Positions 1 to 64,000 of a DNA stretch of 64,000 nt are shown piece after piece. Below the pieces are notes generated by a model. That model was not told the origin of the DNA. It was given only the letters and a program-made list of their open reading frames with translations, and did no database searches. Numbering within the stretch: position 1 is the first letter of the stretch; the number at the start of each line of letters is the position of its first letter. Made by a program: the position numbers and the translations under genes. The stretch lies in contig CM126206.1 of assembly GCA_052327205.1 (NCBI GenBank), positions 315,518,001 to 315,582,000 on the forward strand. The letters run 5' to 3'. Origin of the DNA: Somniosus microcephalus (Eukaryota).

Positions 1-264
1 TAAAGGTTTGTTTTTGCCTCTGCTGTTCTCTTATCAGCTACTTGGCTCTGTCTTTGCTTTCCATTTCGCTGGAAATGAAATTGAAACCAACATTTCCAGC
101 CTTCAAATAGAAACTGACTTAACAGCCAAAAGCAAACAGTGAACAAAAAGAATTAACCCTTCCCTTACACTCTTGAGGTTGAGCCTCAATCATCCATTCC
201 CACGCTGCTCCAGTAAAGATAGTCTGCAAGGTACCCTGCCCCAGCCCAATGTAGTACCGATAAA

Positions 265-565
265 CACAAAAGCAAAATACCGCGGGTGCTGGGAATCTGA
301 AATAAAAGCACAAAGTGCTGGAAGCACTCAGCGGGCCAGGCAGCGTCTGCGGAGAGAGAAACAGAGTTAACGTTTCAGGTCGAGGACCTTTCGTCAGAAC
401 TGGAAAAAGTTAAGAGACGTGACAGGTTTTAAGCCAGCGCAGGTACAGGGAAAGGGGCGGAGTGGGGGGGTGGTGAGGAAAGAACCAAAAGGAAGGTCTG
501 CGATAGGGCGGAAGGCAGGAGAGATTAAATGACAAAAGGGATGAAGGTGCGAGGCAAGAGGAGAT
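265..565 (-). mobile_element. Penelope-like element terminal fragment (pLTR-type end) containing a minimal hammerhead motif
   Basis: The motif AAAATGCTGGAA..ACTCAGC.GG.CAGGCAGC.TCTG.GGAGAGAGAAACAGAGTTAACGTTTCAGG recurs at about 8135, 9180, 35260 and 61290. A hammerhead core lies on the - strand at 365-401. Family assignment is inferred. Confidence 0.55.
365..401 (-). ncRNA. Minimal type I hammerhead ribozyme motif
   Basis: The - strand reads AGTT-CTGACGA-A-AGGTC-ctc-GACCT-GAAA-CG-TT-AACT: stem I AGUU/AACU, CUGANGA and GAAA boxes, 5-bp stem II, and a palindromic ACGU in place of stem III. Confidence 0.6.
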
Positions 566-599
566 GGGTCCTTTTGACTGAAATTTTATCCCCGTTCCC

Positions 600-860
600 T
601 TTGCCCCACCATTGGCGATTGTGCCTTTAGCCACCTGGACCCCATGCTCTGGAATTTCCTGCTTAAGCCATTCTGCCTCTCCACCGACTGGCCCTATAGT
701 AGTGGGTTATCATTGATAGTTGCTTACAAAGTTAGTTACAGATTTCCTTGTACTCTCCTCCTTTAAAACTACTCTTTGACCAAGTTTTTGATCTCCCCGC
801 CCCAATATTTTCCTTCTTTGCTTCGGCAGCCATTTACTTTTGATTACACCTCTGTTCTCT
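600..860 (+). mobile_element. L2-like LINE 3' fragment (degenerate)
   Basis: Similar to 16900-17300, 26460-26700 and (reverse) 62355-62940, e.g. ctctttgaccaagtttttg. Confidence 0.4.
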
Positions 861-869
861 GTTGAAGGC

Positions 870-1285
870 AATAGAAGGAAAAAAGAAAGTCCAAATCGCT
901 TTACAGCCAATGAAGTACTTTTTGAAGTGTAGTCACTGTTGTAATGTGGGAAACGCGGCAGCCAATTTGCGCACAGCAAGCTCCCACAATCAGCAATGTG
1001 ATAATGACCAGATAATTTGTTTTAGTGATGTTGATTGAGGGATAAATATTGGCCCCAGGACACCTCCTCCTGCTGTTCTTCGAAATAGTGCCATGGGATC
1101 TTTAACGTCCACCTGAGTTTGCATACGGGGCCTCAGTTTAAAGTCTCATCCGAAAGACGGCACCTCCGACAGTGCAGCACTCCCTCAGCATTGCACTGGG
1201 AGAGCGTCAGCCTGGATTTTTGTGCTCAAGACTTGAAGCCACGACTTTCTGACTCAGCCGAGAGTGCTGAGCCCATGGCTGACAC
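870..1285 (-). mobile_element. Deu-domain tRNA-SINE (SacSINE1/AmnSINE1-like)
   Basis: Reverse complement of the core GTGCTGCACTGTCGGAGGTGCCGTCTTTCGGATGAGAC; matches the complete + strand copies at 22041 and 51131. Confidence 0.8.
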
Positions 1286-1329
1286 TGACTATATAAATGC
1301 AAGTTGTTGCTGATCCGCGGGACCACTTC

Positions 1330-1600
1330 CATAGGAACAGGAGGAGGCCATTCAGCCCCTCAAGCCTGTTCTGCCACCCAATTAGATCCTGGCTGATCTG
1401 CATCTTAACTCCATCTACCCATCTTGATTCCGTAACCCTTAATACCCTTATCTAACAAAAATATATCAATCTCAGTTTTGACATTTTAAATTGACCCCCA
1501 GCCTGAAGTTTTTTTCTGGGGTGGGGGGAGTTCCAGATTACACTTACCCTTCGTGTGAAGAATTCCTTCCTTCCTTCACCACTTGAACTGCCCTAGCGGG
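1330..1600 (-). mobile_element. CR1-like LINE 3' end fragment
   Basis: Tail ataggaacaggaggaggccattcagcccc, shared with the many CR1 3' ends in the window. Confidence 0.65.
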
Positions 1601-1835
1601 GATAGGGTGGGATATGTGTTGGTGTAGGGGTTGCGGGGATCGGGTGGGATATGTGTCAGTGCAGGCTCGATGGGCCGAAATGGCCTCTATCTGCACTGTG
1701 GGGTTTCTGTGATTTCTGTGAGCTCAAATTGTAAGGTTTATTCCCCATCGCCGCCACCCCCCCATCCCCACTGTATTGAATTTTAACGGCAGGTACCCTT
1801 CCCGTTGTATTAACGGTAGACACCAATGTGACTTC

Positions 1836-2105
1836 TTTGGCAGCATCTCCCAAACCCGCGACCTCTGCCACTAGAAGGACAAGGGCAGCAGGCGCATGGG
1901 AACACCACCACCTCCAAGTTCCCCTCCAAGTCACACACCATCCTGACTTGGAAATATATTGGGCCATTCCTTCATCGTCGCCTGGGTCAAAATCCTGGAA
2001 CTCCCTCCCTAACAGCGCTGTGGGAGCGCCTTCACCACACGGACTGCAGCGGTTCAAAAAGGCGGCTCATCACCACCTTCTCAAGGGCAATAAATGCTGG
2101 CCTTG
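1836..2105 (+). mobile_element. 3' fragment of the LINE family seen at 47378-50580
   Basis: Closely matches 50283-50557 (cccaaacccgcgacctct...ggcaataaatgctggcctt). Confidence 0.85.
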
Positions 2106-2107
2106 GG

Positions 2108-2580
2108 AATCATAGAATCATAGAATTCTTATGTTCTTATGATGGTTACAGCACAGGGGGCCATTCAGCCCGTCAAGCCCCGTGCCGGCTCTCTGCGAGA
2201 GCACTTCAGCTTCACCCCGCCGCCCTTGCCCCGTAGCCCTGCAACTTTTTTCCTTCAGGTACTTATCCAATTCCCTTTTGAAAGCCACGATTGAATCTAC
2301 TCCACCACCTTTTCAGGCAGTGCATTCCAGATCCTAACCACTCGCTGTGTAAAAAGTTTTTCCTCATGTCGCCTTTGGTTCTTCTGCAATCACCTTAAAT
2401 CTGTGTCCTCTGGTTCTCGACCCTTCCGCTAATGGGAACAGTCTCTCTCTATCTACTCTGTCTAGACCCCTCATGATTTTGAACACCTCTATCAAATCTC
2501 CTCTCAAACTTCTCTGCTCTAAGGAGAATCACCCCAGCTTCTCCAGTCTATCCACGTAACTGAAGTCCCTCATCCGGTAA
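2108..2580 (-). mobile_element. CR1-like LINE 3' fragment
   Basis: Reverse strand gives RGDLIEVFKIMRGLDRVDRERLFPL-type ORF2 C-terminus; tail repeats (aatcatag)n. Confidence 0.8.
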
Positions 2581-2619
2581 CATCCACGTCCTGTGAACTT
2601 ATAATAAAAAGGCGAGCCT

Positions 2620-3970
<1,351 letters not shown>

Positions 3971-4025
3971 GGGTGAGGGGAATAGGGAGGGTGAAGGGGT
4001 AGAGGCATTGAGGGAGGGTGGTACA

Positions 4026-4610
4026 GAGAGCGGAGGTGGGATGAGGTGGGTGGGGGTAGAGCGGGGTGGGATGAGGTGGGTGGGGGTAGAGCGGGGTGGG
4101 ATGAGGTGGGTGGGGGTAGAGCGGGGTGGGATGAGGGGGGTGGGGGTAGAGCGGGGTGGGATGAGGGGGGTGGGGGTAGAGCGGGGTGGATGAGGGGGTG
4201 GGGGTAGAGCGGGGTGGGGGTAGAGCGGGGTGGATGAGGTGGGTGGGGGTAGAGCGGGGTGGGATGAGGTGGGTGGGGGTAGAGCGGGGTGGGATGAGGT
4301 GGGTGGGGGTAGAGCGGGGTGGGATGAGGTGGGTGGGGGTAGAGCGGGGTGGGATGAGGTGGGTGGGGGTAGAGCGGGGTGGGATGAGGTGGGTGGGGGT
4401 AGAGCGGGGTGGGATGAGGTGGGTGGGGGTAGAGCGGGGTGGGATGAGGTGGGTGGGGGTAGAGCGGGGTGGGATGAGGTGGGTGGGGGGGTTAGAGCGG
4501 GGTGGATGAGGGGGGGGTAGAGCGGGGTGGGATGAGGGGGGGGGGGTAGAGCGGGGTGGGATGAGGGGGGGGTAGAGCGGGGTGGGATGAGGGGGGTAGA
4601 GCGGGGGGGT
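4026..4610 (+). repeat. G-rich minisatellite, 30-bp unit GGGATGAGGTGGGTGGGGGTAGAGCGGGGT, about 19 copies
   Basis: Exact 30-nt periodicity is directly visible at 4261-4480. Confidence 0.95.
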
Positions 4611-4769
4611 AGAGGGAAGAGAAGGGGGTAGAGGGGTAGGGCATTGAGAGGGGGTAGGGTAGAGGGGTGAGGGTGGTTCGAGCGGGGTTTGGGGCTAGAG
4701 GGGTGTGGTGAAGTGACGTTGAGGAGAGGGGCGTTGTGACGGGGAGCATGGAGAGGGAGGCGTTGTTGG

Positions 4770-6040
4770 GGGGGGGGGCTTGTGACCGGTAAGTGGGGTG
4801 CGAGAGAGAGAGAGGTGGGGGGTGGGGGGTTGTGACCGGCAAGTGGCGTGTGCGCGAGAGAGGTGGGTGGGGGGGGGTTTGTGACCGGTAAGTGGGGTGC
4901 GAGAGGGAGGTGGGGGGGGGGCGGGGGGTTGTGACCGGTAAGTGGGGTGTGAGAGAGGTAGGTGGGGGGGGGGGGGTTGTGACCGGTAAGTGGGGTGTGA
5001 GAGAGGTGGGGGGGGGGGGGTTTGTGACCGGTAAGTGGGGTGCGAGAGGGAGGTGGGGGGGGGGGGTTTGTGACCGGTAAGTGGGGTGCGAGAGAGAGAG
5101 AGGTGGGGGGTGGGGGGTTGTGACCGGCAAGTGGGTGTGCGCGAGAGAGGTGGGTGGGGGGGGGTTTGTGACCGGTAAGTGGGGTGCGAGAGGGAGGTGG
5201 GGGGGGGGCGGGGGGTTGTGACCGGTAAGTGGGGTGTGAGAGAGGTAGGTGGGGGGGGGGGGGTTGTGACCGGTAAGTGGGGTGTGAGAGAGGTGGGGGG
5301 GGGGGGGGTTTGTGACCGGTAAGTGGGGTGCGAGAGGGAGGTGGGGGGGGGGGGTTTGTGACCGGTAAGTGGGGTGCGAGAGAGAGAGAGGTGGGGGGGG
5401 TTTGTGACCGGTAAGTGGGGTGCGAGAGGGAGGTGGGGGGGGGGGCGGGGGGTTGTGACCGGTAAGTGGGGTGTGAGAGAGGTGGGGGGGGGGGGGGTTT
5501 GTGACCGGTAAGTGGGGTGCGAGAGAGAGAGAGGTGGGGGGGGGTTTGTGACCGGTAAGTGGGGTGCGAGAGGGAGGTGGGGGGGGGCGGGGGGTTGTGA
5601 CCGGTAAGTGGGGTGTGAGAGAGGTAGGTGGGGGGGGGGGGGTTGTGACCGGTAAGTGGGGTGTGAGAGAGGTGGGGGGGGGGGGGTTTGTGACCAGTAA
5701 GTGGGGTGCGAGAGGGAGGTGGGGGGGGGGGTGAGAGAGGTGTGGGGGGGGGTTGTGACCGGTAAGTGGGGTGGGGGGGGGGGGTTGTGACCGGTAAGTG
5801 GGGTGTGAGAGAGGTGGGGGGGGGGGGTTGTGACCGGTAAGTGGGGTGTGAGAGAGGTGGGGGGGGGGGGGGGTTGTGCCCGGTAAGTGGGGTGTAAGAG
5901 AGGTGGTCTGGGGGGGGGGGTTGTGACCGGTAAGTGGGGTGTGAGAGAGGTGGGGGGGGGGTTGTGCCCGGTAAGTGGGGTGAGAGAGAGGGAGGTGGGG
6001 GGGTGGGTGCGGTTTGTGACCGGTAAGTGGGGTGCGAGAG
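4770..6040 (+). repeat. G-rich minisatellite, about 45-50-bp unit with core TTGTGACCGGTAAGTGGGGTG, about 27 copies
   Basis: The core recurs between variable (GA)n and poly-G runs; 4781-5067 resembles 5068-5355, suggesting a higher-order repeat. Confidence 0.95.
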
Positions 6041-6532
6041 GCGCTGTGATGGAGGAACCGTCGGCTGCCGCTGCTAGTCCTATTCCGCTCGTGCACACAC
6101 TCGTGTATAGTTTTTAAAAATTACTTTTAAAAACTGTTCAAAATAATTACTTAAGTACCTAATCGATCTATTGAAATAAAACACCTCGGGTGACATTTAA
6201 ATTTTGAAGCGAATTTACTATTTTTAATAAATATATACACATACATACTCGTCATTCGGTCCGCCTGCCTTCAGTAGGCGGGCGCGACTTGGCTATGACT
6301 CTCCCAATGGGGCTGGATGGACTGGGTGGATGTGCAGGATTGGCAGTTGCCCAGGCCGCTGCGTGGTTGGTCGGGCTAGGGGGAGGAGCTCCTTGTTTTT
6401 GAATGGGTCGTTGGCGCTTGAATGCGGCCAATGGGGCGGTGTGCTCGGCCTCAGTTGGTGGAGGAGGAGTTGAGGATTGAGGGGTCAGTGTTGCATCCAG
6501 AATCTGAATCAACAAGCTGATGGAGGATGGGT

Positions 6533-7200
6533 TTCTTCTTAGACAGTCCCTCGGAGCTGAGGATGACTTGCTTCCACATTAAAAATGAGTTCTCGGGTGA
6601 CTGATTAGTCCAATGCGGGACCTACAGTCTGTGTCACAGGTGGGGCAGACGGTGGTTGACGGGGCGAGTGGTTGGGGTGCTTGGGTTGACTTGCGCTTGG
6701 CTTCTGCTTGCTCCCAGCAATGAGACTCGAGGTGTTCGGCGCCTTCCCGGATACTACTACTCCTACTTTGTGCGGTATTGGGCCAGGGATTCCCAGGTGT
6801 CAGTGGGGATGTTGCACTTTTTCAAGGAGGCTTTGAGGGTGTCCTTAAGCGTTTCCTCTGCCCACTTGGGGGGCTCTTGCCGTGTCGGAGCTCCGAGTCG
6901 AGCGCTTGTTTTGCCAATGGATTTGCAGGATCTTGCAGAGGCAGCGTTGCTGGTACCTCTCCAGTGCATTGAGGTACCTGCTGTACATGGTCCATGTATC
7001 TGAGGCATATAGCAGGGCGGGTATCACTGCTGCTCTGTAGACCATGAGCTTGGTGCCGGGTTTGAGGTCCTGGTCTTCCTCAGGCGACCGAAGGCTGCAC
7101 TGACACACTGAAGGCGGTGTTGGACTTCGTCATCGACGTCTGCCCTTGTTGACAGTAGGCTCCCGAGGTATGGAAAGTGGTCCACGTTGTCCAAGGCTGC
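6533..7200 (-). mobile_element. RTE-clade LINE 3' fragment
   Basis: Reverse ORFs VDHFPYLGSLLS, TKLMVYRAAVIPALLYAS and LKDTLKASLKKCNI; same family as 44701-46195; (GAA)n tail. Confidence 0.85.
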
Positions 7201-7292
7201 CTTCACTAATCTAGTAATCTTCATAGGTGAAGCCTCTTTTTTTTTTTTCTTTCTTTTCTTCCCCCTTTTCTTTCTTTCCCTGGAGCTGGTGG

Positions 7293-7622
7293 TCATAGAA
7301 GTTTACAACACAGAAGGAGGCCATTTGGCCCATGTCTGTGCTGGCTGAAAAAGAGCTATCCAGCGTAATCCCACTTTCCAGCTCTTACCTGTAGGTTTCG
7401 GCACTTCAAGTGCATATCCAAGCACTTTTTAAATGTGATGAGGGTTTCTGCCTCTACCACCCTTTCAGGCAGTGAGTTCCAGACCCCCACCACCCTCTGG
7501 GTGAAAAAAGTTCTCCTCAACTCCCCTCTAATCCTTCTACCAATTACTTTAAATCTGTGCCCCCTGGTTATTGACCTCTGCTAAGGGAAATAGGTCCTTC
7601 TTATCTGCTCTATCTAGGCCCA
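7293..7622 (-). mobile_element. CR1-like LINE 3' fragment
   Basis: Closely similar to 23990-24360 and to the 3' end of 10888-12958. Confidence 0.8.
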
Positions 7623-8132
7623 TGGCCGCTTCCTTTCACCCACTTGAAAGTGTTTGCTCGCATGGTTATGCAGCAGTATGAAGGTGCTACAGTTCAGTTT
7701 GGCAAATCAATTAGAAAACAATATATATAATCGTGTTAATGTTTATTGCATGTTGGGTTTGAAGCCCAGCTGTCTTCTGTCCCAGGAGGAATGGGTGTTT
7801 TATTAGCTGAGTTGCCATAGATGCACCTCTTTGTTCACACAGCCCCCTTCCCCTCCCATATCTCAACTTATGCTCTGATATTTAGTTTAGCGGAAGCTGC
7901 CCCAAGTGTCATGTACCAGTTGCTCACCTTTGCAAACCTTACAATTGCACCCATTCGCAACTACAAAGCCTCAAGTTGTAACTTAAAAGCAGTGTTGCTT
8001 TTTAATATAGAGGGATGCCTTTTTTTTGTCTAAATGTCTTTCTCCCCCATCACCCTCCCTTCCTGAGGGTGTTGACTGTTTGCTGATGTACAGTTCCTAA
8101 GTTACCAGTAATTTCCAGGATATGGCTGAAGT

Positions 8133-8330
8133 AACAACAGAAAATGCTGGAAATACTCAGCAGGCCAGGAAGCATCCGTGGAGAGAGAAAGAGTCAACGT
8201 TCCAGGTCTGGTGAAGGATCCCAGACCTGAAACGTTAACTCTGTTTCTCTCTCCACGGATGCTTCCTGGCCTGCTGAGTATTTCCAGCATTTTCTGTTAT
8301 TTCAGATTTCCAGCATCTGCAGTATTTTGC
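8133..8330. mobile_element. Fold-back (palindromic) Penelope-like end
   Basis: 8135-8210 is nearly the reverse complement of 8221-8298. It carries a hammerhead-like core with CTGGTGA instead of CTGANGA. Confidence 0.65.
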
Positions 8331-8539
8331 AATTATATATGGCTGAAGTATCCCATTTTTCATGTGTGAAGCTGCACGGTGAGTGTTGGTGGGATATTCA
8401 ACTGTTGGTTGCATTGTACAGCCCAATCATGTTCACTTTGCAGCAGCAACTAGATTGAGGTTGGGAGCAGAAACTTTTGCCAGATCCTGTTTCCTTACCC
8501 CAAACCCAGGGACTTGATCTTAATGGTGCAGTGAAAACT

Positions 8540-8910
8540 TTAAAGTGTCTCCATATAACTAGCAATACTGTAATGAATAACCCAGGTTCAGTACTGTGTA
8601 AACCTTTAATAACCTCTGTCCTTCAGGCACTATTAATCCTTCTGTGATTCTGTCCCGGGAACAGGCTCGAGGGGGCTGAATGGCCTACTCCTGCTCCTGT
8701 GTCCCAAAGGTTTATACAGTAATACTGAGGCCTTGAATTCAAGTACCTTTTGACCAGAGCTAGTTTATTGCCAAGCTCCTTGAGCCTGTTCCTGGGGCAT
8801 ACTCCTCGAAGGATTAATCATGTCTGATGGATAGAGGTTATTAAATGTTTACACAGTACTGAACACGGGTTATTCATTAGTGTGTTGTTAGTTATATTGA
8901 GACATTTTAA
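8540..8910. repeat. Imperfect inverted repeat, arms about 100 bp
   Basis: taatgaataacccaggttcagtactgtgtaaac (about 8571-8603) versus gtttacacagtactgaacacgggttattcatta (about 8847-8879). Confidence 0.8.
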
Positions 8911-9179
8911 AATAAGCTAGCTAAATGAGAACTGAACGGAATAAAGTCAAAAAATGTTAAATGTGTAATTGCTCTTGCCATCCAGTTTCTAAGTGACTAA
9001 ATTTCTTCATTTAAAACGAGCTAATGAGAAATTGTTGATGAAGTGTAATCGGCTAAGTTCTCGGGCTCCCCTTTCATATATCTTGGAGGCGTCTGTGAAT
9101 CTGGGCCTATTGCTGAATACTTGACCCATACAGCTGTGCAGTTGAAAGGGCCTTTAGAGCTCAAGTGTTCATATTTTTG

Positions 9180-9395
9180 AAATAAAAACAAAATGCTGGA
9201 AACATTCAGGCCCAACAAGGAAATGTCAGATTAATGTTTCAGGTTGATGAACTTTTGCAGTTCTGACAAAAGGGGTCATCAACCTGAAATATTAACCCTC
9301 TGTTTCTCCGCAGATGCTGCCTGACCTGCTGAGTGTGCCCAGCACTTTCTGTTTGTATTTTAGATTTCCAGCATCTGCGGTATTTAGCTTTTTGT
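9180..9395. mobile_element. Degenerate fold-back Penelope-like end
   Basis: Same motif as 8133-8330 in both orientations. Confidence 0.55.
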
Positions 9396-9734
9396 TCATA
9401 AAATTGAACTTGATTCTTGCAGTAGCTGGTTTATAACTTTTTTTAAGTGCTAGTATTCTTTAATACATAGTCAAATCTGGTCATTTAAACTAATATTTTC
9501 AGATGTAACTGCATTCGAATGAAGACCGGATACTGTAAGGTATTAAAAAAAAAGTATCTGACCTTTAAATGAAGGCTATTACAGGTGTATGTTACAAGAG
9601 GAATTGAAGCATGGTGGATAGAAAGTTGGCTGACAGGCAGGAGAGTGAGTTAGGGGGAAAGGGTATTGGCTGTGTTGAAAATGGTTTGCCATAGGGGTTA
9701 GTGGTGGGTATTGTTCTTGGTGGTTACATAGAAA

Positions 9735-10183
9735 GTAAAGAAAGAAAGACTTGCATTTACATAGCGCCTTTCACGACCACTGGACGTCCCAAAGTGCTTT
9801 TTGAAGTGTAGTCACTGTTGTAATGTAAAAAATGTGGCAGCCAATTTATGCACCGCAAGCTCCCACAAACAGCAATGTGATACTGACCAGATAATCTGTT
9901 TGTGATGTTGAATGAGGGATAAATATTGGCCAGGCCACCGGAGGTAACTCCCCTGCTCTTCAAAATAGTTCCATGGGATCTTTCACATCCACCTGAGGGG
10001 GCAGAAGGGGCCTCGGTTTAACGTCTCATCTGAAAGACGGCACCTCTGACAGTGCGGCACTCCCTCAGTACTGCACTGGAGTGTCGGCCTAGATTTTTGT
10101 GCTCAAGTCTCTGGAGTGGGACTTGGAACCCACAACCCTCTGACCCAGAGGCGAGGATGGTACCCACTGAGCCACGCCTGACA
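9735..10183 (-). mobile_element. Deu-domain tRNA-SINE, full length
   Basis: tRNA-like head (reverse of gtggctcagtgggtacc...gggttccaagtcccac), Deu core and ggcgctatgtaaatgcaagtctttc tail. Confidence 0.9.
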
Positions 10184-10189
10184 CTAGAT

Positions 10190-10887
10190 GATTTGGAATT
10201 GGGCATAAGGAACGCAATCTCCAATTGCTGACACAAAAGTGGGGAGATGGCAAATACTGAGGGACTGTGAAAGACTTAAGGAATACATAGGTTAGCGAAA
10301 TGGCAAGATGGCTGGCAGGCGCAATTGAATGCGGAGAAGTGTCCGTGATGCATTTTGAAGGCAAAATGAGGAATAAGTATATACCCGAATAGAGGGGTGC
10401 TGAAGGGTGTGGATGAAGAGAGAGATCGAGGGGTTTAAATAACACTATTTCCTTGAATCTGCAAGTGCAAGTCGATTGGGCTTCTACTCGCTGGGGTTTA
10501 GAAGAATGAGAGGGGATCTCATTGAAACTTATAAAATTCTGACAGCACTGGACAGACTAGATGCAGGAAGGATGTTTCCGATGGCGGGGGAGTCCAGAAC
10601 CAGGGGTCACAGTCTAAGGATAAGGGGTAAGCCATTTAGGACAGAAATTGGGTGAAGAAATTCCGCCTCGAGAGTGGTGAACCTGTGGAATTCTCTACCA
10701 CAGAGGGCAGTTGAGGCCAGTTCATTAAATATATTCAAGAAGGAGCTGGATATATTTCTTACGGCTAAAGGGATCAAGGGATATGGGGAGAAGGCAGGGA
10801 CAGGGTGCTGAATTTGGATGATCAGCCATGATCGCATTGAATGGCGGAGTAGGCTCGAGGGGCCGAATGGCCCACTCCTGCTCCTAT
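10190..10887 (+). mobile_element. CR1-like LINE fragments (old RT remnant plus younger 3' end from about 10485)
   Basis: RRMRGDLIETYKIL-type C-terminus and tail gaatggcccactcctgctcctat. Confidence 0.75.
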
Positions 10888-12958
10888 AGAGTCATAGAGT
10901 TTTACAGCACAGAAAGAGGCCCTTCGGCCCATCGTGTCTGCGCCGCCCATCCATCCCTGTCCAGTCTAATCCCATTTTCCAGCATTTGGTCCATAGCCTT
11001 GTATGCAATGGCATTTCAAGTGCTCATCCAAATGCTTCTTGAATGTTGTGAGGGTTCCTGCCTCCACCACCCTTTCAGGCATTGAGTTCCACATTCCAAC
11101 CACCCTCTGGGTGAAAAAGTTCCTCCTCAAATCCCCTCTAAATCTCCTGCCCCTTACCCTGAATCTATGCCCCCTTGTTATTGACCCCCCCACTAAGGGG
11201 AAAAGTTCCTCTTTATCTACCCTATCTATGCCCCTCATTATTTTGTACACCTCAATCAGGTCCCCCCTCAGCCTTCTCTGCTCCAAGGAAAACAACTCCA
11301 GCCTGTCCAGCCTCTCTTCATAGCTGAGGCGCTCCATCCCAGGTAACATCCTGGTGAATCTTCTCTGCACCCTCTCCAAAGCAATCACATCCTTCCTATA
11401 GTGAGGCGACCAGAACTGCACACAGTACTCCAGCTGTGGCCTCACCAGCGTTTTGTACAGCTCCATCATAACCTCCCTGCTCTTATATTCTATGCCTCGG
11501 CTAATGAAGGCAAGTATCCCATATGCCTTTTTAACCACCTTATCTACCTGCTCCGCTGCCTTCAGGGATCTATGTACATGTACACCAAGGTCCCTCTGAC
11601 CCTCTGTACTTCCTAGGGTCCTACCACTCATTGTGTATTCCCTTGCCTTATTTGTCCGTCCAAAATGCATCACCTCGCACTTTTCAGGGTTAAATTCCAT
11701 TTGCCACTTTTCCGCCCATCTGACCAACCCGTTTATATCGTCCTGTAGCCGGAGGCTTTCCTCCTCGCAATTTACCACCCCACCAATTTTCGTGTCATCT
11801 GCGAACTTACTGATCATACCTTTTACATTTTCATCCAAATCATTTATGTAGATCACAAACAATAAGGGACCCAGCACCGATCCCTGAGGTACCCCACTGG
11901 ACACAGGCTTCCAGTCACAAAAGCAACCTTCGACCATCACCCTCTGCCTCCTGCCACTCAGCCAGTTTAGGATCCAACGCGCCAAGGCACCCTGGATCCC
12001 ATGGGCTCTTACCTTCTTGACCAGTCTCCTATGCGGGACTTTGTCAAAAGCTTTACTGAAGTCCATGTACACCACATCCACAGCATTTCCCTCATCCACC
12101 CCACTAGTCACCCCCTCGAAAAATTCGATCAGATTTGTTAGGCATGATTTACCCTTGACAAAGCCATGCTGACTATCCCCGATTAATCCTTGCCTCTCCA
12201 AGTGGAGATTAATTTTGTCCCTCAGAATTTTTTCCAATAATTTCCCCACCACAGATGTTAGACTCACTGGCCTGTAATTCCCTGGTTTATCCCTGCTACC
12301 CTTCTTGAATAATGGTACTATGTTAGCTGTTCTCCAGTCCTCTGGTACATCCCCTGTGGCCAGAGAGGTTCTGAAAATTAGTGTCAGAGCCCCTGCAATC
12401 TCCTCCCTTGCCTCCCACAGCAGCCTGGGATACATCTCGTCCGGGCCTGGGGATTTATCCACTTTTTGGCCCGCTAAAACCGCTAGCACCTCCTCCCTCT
12501 CGATGCTAATATGTTCAAGTATGTCACAGTCCCCTTGCCCGATTTCTATGTCTGCATCGTCTTTCTCCATAGTGAACACAGATGCAAAAAATTCATTTAA
12601 AACCCCGCCTACATCCTCTGGCTCTACACACAGATTGCCACTTTGGTCCCTAATGGGCCCTACCCTTTCCCTGGTTATCCTCTTGCCCTTAATATACTTA
12701 TAAAACATCTTAGGATTTTCCTTTATTTTGCTCGCCAGTGTTATTTCATGGCCCCTCCTCGCCCTCCTAATTTCTTTTTTAAGTATGCCCCTGCACTTTT
12801 TATACTCCTCTAGGGCTTCTTCTGTCTTTAGTCTTTTGTAACTGCCAAAAGCCCCCCTCTTATTTCTAATGCATTTCTGTATATCCCTTGTCATCCAAGG
12901 TTCCCTTTGCTTGTTGGTCCCACCCTTGACCTTTACAGGAACATGTTGGCGTTGTACT
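10888..12958 (-). mobile_element. 5'-truncated young CR1-like LINE
   Basis: Uninterrupted 642-aa ORF with RT motifs and an intact 3' UTR with (ctctatga)n tail. Confidence 0.95.
10966..12894 (-). CDS. CR1 ORF2 reverse transcriptase (partial, no endonuclease)
   Basis: KSPGPD, NYRPVSLTS, QHGF, DFSKAFD, GVPQGSVLGP and KFADD motifs. Confidence 0.9.
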   Translation of the reverse strand: MTRDIQKCIRNKRGAFGSYKRLKTEEALEEYKKCRGILKKEIRRARRGHEITLASKIKENPKMFYKYIKGKRITRERVGPIRDQSGNLCVEPEDVGGVLNEFFASVFTMEKDDADIEIGQGDCDILEHISIEREEVLAVLAGQKVDKSPGPDEMYPRLLWEAREEIAGALTLIFRTSLATGDVPEDWRTANIVPLFKKGSRDKPGNYRPVSLTSVVGKLLEKILRDKINLHLERQGLIGDSQHGFVKGKSCLTNLIEFFEGVTSGVDEGNAVDVVYMDFSKAFDKVPHRRLVKKVRAHGIQGALARWILNWLSGRRQRVMVEGCFCDWKPVSSGVPQGSVLGPLLFVIYINDLDENVKGMISKFADDTKIGGVVNCEEESLRLQDDINGLVRWAEKWQMEFNPEKCEVMHFGRTNKAREYTMSGRTLGSTEGQRDLGVHVHRSLKAAEQVDKVVKKAYGILAFISRGIEYKSREVMMELYKTLVRPQLEYCVQFWSPHYRKDVIALERVQRRFTRMLPGMERLSYEERLDRLELFSLEQRRLRGDLIEVYKIMRGIDRVDKEELFPLVGGSITRGHRFRVRGRRFRGDLRRNFFTQRVVGMWNSMPERVVEAGTLTTFKKHLDEHLKCHCIQGYGPNAGKWD

Positions 12959-13019
12959 CTATCTTCTATGTAAAGCTATATTAAAATAAAAGGCCAACAG
13001 CATTGAGTTTTAGAAATAG

Positions 13020-13570
13020 AGGCACATAGTATAAGAATACAGAAGTAATACATTTGTATAAAACATTGGTTAGGACACAGTTAAGAGCATTGTATGCAAT
13101 TATGGATGCCCCATTATTGAAAGGGCAAAAAGCCATGGAGATCGTATAATATAGATTCCCTGCGATAAGGCCAGGTGTGGGAAAGTCTGATTTATTAAGA
13201 GAGACTTGAGATAACTGGACTATTTCCACTGGAGCAGCGAAAACTAAGATCTAATAGTTTCTAAAATTATAAAAGATTTTAATAGTGTGAATATAGAAAG
13301 ATATCCTCTGGTTGGGGAGTCAGTGATGAGCAGTCATCGTTTTAAAATCCTCACTGAGGGTGCAGGTTTGAGCATGGAATGCTTTGCCACAGAGAGTGGT
13401 TGAGGCACACACCATTGCATCTTTTAAGGGAAAATTGGTAAATATTTGAAGCGGAGGAGGATGGGACTTTGGAGAGAGAGGAGACCAGGCAAGTGGAATT
13501 ATTTTTGGAATGCTCTAGTGAAAGAGGCAAGTGCAGACAGAATGGGTGAATGAGATTTGTTTGAATGTTC
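13020..13570 (+). mobile_element. Old CR1-like 3' fragment
   Basis: ttgtataaaacattggttagg... and tggaatgctttgccacagagagtggttgagg, degenerate ORF2 end. Confidence 0.6.
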
Positions 13571-13754
13571 GATGGTTCTGTTGACATCTGATTTCAGTTT
13601 GATTTTTGATGAGGGAAGAGAGCAGTTGTGGCAGAAGGTACCAGAGGCAGGAGTGAGCCACGTAATGGTGTCCATTCTGGTATCCATGTATAACTAAATA
13701 CCCGAGCAAGAGTAGGCAAAGTATTCTATTAGTGTATCTGGGACCTTGGTGAGC

Positions 13755-14220
13755 ATAAGAAATAGGAGCAGGAGTAGGCTATAAAACTTGCATTTATATA
13801 GCCCCTTTAACGTAGTAAAATGTCCCAAGGCGCTTCACAGGAGCATTATCGAACAACATTTGTCTGAGCCACATAAGGAGATAATAGGGCAGATGACCAA
13901 AAGCTTGGTCAGAGGTAAGTTTTAAGGTGCGTCTTAAAGGAGGAAAGGGAGGCAGAGAGATTTAGGAAGGGATTTCCAGAGCTTAGGACCTCGGCAGCTG
14001 AAGGTACAGCCCCTCGAGCCTGCTCCACCATTCACTCATATCATGGCTGATCTTCGACCTCAAACTCCACTTTCCTGCCCGATCCCCATATCCCTCGATT
14101 CCCCTAGAGTCCAAAAATCTATCAATCTCAGCCTTGAATATACTCAACGATTCAGCTTCCACAGCCCTCTGGGGTAGAGAATTCCAAAGAGTCACAACCC
14201 TCTGAAGAAATTTCTCTTCA
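13755..14220 (-). mobile_element. CR1 3' end interrupted by an L2-like 3' fragment (about 13782-14007)
   Basis: The tail ggagcaggagtaggcta resumes as cagcccctcgagcctgctcc after an insert beginning aacttgcatttatatagc. Confidence 0.65.
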
Positions 14221-15246
14221 AACGAAAGGACCAATGAGATTTAAGGATAGAGAAAGAAACAGGAACAACTGAAGTAAAATCGGGTGAATTACAGTCAAAT
14301 CAGTTACAGCAAGAGAAATAAATAAACAGAGAAAGATTGGATTGAGAGAGAAAAAGAGACAAAGGAAAAGTAAGAACAAAATTAAATTTTAATAACCTCC
14401 CAGAACAATTTACTACCTGCAGGAGTGAGGCTCCACAGTTTCAATTGTTCCCTTTCTGTGCCGGAGAGGTTGAATGGCATTGCAGGAATATAAATCTCAA
14501 TTGTTAAAGGGTCCTTGCACTGTACCAGCCTTAACTTGCTGCGGTGAGTTTAATTCATATTTACTGTGCAAATGCAGCAATTTCTTGAAACTCGCAGGGA
14601 CATTGACGACGAGCTGCTGTTTTCGCAAAGCTACTCGCAATCCAAGCCTCATCAGAAATTGCTGGATGATTTACACACTAATAACGGAGCCATTAATTTC
14701 CCAGCAAATTCTGAGCATATGTGGAGGGATGTGCTGGATTTTGGAACAATGAATCTTATATCCAGGGGGCCGGCAGAATTCTTTGATCTTTAGGATGGTA
14801 TTGAACAGTGAAGCAGAGGGGTTAGTTACAGAGTAGGATACCATCCGCATACTGTGACATTTTGTGTTCAGCTGTGCCAGCCTGTGTTCCATGTTATAAG
14901 GGGCTCTATGGCAACAATGAAGAGGAGGAGGGGCCAATAAGACGCACTCCTTGTTGCTGTGGTTGGAGGGAGTTGAAACCATTGGTGGATGCGAGATTGG
15001 AATATAGGATTTGAATCCACTTGAAATTTCAGTTTTATTTCTCTTCCTTGCCCCTTTGAAACTGTATTGTATCAAGCCCTTTGTTAAATGTCCTCGTGCA
15101 GGTGATCTGTAGTTGTCCCTTTAATGCCAGTTGAGCTAGATGTTGACATACAAGAACAATATAGTGCCTCCAATAGGTCTGATTAATAGCGAGGATTGTC
15201 AGTGACGGAAACTTCAATAGTAGGAAAGACTTGTATTTATATCGTA

Positions 15247-15482
15247 CAGGTAGACTATCCTTTATCCGAACTTCCGAAAACCTCTAAAAACCGAAAGTTT
15301 TTTCGTTCAGCGTAAGTCGTGCGCACGGCGCCGCCCCCGACCACCCCCCCCCCCCCCCCCCCCGCCGACCCCCACCCCCGACAAATTTCCCAGTCTTATA
15401 AAATACCTTCTGAAATCCGAAATTTTCCGAAAACCGAAACACGGCTGGTCCCGAGGTTTTCGGATAAAGGATAGTCTACCTG
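15247..15482. mobile_element. MITE, Tc1/mariner-Tigger-like
   Basis: TIR CAGGTAGACTATCCTTTATCCGAA ... TTCGGATAAAGGATAGTCTACCTG with TA on both sides. Confidence 0.9.
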
Positions 15483-16221
15483 TACCTTATTACGTTTCTC
15501 AAACCTCGCTACTTTGCTGTGACTGTTTCCTAGTCAAGTATGGCAACCATTTTGCACGCCGCAAGATGCAACAAATGGTAATGAGACCAATGACCAGTTA
15601 ATCTGCCTTTGGTGCTGGTTGAACGAAGAATGTTGGACAGGACAGCTGTCAGTCGATCACAAATATATTGAATCAGACCATAGAGACCAATAGATGATTT
15701 TGGCCACTTTATTTCGCTGGAAAATTCAGAAAGTAGGTCACTTTGTAGTTAAATGGATAGAAAATAATTTATCGGTAGCCTGGAAATCTGCACCCTATTT
15801 TATCTCTATCTAAATCTGTGCCTGAATTGTGATCATTGCACTATCTAAAGCTTTAAGTAGTTAATAAAGATTGGATCTTGTTGGATTTGTAAAATTATCA
15901 GTGTCATTATTGCTGCAGCATATTATAAATGGTGTTTGTGCTCCAGTCATGTGGCAAAATAAAAGTGGATGTTGCAGCATTTCAAATTGCATGATTTAAT
16001 GATGAGCGCTTGCTGCCTTTCATAACCTGTGGCTGGCAAGTAAAAATAGCTTGCCTATAAATTGGCTGCACGAGCCTCTGAGCATTATTACACAGAATAA
16101 AGCAGGATGGGTGCCATTATCCACCTTCAGATGATAAATCAGTGGAACAATGCTCTTCTAGTTTATCTTCTGTGCCTGAAATATGTTACAAAGCAGTAAC
16201 ACACGTTGCTTATGTTATATA

Positions 16222-16577
16222 TAGTCATAACGGCACAGAAGGAGGCCATTCGGCCCATCGAGTCTGTACCACCTCTCTGTAGAGTAATCCAGTCAGTCCC
16301 ATTCCCCCGCTCTATCCCTGTAGCCCTGCAAGTTTATTTCCCTTAAGTGACTATCCAGTCTCCCCTTGAAAACATTGAGTGTCTCCGCTTCCACCACTTC
16401 CGTCGGCAGCGAGTTCCAGGTCCTCACCACTCGCTGCGTAAAAAAGTTTTTCCTCACATCCCCCGTATCTCTTGCCCAAAACCGTAAATCTGTGCCCCCT
16501 AGTCCTTGTACCATCAACTAGTGGGAACAGCCTTTCCCCGTCTAGCCTATCCAAACCCGTCATAATCTTATACACCT
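16222..16577 (-). mobile_element. CR1-like LINE 3' fragment
   Basis: [20 protein letters not shown]; same subfamily as 28030-28742. Confidence 0.85.
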
Positions 16578-16899
16578 TTTGAATTGTCATTTAATGAAAA
16601 TGATCTGATCATTCAATTTCTTTAGTGCTGAATTACCACTTTGCTTTGTTTGTGTTGCTTAATTCAAGTTATTAGATAGCAAAAACTGGCGTCCAATTAT
16701 TGTCTACGAAGTTACCATGTTGAGGGACCGACATCTGTGATATTGTGGATTATATTCTTTTAGCACCAATGTATAAAGCTGTGTAATGCAGGAGGAATAA
16801 TTTGCTAGAATTTTGAGCTTTCTGAAAGCCCAATATAAGTGAGTAATGTGTGTTTCGTATTCATGTGCAACACTAAAATAAGCGCTGCACTTCATAGTT

Positions 16900-17300
16900 C
16901 TTGTTTCACCCAAAACTACTGCTCGTAACCTAACTCGCACCAAGTCCCTTTCACCCATCACCCCTGTGCTTGCTACCCTATGCTGACTCCCGGTCCAGGA
17001 ATGCCTCGCTTTTTAAAATTCTCATCCTTGTTTTCAAATCCCTCCATGACCTTGCCCTCCCCATCCCTGAAACCTCCTCCAGCCCTTGGAACCTCCTCCA
17101 GCTCTACAACCCTCTGAGATCTCTGTGCTCTTCCAATTCTGGCTCCACTCCTTGAACCTCTCCATCTCTACACCCCTCTTTTTAAGTCTTTGGTCATCTG
17201 TCCTAAAATCTCCTTATGTGGCTCGATGTTTGATGATGCTCATATGAAAGGCCTTGTGAAGTTTTACTGCATTAAAGGTGCTATATAAATGCAAGTGGTT
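16900..17300 (+). mobile_element. L2-like LINE 3' fragment
   Basis: FKILILVFKSLH motif and tail aaaggtgctatataaatgcaagt, shared with the DeuSINE tails. Confidence 0.7.
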
Positions 17301-17361
17301 GATTTAAACATGGCAACAGTCATCATTTTGCTTTTACTTTTTTAATGCAAGTGTGTCCCTC

Positions 17362-17952
17362 TGTTCTGGACCAATGAACATTTTTACATGCAATAGCACC
17401 CTCTGGTGGCGGTTATTGTGTTAACAGTTTGTATGCTGGAAAGGTCATCTGATCTTCCTGTGAGAGGTCATTTGACCTTCCTACCTTTCTTCCTGTTGAC
17501 CCCAGGAAGCAGTTTTGCCAGGAAGAACCTGACTTGAGTAATGGAGAATCTGCTATGAGAGGTTCCATTTACAATCCAGTGTAATCTGATTTCATATGTT
17601 AGGCCAAGCGCAATATCTGTGAGTATCTTTGCTATTATGCTAAGAACCAATGTCAGTAATATTTTGATAATACTATGTTTATAAAAGGTTAATATTTAAT
17701 TACAGAAGTTAGTCCAAATGTTAGTTATACAATTAGTCTATTCTACTGTTGTAAATATGTTTATATCTTATGTAATATCGAATGTATAGTACTCAGTGTA
17801 TGTACAAAACATACTTTGTCTTTGTTTACAGTTTCACAAAGTTGTTCAAGTAAAAGCTTCAAAACAGCAACCGCTTCACGAAGAATTATTTTGAATAGAG
17901 TGTTTAACTTGCTGGATAACTAGATAGGAGCACGTCTAGCACGGCCAGTACA
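17362..17952 (+). repeat. 5' LTR
   Basis: TGTTCTGGACCAATG...GGCCAGTACA, a direct repeat of 21382-22003. Confidence 0.95.
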
Positions 17953-18059
17953 GTGAAAAGATATGTGAAAAGATAGCAATACGGCTAGCTGTGAAGAGCG
18001 GAGCAGGAGGAACCCAGAGTAAGCCTTAACCTCGTAGAGCACATCTACCTCACATCAAC

Positions 18060-21000
18060 ATGTTAGAAGATAATAACGAAAATGGTTTGCAGCAAGTAGA
18101 AGACCTTAAACAGGCAGACGAAACTGTAGAATGTGACAATCGGTCTATAAGCACCGGTTACTACAGATCGCAAGTTGGTTCACGGTCATCGGGTGGTTCG
18201 AGAGTAAGCATAGCCCTCGCCAAAGCACGGGCTAAGCTAGTAGCAGCTCAAGCCAGAGCTGCGCATACGGACAGTGAAATAGAAATATAAGTAAGACAGG
18301 CCTGTCTCCAAGCTGAACACCAAGCAGAACAGGCCCGACTCCAAGCTGAATCCCAAGCAGAACAGGCCCGACTCCAAGCTGAATTCCAAGCAGAACAGGC
18401 CCGACTCCAAGCTGAATTCCAAGCAGAACAGGCCCGACTCCAAGCTGAATTCCAAGCGGAACAGGCCCATCACCAAGTGGAACGCCAGGCTGAACAGGCC
18501 CGTCTCCAAGCCACATTAGAGGCTCTGCAGCAACAAAAAGATGCTGCATTAGCCGAGACTCAAGTATTCGAGGCAATTTTGGAGGGAGCTGATCCCGAGA
18601 CAGCTTACAAACCTTTAATTCCCGTTCCGTGGCAGAGTCCACGACAGCGCACCATAGATTACGTGAGCGACCATGCCGACGTACAGTTTACAGGAGAAAG
18701 GGATGGAGGCCCGCACATCTCTACAGACGCAAACACTTCGTATAACATGCCACAAGTTGCCAACCAAGGTCAAAGCAGACGGCGTGCCTCAAGCCGCAGA
18801 GTCTCCGCCAGCAGAACGGAAGACACGGTGCAAAGGAATAGGACGCCGAATAGAGAAAGTCAGAGGCAAATCCCCCCTCGGTCCCTTGAGACCCCCAACA
18901 GAGCCCCCAGCCAAGGCAACCCTGGCACAGGTCCCAGCACCTACGACCTCGCCAAATACCTTGCACGCACCCAGCTGGTGACTTCGGGGTTAATCAAGTT
19001 TGATGACAGGCCGGAGAATTATAGGGCTTGGAAGTCCTGCTTCCACGATGCCATATCGGGCTTAGACCTGTCGGCAGGAGAAGAGCTCGGCCTCCTTATC
19101 AAATGGCTCGGCCCAGAGTCCGCCGGACAGGCCTGCAGGATAAAAGCGGCCAATGTGGGGCAGCTGCCAGAGGGGTTGAAGAAGGCTTGGGTGAGGCTGG
19201 AAGAAAGCTATGGCTCGCCCGAAGCCATTGAAAGGGCTCTCTTTGACAGGTTGGAGAACTTTCCGAGGTTGACGAGTAAGGAACCCCAGAAGCTCCGCGA
19301 CCTTGGAGATCTGCTGTCGGAACTCGAAGCCGCAAAGCAGGACGGCTACCTACCCGGTCTATCGTACTTAGACACTGCCAGAGGGGTAAGTCCCATCATT
19401 GAGAAGCTTCCATTTAACCTGCAGGAGAAGTGGATAACGTTTGGATCAAAGTTCAAGCTAAAGCACAACGTGGCGTTCCCACCATTCTCGGCGTTCGTTA
19501 AATTCATCCGTAAAGAAGCCAAAGCCAGGAACGACCCCAGCTTCAACTTCTTCTCCTCCCACCCAGCACTTGCCAGAAGAGACAAGTTCGACAGACATGG
19601 AAAGACACCAATATCTGTCCACAAAATGCAAGTGTCCTCAACTGAGCGCACAAAGATTCAGAAGAAACCTGAGGATATGAGCAAACAATGCCCTATCCAC
19701 AACAAGCCCCATCCTTTAAAGAAGTGCAGAGGCTTCAGGGAGATGTCCCTGGAAGATCGGAAACAATATCTTAGAGAACTCTATGTTTCAGGTGCTGCTC
19801 GTCCACGAGCCATCTCGCCAAGAACTGCAAGATAGAGGCAAAATGCACAGAAGGCGAAAGTGATCGGCACGTTTCAGCACTACACCCAGGCCCAGCTCCT
19901 TGGGAGTCAGAGACGCCTCCTCCCGCATCAGAGCACGGCGGGGAGAGAGAGGGAGCTGCTGGTACGGAGATTACATCCAGGTGCACCGAGGTGTGTGGAG
20001 AAGGAGTGAGCGCAAGAGCATGCTCCAAGATATGCCTCGTTAAAGTGTACCCTACGGGATGTCACCAAGAATCTGAGAAGAAGCCATCGCAGGTGAGCAC
20101 ACTCAAGACTTCCATCTTGGAGAATGGTCGTCCAAGCTACCTTACCCCATGCAGTAGACAGATCCGCGTGGTGTTTGACTCCAGTGCACCATATCAGGGC
20201 GTCTCTCTCAACGACGTACTCCTCACAGGGCCCGATCTTAACAGCCTCTTGGGAGTGCTCATGAGATTCAGGAAAGAGCCCGTCGCCATCACTGCCGATA
20301 TCCAGCACATGTTTCATTGCTTCGTGGTGAGAGAAGACCACAGAGACTTCCTCCGCTTCCTGTGGTATCGGGACAATGACCCTAATAGAGACAGTGGACT
20401 ACAGAATGCGTGTCCGTGTCTTTGGGAATAGCCCATCCCCTGCTGTCGCCATATATGGACTAAGGAGGGCTGCCAAGGAAGAAGACGACTACTTTGGCAG
20501 TGACGTGAGAGGGTTCATCGAACGAGAGTTCTACGTCGACGACGCACTGAAGTCATTCCCGACCGAAGCAGAGGCCATCAGTACCCTCGATGAGCCCAGG
20601 AACTACTTGCACTATCCAACCTCAGGCTGCATAAGATAGCCTCTAACAGACCAGCAGTGATGGAGGCATTCCCCCCTGAAGATCGTGCTAAGGACGTCAA
20701 GGACCTAGACCTCTTCACTGATGCCCTCCCCCTACAGCATAGCCTAGGGGTGTCGTGGAACATAGCAACAGACACGTTTACGTTCCAAGTCCTAGACGCC
20801 AAGAAACCCTTCACACTTAGAGGAGAGCTCTCTACAGTCAACAGCCTATATGACCCTCTCGGCTTCTTAGCCCTTGTCACCATACAAGGCAGGCTGCTCC
20901 TCAGGGAACTCTCCACACGCGCTGAAGAGTGGGATTCACCTCTCCCTGAAGAGATGGAAGCAGAGTGGGACAGATGGAGAGACTCACTCCAAGACTTACA

Positions 21001-21360
21001 GGAGATCCGAATACCTCGCTGCTATTTGTCTTTCTCTCCGTTAAATGCCCAATTCAAAGAGCTTTGTGTCTTTGCAGACGCACCCGCTAAGGCCATTGCA
21101 AGTGTGGCTTATCTGAAGGTCACCACTCAAGAAGGACAAAGCAAAATCGGCTTCGTCTTTGATAGAGGCAAGTTGGCGCCCCAGCCAGACCTCACCATAC
21201 CCAGGTTGGAACTGTGCGTAGCAGAACGCAACCTACCCCCTCACAGCAGTCTACGGAAGCTGCATCCTATCATCGACACCAACGGACCGTCTCCGAGGTG
21301 GTGGTTCTTTTGTCGCCAGAGGACTCCAGTGACAAGCAGAGTTCGGACTATGTGGAGTCG
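18060..21360 (+). pseudogene. Disrupted BEL gag-pol
   Basis: Gag (FDDRPENYRAWKSCF, CPIHNKPHPLKKC) with one in-frame stop at 18288; RT remnants RVVFDSSA, LNDVLLTGPDL, ADIQHMF, FYVDD; RNase H LCVFADA...TIPRLEL; integrase essentially absent. Confidence 0.9.
18290..18512 (+). repeat. 33-bp coding tandem repeat in gag (QAEQARLQAEF)n
   Basis: caagcagaacaggcccgactccaagctgaattc in about 6 copies. Confidence 0.9.
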
Positions 21361-21381
21361 TTAATGACCCCAGACGGGGAG

Positions 21382-22003
21382 TGCTCTGGACCAATGAACA
21401 TTTTTACATGCAATAGCACCCTCTGGTGGCGGTTATTGTGTTAACAGTTTGTATGCTGGAAAGGTCATCTGATCTTCCTGTGTGAGGTCATTTGACCTTT
21501 GTTCCTTTCTTCCTGTGAGGTCATTTGACCTTTCTTCCTGTTGACCCCAGGAAGCAGTTTTGCCAGGAAGAACCTGACTTGAGTAATGGAGAATCTGCTA
21601 TGAGAGGTTCCATTTACAATCCAGTGTAATCTGATTTCATATGTTAGGCCAAGCGCAATATCTGAGTATCTTTGGTTCTTAGCATAATAGCAATGTTGTC
21701 AGAGTAATATTTTGATAATACTATGTTTATAAAAGGTTAATATTTAATAGTTACAGAAGTTAGTCCAAATGTTAGTTATACAATTAGTCTATTCTACTGT
21801 TGTAAATATGTTTATATCTTATGTAATATCGAATGTATAGTACTCAGTGTATGTACAAAACATACTTTGTCTTTGTTTACAGTTTCACAAAGTTGTTCAA
21901 GTAAAAGCTTCAAAACAGCAATCGCTTCACGAAGAATTATTTTGAATAGAGTGTTTAACTTGCTGGATAACTAGATAGGAGCACGTCTAGCACGGCCAGT
22001 ACA
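21382..22003 (+). repeat. 3' LTR
   Basis: TGCTCTGGACCAATG...GGCCAGTACA followed by TSD CCCTC. Confidence 0.95.
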
Positions 22004-22040
22004 CCCTCCAAAGGATACTTGTTTTGTTTCAACCAGTCAG

Positions 22041-22505
22041 TATCAGCCGTGGCTCAGTGGGTAGCACCCTTGCATCTGAGTCAGAAGGTCGTGGGTTCAA
22101 GTCCCACTCCAGACTTGAACACAAAAATCTAGGCTGACACTCCAGTGCAGTACTGAGGTAGTGCTGCACTGTCTGAGGTGCCGTCTTTCGGATGAGACGT
22201 TAAACCGAAGCCCCATCTGCGCTCTCAGGTGGGTGTAAAAGAACCCACGGCACTATTTCTAAGAAGAGCAGGGGGAGTTCTCCCAGGTGTCCTGGGGCCA
22301 ATATTTATCCCTCAATCAAAGTCACTATAAAACAGATTATTTGGTCATTATCACATTGCTGTCTGTGGGAGCTTGCTGTGCGCAAATTGGCTGCTGTGTT
22401 TCCTACATTACAACAGTGACTACACTTCAAAAAGTACTTCATTGGCTGTACAGTGCTTTGGGACATCCAGTGGTTGTGATGGGCGCTATATAATTGCAAG
22501 TCTTC
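22041..22505 (+). mobile_element. Deu-domain tRNA-SINE, full length
   Basis: A box tggctcagtgggt, B box ggttcaagtcc, Deu core and L2-like tail. Confidence 0.9.
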
Positions 22506-22610
22506 TATCGAAAATACTTTGTCCTCGTCTTGAGTAATGTTAGTTGTTCTTCCAGCATTTATGGAAAAATTAGAAATTGTGTACTCCTCCCAGAAGCCCT
22601 TTTTTTTGCT

Positions 22611-22696
22611 GGGGGAGATGGAGAAAGAAGAATCGATGCTGAAATGTTGGGGGAGATGGAGAAAGAAGAATCGATGCTGAAATGTTGGGGGAGATG
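22611..22696 (+). repeat. 38-bp tandem duplication
   Basis: gggggagatggagaaagaagaatcgatgctgaaatgtt at 22611 and 22649, partial at 22687. Confidence 0.9.
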
Positions 22697-22739
22697 CCAG
22701 AAACTGCTGCCTTTACCAGTTATATGAGAGGCAGGCATG

Positions 22740-23095
22740 AAAAGAAAGACAGACTTGCATTTCTATAGCGTCTTTCATGACCTCAGAACGTCGCAAAGCG
22801 CTTTACAGCCAATGAAGTGCAGTCACTTGTAATGTAGGAAACATGGCGGCCAGTTTGTGCACAGCAAGCTCCCACAAACAGCAATATGATAATGACCAGA
22901 TAATCTGTTTTTTAGTGATGTTGGTTGAGGGATAAATATTGGCCCAGGACACCGGGGATAACTCCCCTGCTCCTTTTCGAAATAGTGCCATAGGATCTTT
23001 TAGGTCCAGCCAAAAGGGCAGATGGGGCCTCGGTTTAATGTCTCATCCGAAAGACGGCACCTCCGACAGTGCAGCACTCCCTCGGTCCTGCACTG
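22740..23095 (-). mobile_element. Deu-domain SINE, 5'-truncated
   Basis: Reverse core and tail present; head missing. Confidence 0.85.
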
Positions 23096-23296
23096 GTAAG
23101 CTGCCCTTTCACTTTTTTAATGTCTGGGCTTGAAGCCATGCCAGACTGTGGGGCTGATAATCTCCATTGCATTGACCACAAATATCCTAATGTAAATTGA
23201 ATTTCAGTAATCTTTATTGAAGAGTCTGTCCATAGCACAAAATTACCCCTAGTTCCACACAAACTGTACTAAATCGGCAGTTCTGCTTAGGCACTA

Positions 23297-23899
23297 CAGG
23301 TACACTATCCCTTATCCGAAAGCCTTGGGACCAGCTGAGTTTCGGTTTTCGGAATTTTTCGGATTTCAGAAGGTATTATTATAAGACTGGGAAATTTGTA
23401 TTTAATATAAATTTTAAAAGTTCAGGCTACCTCTTGCGACTGTTCCGTGTCTCATTCCCCTTCCTGCTTCTCTGGAAAGCCGGATATCGGCTGACTCCTA
23501 CTAAGCTGGCCTGCAAATCAGGTCGGGTGGGGGGGTGGTGGGGAGAAAAGAATATTGGACGAGCTGCGATCTGGGTTTTGGTGGGGGGAGGGGGAGGAGA
23601 AAAGAATATCGGACGGGCCGCGTTTTGGTTCGGGTCGGGGGGGAGAAAAGAATATCGGACAGGCTGCTGCAGCTATCGGACGGGCCGCTGTATTGTTGGG
23701 TTCACTCTCCCGGTACCTCCTTCACACTGCCCAGCTCGGCCTGCAATCTCCTACCCAGGAGGGAACTCTGTGACCCTCTGCCCTGCTCAGCGTAAGTCGT
23801 GCGCCACTCTGGTCATGTCGTGCGCACGAGTTACGTTGAATGAAAAAACTTTTGGTTTTTAGAGGTTTTCGGAAGTTCGGATAAAGGATAGTCTACCTG
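23297..23899. mobile_element. MITE, same family as 15247-15482, longer and in opposite orientation
   Basis: TIR CAGGTACACTATCCCTTATCCGAA ... TTCGGATAAAGGATAGTCTACCTG; TA TSD; internal GGAGAAAAGAATAT(C/T)GGAC three times. Confidence 0.9.
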
Positions 23900-23989
23900 T
23901 ATAAGCGCTGGAGATGTACGAAATGGAGGGGAAATTACCACTGATGCAGTAAAAGGTGTTCTAAAATGGAGTAAATATTTAGACGGTTA

Positions 23990-24360
23990 ATAGAATCATA
24001 GAAATTTACGGCACAGAAGGCGGCCATTTGGCCCATCGTGTCTGTGCCGGCTGAAAAAGAGCTCTCCAGCCTAATCCCACTTTTCAGCTCTTGGTCCGTA
24101 GCCTTGTAGGTTACGGCACTTCACGTGCATATCCAAGTACTTTTTAAATGTGATGAGGGTTTCTGCCTCTACCACCCTTTCAGGCAGAGCGTTCTAGACC
24201 CCACCACCCTCTGGGTGAAAAAAGTTCTCCTCAACTCCCCTCTAATCCTTCTCCCAATTACTTTAAATCTATGCCCCCTGGTTATTGACCTCTCTAAGGG
24301 AAATAGGTCCTTTCTATCCAGGCCCCTCATAATTTTGTACACCTCAATTAAGTCTCCCTT
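23990..24360 (-). mobile_element. CR1-like LINE 3' fragment
   Basis: GDLIEVYKIMRGLDRKDLFPL. Confidence 0.85.
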
Positions 24361-25152
24361 CCCCTGTGTCAAAGAAAGTCTGCAGCTGAATGCCAAGACT
24401 AGACTAGAAAAGGACACTACAGTGCAGTCATTTCCTTTTTGAGTGCAAAATATTTCCCATTGAGAAGGAATTTAAAGCTTGGCTAGATGTAAATATGGCT
24501 GTTCTCGTATTGTGGAAATGCTATTATTTGAAGGTTCTGTGCTGCCTGTTGGGTTCTCTTTCCCCTGCCCCATTTATGTTGCGGGACAGAATTCCAAGTA
24601 CAGGTGACAATTTAGAAACTGGCGTACCTGCATAGTTGAGTCAATATCCTGACTTAAGTTTCTGGCCACAGCCAAGGGAAGTCTCATTTTCTGGCAGTGG
24701 GTGGATAGAAGAGCCAGTGGCTTGCAACATCTAACACTGCTGGCCATTTACATTCGTTCTTGGCAGGTCTGTTACTTCTGCAGGAGCTTCAAAACAAGCA
24801 TCTCCTGAGGTGGTTCTTGGCTCATCTGGCAGTACCGTGGTGTGCCACCTCTTATGTTGGTGTTGGCACTGTATGAGAGGTGTATGAATGAATGACTGTG
24901 TGTCGAACATAAACAGAATTTAATGGATACAGTGAAGCAAAGATGAAAGTTAAGGAATTTTGAAAGAAGCTTCTCCGATTAATTTTAACTAGTAGGTTGG
25001 TACGTAGCTGAAACGTAGGGATTGGGTAGTGTAAATTCAATCTCTAGTGTGTACTTGGTAAAGCTGGAGCATCGTTGGAGGCGAGATTGGGCTTGGGTAT
25101 GAAGATGTTTTTGGTTAATTAGTCTGCTGATGGTCGCTATCCAGCTAACACG

Positions 25153-25597
25153 TAAAGAAAGATTTGCATTTACATAGTGCCTTTCACGACCACCAGACAC
25201 CCCAAAGTGCTTCACAGCAAATGAAGTACTTTTTGAAGTGTAGACACTGTTGTAATATAGGAAACACAGCAGCCAATTTGCACACAGTAAGCTTCCACAA
25301 ACAGCAATGTGATAATGACCTGATGATCTGTTTTAGTGATGTTGGTTGAGGGATAAATATGGGCCCCAGGAGAACTCCCCTGCTCTTCTTCGAAATGGGA
25401 TCTTTTACGTCCACCTTATCGAGCAGACGGGCCTTGGTTTAACATCTCATCTGAAAGACGGCACCTCCTACAGTGCAGCAGTACCGCACTGGGAGTGTCA
25501 GCCTAGATTTTTGTGCTCAAGTTTCTGGAGTGGGACTTGAGTCCACAACCTTCTGACTCTGAGGTGAGGGTGCTACCAACTGAGCCACAGCTGACAC
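25153..25597 (-). mobile_element. Deu-domain tRNA-SINE, full length
   Basis: Head, core and tail all present in reverse orientation. Confidence 0.9.
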
Positions 25598-26459
25598 TTG
25601 GACAAGATGCTGCAAAGTGACCTAGGGAGGGGTGGGAAAGAAAGTTAGTGGGGTGTGAGAGGAGGAGCATAAAAAATATAAAACCATGTTTTATTAACAC
25701 AGTGGCTCAGGCCAGGGCTTGTAGAGTAGAGAGACTGCAACCATATATCTTGAGCTACTGCCTTCACTGCAGTGCTAACATCTGAGTGGGAAGGTATTTA
25801 ATATGCTTGGAAAAATTTGAATCACCAGTGTTTAACAATGTGATGAATCCATGCTGCTGCTTGCTTCTGTATAACCGACAGTGGAAATGATGTGTGCGTG
25901 CACCAGCAATTCCCAATAATACAGTTCTTCCGTTCCCAGCGGCGCTGAACTTTAGGTGTGGTTCATTGCCTCTTGTGCTCAAATGTACTCACAAAGCAGA
26001 TCATTTGCATTTAGCAATTGCTGAGCTATGCTACCAGTGTTGGAATAAATTGGAGAGACTACAATTATCGAGGACATCCTAGTGAAGGCTGGGACTAGGA
26101 TCCAAAAGTCCAGATTAAAATCATTGATTTACAACAACTATACCTTGCTGCTTAGTAAGCCTCCTATTCTGATAACGTCTCTAACGTGTGTTGTCTTGTA
26201 GTTTACTGCAATGCTGGTGTTCCTTCCACCAAACCTGGAATGCTCGTTTACTGTTGTATCTCCTTTCCCCTGTCTCTTCCTCATACCCCACCAAAAAACC
26301 TCTTATCTGCACCCTTCCTAAAAATTGCTCATGCTTGGGGTATAGTTGAACAGCTGTCAGCAGCTTTCTGATATCTCATCCAGGTGATCACTGTCCAGGC
26401 ACAGACCAGAATGAACACCAGGCTCTCTGACCATCATGAGCATCACTGCTCAGCTGGTC

Positions 26460-26702
26460 TGTTCAAATCCCTCCATGGCCTTGCCCCTCCCCATCTCTGT
26501 AACCTCCTACAACCCTCAGATATCTGCGTGCCTCCAATTCTCTACCTCTTAAGACGCTCCTTAAAACCTATCTCTCTGACCAAGCTTTTGGTCGCTCATC
26601 CTAATTTCTCCTTGTGTGGCTCGGTGTCGAATTTTGTTAATGCTCCTGTGAAGCGCCTTAGATGTTTTACTATGTTAAAGGTGCTACATAAATGCAAGTT
26701 GT
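26460..26702 (+). mobile_element. L2-like 3' fragment
   Basis: ttcaaatccctccatggccttgcccc ... aaaggtgctacataaatgcaagtt. Confidence 0.65.
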
Positions 26703-26840
26703 ACATTCTAGCAGATGTGATGGATAACGTTCAGTAGGGGAGCCCTATCTGATATCTCTGACCTACACAGTTCAGGAAGATCTGCTTTGTTAGTTGATCC
26801 CGGTCACAGTTGCAGTAGATTGACATTTCTCTTAATTATA

Positions 26841-27115
26841 CAGGAAACTCTTTTTTTATACGGGACCGGCGTGGTGCTGGTTTATCAAAGTCCAGATTAC
26901 AGAGAGGCATAGTAAAAGGTACGAGAGCTCCGTACACAGCAACAGATCCAGGCTTCCCTGTTGCTTAGCAACAGGTGCATGAACCCTGGTTACACAGCCA
27001 CAGATCCAGGAACGGCCACTAATATGAAGCAAAACTTACCTGAACCTACTCCTGAATTTTGCCGGTTAACAGAGATTTCTGGTTATTTAGGTGCCGGTAA
27101 ATCGAGAGTTTCCTG
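26841..27115. mobile_element. MITE with TA TSD
   Basis: TIR CAGGAAACTCT ... AGAGTTTCCTG flanked by TA. Confidence 0.75.
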
Positions 27116-28029
27116 TAAGCAGTATAGACAGCTAAAGTCTGAGAAACCTTATTGAAATCTTACAGAATCGTGATTCCGAGAACTAAAGAATCGAAAGCGG
27201 CCAGCTGACTAAAAAGGCTCTCTACCTTGTTCCTTTCCCCATATTTCACATTTTTTTCCTCTTCACTATTCCACCACTGTTTCTGGTTGGATATTTCATG
27301 CCCTAAAGACTTTTTTCCCCTGCTAACCCCTCCCCATAATTTTTGGGGGTGTTGTCTTAAATTTATGCCACCAGTTACTGATCCACTGACCAGTAGAAAT
27401 TAATTTTTCCTAATTTACCTTATCAAATGCACTCAATTTTGAACGCTGTATCCGATTTTCTCTCAATCCTCTCTGTTCTAATGAACAGAAGCACAGTGTT
27501 TTTAGGTTATACTCATTACTAAAGCTTGTCATTCCTGTATCATGAATTTCCTTTGCACCTCTCCATTATAAATTGCAGTACCAAAGGCAGACAAAAATAG
27601 GTTACTGAAAGCAAGTTGGTATGGCTTCAATTGAAGCTCCATTCAGAAGGACAGGTTGGGGTCGGGGACAAGAGCAAACCTATCTTCCTGTTTGGAGCTC
27701 AGTCTCAACAATTATACTGTCACTGATTGGTGACATGCTGGCTGGTAATGAGTAGCTTGTACCCAAGTACAAAATTAGTAGTAAAACTGCAAGCGTCAAC
27801 TTTGGCTTGTGTTCCCACAGATGGTGTTTCATACTGGGGTGAGTCCGTGTGCAGAGCCAACCATATAAGGGTGCTTATTTAAGGCAAATCTATTTGCATG
27901 TCCGTCCTTGACTTTTAACTAGTTTTGAATTAACAGGTTTTGTGGGAGAACTTTTAAAAAAATTAATCATAGACCAAACTCCTGAAATGTAGAGTTATGG
28001 TGAACTCTTGTTTTTTTTTTTAAAGAAAT

Positions 28030-28742
28030 ACTGCGTGAGGTTGGACAGAGGGACCTGGGAGTTAATGTGCATCGGTCCCTGAAGGTGGCGGGACATATTG
28101 AGAGAGTGGTTAGCAAAGCATATGGGATCTTGGGCTTAATAAATAGAGGTATTGAGTACAAAAGTAGAGAAGTTATGCTGAACCTTTATGAAATGCTGGT
28201 TAGGCCACAACTGGAGCATTGTGTCCAGTTCTGGTCACCACACTTTAGGATCGATGTAAAAGCACTTGAGGGTTCAGAGGAGAATTACCATTATGGCTCT
28301 GGGGATGGGGGATCTTAGCTACAAGGACAGGTTGGAGAAGCTGGATTTGTTTTCATTAGAGAAAAGGAAGGTTGAGGGGTGATTTGATAGAGGTGTACAA
28401 GATTATGACGGGTTTGGATAGGCTAGACGGGGAAAGGCTGTTCCCACTAGTTGATGGCACAAGGACTAGGGGACACAGATTTAAGGTTTTGGACAAGAGA
28501 TACAGGGGGGACGTGAGGAAAAACTTTTTTACGCAGCGAGTGATGAGGACCTGGAACTCGCTGCTGATGGAAGTGGTGGAAGCGGAGACACTCAATGTTT
28601 CCAAGGGGAGACTGGATAGGCACTTGAGGGAAATAAATTTGCAGGGCTACGGGGATAGAGCGGGGGAATGGGACTGACTGGATTGCTCTACAGAGAGCCG
28701 GCACGGACTCGATGGGCAGAATGGCCGCCTCCTGTGCCGTTC
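28030..28742 (+). mobile_element. CR1-like LINE 3' fragment
   Basis: HRSLKVAG...LVRPQLEHCVQFWSP, RGDLIEVYKIM. Confidence 0.9.
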
Positions 28743-28989
28743 TGGTTCTCTAAGCAAAAGAATCAAAAATTAAAGTCTTATTTTTTTGTGAAATATGCAT
28801 TTCTCAACCAATATCAGGTTGTTGTGTTAAAAAGTTTGTTAAATTGTCAGTGAGCCAAAGTTATCCATGGAATAAATGTCTGAAAATGCTGGTTATGCAA
28901 ATATAAGTCTTCTAGGGTAAAGCAGGTCTTAATAGAATTTTACAGCACAGAAGGAGACAATTTGGCCAGCATGCCAAGGTGCTAACTGT

Positions 28990-30330
28990 CTCAATGAGCT
29001 AACCGCTTAGCCCCCATTATGTGGGCTAGGATGTAGGCAGCAAAGTTTGGGTGAGTCGGACTTTGTGCAATGTAGAGTTCGGGAGGCTCACAGAGAGACC
29101 CTGCAAGTGACAAAGGCATGGCTGAAAATTTTGGAGGTGGTGGAATTGATACTGAGGTCGGACACCATTGGATTTACTCTGGATAAGTAGTTGAGAAGGG
29201 ACCAGGGATTGAGGATTATGATGCAGAATTTTTTGGCAAGAGCTTTAAAGGGTGGCTTTGGTCATGCCAGTATTGATTTGGAGAAAGCTCTGGCTTCTGT
29301 GGCATTGTAGTTGTCGCTTCGAGTGGTGGCGAGGTGGAGCTGGGTGTCATCAACGTGTGTATAGAAGAGGACCAGATGCCTATGGATAATGTTGCCATGG
29401 GGCAGCATACAGACAAATAAGAGGGGACCAACTAGGGAGCACTTCTGAGGGAACTTGTGGGGCTGTTCCCAGGAGACATGTTGGCTCTGATGAGAGTGCA
29501 ACCAAGCAAAGCCAGTACCGTGGAGGAGGATGGAGTGTTCAAAAGTATTGAATGACTCCGAGGTCAAGGAAAGAAAGAAAGAATTGCATTTATACAGTGC
29601 CTTTCACGACCACCGGACGTCCCAAAGCGCTTTATAGCCAAGGAGTACTTTTTTTTTTTGAAGTGTAGTCATTGTTGTAATGTCGGAGATGCAGCAGCTA
29701 ACTTGCACACAAGCTCCCACAAACAGCAATGTGATAATGACCAGATCATCTGTTTTAGTGATATTGATTGAGGGATAAATATTGGCCAGGAGATAACTCC
29801 CTTGCTGTTCTTCAAAATAGTGCCGTGGGATCTTTTATGTCCACCTGAGAGCAGACAGGACCTCAGTTTAATGTCTATCTGAAAGACGGCACCTCTGACA
29901 GTGCAGCCCTTCCTCAGTACTGCACTGGAGTGTCAGCCTAGATTTTTGTGCTCAAGTCTCTGAAGTGGGATTTGAACCCATAACCTTCTGATTCAGCGGC
30001 GAGGGTGCTACCCACTGAGGAGGGATAAAGCACCATAGTTGCAGTCAGAAAGACTGTTGGCTACTTTGATCAGGGCAGTCAGTGCAGCGGGCAGACGACA
30101 CCAAACAGAAGGGAATCATACAAACTGGTGGGAGAGGCAAATGTGAAACTCGGTAGTGATTTTATATTCCAAGATTTTCCAGAGAACAGAGAAGTAAGTA
30201 GGCAAGGTGGAGAGGTCACAGTGAGATTTTGAGGAGGCGGTGATGACAGCAGTTTTGAACTGTTCCCGAGGGAAGGGTGCCATTGACTATGTCAACAGCA
30301 GAAGATAGTTGCATGGTCAGAGGGGTTGGG
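28990..30330 (-). mobile_element. Old L2-like RT fragment interrupted by a DeuSINE
   Basis: Reverse frame GPLLF...VDDTQLHL; SINE inserted at 29568-30020. Confidence 0.5.
29568..30020 (-). mobile_element. Deu-domain tRNA-SINE
   Basis: Head, core and tail in reverse orientation. Confidence 0.9.
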
Positions 30331-30889
30331 AGGGCAATAAATGAGTACAGAAAGAGGGGTGTCATGGAGGAAATGATAAAATGGCACATTTTACTTGCAG
30401 AAAAATATTGCATTGAGCCTGCAGGAATCTCTTAATTAAAAATTGGTCGCTGTCGTCTTCTGTCTCTGAATAGCTGTCGTCTCCTCCTTCCTGAGTGCTG
30501 CACAGCTAGTTTGCCATCAAAACTTATTTTAATAAAATTCTACAAATCTCCCATTAAATAGTTCAGTAGGATTGTTGCCCTCATGAAATTCCTTGGAACT
30601 TTATCTTATGTTGATCAATATTTGGGAGAAAGTTATTTGTGTCACCTGGTAGGAAATTGTTCTTCAAATAAGTCCCTATAAGAAAACTTCTGTTTAAAAA
30701 TGAAGATTTTGCTCCTGAATATGTCCTATCATGTGGACATATAGCTTTCAAATTTAACTCTCGCTATTTGATATTAAATATGAATCTTGTATTTAAACGG
30801 GATGCTTCTTTTGGGGAAGGAAATTGTGAAAATTGGTTTGGTTGTTCCTCTATAAAACAACCATTGATGTATATTTTTTTTTCCAAAAG

Positions 30890-30980
30890 GAACGTGTCTC
30901 CAGGAAAAATTATTCATTGGGGACGGAAAGAACTCCTCCATCATCTTGTGAAGGGGCAGAAGCAATCGCTCAGCGACCAG
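30890..30980 (+). CDS. ZCCHC2: ZCCHC2 putative coding exon 2
   Basis: ttttttccaaaag/ ... CAG/GTAATC; 91 nt open frame ERVSRKNYSLGTERTPPSSCEGAEAIAQRP, phase 0 to 1, as required to join exons 1 and 3. AQRP resembles recalled AQRE of the mammalian protein. Confidence 0.7.
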
Positions 30981-31727
30981 GTAATCTTTGATCGAATTTA
31001 AATTGCTGCATTTTGCTTAGAAGTTACACTCTGCATTCTCGCCCATTAGTCAATCAAATCTTTACATTCACAATTGCTCAATATTTCCATTAACCACCTT
31101 CCAAAGGATTGGGCTATCTTTCCAGAGTCTACGTTTGCAGACAAGCTGGAGGCCCAATAACGATCCTGATTTTCAAGTCAACCCATGCCGCCGTCTGATG
31201 AACCCAGAGTGTCGAAATATTTTTTTCGGTCCCGATGTTTAACTTTTGAAAAGCGTCGTGTCCTGCACATGGGCAGCTCAAATGCTAAACATACATTCAC
31301 CCTACAGGGAAAATAATTAAATCCAGTGCTGAAAGAAGAAAGCTGTTTTAGTACATCAGTCTCTAAAGGTCCATGACTATTGGCATGTAGCTATAGCTAC
31401 AGCGAGCAGGGTTCTGGGGTATATTCACAGGGCTGTAAAACAAAGCAGACCATTTTGTCCTTGTACAAGACCTTGGTTAGGCCGCAGTTAGAATACTGTA
31501 TCCAATTTTGGTCTCACATGGTGGGGGATGTTGAGGATTCGGAAAGGGTGCAGAGGAGGACCACAAAACATGTTGGTTATCCAAAGAGGCTCAAGAAGCT
31601 GGGGTTCTACTTTATGGAAACCTAGGCGTGGAGGTGATTTGATCGAGGTTTCCAAAATCATGTAGGGACCAGATTGTGTTTATGTAGACCAATTATTTGA
31701 ACTGAATAGTTTAGGAAAGGCTAGGGG

Positions 31728-31886
31728 CAGTGTTCCCTTTAAGTTGCGTGGCCGCGCAGCGTTCTGCAGGCCCCGCGCAGCTGGTGAGCCGGCTTTTAAA
31801 TAGAAAATCTGCACAAGCAGGGTATTTTGAGTGGCCTGTGCAGACTATTAAAGGGGCCGTGCGGGCCAAAAAAAAGGGGAACGTTG
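31728..31886. mobile_element. hAT-like MITE
   Basis: Ends CAGTGTTCCC / GGGAACGTTG; 8-bp TSD GCTAGGGG / GCCAGGGG. Confidence 0.75.
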
Positions 31887-32261
31887 GCCAGGGGTGATGC
31901 TTGTAAGTTTATGCAAGGGCAGGACCAAGTTGGACGTTGGGCTGTTCTTTTCCCAGAGGTTAGTGGACCTGTGGAACAGGCAGCCGACTTGTGCAAACGC
32001 TGATTCGGCGTAGTCCTTCAAGTGAGAGCTGGATCTGTTTCTGGGTGGGGCGGAGATCACCTCCTGCAAGAGGTAGGTAAATCGGGGCCATTGTGATCTC
32101 CTGGGCCAGTTTTGACTACCTAAGGGTGTCTGAGGAATTTTCCAGGTTTCCTTTCCCTAACTGGTCTGGGTTTATAGCCTGGTTTCTCGCTCATCCCAGG
32201 AGATTACATGGCTGCAGGTGGTTGGGGAGTGTCTGTTTTATAATGCATGAGTCATCCCAGC

Positions 32262-32416
32262 CAATGTTCCCGCTAAATTCTTTTGGGTGCACGGCCCCTT
32301 TAACGGGCTGCGCAGCCCATTCAATTTCTTGCGCCTGCACGGTTATTTCAATTGTAAAGCCATTGAGTGGCCTGCGCGGGACCTCCAGATCGCTGCGCAG
32401 CTTAACGGGAATGTTG
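32262..32416. mobile_element. hAT-like MITE related to 31728-31886
   Basis: Ends CAATGTTCCCG / CGGGAATGTTG; flanks ATCCCAGC / GTCACAAC match at 5 of 8. Confidence 0.65.
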
Positions 32417-33037
32417 GTCACAACTGTGTGGGACAGGTTGGATGGGCCAGTAGGTCTTTACCTGTCTGCCACTTCTGTAAAGTATGTTAAGTAAGATGAG
32501 GTAGTATTTTGTACAGAAAGTACTCCCGTTGGCTTTTCCTTTTCCCTTCAGTTAGAATTAAAGATCAAATTATAAAGGAGCTGCATTTCTTATTGGCTGT
32601 GTACATAGTGTGCCACTATCAATCCATAAGGAAGTATTCTCCTTGTTCTCTCAATTTCCTGCCTCATTTGATGATCTCTATGATGTTCCTTGTGGATAAA
32701 AATAAGTTTTTTATTCCCCCCCCCCCCCCCCCCCAAACCTCATTTCCATCTGCCTCGTATATAGACCTTTCATTATTTTTAACTTTTCCTCCTCATTAAG
32801 TTTTGGACTGAAAAATTATTACTTTGCTGTATAAGCAAGGTCTCGGCTGTTTGAGAGGCAGTCCAACAAATGAGAACTATTCTGGGACCATGGCTCTTAA
32901 CCGTGTGGTGGTAACTGCGAGGATCATGTGCTGCTCAACTGAGCCTTGTGAGCAAAGTTCTCACTGGGGCACTGAAATGTTTGAGACTAATTGAAGAAAA
33001 TACGAAGATTTTATTAAATGTTGACTGGTATGTCATA

Positions 33038-33528
33038 GGGTATGGTAGCATAATGGTTCTGTTACTAGACTGGTAATCCCGAGGCCTGGAGTAATAATCT
33101 GGAGACATGAGTTCAAATCCCACCACGACAGCTGGGGAATTTAAATTTAATTAAATAAATCTGGATTTAAAAAGCTAGTATCAGTAATGGTGACCATGAA
33201 ACTATCGGATTGTCGTAAAAACCCATCTGGTTCACTAATGTCCTTTAGGGAAGGAAATCTGCCGCCCTTACCCAGTCTGGCCTATATGTGACTCCAGACC
33301 CACAGCAATGTGGTTGACTCTTAACTGCCCTCTGAAGTGGCCCAGCAAGACACTCAGTTGTACCAAACCGCTATGATAAACAATAACTGTGGGTGCATCT
33401 TCACCACATGGGCTGCAGTGGTTTAAGAAGGTGGTTCACCACCACCTTCTAGAGGAAAATTAGGGATGGGCAGTAAATGCTGGCCTTGCCAGCAACGTCC
33501 ACATCCCTTGAACAAATAAAATAAAAAA
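33038..33528 (+). mobile_element. Second tRNA-derived SINE family (head, body, LINE tail)
   Basis: A-box-like tagcataatggt, B box gagttcaaatccc, tail gggcagtaaatgctggccttgccagc matching the end of 47378-50580. Confidence 0.85.
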
Positions 33529-34255
33529 TGTACACTAAGAAACCATGGTGTTCTGCTTAAAGTATTTGTTGTAAAACAGTCAACAGGCAAAACTGAATGA
33601 TTGTGAATAAAATTGAAAGGCTTGCCACTGTAATTGCTTAACTGTTCCCGTTTCCTATTTCACATTTACTCATTTAAAGGGTGGAACAAGTTGCCTCTAG
33701 TTTGAGTGTACTGATACATGATTGAACCATCGCATATTTTTTTGGGGGGGAAGTAAAAGTGCCCTTCAGGTGTGAATGGACCCTCAAAAAAGAAAACTGA
33801 TCAGAGTCTTGGAAATAGAATTGAAATTTTGCTCCTGCATCTCCAATTCATTGCAACGATGTTGTGACAACTGACGGGCAAATGTAGTGTATAGCCCAGA
33901 GGGAGCATTTCTTTAAGTTTTAGCCCAATTTGGAGATTTCCTCTTCAGTCTAGAGTACTGTACCACCTTTTCTTGGCTTCATCTCATGCTCTGCAACTCT
34001 GTCACAGTCGAACTGTTCTCTGGTGTAGCAGGGAACTGAGACTAAAGTGGAAATCATACATGTTTTCAATTGGAGACAAAATTCTCTGGTGTTCCGATCA
34101 GCGTCAGTTATTTTTAGGGTTCCATTTACACTTCAGGTTTAACATCGGTGCAAACTAATATCCACTTCACACTGGTGCTAAACCTGAGTCGTAAATGTGG
34201 TGTCAGGGCCCCGAAGCATAGAGACTTTCTGTAGGGTGTAGTTTCACACCACTTA

Positions 34256-34458
34256 CATAGAAACATAGAAAATAGGAGCAGGAGTAGGCCATTCGGCCCC
34301 TCGAGCCTGCTCCGCCATTCAATGAGATCATGGCTGATCATCCAAATTCAGTACCCTGTCCCTGCCTTCTCCCCATATCTCTTGATCCCTTTAGCCTTAA
34401 GAAATATATCCAACTTTCTCTTGAATATATTTAATGAACTGGCAGAGAATTCCACAGG
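34256..34458 (-). mobile_element. CR1 3' UTR fragment
   Basis: acatagaaacatagaaaataggagcaggagtaggcc tail. Confidence 0.8.
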
Positions 34459-34798
34459 TAATTCCACTTCAGTTTGACGCTGCTTGGGATGTAAATCCAG
34501 AGTGGTGTCACGTGCAGTTTATATACCACTTAGTGGGTCTGTTGGTTTGCAACCCATTGCTGCAATGTAAATGTGCCGCTAAAGCTTGAAGACTACAGAA
34601 TTGCTGCAAATCATTTGTTGTAGCTTTCCTGAAAAACACATGCAGGGGTTCCCAGTAGGTCCAGTCACCAAGTTTTTAAGAATGACGTACAAGCTGACTG
34701 CATATCGTTTAATTGTGTCCAAGTGGACAGAAGTTACTTCTGACTGATCATTGACTCCTTATTTTGTAACTTAGGATTTCTGTTGTTTTTCTTTTTAG

Positions 34799-34875
34799 GA
34801 GTGCAGATTGAAAATATTACCTTCAAAACTGTGTCAAAAAAGAGATCAGACAACTACTGGGAGTACACATTTGAT
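34799..34875 (+). CDS. ZCCHC2: ZCCHC2 coding exon 3
   Basis: ctttttag/ ... GAT/GTAAGT; 77 nt; VQIENITFKTVSKKRSDNYWEYTFD resembles recalled [25 protein letters not shown]. Confidence 0.92.
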
Positions 34876-34908
34876 GTAAGTAAGAAATTATCCTTAATTT
34901 GTTCTGTA

Positions 34909-35220
34909 CAGGAAACTTTGTGCTATCCGGCAATCTGGAGCCACCGGCAAAAATCAGCAGCCGTTTTTTTTGTTTTTTTGTTGTTGCTTTGTTTGAACAG
35001 TCAAGCTGTGCAAGGTCTGTAGCTATAGCAACAGCTTCAGCTACAGAGCTTTAGGGCCACACCCGAGTGTTTAGAAGCTGTTGCTAAGCAACAGTGTTTG
35101 TTGTCAAATACGGAGATAAGAATCTCCGTATCTCTCAACATTAACTCTGGAGAGTACAGCAGTTTTAAGGCAACGGCAGCAGCTCGGTCCCGTGGGTGCC
35201 GGATAGCACAAAGTTTCCTG
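34909..35220. mobile_element. MITE with 24-bp TIR and TA TSD
   Basis: CAGGAAACTTTGTGCTATCCGGCA ... TGCCGGATAGCACAAAGTTTCCTG flanked by TA. Confidence 0.9.
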
Positions 35221-35827
35221 TATTAACAAAGGAAAAAAAAAGCAGCTGGTTCTGAAAATCTGTAATAAAAGCAGAAAATGCTGGGAACAGTCGTCTGACG
35301 ATATTTGTGGCGAGGACAGAGGAGTTCATGTTTCAGCTGTGGAGCCTTCATTTTCTGCCGAACGTTAGCATTAATTGAATGGAAAGTGCCGTCTGGTTCA
35401 GGAGCTTATTGCTGTCCAAGACTGTGGATGGATAAGGATGATTTATTTGGCCTCTACATTGGTAGTTGCATTGAATGATGGCCTTAGTAATATCATCTTT
35501 AACTGCACATGATTAGGCTCAGTAAGATTGTTAAATGGCCACCATTGCTCTTTGAAGTGGTGCAGAAACCCTTTGCTTTGCTATCTGATCCAATATGCAA
35601 GGCTTTTGAAAAATGGCACTGGTGCTTCCAGGAATTTATTTTGATTTTAGTATACTCGTGTATCGCTGCCTGTAATGAAGGGAAAAAATGCTATCAAATG
35701 GTACATTATTCATGAGAAAGAGAATGTAATAAATACAGCCATGCTGCTTAGGCCTGGATATAGCATACTGATGATTCAGTTTTTTTACTGAAGGGTTCAG
35801 AACTATCCAATAATTTGAATTAAGCAA

Positions 35828-36442
35828 TATAGAAACATAGAAGATAGGAGCAGGAGTAGGCCATTCGGCCCCTCGAGCCTGCTCCGCCATTCAATAAGAT
35901 CATGGCTGATCATCCAAATTCAGTACCCTGTTCCTGCCTTCTCTCCATATCCCTTTAGCCTTAAGAAATATATCTAACTCCTTCTTGAATATATTTAATG
36001 AATTGGCCTCTACTGCCTTCTGTGGTAGAGAATTCCACAGGTTCACCACTCTCTCTGGGTGAAGAAATTCCTCCTCATCTCTGTCCTAAATGGCTTACCC
36101 CTTATCCTTAGACTGTGACCCCTGGTTCTGGACTCCCTGACCATTGGGAACATCCTTCCAGCATCTAGTCTGTCTAGTCCTGTTAGAATTTTATAAGTTT
36201 CGATGAGATCCCCTCTCATTCTTCTAAACTCCAGCGAGTACAAGCCCAATCGATCCAATCTCTCCTCGTGCGTCATTCCTGCCATCCCAGGTATCAGCCT
36301 GGTGAATCTTCGCTGCACTCCTTCCTTGGCAAGAACATCCTTCCTCAGATAAGGCGACCAAAACTGCACACAATACTCAAGGTGTGGTCTCACCAAGGCC
36401 CTGTACAACTGCAGCAAGACATCCTTGTTCCTGTACTCATAG
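35828..36442 (-). mobile_element. CR1-like LINE 3' fragment
   Basis: YRNKDVLLQLYRALVRPHLEYCVQFWSPY; same subfamily as 54073-56050. Confidence 0.9.
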
Positions 36443-36595
36443 TCATGGATTAAAAGGTAGAAGATGGTCACAATATTTGAGCTCGACAAGACTAGTGCAC
36501 ATGATTTATATCCACGTGTTTTAATCTGAAAGTAGATGAATTAGATCACGCGATCGTTGTGGATGAAGAACGCTCTCCTCAGTTCACTGACCCAG

Positions 36596-36988
36596 AGGTC
36601 AGCTTGCTTAGTGCTAGCACTCTTGTTTCTGTCAAAGTTGTGCATTCAAGCCCCAGAAACTTGACCCCCCCCCCCCCCTAATCCAGGCTGAGGGAGTGTT
36701 TGCACTGTCGGAGGTGCGGTCTTTTGGATGAGATTTAAAAGCTCCCATGGCACTATTTGAAGAGCAGAGAAGTTTATCCAGTATTCTGGGCAATATTTCG
36801 CCCTCGACTGAGATCACAAACAGATTATCTGGTCATTATTTCAAAACTGTGAGACCTTGCTGTGTGCAAATTGGGTGCCGTGTTTCCCTTGATTACAGCA
36901 GTGACTACACTTCAAAAGTATTTAATTGGCTGTAAAGCTCTTTGCGACGCCCTGAGGTTGTGAAAGGCGCTATATAAATGCAAGTTCT
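36596..36988 (+). mobile_element. Degenerate Deu-domain SINE
   Basis: tgcactgtcggaggtgcggtcttttggatgaga core and ggcgctatataaatgcaagt tail. Confidence 0.75.
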
Positions 36989-36999
36989 TAAAGACCCCA

Positions 37000-37740
37000 T
37001 TTTCAGCATCCAATTGTTTAAGATTGCAAGGCTTTTGCCTTCTGCTCTTCCTGTAAATCGATTCTCTGCATTGTTCACTCTTCATACAACAAAGTTGTTC
37101 TTGGTGTCGGTCCTAAATTTGCCATTTACTAGTCTGAATCTGTGTTCTCTTCTCGCTGTTTAACTCAAAATAATAGCCTGGGTTTAATTTTTTATGTTCC
37201 CTTTCCTCACAATTCAGACACTCTGCTTTTCTCTGCACTGCCGACAGCGCTTAAATGTCTCCCTTGTATCTCGGCGACCAGGGCTGGACACTACTTGAGA
37301 TGCAGTCTGACCAGAGCATTATATGGTTTGGTCACCACTTCTTTTGACTTGTATTCTAACCATGTAGTTCAACATTCTATTGGCTTTGTTGATCGCTGCG
37401 CTACATTGGTTGGACATGTTGAGCGTCAAGTCCATTACGACTCTAATTCAACTTCATCTGTGGATACTTCAGCACTTACTTGTGTTCCTTATTTTTCCTT
37501 AAAATGTGCAGCACTTTGCACTCGTCTGCAGCAAATTTCATCTGCAGTTTTTCTGCCCACTTATTTTATCCAAGTTGTTCTGTAATTTCGGAGCTGCCTC
37601 CTCTGGTTCCACTGCCTGTTATCGTTTGGTCTAGTTTGCAAATTTGACTACTTTGCATTTGAGTTTCTGAATCCAGGTCATTTATGTAAGTTAGAAAACA
37701 GTAGTCCAAACCCTGAGTCCTGGGGCACCCTGTTCAGTGC
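37000..37740 (-). mobile_element. Old CR1-like RT fragment
   Basis: Degenerate reverse similarity to CR1 RT (ggggcaccctg, tttgcaaatt, tctgaccagagcattata). Confidence 0.5.
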
Positions 37741-37899
37741 TCTTCTTTCCCTCCTCCCCACACTGACATAACTTTACCACCCCCCCCCCCCCCCCCCCAC
37801 CACACTGACACAACTCCCAGTGATGGGCGATTCTGTAACTGGAGTCACGTGTGTATGGACATCAGCTGCAGGAACCTACAAAACAGACTTGCTGTTGTA

Positions 37900-38410
37900 A
37901 AATGGTAAACAGAATTTTGGTTTTGTGTAGAAGCATGGAATACAAAAGTAAGGGAGGGTAATGTTGAACTTGTACAAGACCTGTTTCCAGGGATGATACG
38001 GTAATGAACAGGGCCGTGGGGCTTTTCCCTGTGGAGCTGGAGAGGTTTAAGGATCGACCTGATGGATGTCTTTGAGATAATGACTAATTATATTCAGTTA
38101 AATAGTGATAAATTGTCAGCAAGGCAGTAACAAGAGGGCACAAATCTAAGATAATTACAAAGAATTAAAGGGGCGGTTAGGAAAAAAAATTCTTCACCCA
38201 ACCAGTGGCTAAATGTGGAAATCTCTGCCACAATCTGTTGTTGAAGCTGAGTCATAAATTCTTTTAAGGAAATTAGTTAGATGCTTGAAGAGGAATATTA
38301 AAGAGTATGCGGAGCGAGAGAGTGAAAGATTAGACTTTGGAAAGAGAAATATTGGTGCAGACTCATTGGGCTGACAGGCCTGTTTCTGTGCTGTTGACGG
38401 TCTATGATTT
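37900..38410 (+). mobile_element. Old CR1-like 3' fragment
   Basis: gaatacaaaagtaaggg...ttgtacaagac and ttcttcaccca...gtggaa. Confidence 0.6.
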
Positions 38411-38462
38411 TTGTATTGCATTTGTACCCTTAATCACAACACTTTTTAAAAATGTTTTGAAG

Positions 38463-38534
38463 GTCATGCGGACTGATCTCTCGATGTGTACTGTGAGAAA
38501 AACACACCAGGAGCTGCAGGAGTTTTTAACGAAA
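38463..38534 (+). CDS. ZCCHC2: ZCCHC2 coding exon 4
   Basis: ttttgaag/ ... AAA/GTAAGT; 72 nt; [24 protein letters not shown] resembles recalled [24 protein letters not shown]. Confidence 0.92.
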
Positions 38535-40199
38535 GTAAGTTTTTACTGACTCAAATTTCAAATCTGCAGGGAGGTGGGGGCGAGAAGAATTGAAGAAATA
38601 AGATTCATAGACAACTGCCCACTGTTCCTAATGTAACACGCTCTTATTGTTCACGCCATCAATTTTAACTTGCGTAAAAGTGGAACAATTATCGCGTGGT
38701 AACATCTTAACTTCTGTCCTGCTAGATATTTGTGTGTGTGAGGTGCTTGTGTTGTAATGCTTGACCAGCATTATCCATCTTCTGATTCTGGATTTTCACT
38801 AAATTTTACAAAAACTCTGCTAATCTAGGCTCTTAGTTCTATGGGTGCGAAGTGAGCTGATTAAAATCCATATCTATGTTTAAGTTCCTCATTCAAGATG
38901 ATTCCCTAGGAGGGGGATAGGGATGTAATTTTGAATCGAGGCAGTTCCTTGATTCTTGGTGATGACTGCTCCCTACTGTTGATCATGGATTGAATTCACT
39001 TCATTGCAGCAGTGGGTGGCCTGGTGCAGGAGCATATGCTCCTTGTCACGATGCTTGGTTGAGAGTTTCTGTCTCCTCCAGACATTGGGACTAATGTACT
39101 GCTGATGTCCTTTCAGATTTGTGAAGAACTGTTTGGTGAGCAAGTTAAAGAACTGAGAACTGTGGGCAGAGCAGTACACACCTTCAGTGGTATCCCCTGT
39201 ATGGCACAGAAGGGCATATTCAATGCCGGTAGGCATGAGTGGCCCATCTGCAGGCTAAAACGGAACAAATAACCCTTTTGTGATCCTTTGAGACTAATGC
39301 AATCCATGATCCCCAAGATAGAGCTCTACAAGGTTGGAGACTCCTTGCCGTTAATAACTAAATATAGAATGAAACCTTTTTATGGTTTCCCTGCCTCGAG
39401 CATCTGAAGTGCTTGATCAGGACAGCCATCGAAAGGTTTCATTGTACATTGAGTTTCACAGGAATTGTGCATTCAGGTCACCTATGGAGTCCTGATTACA
39501 CATCCATTGAGAGATTAAAAAGTTGCTGTGCTTCATTATCTCGATTGATGGTTCTAGTTCATTTGAGGATGGAGCAGATTATATTCTTTCTTTTGTAGTC
39601 TCCAACAAATTAGGTGAGGAGGTGGCAAAGAGAGAGAGGTTCTTCCTTATCCTTGATCTCTGGCAATTAAATGGACTTCTGAAAAGTTAAAAGTTCAGGA
39701 GTTGTGCTTTGTGTGTTGAACAATGTGTGCTTCCACATTGCCATTTGGCTTTGACCCAGAATATTTGAAGTCCACCTTTCCCCTTAAAAGTTACGAATAC
39801 ACGGTCCTTTTCCATAGCCTTTTGGCCTCCCAAAGTGTTCACGGAATGTCTTTCCATTGTTGGAATATATTGGTGTTTGTAGCACGTGTACATCCATTTG
39901 TATTTAGAGGATTGGCCTGTCAAAGTTTCTCAAGCCTGCCTAAGCAGCTGTGCCAGTGGGTCCGATCTCTACCTTTTCAAGGATTCTGGTTTATTGTCGA
40001 TTTTGATGGGAGAAGTTCCTGCCCACAGTTCTCCAGGAGTTCTTCAGTTCTCCAAGCAGCTCTTTACAATTCGAAGGAAGGCAGTATGTTAGTCCTCAAT
40101 TAATTCTCAACCAAGCATCGTCTACAAGAAGCTTTGTAGTTGGAGCCAAAGTAGAGCCTAATATTCATTGATTCCTGTTTTCAGATGCTTAGAAGAGCC

Positions 40200-40538
40200 T
40201 TTTTTTTATTCATTCACGGGATGTGGACAAGGCCAGCATTTATTGCCCTTGAGGTGGTGATGAGCCGCCTTATACAACTGAGTGGCTTGCTAGGCAATTT
40301 CAGAGGGCAGTTAAGAGTCAACCACTTTGTTGTGGGTCTGGTGTCACATAGGGTAAAGACAGCAGATTTCCTTCCCTAAAGGGCCAGATGGGTTTTTACG
40401 ACAATCCGGTAGTTACTGATAGCTTTTTATTCCAGATTTATTTAATTAATTTACATTTAAATTCCCTGTGGTGGGATTTGAACTCATGCCTCCGGATCAT
40501 TAATCTAGGCCAATAACAATCACCATGCTACCGTACCC
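40200..40538 (-). mobile_element. tRNA-derived SINE, same family as 33038-33528
   Basis: Reverse reads gggtacggtagcatgg...gagttcaaatcccaccac...gggcaataaatgctggcctt. Confidence 0.8.
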
Positions 40539-42222
40539 TTATGCCATTTGGCTGTTTGCCATGTTTCAGAGTATGGGGTCCTTTTTTGGGGGTGGAAGAA
40601 ACTGGACCTTGGCCAGATCCTAACTCTGTTCATTCTAATGGTGGCAGGTGTCTTTGAGATTGAACAGCTCGGTGAATTGCAGGCATTGGCTCACTGAACA
40701 ACCTAGCTTAATTGATGGTCCTTGCGTGCCATCCTGAATTCCTAGTTAGTGGTTTTATACCAGTAGAAGACTTGCTTTCTATCCTCCCCATAACTGGTCA
40801 GGTTTCACACCCATTTGATGCTTGTAGTGCAATTTAAAAAAAATTGCAAGTACCATCAGCTGCTGCCTGCGGTCCACTTTTTATTAAATTCTAATTAAAA
40901 ATGAATGAAATCGATTTTAGAGTGGAGTCCTCGCTGTTTATCACAGGAGTTAGGGAAACACCATAACTATTCAAAGGACACTGCTGCTTATCTTTGTCTT
41001 GAGCAAGGTTCAGAAAAGGATTGATTACATAATATCTGACTTAGCTTGGTACAGCAACCTTACTTGATCAAGTGGGCCTGGGTTGCTCTCGCTATTGCAG
41101 TTGCACTCTCTCGTATCACCAGTGGAGAATGTACAGGAGAGATCATTCACCCTGGTGGGTAATTTTGTTTCCTGTCTGTCTCCACATGGCAAACAGCATG
41201 TCCCACCAAACTGTCTAGTCAGTCGCACTTGGAGTTGTCTTTCTGTTCTTATTTTTGTCTGTCTCTTTCTTTCTCCCACTTTGTCTGTCTGTGTGTCTCT
41301 CTCTCTCTCAATAGAGAAAACTAGCCAGAGAATCCTGTTTCTGTTTTTTTAATGATGCAAATGAGGCCCTGTTTGTTAACCAAAATGCTCCGGATAAAGT
41401 CTGAATGGATTCAAAATGTCCTGCAGTTGCAAATTTTTTGAAAGTACTAACTGTATTGTACATGTGAGGATCATGGTGCCATGAAGATCTACACGTTAAC
41501 ATAACTTCCTGTAGCCACCAGTTTATAGCAGAAATTGACAGGTTGCTACAAGGATGACTAATATGGAAAGTACAAGTATTACGCTGGCATTGTAGGAAGG
41601 AGTGCTTTTTCCTAAATTGGCATATTGCTATAAAGAGGATGAGAGGGATTTTTTGTGGCTCAATTTGAATTCTGTTAAACTGGGTGGCTGTTTCTTGCAG
41701 GAGTCTGTTTTCCAAAATGACTCTTGCTTACCGCTGTTTATTCTTTCGAGAAGCATTTTTCTCTGCAATGTGAAAAAAGCAGCATGTCCACACAGACATG
41801 ACCTTCAGAATCAGGCCGTAAAAGGCTTTCTTTGGCCTCAACACTCTTGCCAAGAAGAAACTGTATTAAGTGTTTGAGTCTGATGCAGTTTCCTTTTGAG
41901 CTGGTCTGATTCTTTCTGGACTTGGTCCCTGAAGGATTGTGTGCAATTATATTGCTGCTCGTGAAGTGGGGAATAAAAATGGGTACTGAATAAAGCTACA
42001 AGCAGTCCTTAACTGGAAAATCTGGTTGTGCATATTAGCAACCAAGCAGACTTTGGGCTTGTAATGGAAACTACCAGTTAACATAAACGTCACCATTCCC
42101 TAGTTAGGATGTTTTTGAGCTTGGTTGTGATTCCAGTGATGGGTTGAATTAATTGTGCATGACCAAGTCCCCAACCTTGGTATTGAGATTTTAAAACACT
42201 ATTCTGCTGTTTCCTTGTACAG

Positions 42223-42335
42223 CTTCCTAAGGATCTTTCCATTGATGCTTCTGGGAAGACGGCATTGCGGGCACTAAGTCACGGTTCGCAGACAAGGGAA
42301 GACAGGCGGCACTCCAATTTGGAGTCAATCATAAG
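42223..42335 (+). CDS. ZCCHC2: ZCCHC2 coding exon 5
   Basis: ttccttgtacag/ ... AG/GTAACC; 113 nt; LPKDLSIDASGKTALRALSHGSQTREDRRHSNLESIIR. Confidence 0.92.
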
Positions 42336-43469
42336 GTAACCATTGGGCACAAGAATTAGAAGTACCAGTGGAGCTACAGTGCTGATCTCCCCTCTGTTTA
42401 TAGAACATTCCCCGCTGCTGTTCACCTGGCCGTGCATGCCTACCTAAAGCCACGGTTAATTGGCTACTCCAGTACAGTACTTAATCATTGCAAATAAAAC
42501 TTAATTCAGGCAGGTGGAAGGGAAACCTTACTGTTTTCAAATGGTGTATTTGCTTGTGCTTTGCAATAATTTTCTCTTCTGCGCCCCCCCCCCCCCCCCA
42601 AAAAAAAAACCCTGGGAATACATTTGTATTTGAATTACTGTTTACACTAGTTCAATACTTTGAATTGTGAACATAGGAACAGGAGCAGGCTATTTAGCCC
42701 CTCGAGCCTGTTCCGCCAATCAGTGAGATCAAGGCTGATGTGTGACCTAACTCCAGTTCTATGGTATTGGCTTCTAAGATTGTGCTTGCAGCAGAATCTG
42801 TTTGGATCTAGCTTGCCATGAATTTGTCCTTTCAAAGAGGCAGATTTTGAGTTCTTTCTGTTGAGAGAGTGTCCGGGAAATACATTTCCATCCTTCATAT
42901 GCTCAGTCGCTTACCATACATGCATATCTTTTTATATGCAACTACAGTGCGTTGGGGTTTTAAGTAAGCGTCTCCTCCTACTCTCACGGCCAGTTTTGAT
43001 CCCCGCTGGACTGAATGGTAAACTTTATTTTTCAAATTTGCCCCCTCATGCGAGAAATGCTGTATTCTTTTGCTATGTTGATTTTTGTTTCCTGCCAGTC
43101 CTCTCGCTAAACGTCATTTTGAAAATCTTTCCCCCCCGCCCCCCCTGCCTTCCACCACATCCACTGCAATGCTGTCCGCTTGCCTGATTCAATTTATGTT
43201 TCGTAATACTCTGAATTTGCACTGTTCCAATTTTTATTTTTGCTCCATGTGTCATATCCGTGCTGTCGGGAATTAAATCACTGACCTGTGCTGTTTCAAG
43301 CCAGTTGCTGAACTGGAATGTGGCCCTTTCACGGTGGGTGGGGGGGGAGATCTGTAGCTCTTCACTTTTGTGTTATGGTAAGAGCGGAGTTCTTGGTGTG
43401 AGCTGCACCTTTATGGATATGTTGCCTCCAACATTCCCTCTAAGCGGCACGGCCGTGCAGCTGTCTGCA

Positions 43470-46400
43470 TGATCTGCAAATTTGCAGATGATAGTAAGAT
43501 CTGTGTGAGTGTTAGGCCTGTAGATGATGCTTGTCTGCTTCAGGCGGATCGTAATGTGACATTGGGCTCATGACGGGTGTATAACTTGAATAAATGCAGT
43601 GTTATGTATGTGGGCAAGGCGAATGCTCAACATTCATACACCCTTCAGGGAAAAGCATTAAAGAAAGTGGAGATAGCTAGATTTGGGCATTCTAATGCAT
43701 ACATCTCTAAAGGTACATCTGCAATGCTGGCTTGAAACAGCAGTCAGTGATTTAATTCCCGACAGCATGGATATGACACATGGAGCAAATAGGGTGTTGG
43801 GGTATATCCATGGGACAATTGAGTACAAGATGAGGCATGCTATTTTGTCCTTGTACAAGACCTTGGTCAGACCGCACTTGACCAGTTTTGGTCGTCTCAC
43901 ATGGGTGACACTGAGGCTTTGGAAAAGATGTACAGCGGTTGGTGCTGTTCCTGCATTTCTCTTGTAATTGACGTGTGGTGAAGATCATGTCCATTGTGCC
44001 CCTTAGTGGGCGGAATCCACATTGCGACTCTGGGAGGAGCTCTTCGGCCACTGGGAGAAGGCGATTGAGGAGGATTCTTGCGATGACTTTCCCTGTGGCA
44101 GACAGCAGGGAAACTCCTCTAATTACTGCAATCGGACTTGTCACCTTTCTTGAAGATGGTCACAATTACGGCATCGCTGAGATCCCCTGGCATACTCTCC
44201 TCCTTCCAGATAAGAGAGATGAGTTCATGAATTCGCGCCAGTAGTGCTTCTCCATCCACCATGCTTTAGTGCCTCGGCGGGGATTCCATCTGCTCCTGAG
44301 GCCTTGTTGTTCTTCCGTTGTCGGATGGCCTTTTCAACCTCATGCTGGGCTGGGGTTGTGCTGAGATTGTGGCGGGTAGCATGCTGCAGGATGGAGTTGA
44401 GGACACTTGTGTCGAAGACAGAGTCGCAGTTAAGGAGATCTTCGAAGTGCTCCTTCCAGCGGGCACTGACTGCCTCTGTCCTTGGAGTACCTCTCCGTTC
44501 TTGGCCCGCAGAGGGGTAGGGCCTTGGGTGCTTGGGCTGTAGATGGTCTTGACTGCGCTAAAGAATCCACGCACGTCGTGGTTGTCGGCTAGCTGCTGGA
44601 TCTCCTGCGCTTTCTCCACCCACCATCTGTTCTTTAGGTTGCGAGTTTTTTGTTGGACTTTGGCCTTCAGGCTTCTGTAGAGCTGCTTTCTTGCTCTCGA
44701 GTGGCTGAAGAGTTCCTCCCAGAGTCGCAATGCGGATTCCGCCCACTAAGGGGCGCAATGAACATGATCTTCACCGCACATCAATTACAAGAGAAATGCA
44801 GGGAACCGCACCAACCGCTGTACATGGCTGCCTTTGATCTCACAAAGGCCTTCGACACTGTCAACCGTGAGGGATTATGGAGTGTCCTCTTCAAATTCGG
44901 CTGCCCTCAAAGGTTTGTCACCATCCTCCGTCTGCTTCACGACGACATGCAAGCCGTGATCCTGACCAACGGATCCACCACAGACCCAATTCACGTACGA
45001 ACTGGGGTCAAGCAAGGCTGTGTCATCGCACCAACGTTCTTCTCAATCTTCCTTGCTGCAATGCTCCATCTCTCCCTCAGTAAGCGCCCCGCTGGAGTGG
45101 AGCTAATTTACAAACGGGAAACTGTTCAACCTCCGTCACCTCCAGTCCAGATCCAAGGTCGTCCCATCCTCTGTCGTCGAATTACAGTATGCAGACGACG
45201 CTTGCGTCTGCGCTCACTCGGCAGTCGAACTCCAAACCATTGTCAACACCATCACCGAAGTGTACGAGAGCATGGGCCTTACACTAAACATCCGTATGGC
45301 AAAGGTCCTCTACCAACCTGCCCCCGCCACACAGTACTGCCCCCCGATGATCAAAATCCACGACAAGGCCTTGGACAACATGGACCACTTTCCATACCTC
45401 TGGAGCCTACAGTCAACAAGGGCAGACGTCGACGACGAAGTCCAACACCGCCTTCAGTGTGCCAGTGCAGCCTTCGGTCGCCTGAGGAAGAGTGTTTGAA
45501 GACCAGGACCTCAAACCCAGCACTAAGCTCATGGTCTACAGAGCAACAGTGATACCCGCCCTGCTGTATGCCTCCGACATGGACCATGTACAGCAGGCAC
45601 CTCAAATCACTGGAGAGGTACTACCAACGCTGCCTCCGCAAGATCCTGCAAATCCATTGGCAGGATAGGTGCACAAATGTCAGTGTTGCTCAGGCCAACA
45701 TCCCCAGCATCGAAGCTTTGACCACGCTCGATCAGCTCTGATGGATGGGTCACATTGTGTCCGCATGCCCGATACGAGACTCCCAAAACAAGCGCTCTAC
45801 TCGGAGCTCCGGCACGACAAGAGAGCCCCAGGTGGGCAGAGGAAACGCTTCAAGGACACCCTCAAAGCCTCCTTGGAAAAAGTGTAACAGCCTCACCGAC
45901 ACCTGGGAATCCCTGGCCCAAGACCACACAAAGTGGAGGAGAAGCATCCGGGAAGGCGCCGAACACCTCGAGTCTCTTCGCCAGGAGCAAGCGGAAGCCA
46001 AGCGCAGGCAGCGCAAGGAGCGCACGTCAACCCAAGCATCCCACCCACCCGCCCCTTCAACCACCGTCTGCCCCACCTGTGACAGAGACTGTAGGTCCCG
46101 CATTGGACTCATCAGTCAGTCACCTGGGAACTCATTCTTAATGTGGAAGCAAGTCATCCTTGGCTCCGAGGGACTGCCGAAGAAGAAGAAGAAATGATGT
46201 AGAGGGCCACTAGACGAATCCCCAGTTCAAAGCATCGTAGTTATCAAGATAGGCTAAAAAGAGTTGGGACTCAAGTGTAGACTTGGCGGTGGGCGAGAGG
46301 AAGGGATCTGATTGAGGTTTATAACATAATGAAGAGATTAGATTGTATTCCAGTTGACCGTTTGTTCCAATTAAATGGGTTAGGGAGGACCAGGAGTCAC

Positions 46401-46810
46401 AAATTTAAGTTGTATAAGGCCAGATCTGGGTTAGATGTCAGGAGGTGGTTCTTTTCCTAGAGAATTCCTTCAAGCGAGAGCTGGACCTGTTTCTGGCTGG
46501 GGCGTAAATCACCTCTTACAAAAGGTAGACACTGCAGGGAATTCCTAGCCAGTGAGATCTTCTGGACTAGTTTTGATTGCCTAGATGGGTTGGAGAGGAA
46601 TTTCCCAGATTTCCGTTCCCCCCCCCCCCCCCCCCCCCCCCCAAATATTGGCCTGGATTTTTAATGTTTTTTTCACCTCTCCCGGGAGATCCCATGGTTT
46701 TGGGTGGGTTGGAGAGTGTAGATATTGTGGTACACGAGGTATCGCCATTGTGTGCGACAGGCTGGGATGGACCAGAGGGTCTTTACCTGTTGTCATTGTT
46801 CGTATGTTCA
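43470..46810 (+). mobile_element. Old CR1-like fragment split by the RTE insertion
   Basis: KFADD at about 43478 and LYKTLVRPHL on the left; the element resumes at about 46200 (agagggccactaga...). Confidence 0.7.
43933..46195 (+). mobile_element. RTE-clade LINE with inverted 5' segment (about 43933-44700 on -, 44701-46195 on +)
   Basis: LPESQCGFR, FDLTKAFDTVNR, GVKQGCVIAP, YADD, C-terminal CPTC..CRSRIGL and (GAA)n tail; possible TSD GATGTA at 43927 and 46196. Confidence 0.9.
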
Positions 46811-47377
46811 TACCTCATTTCTTTTTGGAATTCTATTTCTGTGTTCTCTTTCCCTGCCCCCCCCCCCCCCTTCCTTTATCTAGATTTTGCATTGCTTTCT
46901 TGCCCTTGTTCATCTGCCATTTCTCTTCTATCTTGAGCCTTACCTTTCTGCTCTTGCATACTGATTAAGCCTGTCTAGATTTTTTCTGTTTGGTTTTCCT
47001 TGTACTTCATTCTGATGATTGGCATCAACCTTTCCAGCACTTCAATTTCAGCAGCGGCCCTTCACGTGACTTTAGAATTTTACTTGTTGCTACTTTTCAG
47101 TGGCATGTGTTAAAATTAATGATGGCCATTTTGCAGCCCCCCGCTTTCTGTTTGCCTCTCATCGGCTGCCCCTTATTCCATATTTGGCCCGAAACTCTTC
47201 CCAAGGTGACTTGGCTTCCTTTCTGGGCTGGTTGACATGCAGGGTTCTTTGCCCAAGAGACGAGTCTCTTGCTATAGGTCTACTTTCTTGGATACTAGGA
47301 GCATCCCAGCCTCCAGAATATCGATCTATCATGTCGCCCCAAAGGAGAATAAATAAATATTTCAGTTAACGGAAGCA

Positions 47378-50300
47378 ATAGCATAGTAGTTATATTACTG
47401 GACTCGTAATCCAGAGGACTGGACTAATGATCCACGGCATTTAAATTCAGTTAATTAAATAAATCTGGAATAAAAAGCTAATCAGTAACGGTGACCATGA
47501 AATTATCGGATTGTCGTAAAAATCCACCTGGTTCACTAATATCCTTTAGGGAAGGAAATCTACTGTCCTTACCCGGTCTGGCTTATGTGACTCCAGACTC
47601 TCAGCAATGTGGTTGACTCGTAACTGCCCTCTGAAATGGCCTAGCAAGCCACTCAGTTGTAACAAACTGCTGCGAGAAACAATAATAATAAAACCGGACG
47701 GACTACCCGGCATTAACCTCGGTACCGGCTTCAGACACAATGGCACACCCGGCCCAGTCGACCCTGCAAAGTCCTCCTCACTAACATCTGGGGACTTGTG
47801 CCAAAATTGGGAGAGCTGTCCCACAGACTAGTCAAACAACAGCCTGACATAATCATGCCCACTGAATCATACCTTTCAGCCAATTTCCCAGACTCCTCCA
47901 TCACCATTCCTCTGTATGTCATGTCCCACTGGCAGGACAGACCCACCAGATGTGGCAGAACAGTGATATACAGTCGGGAGGGAGCGGCCCTGGGAGTCCT
48001 CAACGTTGACTCCGGACTCCATGAAGTCTCATCGCTTCAGGTCAAGCATGGGCAAGGAAACCTCCTGCTGATTGCCACCTACAGCCCTCCCTCGGCTGAT
48101 GAATCAGTACTCCTCCATGTTGAACACCACTTTGAAGAAGCATGGGCACAGAAGGTACTCTGGGTGGGTGACTTCAATGTCCATCACCAAGAGTGGCTTT
48201 GTAGCACCACAGCTGGCTGAGTCCTGAAGAAAAATAACTGCCAGTCTGGGCCTGCGACAGGTGGTGAGTGAACCAACACGAGGGAAAAACCTACTTGACC
48301 TCGTACTCGCCAATCTACCTGTCGCAGATGCATCTGCCCATGACGGGGTTGGTGACCACTGCACAGTCCTTGTGGAGACGAAGTCCTGTCTTCACACTGA
48401 GGACACCCTCCATCGTGTTGTGTGGCACTACCACCGTGCTAAATGGGATAGATTCAAAACCGATCTAGCCGCTCAAAACTGGGCATCCATGAGTCGCTGT
48501 GGGCCATCAATAGCAGCAGAATTGTATTCCACCACAATCTGTAGCCTCATGGCCTGGCATATCTCTCACTCTGCCATTACAATCAAGCCAGAGGACCAAC
48601 CCTGGTTCAATAAGGAGTGTAAAAGAGCATGCCAGGAGCAGCAGCACCAGGCGTACCTAAAAATGAGGTGCCAACCTGGGAAAGCTGCAACACAGGACTA
48701 CATACATGCGAAACAGTGGAAGCAGCATGCTATAGGGGCTAAGTGATCTTACAATCAACGGATCAGATCAAAGCTCTGCAGTCCTGCCACATCCAGTCAT
48801 GAATGGTGGTGGACAATTAAACAACTAACTTGGAAGAGGAGGCTCTATGAATATCCCCATCCTCAATGAGGGTGGAGCCCAGTACGCAGGTGCACAAGAC
48901 AAGGCTGAAGCGTTTGCAACCATCTTCAGCCAGAGGTGCTGAGTGGATGATCCATCTCTGCCAACTCCTTAGGTCCCCACCATCACAGAAGCCAATCTTC
49001 CGCTAATTCCATTCACTCCACGTGATATCAAGAAACGGCTGAGTGCACTGGCTACAGCAAAGGCTATGGGACCCGACAACATCCCGGCTGTTGTGCTGAA
49101 GACTTGTGCTCCAGAACTAGACGCGCCTCTAGCCAAGCTGTTCCAATACAGCTACAACACCGGCATTTACCTGACAATGTGGGAATTCGCCCAGGTATGT
49201 CATGTCCACAAAAAGCAGGACAAATCCAATCCAGCCAATTACCACCCCATCAGTCTACTCAATCATCAGCAAAGTGATGGAAGGTGTCGTCGACAGTGCT
49301 ATCAAGTGGCACTTATTCACCAATAACCTGCTCACCAATGATCAGTTTGGGTTCTGCCAGAACCACTCTGCTCCAGACTTCATTATAGCCTTGGTCCAAG
49401 CATGGACAGAATAGCTGGATTCCAGAGGTGAGGTGTGAGTGATTGCCCTTGACATCAAGGCAGCATTTGACTGAATGCGACATGAAGGAGCCCTAGTAGA
49501 ATTGAAGTCAATGGGAATCAAGGGGAAAACTCTCCACTGAATGGAGTCACACCGAGCACTATATGGTTGTGGTTGTTGGTCAATCATCTCGGCCCCAGGA
49601 CATCACTGCAGGAGTTCCTCAGGGCAGTGTCCTAGGCCAACCATCTTCAAGTGCTTCATCAATGACCTTCCCTCCATCATAAGGTCAAAAGTGGGGATGT
49701 TTGCTGATGATTGCAGAGTGTTCAGTTCCATTCGCAACTCCTCAGAAAATGAAACTGTCCATGCCCGCATGCAGCAAGACCTAGACGACATTCAGGCTTG
49801 GGCTGATAAGTGGCAGGTAACATTTGCGCCACACAAGTGCCAGGCAATGACTATCTCCAACAAGCGAGAGTCTAACCACCTCCCCATGACATTCAACGGC
49901 ATTACCATTGCCAATTATCCCACCATCATCATTCTGGAGGTCACATTGACCAGAAACTTAACTGGACCAGCCACACACATACTGCGGCAACAAGAGCAGG
50001 TCAGAGGCTGGGTATTCTGCGGCGAGTGTCTCACCTCCTGACTCCCCAAAGCCTTTCCACCATCAACTAGGCACAGGTCAGGTGTGTGATGGAATACTCT
50101 CCACTTGCCTGGATGAGTGCAGCTCCAACAACACTCAACAAGCTTAATACCATCCAGGACAACGCAGCCCGCTTGATTGGCACCCCATCCACCACCTTAA
50201 ACGTTCACTCCCTCCACCAGCGTACCGTGGCTGCAGTGTGTACCATCTACAAGATGCACTGCAGCAACTTGCCAAGACGACTTTGGCAGCACCTCCCAAA

Positions 50301-50580
50301 CCCGCGACCTCTACCACCTAGAAGGACGAGGGCAGTAGGCGCATGGGAACACCATCACCTGCAAGTTCTCCTCCAAGTCGCACACTATCCTGACTTGGAA
50401 GTATATCGGCCGTTCCTTCATCGTCGCTGGGTCAAAATCCTGGAACTCCCTCCCTAACAGCACTGTGGGAGCACCTTCACCACGACTGCGGCGGTTCAAG
50501 AAGGTGGCTCACCACCACCTTGAGGGCAATTAGGGATGGGCAATAAATGCTGGCCTTGCCAGCGACGCCCACACCCTGGA
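47378..50580 (+). mobile_element. CR1/L2-group LINE (APE plus RT, decayed) with tRNA-SINE-like 5' end
   Basis: APE motifs NIWGL...PDIIMPTESYL and WVGDFNVHH; RT motifs GPDNIP, NYHPISLL, QFGF, GVPQG, MFADD; stops and frameshifts present; first 300 bp match SINE 33038. Confidence 0.88.
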
Positions 50581-51130
50581 ACAATTTTTTAAATCCAGTT
50601 GAGGACTGTGCTTAAATTTCAGTCCAATAGGAACTATGACCAAATTGTACCATCCTTGCTGATCTCTACAGTTCCACGTAGAGCTATTGCCAGGATATTA
50701 GTAAGGAATCTCTCTGACGTCTAGCACACAGCCAAAATAATATTCAGCAAACCAATAAAAAGGCAACTACAAATAGATGGCTGTGCTTTCACAAGTGGAA
50801 AATGTGAGCTGTGCTCTGGTGTGCTTGCAAACTACTTCTTCATACTGAGCTGTGTGACAGCCTTCCCTAATTTAGCAAGAAATGGCAAGAACTGTAACCT
50901 CTGGAGAGAGAGAGAATATAAGCTCCTTTTTTTAGGAGGGAAAGGATTAAAGCTGTTTTCACGATTTACATTTCAGATGCAAATTTTATTAACTGTTGAC
51001 TGCCTGAAAGCATTTGAAGACACACGATGGAAAAACTGAGGGGGAAAAAGTTACACCTTTAGCTGTTTTGTTTTGGTTGTGTATAACAATGCATGTGTGG
51101 TAAGACGGGTTTTCTATAGAATGAGTTCGA

Positions 51131-51580
51131 CTGTCAGCCGTGACTCAGTGGGTAGCACCCTGGCCTCTGAGTCAGAAGGTTGAGAGTTCAAGTCCGACTC
51201 CAGAGACTTGAACACAAAAACCTAGGCTGACATTCCAGTGCTGCACCGACAGAGGTGCCGTCTTTCAGATGAGCCGTTAAACTGGGGCCCCGTCTGCGCG
51301 CTCAGGTGAGCGTAAAAGATCCTACGGCACTATTTTGAAAAGAAGCAGGGGAGTTATTCCCGGTGTCTTGGCCAATATTTATCCCTCAATCAACAGCACT
51401 AAAATAGATTATCTGGTCATTATCACATTGCTGTTTGTGGGAGCTTGCTGTGTGTAAATTGGCTGCCGCGTTTCCTGCATTACAACAGTGACTACACTTC
51501 AAAAGTACTTCATTGGCTGTAAAGCACTTTGGGACCTCCGGTGGTCGTTAAAGGCGCTATATAAATGCAAGTCTTTCTCT
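51131..51580 (+). mobile_element. Deu-domain tRNA-SINE, full length
   Basis: Head, core and tail present. Confidence 0.9.
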
Positions 51581-51764
51581 TCTCTACTTACTGGTTATCA
51601 CTAGTGTAACATTATAAACTAATGTTCTGGTGCTTGTTATGCTGTGCTGAAGGGCCCGAATCTTTAAATGCTACTTCATAAACCTGCTGGAAAAACGGTT
51701 GGCCAGAGCAAGATTCCTCCTAGTACATTGGACCAATTGAAAATGCAGCAAATGTAATAACATA

Positions 51765-52395
51765 TAATAGGAGCAGGTGTAGGCCATTCTGCCCCTCTAA
51801 CCTGCTCCACCAGTCAATAAGATCATGGCTGATCTGATCTTGGCCTCAACTCCACTTTCTTGCCTGCTCCCCATAACCCTGGACTCCCCTGTAGTTCAAA
51901 AATCTGTCTATCTCCGCCTTGAATATATTCAATGACCCAGCTTCCACAGCTCTCTGGGATTGAGAATTTTAAAGATTCATGACCCTCTGAGAGAAGAAAT
52001 TCCTCCTCATCTCCGTCTTAAATGGGCGACCCCTTATCCTGAAACTATGCCCCCTAGTTCTAGATTCCCCCACGAGGGGAAACATCCTCTCAGCATCTAC
52101 CCTGTCTAACCCCCTCAGAATCTTATTTTTCTATAAGATCACCTCTCATTCTTCTAAACTCCAATGAGTATAGGCCCAACCTGCTCAACCTTTCCTCATA
52201 AGACAACCCCTTCATCCCAGGAATCAACCTCGTGAACCTTCTCTGAACTGCCTCCAATGCAAGTATATCCCTCCTTAAATAAGGAGACCAAAACTGTACG
52301 CAGTACTCTTGGTGTGGTCTCACCAACACCCTGTACAGTTGTAGCAAGACTTCCCTACTCTTATACTCCATCCCCTTGCAATAAAGGCCAATAAT
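51765..52395 (-). mobile_element. CR1-like LINE 3' fragment
   Basis: EYKSREVLLQLYRVLVRPH; same subfamily as 56490-59090. Confidence 0.9.
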
Positions 52396-52499
52396 GTCGG
52401 ATTCACAAACGATGAGTTAAAAGTGGAACTGTAGGAATGTACAGGACTGGAAAAGACATCTGGCTGGTGCCAGAGTTCAAAAGCACCGTGCAGAATTAA

Positions 52500-53720
52500 C
52501 TATCTCAATTGTTTTCTTACCAAATGCCTGTCCAACATCCACTTAAAATTACTAATGTTACTGGCTTTGATTGCTGGGGACGTCCATTTTAAATGTGAAT
52601 TGCTGATTTGTGTGAAATAGTTACATCTGATCCGTTACTCACCTTCCGTCTTCTGAACTTCATCTCTTAGCCCCCATTCAGAGAACAAGGGGAAATGGTA
52701 AACTGTTTGAGGTCAACTTGTCAATGCTGTTGAGCATCTTAAATACCTTGAATAAAACCCCATCTGTCTTTTCTAATGTAAACCTATTCAGCTCCTGTCG
52801 TTCAGTTGCCTGGTGCCAGGGATTAGATGGGTAGCCTTTGCTACACCTTTTCCATGTCATGATGTCCTTGCTGTAATATGGCAACCAGAACAGCGCACAT
52901 TACTCTAGATGGGGATAAACCAATGCCTTATGTAGGCATACATCCTGTGATTAATTCTTTACTCTATGCACTGTATAACCCATGATTATATGTTGTGCAG
53001 GTGGTTTCATGATCTGGCCACCAGATCCTTTTCCTGTACTGTACCCTGTAGACTAGCATAAAGTTTATAATTCCAGTTTTATTTATTTCATAGTCTCATT
53101 ACTTTCCAAATGACAACACTAAATTTAACTTTCAGTTTCCCGGCTCAGCTGCTCAATCTATCCAAGAATCCTCTGTGCACAATGATCCTGCCTTTGTTTG
53201 CGACCCTCCTACCCGCCACAGCCTCCTTCGTGTCATGATCAAACTTTGACAGTTTTGTGTCTCTTCCCACTTCCAAATCATCAACTCACAATGTGAGTAG
53301 CAATGGTCCGAGCACTGACCCTTGGGCACTTAACTGGTCACTTCCCTCTGCTCCCTTGTGCAGCTGGTGGCCAGTGCACTTCAATGGCTGCCCATGTATT
53401 CCATACTTTTCTACCTTATTGAGCAACCTCCTATGTGGCATTGTATCAACCCTTCACTGAATTTTAGATGAACAGTGTTCATGAAGTTCCTTTTAGCCAC
53501 AAGCTCTGGTATCTCAAAGAATTCTAACGGGTTTATGGAGAATCATTGTCGTTGCCCCCTGCCCCCCAGAAAGCTATGCTGCTGTGCCCTGATAACTTCA
53601 TGCTTCTCTAGGTGTCTCGCGATTCCCTTTTTCAGGATGGCCCCCAACATGTTACCCATGATCTGTCTGGCTGGCCACTCTTAATTTCCGGGATGTGCAT
53701 TTTTGCTTTTTTTTAAAAAT
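52500..53720 (-). mobile_element. Old, highly degenerate CR1-like RT fragment
   Basis: Reverse similarity such as ccgagcactgacccttgggcac (VPKGQCS/PQGSVLG-like) and PYYSKDI. Confidence 0.5.
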
Positions 53721-54072
53721 ACATAAAGGCGTTTGTATCCTTCTCTCAATCTTGGGTACAACTCTTAATTCTAATCATTTCCTAACTATCCCAGCCAAAA
53801 ATTGACTGACTTGTCAGCCATTGGTTTTGACGGCCATTTCCTTTCGTGCCCTTGTGTGCAGGTCATTCAGCCTTGGGCCTTATTCTCCTTCATTGTCTTC
53901 AATGTTTCTGTCATTTCCTCAGTAATTACTGTTGTCCTTAATGTTTTCTCCCCATTTCTTGGAAAATCAACCCTCATTTCTGAGAGAGAATCGTAGAGTT
54001 TTAAGACAGAGGTAGATGAAGTATCTGGAAAAAGCATCTATCCTGAAGTCTTTTTAATTGCTAATTGTGGAA

Positions 54073-56050
54073 GAAACATAGAAGATAGGAGCAGGAGTAG
54101 GCCATTCGGCCCTTCGAGCCTGTTCCGCCATTCAATGAGATCATGGCTGATCATCCAATTTCAGTACCCTGTCCCTGCCTTCTCCCCATATCCCTTGATC
54201 CCTTTAGCCTCAAGAAATATATCCAACTCTTTCTTGAATATATTTAATGAACTGGCCTGCACCGCCCTCTGTGGCAGAGAATTCCACAGGTTCACCACAC
54301 TCTGGGTGAAGAAATTCCTCCTCATTTCAGTCCTAAATGGCTTACCCCTTATCCTTAGACTATGACCCCTGGTTCTGGACTCCCCAGCCATCAGAAACAT
54401 TGTTCCTGCATCTAGTCTGTCCAGACCTGACAGAATTTTATAGGTTTCGATGAGATCCCCCCTCAATCTTCTAAACTCCAGTGAGTATAAGCCCAATCGA
54501 CACAATCTCTCCTTATACGTCATTCCTGCCATCCCAGGTATCAGCCTGGTGAATCTTCGCTGCACTCCCTCCATGGCAAGAACGTCCTTCCTCAGGTAAG
54601 GTGACCAAAACTGCACACAATACTCGAGGTGCGGTCTCACCAAGGCCCTGTACAACTGTAGCAAGACATCCTTGTTCCTGTACTCGAACCCTCTTGCGAC
54701 GAAGGCCAACATACCATTTGCCTTCTTAACCGCCTGCTGCACCTGCATGCTTACCTTCAGCGACTGGTGCACAATAACACCCAGGTTTCTTTGCACTTCC
54801 CCTTCTCTCAATCTATTGCCATTCAAATAATAATCTGCCTTCCTGTTTTTGCCACCAAAGTGGATAACCTCACATTTATCCACATTATAGTGCATTTGCC
54901 ATGTTTCTGCCCAATCACCCAACCTGTCCAAATCGTACTTGCGTTTCACGACATCCTCCTCACAGCTTACCCTCCCACCCAGCTTTGTATCGTCTGCAAA
55001 TTTGGAGATATTACATCCAATTCCCTCGTCCAGATCATTAATATATATTGTGAACAGCTGGGGTCCTCGGACCGATCCTTGCGGTACCCCACTCGTCACT
55101 GCCTGCCACTCGGAGAACGACTCGTTTATTCCAACTCTTGGCTTTCTGTCCGCCAACCAGTTCTCTATCCAAGTCAATACCTTGCCCCCAATCCCATGTG
55201 CCTTAATTTTGCACGCTAATCTCTTATGTGGGACCTTATCGAAAGCCTTCTGAAAGTCCAAATACACCACATCCACTAGTTCTCCCTTATCTATTTTACC
55301 AGTTACATCCTCAAAAAATTCCAGTAGTTTAGTCCAGCATGATTTACCGTTTGTAAATCCATGTTGACTTTGTCCGATCCTGTCACTGCTTTCCAAGTGC
55401 TCTGCTATTACATCTTTTATAATAGACTCTAGCATTTTCCCCACTACCGATGTCAGGCTTACCGGTCTATAATTCCCCGCTTTTTCTCTACCGCCTTTTT
55501 TGAATAGTGGGGTAACATTAGCTACCCTCCAATCCATGGGTACTGTTCCAGAGTCTATCGAGTTCTGGAAGATGACCAGCAATGCATCTACTATCTCTAG
55601 GGCCACTTCCTTAAGTACCCTGGGATGTAGACCTTCAGGCCCTGGGGATTTATCGGCCTTCAGTCCCATCAATTTTCCTAACACCATTTCCCTACAAATA
55701 CTGATTTCTTTCAGTTCCTCCCTTTCATCAAACCCTATGTTCCCCGACATCTCTGGGAGGTTATTTGTGTCCTCCTTTGTGAAGACAGAACCAAAATATG
55801 TATTTAGTTGGTCTGCCATTTCCTTGTTTCCCATTATAAATTCCCCTGATTCTGACTGCAAGGGACCTACGCTTGACTTCACCAATCTTTTTCTCTTCAC
55901 ATATCTATAAAAGCTTTGAGTCAGTTTTTATGTTCCCTGTTAGCTTACTCTCATATTCTATTTTCCCTTTCTTAATTAATTAATCCCTTTGTCCTCCTTT
56001 GTTGACTCCTAAACTGCTCCCAATCCTCAGGAGTATTGCTTTTTCTAGCC
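54073..56050 (-). mobile_element. 5'-truncated CR1-like LINE
   Basis: 579-aa open RT ORF plus 3' UTR. Confidence 0.95.
54161..55900 (-). CDS. CR1 ORF2 reverse transcriptase (partial)
   Basis: KSPGP, NYRPVSLTS, QHGF, DFQKAFD, GVPQGS and KFADD motifs. Confidence 0.88.
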   Translation of the reverse strand: MKRKRLVKSSVGPLQSESGEFIMGNKEMADQLNTYFGSVFTKEDTNNLPEMSGNIGFDEREELKEISICREMVLGKLMGLKADKSPGPEGLHPRVLKEVALEIVDALLVIFQNSIDSGTVPMDWRVANVTPLFKKGGREKAGNYRPVSLTSVVGKMLESIIKDVIAEHLESSDRIGQSQHGFTNGKSCWTKLLEFFEDVTGKIDKGELVDVVYLDFQKAFDKVPHKRLACKIKAHGIGGKVLTWIENWLADRKPRVGINESFSEWQAVTSGVPQGSVRGPQLFTIYINDLDEGIGCNISKFADDTKLGGRVSCEEDVVKRKYDLDRLGDWAETWQMHYNVDKCEVIHFGGKNRKADYYLNGNRLREGEVQRNLGVIVHQSLKVSMQVQQAVKKANGMLAFVARGFEYRNKDVLLQLYRALVRPHLEYCVQFWSPYLRKDVLAMEGVQRRFTRLIPGMAGMTYKERLCRLGLYSLEFRRLRGDLIETYKILSGLDRLDAGTMFLMAGESRTRGHSLRIRGKPFRTEMRRNFFTQSVVNLWNSLPQRAVQASSLNIFKKELDIFLEAKGIKGYGEKAGTGY

Positions 56051-56489
56051 TTCTTTCATGAGTAGCATTGGTTTCAAAATTAAATTGTCCAGGATGTCCA
56101 CCATTTTGGGCTGCCTAATTCCACCCTTCTGCCTTTCCTTGACTCCGTTTACTCCAGATGTACTTAAAGGAGCATTTTATGCTCCCTCCAGTCCTAATCT
56201 TGCGCCTCAATTTTTTTTGGAAGCTCAATTTTTTTTAATGTTCTTCTTTATCCTTGTACTCATGTCTGTCTATCACAGATCCTGAAGATCTATATTTGAA
56301 GTGCATACCCTCCTTTCTTGACCTATTCCTTGCATTATCTCCTTTTGTTGCTTCTGGCTTTCCTCTTGCTCCTATTGTTTCTTACCCAGCGGTGTGCATT
56401 AACGTTGCAATTGCAGCATGGTGCATTGAAAAATTTACCACGACTCCGCTACACTTTGCCCTTCTAATATATTTTAGTCCAGCTTCATA

Positions 56490-59090
56490 AAGGAAAAGCA
56501 GGTGTGGTAGCTCTGTTAATAAAGGATGAGATCAGTGCAGTAGTGAGAAATTTATATTGGCTCAAGATCAAGATGTAGAATCAGTTTGGGTGGCGATAAG
56601 AAATAATAAGGGAAAGAAGTCAGTGGTGGGAGTAGTCGAAAGTGGCTACACTGTAGGACAGAGCATAAAGCAAGAAATAATGGAGGCTTGTAAGAAAAGT
56701 ACTGCAATAATCATGGGCGATTTTAATCTTCGTATTGATTGGACAAATCAAATTAGCCAAGATAGCCTTGAAGAGTTCATAGTGTATTTGGGATGGTTTC
56801 TTAGAACAATATGTTGTGGAACCAACCAGGGAGCAGGCTACCTTAGATCTGGCACTGTGTAATGAGACAGGATTAATTAATCTCATAGAAAGGATCCTCT
56901 AGGAAAAAGTGATCATAGCATGATAGAATTTCAAATTCAGTTTGAGGGTGAGAAAGTTGGGTCTCAAACCAGTGTCCTGAACTTAAATAAAGGCAATTAC
57001 AAAGGTATGAAGGCATAGTTGGCTAAAGTTGACTAGAAAAATAGATTAAAGGGTAAGACGGTAGATAAGCATTTAAGGAGATATTCATAACTCTCAGCAA
57101 AGATATATTCTAGTGAGAAGGAAGGACTTTGAGAAGGATGAACCATCTGTGGCTAACTAAGGAAGTAAAGGATGGTATCAAATTGAAAGCCAAAACATGC
57201 AATGTTGCAAAGTTTAGTGGTAGGCAATTTTTAGAAACCAGCAAAGGATGAGTTTAAAAAAAAAAAAAAAAAATAGATTGAGAGTAAACTAGCAAATATA
57301 AAAACAGACAGTAAGAGCTTCTACAGGTATATAAAAAGGAAGAGAGTAACTAAAGTAAACGTTGGTCCCCAAGAGGATGAGACTGGGGAATTAATAATGG
57401 GAAACAGAAATGGCACAGACTTTGAACAAATATTTTGTATCAGTCTTCACGGTAGAAGATACTAAAAGCATCCCAATAGTAGATAATCAAGGGGCTATAG
57501 GGAGGGAGGAACTTAAAACAATCACTATCACTAGAGAAAAAGCACTCAGTAAAATAATGGGACTAAAGGTGGACAAGTCCACTGGACCTGATGACCTGCA
57601 TCCTAGGGTCTTAAAAGAAGTGGATGCATTGGTTGCAATCTACCAAAATTCCCTGGATTCTGAAGAGGTCCCAGCAGATTGGAAAACCGCAAATGTAACA
57701 CCCCTATTTCAGAAAGGAGGGAGACACAAAGCAGGAAACTATAGACCAGTTAGCCTAACATCTGTCATTGGGAAAATGCTGGAGTCCTTCATTAAGGAGG
57801 TAGTAGCAGGACATTTAGAAAATCATAATACAATCAAGCAGAGTCCACATGGTTTTATGAAAGGGAAATCGTGTTTGACAAATTTATTAGAGTTCTTTTG
57901 AGGATGTAATGATCAGGATGAATCAAGGGGAACCAGTAGATGTAGTGTATTTAGATTTCCAAAAGGCATTCGATAAGGTGCCACATAAAAGGTTACTGCA
58001 CAAGATAAGAGCTCACTGTGTTGGGGGTAATATATTAGCATGGATAGAGGATTGGCTAAGTTTAAAGAAAACAGTCGGGATAAATGGGTCATTTTCCGGT
58101 TGGCAAACTAACTAGTGGGGTGCCACGGGGATCAGTGCCAAGGCCTTAACTATTTACAATCTATATTAATGACTTGGATGAAGTGGACTGAGTGTAATGT
58201 AGCCAAACTTGCTGCTGATACAAAGATAGGTGGGAAAGCAAGTTGTGAGGAGGACACATAATCTGCAAAGGGTTAAGTAAGTGGGCAAAAATTTGGCAGA
58301 TGGGGTATAATGTTGGAAAATGTGAGGTTATCCACTTTGGTTGGAAAAATAAAAAAGCAAATTGAGAGAGATTACAAAATGCTGCAGTACAAAGGGATCT
58401 GGGGGTCCTCGTACATGAAACATAAAGTTAGCATGCAGGTACAGCAAGTAATTAGGAAGGCAAATGGAATGCTGGCCTTTATTGCAAGGGAGTTGGAGTA
58501 TAAAAGCAGGGAAGTCCTGCTACAACTGTACAGGGTATTGGTGAGACCACACCTGGAGTACTGCGTACAGATTTGGTCTCCTTATTTAAGGAAGGATATA
58601 CTTGCATTGGAGGCAGTTCAGAGAAGGTTCACGAGGTTGATTCCTGGGATGAAGGGGTTGTCTTATGAGGAAAGGTTGAGCAGGTTGGGCCTATACTCAT
58701 TGGAGTTTAGAAGAATGAGAGGTGATCTTATTGAAACATAAGATGCTGAGGGGACTTGACAAGGTGGATGCAGAGAGGATGTTTCCCCTCGTGGGGGAAT
58801 CCAGAATTAGGGGACATAGTTTCAGAATAAGGGGTCAACCATTTAAGACCGAGATGAGGAGGAATTTCTTCTGAGGGTGGTGAATCTGTGGAATTCTCTA
58901 CCCCAGAGAGCTGTGGAGGCTGGGTCATTGAATATATTTAGAGTGGAGATACAGATTTTTGAACGTTAAGGGAGTCCAGGGTTATGGGGAACGGGCAGGG
59001 AAGTGGAGTTGAGGCCAAGATCAGACCAGCCATGATCTTGTTGAATGGCGGAGCAGGCTCGAGGGGCCGAATGGCCTACTTATGCATGTT
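56490..59090 (+). mobile_element. Decayed CR1-like LINE (part of APE, RT and 3' UTR)
   Basis: ESVWV, IMGDFN, KSTGPD, NYRPVSLTS and DFQKAFD in broken frames. Confidence 0.92.
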
Positions 59091-59519
59091 CTAAAGTATG
59101 TTCTAACTGCTTTCTCATTTTCCCCCAACTTCTACTCTTTGAAAATCTAAAGTCTTCATTGTACTCCTATATCCCTGGCGAGTCTGCCACCAAATGCAAT
59201 TGTAGTCTTGGTTTTTAACATGTTCCCTAGCTTTGGCATTCAATCATCTCTGCTTTGTTGCATGAAACCAGATCCAGAGTTGCCATCCCCTTGTGCTCTT
59301 TAACCATCTGGGTCAAAAGACAGTTTGTGGCATTATTCAGGAAGTAAATCTCTTGGCTCTTTTTCCCACCTTGGTTAACCCTGGTAAATTAAAATCCCCC
59401 TGGACAATTGTATTCATATTCAAAATGCCACCCTAATCTCTCTGCATAGCTCAGCAGCCATAGTCTCACTCTGATTTGGTGTTCCTCTCCTTGCCATACT
59501 AGTTTTAATTGTATTCCCT

Positions 59520-59902
59520 GATATTTTGAAGATTAAGGGGTGATTTGATTGAAGTTTTCAAGATAGATAGAGAGAAACTATTTCTGCTGGTTGGGGATTC
59601 TAGGACTAGGGAACATAGTCTAAAAATTAGAGCCAGACCTTTCAGGAGTGAAATTAGGAAACACTTCTCCACACACAGGGTGGTAGAAGTTTGGAACTCT
59701 CTTCCGCAAATGGCAATTGATGCTGGGGGGTCAATTGTTAATTTTAAATCTGATATTGATAGATTTTTGTTAACCAATGGTATTCAGAGATATGGGGCAA
59801 AGGCGGGTATATGGAGTGAGGTCGCAGATCAGCCATGATCTCATTGCATGGCAGAGCAGGCTCGAGGGGCTGAATGGCCTCCTCCTGTTCCTATGTTCCT
59901 AA
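59520..59902 (+). mobile_element. CR1-like 3' fragment
   Basis: IEVFKIDREKLFLLV...RVVEVWNSLP and tail cctcctgttcctatgttcc. Confidence 0.85.
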
Positions 59903-60529
59903 TTCATCCCCACCCGTTCTATTCATTTTCTCTGCCCATACGTTTCAGGTGAAGGCAATCCAGTTTTAGAGCCTCCTCCTGTCCTACCATGTGACACAGT
60001 GCCTCTGCACCATGTCCCTAGCCACATACTTACCTGCCTAATCCTATCCTGCCTCTGCTGTCCAGCACAAAGTCCATGAATTGATTGGATTTTTTTTTGG
60101 AAATCTTGCACTCCTGTCAATTCTCTTCAATCAAAATGCAGTGTAGACGTATATCCCAAATGGCAGTCACCGTGCACTTGAATGCCCATTAGTGGAGCCC
60201 TCCAAGCATTGTAAGCACATGGTGTAGCTTGGCTCTGCTGCTCCACAAGTGGAGCTTGTGCTTTGTAAAACTACTGCAAGAGGAACGCAAGTAGAAATGC
60301 CATCAGATGGGGATTCATTTTGAGTCCGCTTTGATTCTTGTTCTAATAACGTACCCCAGTAGTTGCTCATCAGAAAGAGATGAGGTGGCTTTCTTATTGC
60401 TGATTTCAGGATCAATGCTGTGACCCTAGGGCACTATAACTGACTATAATTAGACCAGGTTAAGTGCTAATTCTGTAGTGTTTTGTTTCAGGTGTGTGAT
60501 GTTGCCCAACCCTAATTGTCTCGTGCGTA

Positions 60530-60972
60530 TGTGGCTCAGTGGGCAGTACTGTCACCCCTGAGTCAGGTGGGTTCAAGTCTCACTCCAGAGATTTGAGCAC
60601 AAAAATCTAGGCTGACACTCCAGTGCAGTACTGAGGGAGTGCTGCACTGTTGGAGGTGCTGTTTTTCAGATGAGACGTTAAACTGAGGCCCTGTCTGCCC
60701 TCGCATTGATGTAAAAGATCCCGTGGCACTATTTCGAAGAAGAGCAGGGGTGTTACCTCCGGTGTCCTGGCCAATATTTATCCCTCAATCAACATAACAA
60801 AAAACATTATCTGGTCATTATCACTTTGCTGTTTGTGGGAGCTTGCTGTGTGCAAATTGGGTGCTGCGTTTCCCACATTACGACAATGACTCCACTTCAA
60901 AAGTACTTCTTTCGTTGTAAAGCACTTTGTGACATCCTGAGGTCGTGAAAAGTGCTATAGAAATGCCAGTCT
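60530..60972 (+). mobile_element. Deu-domain tRNA-SINE
   Basis: Head, core and tail present; ends about 33 nt before exon 6. Confidence 0.9.
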
Positions 60973-61005
60973 GACTTATGGTTATCTCTTGTCTTTATCC
61001 ATTAG

Positions 61006-61100
61006 GCAACTATTTCTGTCTCCAACTCGAGCTTTCTTAAAAAGTGAACACGTTCGTGAATTTTTCCTTGGGAAGTCATCTGACTACAGTCAGCACCACA
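61006..61100 (+). CDS. ZCCHC2: ZCCHC2 coding exon 6
   Basis: tttatccattag/ ... ACA/GTAAGT; 95 nt, phase 2 to 1; QLFLSPTRAFLKSEHVREFFLGKSSD resembles recalled [20 protein letters not shown]. Confidence 0.88.
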
Positions 61101-61611
61101 GTAAGTGACCAACATTATGCAAGATTGCGGAAATCTTTTCATGAAATAAACATGGAGTGTGTGCATGCTTCATCTGTTTCCTTGCAGGAGCATTGTAAAA
61201 TACAACTCGGCCTCCAGGTGTTTTTATTTTTATTTAATCTTGAGCTTCCCTTGACTCAGCTAGTTAAAAGTGAGAACTGGAAACCTGAAAAACACAACGT
61301 TAGAAATACACTGGCCAATCGGCATCTGTAAAGAGAAACGGTGTCGCTCTTCATCAGAACTGAGAACTAAAAGATAAGCAAGCACGTTAGTACAGTCAGG
61401 AGGAAGGGACAACAGCAGGCACTCCAATCACATGAGGGAGTTAATGCGCTTAATGATCTTCAAGTTGCTTAATAGAAAACTTTACATGACTATTCAACTC
61501 TTTAAATTGTTGTCTGATCAGAGTACCTATTTCATCTGTTTTTTTCCAACCTTCCGAAAATGCATGCTTTGTTTTCAGTTTTGATATAGTTTACAGCCAA
61601 AACATTAATTT

Positions 61612-62080
61612 GTGTCAGCTATGGCTCCGTAGGTAGCGCACTCGCCTCTGAGTCAGAAGGTTGTGAGTTCCAAGTCCCCACTCCAGCGACTCGAGCACAA
61701 AAATCTAGGCTGACACTCTCAGTGCAGTACTGAGGGAGTGTTGCACTGTTGGAGATGCCGTCTTTCGGATGAGACATTAAACTGAGGCCCCGTCTGCTCT
61801 CTCAGGTAGACGTAAAAGATCCCATGGTACTATATCGAAGAAGAGCAGGGAGTTATCCCTGGATCCTGGGGCCAATGTTTATCCCTCAATAGACATCACT
61901 AAAACAGATGATCTGGTCATTATCACATTGCTGTTTGTGGGAGCTTGCTGTGCGCAAATTGGCTGCTGCGTTTCCTACATTACAACAGCGACCACACTTC
62001 AAAGTGCTTCATTGGCTGTAAAACGCTTTGGGGCTCCCTGTGGTCGTGAAAGGTGCTATATAAATGCAAGTTTTTTTCTT
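61612..62080 (+). mobile_element. Deu-domain tRNA-SINE, full length
   Basis: Head, core and tail present. Confidence 0.9.
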
Positions 62081-62354
62081 CTCCCGAGCACTCTTTTTAT
62101 TGATCATGAGTAGCTGAGCCATTCAAACGAGAAAGATCTTGTGGTCTGATCTCGAAACTCTCTGGAGTTAGCTGCTCTAGGGTGGGGAGTTGGTGTTAAA
62201 ATTGGCCTTGATGTGTCTGGGTTAAGGGGGGCTTGGGGGCAGGAATTGACCAGGTATCTGACCTGAATTGCAGTTCCAGTACTCGTACTGGGACTGTGTG
62301 GATGTCCTATGAAGATGGCGTCAGGGTTGGCTGTGATGCCTCGGCATCAGAATA

Positions 62355-62940
62355 GCAAAAACAACTTGCATTTGTATAGTGCCTCTAGCATAGAAAAATG
62401 TCCCAAGACACTTCACTGAGGTATAAGAAAAATTGGATGCCAAGCTAAAGGAGTAAATATGTGGGGGATGAGTGACCACTAGCCTTGTTGAAGAGTTGGG
62501 CTCCAAGGAGAGTCTTGGAGGAGTTAGAGAGGCAGAGAGATTTAGGGAGGGAATTCCAGCACACTGAGGCCTAAGTTGATGAATGTAAAACTGCCAGTGA
62601 TGGTGAAGAAAGAGCAGGTGTCTGAGGTGGGAGTCGGGAATGGAGAGTTTGGTGGTTGTAGTGCTGAAGGAGATTACAAAGATGAGAAGGAGCAAGGCCA
62701 TGGAGGGATTTAAACACACAAGGTTGAGAATTTTAAAGTTGTGGCTTTGGAGGACTGGAAGCCAATGTAGATTGGTGTGGGGTGACTGGGATGATGTGTG
62801 TTAGATTAGAAGCGGCAGCGTTTTAGATGAGCTGGTGTTTGGGTGTAGGATGTACAGGTGAGCATTGGAATAGTCAGGTCTGGCGGTGACTAAGCAAGGA
62901 TGAAGGTTTCAACAGCAGGTGGGCTGAGGTAGGGGTGGAG
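62355..62940 (-). mobile_element. L2-like 3' fragment
   Basis: aacttgcatttgtatagtgcc tail; gcaaggccatggagggatttaaa is the reverse of the 26460 motif. Confidence 0.7.
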
Positions 62941-63185
62941 GAATGTTCTCTCCTCAAAGAAAAGCAGAGTGAGCTACTTAAGGGTGTCCAAGGCATCTGG
63001 AGCTCTAGCTGAAGGAGAAACTGACATCTTGAAACCTTTTCATTGCAGAAAGGTGAGACTTTTTTTTACAGTTGTGTGTGTGAACCTGTAATTAGCTTGA
63101 ATTAACAAAGGGCTTTACTGTTGTTTCACTGGAGTGTTATAAACACGGTAAGATGTTTTAAATTGCATCTTAATTTCTTTTGCAG

Positions 63186-63269
63186 CTAATTTACAGCCAG
63201 CGTTAAAGTTGTCCAAGTCTGCAGAACACTTCAAAGAAGACAGTTCTGAGGCTTCCAGCCAGGAAGAAG
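63186..63269 (+). CDS. ZCCHC2: ZCCHC2 coding exon 7
   Basis: tttcttttgcag/ ... AAG/GTACTT; 84 nt; [27 protein letters not shown] resembles recalled [27 protein letters not shown]. Confidence 0.92.
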
Positions 63270-64000
63270 GTACTTGGCTTTACATACTGTGCGCCGTGTG
63301 CTTTTAACCCTTGCCCTGCTAATCAATTGGGAATTTATATTGGTAATATTAGTGTGTACCAGCACTTTGTAGTTCCTTCTAGGTGTACTGTTAAGGAAAG
63401 CATTGCCTGACTTGTGGTATTTGTGTCACGAGCGATGATGACAATAACTGTGTCCACAGCGAATAATGTGGGGAAGAAGCGCAGCAAAGTTGGCCACTAG
63501 TCTCTTAATTGGATTGTGGGGCCCTTGACCTGAAAAGAGCACCACGTGGAGTATGAACGCTGCAATGTGCAGTGCCTATTTTCCGTTAACTAGTATTTGT
63601 TTCTGTTGTAACACTTTTTACAAGTCTTTCCAGTTCTGGGTTTCAGCCCCTTTGAACTTGGGTGAGACGAGAGAAGTAAACTGACCATAGAACTTTTTCT
63701 TTCTCTCACCACTTCTTGGGGGGGCCCCCCCCCCCCCCCCCCCCCAAAATAAATCTCTAAACTGCCACTGTTAATATAAACGTTTTGACATTTCTGGGTA
63801 GGCAAAGAATCAAGTTAAATGCATGTTTTTAGCCAAGTGGTGGTCGCTGTGCTAATGCAGTTGAAGTTAATGTGGTGCTTAATTTGATCAGCTGGCGGTG
63901 CTGTTGTGTGAAAAATATTACTAGGTTCAAATCGCATTTTTAAAGAAATAGTCTGAGGCCGTACAATTTTCTTCTCTCAAAAAAAAAAAAAAAGTGGAGC

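Follow-up and report, generated by a model that had tools for sequence, protein, structure and literature searches.

The 64,000-nucleotide stretch of the Somniosus microcephalus genome analyzed here (the window) contains a decayed copy of a LINE whose 5′ end, throughout its family, is a tRNA-like head of the kind found on SINEs. On balance, we consider it probable that this family represents an autonomous, single-ORF Zenon element with a fixed tRNA-derived head, a 3.3-kb RNA made by RNA polymerase III (Pol III), non-AUG internal initiation of translation, and a tendency to shed SINEs. We propose that the head, which carries A and B boxes and is the constant 5′ terminus of the shark and ray elements, likely drives Pol III transcription of the whole 3.3-kb RNA. 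The AUG-less ORF would then likely be translated by non-AUG internal initiation, and this might, more speculatively, be set by a predicted anticodon-like hairpin that pairs with the first Ala codon. Since promoter and RT-recognized tail sit at opposite ends, an internal deletion, probably arising by a template jump in reverse transcription, would yield a ready-made SINE, and some of these products were then amplified as SINE lineages.

LINEs are usually viewed as Pol II transcripts (or Pol I co-transcripts), and tRNA heads are thought to belong to non-coding SINEs. If the proposal is true, a protein-coding LINE under a permanent tRNA promoter would serve as a natural Pol III messenger. A more far-reaching version, in which one element, both SINE and LINE, has been maintained throughout shark and ray history as a Pol III mRNA with a tRNA-Ser-derived promoter, an uncapped and terminator-purged transcript, an IGR-like IRES on an AUG-less ORF and continuous SINE production, seems to us rather unlikely.

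Results

The window copy (47371-50590, plus strand) is a decayed, near-full-length elasmobranch Zenon LINE of the older of two subfamilies, 90% identical to the majority of old copies and 85% to the young copy L277. All of its parts lie on the plus strand. The tRNA-derived head (47371-47440) retains an A-box remnant at 47379, and deletions of 24 and 9 nt across the B-box region account for the B-box loss that had been claimed for this copy. Downstream lie a highly conserved non-coding core (47520-47672) and, at its end, a predicted hairpin (47631-47656; pair probabilities 0.89-0.97) whose 7-nt anticodon-like loop (47641-47647) has AGC as its central triplet. The single APE-RT ORF spans 47669-50533 when counted from the GCT (Ala) codon that lies in frame and is complementary to this triplet; it comprises a basic leader, the APE domain from about 47768 and the RT domain, with no Met before codon ~286. 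It is broken in the window copy by seven frameshifting indels relative to the family majority, in line with the decay originally noted. The 3′ tail (50462-50590) consists of the ORF end, a ~60-nt UTR with a predicted stem-loop and an A-rich end. The original prediction placed ~100 nt between the SINE-shared part and APE, with no ORF1; that layout is confirmed, but the segment is probably coding rather than a spacer, since it is open in the APE frame.

Two SINE-like internal deletions and a 5′-truncated 3′ fragment of the same Zenon LINE (1832-2105, plus strand) are also present in the window. The SINE predicted at 33038 is real, with its end moved to ~33522 (33038-33522, plus strand), and joins element positions 1-352 to 3171-end. 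The one predicted at 40200 is likewise real and sits on the minus strand (~40203-40545); it belongs to a multi-copy class and joins positions 1-328 to 3213-end. The claimed match of the element's 5′ ~300 bp to the first SINE was recovered at 81-87% in two blocks (33038-33386); the minus-strand SINE also aligns with this part, at 77% over 40273-40468. The element's 3′ tail forms the end of both SINEs, and their body/tail joins differ, as the prediction had it.

A genome-wide search with a 341-nt query spanning the head/ORF junction returned 4814 candidates in the 6.4-Gb genome of the shark itself. All 40 candidates that were scored match nearly the whole query, at 88-91% identity (self 100%). 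The junction is therefore family-wide rather than unique to this locus; it is also present in 20 of the 24 sequencing runs listed, which carry several organism labels. Among the 40 copies, 18 begin within 12 nt of one GGG, six begin at 13-60 nt and 16 are more truncated; the flanks of the 18 that share the 5′ end are unrelated to one another. Full-length copies carry no longer 5′ UTR and no ORF1, and a conventional LINE 5′ organization was not found. We saw no convincing target-site duplications around the junction copies.

Long flanks were retrieved for 39 of the 40 scored loci, and a majority sequence of the old subfamily was built from the window copy together with 26 loci (27 sequences). 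It is 3.3 kb long and contains a single frame of 972 codons that opens directly after the TAA closing the SINE-shared part and has its first Met at codon 286. A protein search uncovered a younger subfamily, from which 20 loci were selected for long frames. They agree with their own majority at 98-99%, and identity between the two majorities is 92.4%. Whole frames, 966-972 codons long and with the first Met at 281-286, occur in three of the 20 young loci and encode both APE and RT domains. When the subfamilies are compared, pN/pS is 0.15-0.27 from APE to the C-terminus and 0.57 in the 35-codon leader. Given the intact young frames, the two domains and purifying selection, the headed element is the autonomous form of the family. 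Copies of both subfamilies have A-rich 3′ ends, i.e. a tail of the poly(A) type. Large internal deletions with both ends kept were observed in many long copies (L306, L319, L321, L033, L052, L054 and others), which suggests frequent template jumps in the family. Inverted segments occur within or beside some copies (L323:3084-3193, L041, L051); the long perfect hairpin in L323 gave a miRNA-family match below threshold.

The two window SINEs retrieved 60 loci, of which 21 have one junction, 14 the 40200 junction, four a third and 12 other junctions; the remaining nine are LINEs. In every SINE class, head and body show few differences from the LINE, and the classes are of equal age, about 4-6% from their own majority. 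The young subfamily was sampled as 30 of 40 matches retrieved for its head: 24 of these copies are long and six are short deletions with six different junctions. Since the young LINE sheds SINEs by deletions that are each different, the direction from LINE to SINE is caught in progress. The 40200 junction is common to 14 of the 30 loci retrieved with that SINE, and some deletion products have thus later been amplified as SINE lineages. The prediction of a LINE whose fixed 5′ end derives from a tRNA, with SINEs as its internal deletions, is supported. The two window SINEs are not private deletions, given how widely the 40200 junction is shared. The 40200 class nests within the longer one; its origin could lie in a longer SINE rather than in the LINE. 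One deletion, with no acquisition of a head, would be a direct route to the birth of a SINE, and the young subfamily shows six such cases.

Intact heads match the genome's own tRNA-Ser(AGA) at 55 of 82 positions (z 5-7), and the element starts at about tRNA position 1; the comparison covered the tRNA types Ser, Lys and Cys, the latter two giving z 3-4. Both the A and the B box patterns were matched in 27 of 30 young heads at a fixed spacing of 53 nt. By eye, the extra-arm hairpin varies in sequence among old, young and white-shark heads while its complementarity is kept. Neither Rfam nor ARAGORN called the head a tRNA: the Rfam tRNA model gave 23.9-25.1 bits in two of five old copies, against a cut-off of 29, and no match in five young copies, and ARAGORN called no tRNA in ten loci. 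The same head opens all seven published elasmobranch Zenon consensuses in the part of the supplement of PMC13343379 considered (first 400 nt, by eye) and none of the three from hagfish and coelacanth, from which we infer that it was gained before the split of sharks and rays.

Pol III terminates at runs of at least four T. The old majority contains no TTTT in its 3.3 kb, compared with 16, 11 and 9 such runs of A, C and G, and the young majority also contains none. Over 99.5 kb of decayed copies, TTTT occurs at 0.19 per kb, and the intact copy L277 and L286 have one TTTT each. By comparison, the three nearest non-shark loci have 12 in 5,976 nt (~2 per kb), a same-genome CR1 control has four in 2.8 kb, and another same-genome LINE of similar T content has one to eight in each of 26 of 26 copies. 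From this LINE control, L241 was left out (its longest frame is not the RT frame), and L240, L244 and L245, which are Zenon-type and have no TTTT, were not counted. Metagenomic APE-RT frames carry at least two TTTT in 80 of 80 cases. Synonymous T use in the element drops with run length (0.30, 0.18, 0.09 and 0 of 6; P=0.0015 for runs of three or more), and Phe makes up 1.9% of residues, compared with 3.0-3.6% in the nearest homologs; G-run gradients of like shape are found in unrelated LINEs. The significance of the TTTT absence depends on the null (base shuffles give P=0.016, a dinucleotide model 0.20 and shuffling of synonymous codons 0.11), and only about one new TTTT is expected between the subfamilies, so that the absence by itself is weak evidence for Pol III. 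Nevertheless, the lack of TTTT in both majorities, unlike in the same-genome controls, suggests Pol III transcription with modest statistics. From the sequence features as a whole, we judge it quite likely that the element is transcribed by Pol III.

An uncapped RNA without an AUG at its ORF would require another mode of translational start. The 154 nt upstream of the ORF are 96% identical between subfamilies (148/154), above both the head (75/98) and the synonymous sites, which diverge by 14-25% in the ORF from APE to the C-terminus. This core ends in the well-predicted hairpin, whose 7-nt loop has anticodon-loop form with AGC, and an in-frame GCU follows downstream of the loop after a variable linker of 11-12 nt. 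In the published consensuses as far as compared by eye, loop and codon occur in six of seven; counted from the Ala codon, four of these six are in frame and the two dogfish ones are out. The whale-shark linker is 1 nt shorter, with the frame still kept from the Ala codon. The proposed pairing of loop and codon amounts to 3-4 bp, and the motif reached 0.3% under a null, with the motif defined post hoc after it had been seen. Family copies and published consensuses offer no covariation in the loop, and the predicted folding of the core does not exceed that of shuffled sequences (z 0.39). No equivalents of the ribosome-binding domain formed by PKII and PKIII were identified by folding, a method that cannot model pseudoknots, and there was no match to an Rfam IRES. 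N-termini of the homolog clusters P0065 and P0080 contain ‘GLA’ with an Ala 11 codons on, which by back-translation is compatible with loop and codon; the same-clade relatives P0101 and P0102 are called with a Met just before APE. A scan of viral contigs for the hairpin motif gave seven matches, none with RT or DNA similarity. An IGR-IRES-like start, with the anticodon-like loop pairing with the Ala codon, is put forward tentatively as a model that we rate somewhat less likely than not.

Discussion

One alternative to Pol III transcription is that the head is a fixed 5′ UTR and that the coding RNA is a Pol II product, from an internal promoter in the core or by host read-through; the boxes would then serve only the SINEs or RNA structure, and the scarcity of T runs would be compositional. 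LINEs are generally transcribed by Pol II (according to the part of PMC5786205 considered), the dinucleotide and codon-shuffle nulls were not rejected, and conservation is higher in the core than in the head. Against this, sharks and a ray alike retain the boxes and their spacing in the coding lineage, full-length copies begin at about tRNA position 1, and neither the same-genome controls nor the nearest non-shark relatives show the T-run scarcity, and we therefore regard the Pol II explanation as unlikely. That a SINE merely inserted by chance at the 5′ end of a LINE, or that the structure is a one-off chimera, was suggested only by its appearance at a single locus; a junction found family-wide in two subfamilies and in five other species refutes this, and its probability is negligible.

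It is also conceivable, though in our view doubtful, that Pol III transcription holds and translation starts by other means than a tRNA-mimicking pseudoknot, namely by leaky initiation at a near-cognate ACG, by re-initiation after an ATG-GCC-TAG uORF, or by a frameshift from an ATG in the +1 frame. Each finds some footing in the sequence. An ACG follows the Ala codon in both majorities, but it is ACA or AAA in other species, judging from the published portions compared. The ATG-GCC-TAG lies in frame just upstream, yet in this genome it is followed by a second in-frame TAA, which speaks against re-initiation. The +1-frame ATG occurs in six of the seven published consensuses as compared, whereas in most copies in this genome it is ATA, and the leader's shared variants are mostly silent when read in the APE frame (5/11 synonymous, versus 1/11 in the +1 frame). 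With its AUG-less frame, the element renders the translation of non-LTR ORFs experimentally accessible, including the idea of IGR IRESs in non-LTR elements, which is treated as hypothetical in the portion of PMC3894237 considered. With 3.3 kb, a single ORF and intact young copies, the element could also serve as a compact system for retrotransposition assays.

The dicistrovirus IGR IRES offers a structural parallel. Its pseudoknot I, as described in the part of PMC4132737 considered, combines an anticodon-like loop, a variable A-rich linker, a complementary in-frame codon and a non-AUG start, much as predicted for the element, and has five pairs where 3-4 are predicted here.

The family is already cataloged as Zenon, of the CR1 group, with consensuses in the supplement of PMC13343379. 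The elasmobranch entries (Zenon-1 of CarCar, HypSab, RhiTyp and ScyCan, and SquAca Zenon-1 to -3) have the same head, core and ORF start in their first 400 nt by eye, and share with the window family a length of ~3.3 kb, the lack of ORF1 and a poly(A) tail; they are the same family, and those of the spiny dogfish barely differ from the old subfamily. In the parts considered, that study describes Zenon elements with poly(A) tails and no ORF1 from elasmobranchs, coelacanth and hagfish; its main text contains no occurrence of tRNA, polymerase III, promoter or start codon, and the passages covered say nothing of SINE derivatives. In the openly accessible literature that we searched, neither this head nor an autonomous LINE driven by Pol III was described. 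The tRNA-head architecture of this cataloged family has apparently gone unremarked.

At the protein level, the nearest sequences are ~935-aa single-ORF APE-RTs on 3-4-kb contigs (42-46% identity). In a tree of unnamed homologs, the element joins these relatives, far from the genome's CR1. A metagenome scan for the 5′ ends of the nearest invertebrate-like relatives yielded only partial or decayed loci (L070, L072, L076), and scans of viruses and prokaryotes revealed nothing relevant. The NCBI shark gene models P0038 and P0098 (FERM-domain and aldo-keto reductase) include pieces of the ORF and are probably annotation artifacts.

Derivatives with a comparable layout are known from other lineages, again from sources considered in part. 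The 3.3-kb lepidopteran Zenon also repeatedly gives rise to derivatives, the SIDE Persaeus, that join 5′ and 3′ parts by internal deletion and keep the start and end of the ORF (PMC6740152). Persaeus has no tRNA, 5S or 7SL homology and no Pol III promoter, whereas in elasmobranchs the autonomous element itself carries the tRNA-type promoter. The bipartite SINEs derived from RTE and Vingi likewise consist of a tRNA head, a LINE 5′ part and a LINE 3′ part (Kojima 2018, PMC5786205). There, the head was added by a template switch to an already deleted LINE; in elasmobranch Zenon, head and coding LINE form one unit. SacSINE1, a Deu-SINE, is also a shark tRNA-SINE with a CR1-group tail (PMC5499810). 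An identity of the element with Deu/SacSINE1 was rejected: by eye, the published Deu domain matches the window repeat at 22040-22504 and not the element body. The Meta and UCON3 domains, as given in the portions of PMC7245038, PMC5499810 and PMC3747384 considered, were not seen in the element body either.

Other repeats populate the window. An abundant tRNA-SINE of ~460 bp, with a body matching the Deu domain (SacSINE1-like), is represented by the repeat at 22040-22504 and about ten related copies, including 9730-10185, 25154-25598, 29566-30019, 51132-51592, 60531-60972 and 61612-62083. CR1-type LINE fragments occur at 54072-55964 and 11026-12945 (both minus strand) and at 57270-59080; the first belongs to a young family with copies of 97-98% identity genome-wide, and served as a control. 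G-rich tandem arrays with units of 30 nt and ~46 nt lie at 4027-6041. Elsewhere, large tRNA gene arrays of ~1.6-kb tandem units were observed at G000:C24, ~42.9-43.1 Mb, and a dense cluster of tRNA-Ser motifs at C4, ~0.7-1.9 Mb, with 374 motif matches genome-wide.
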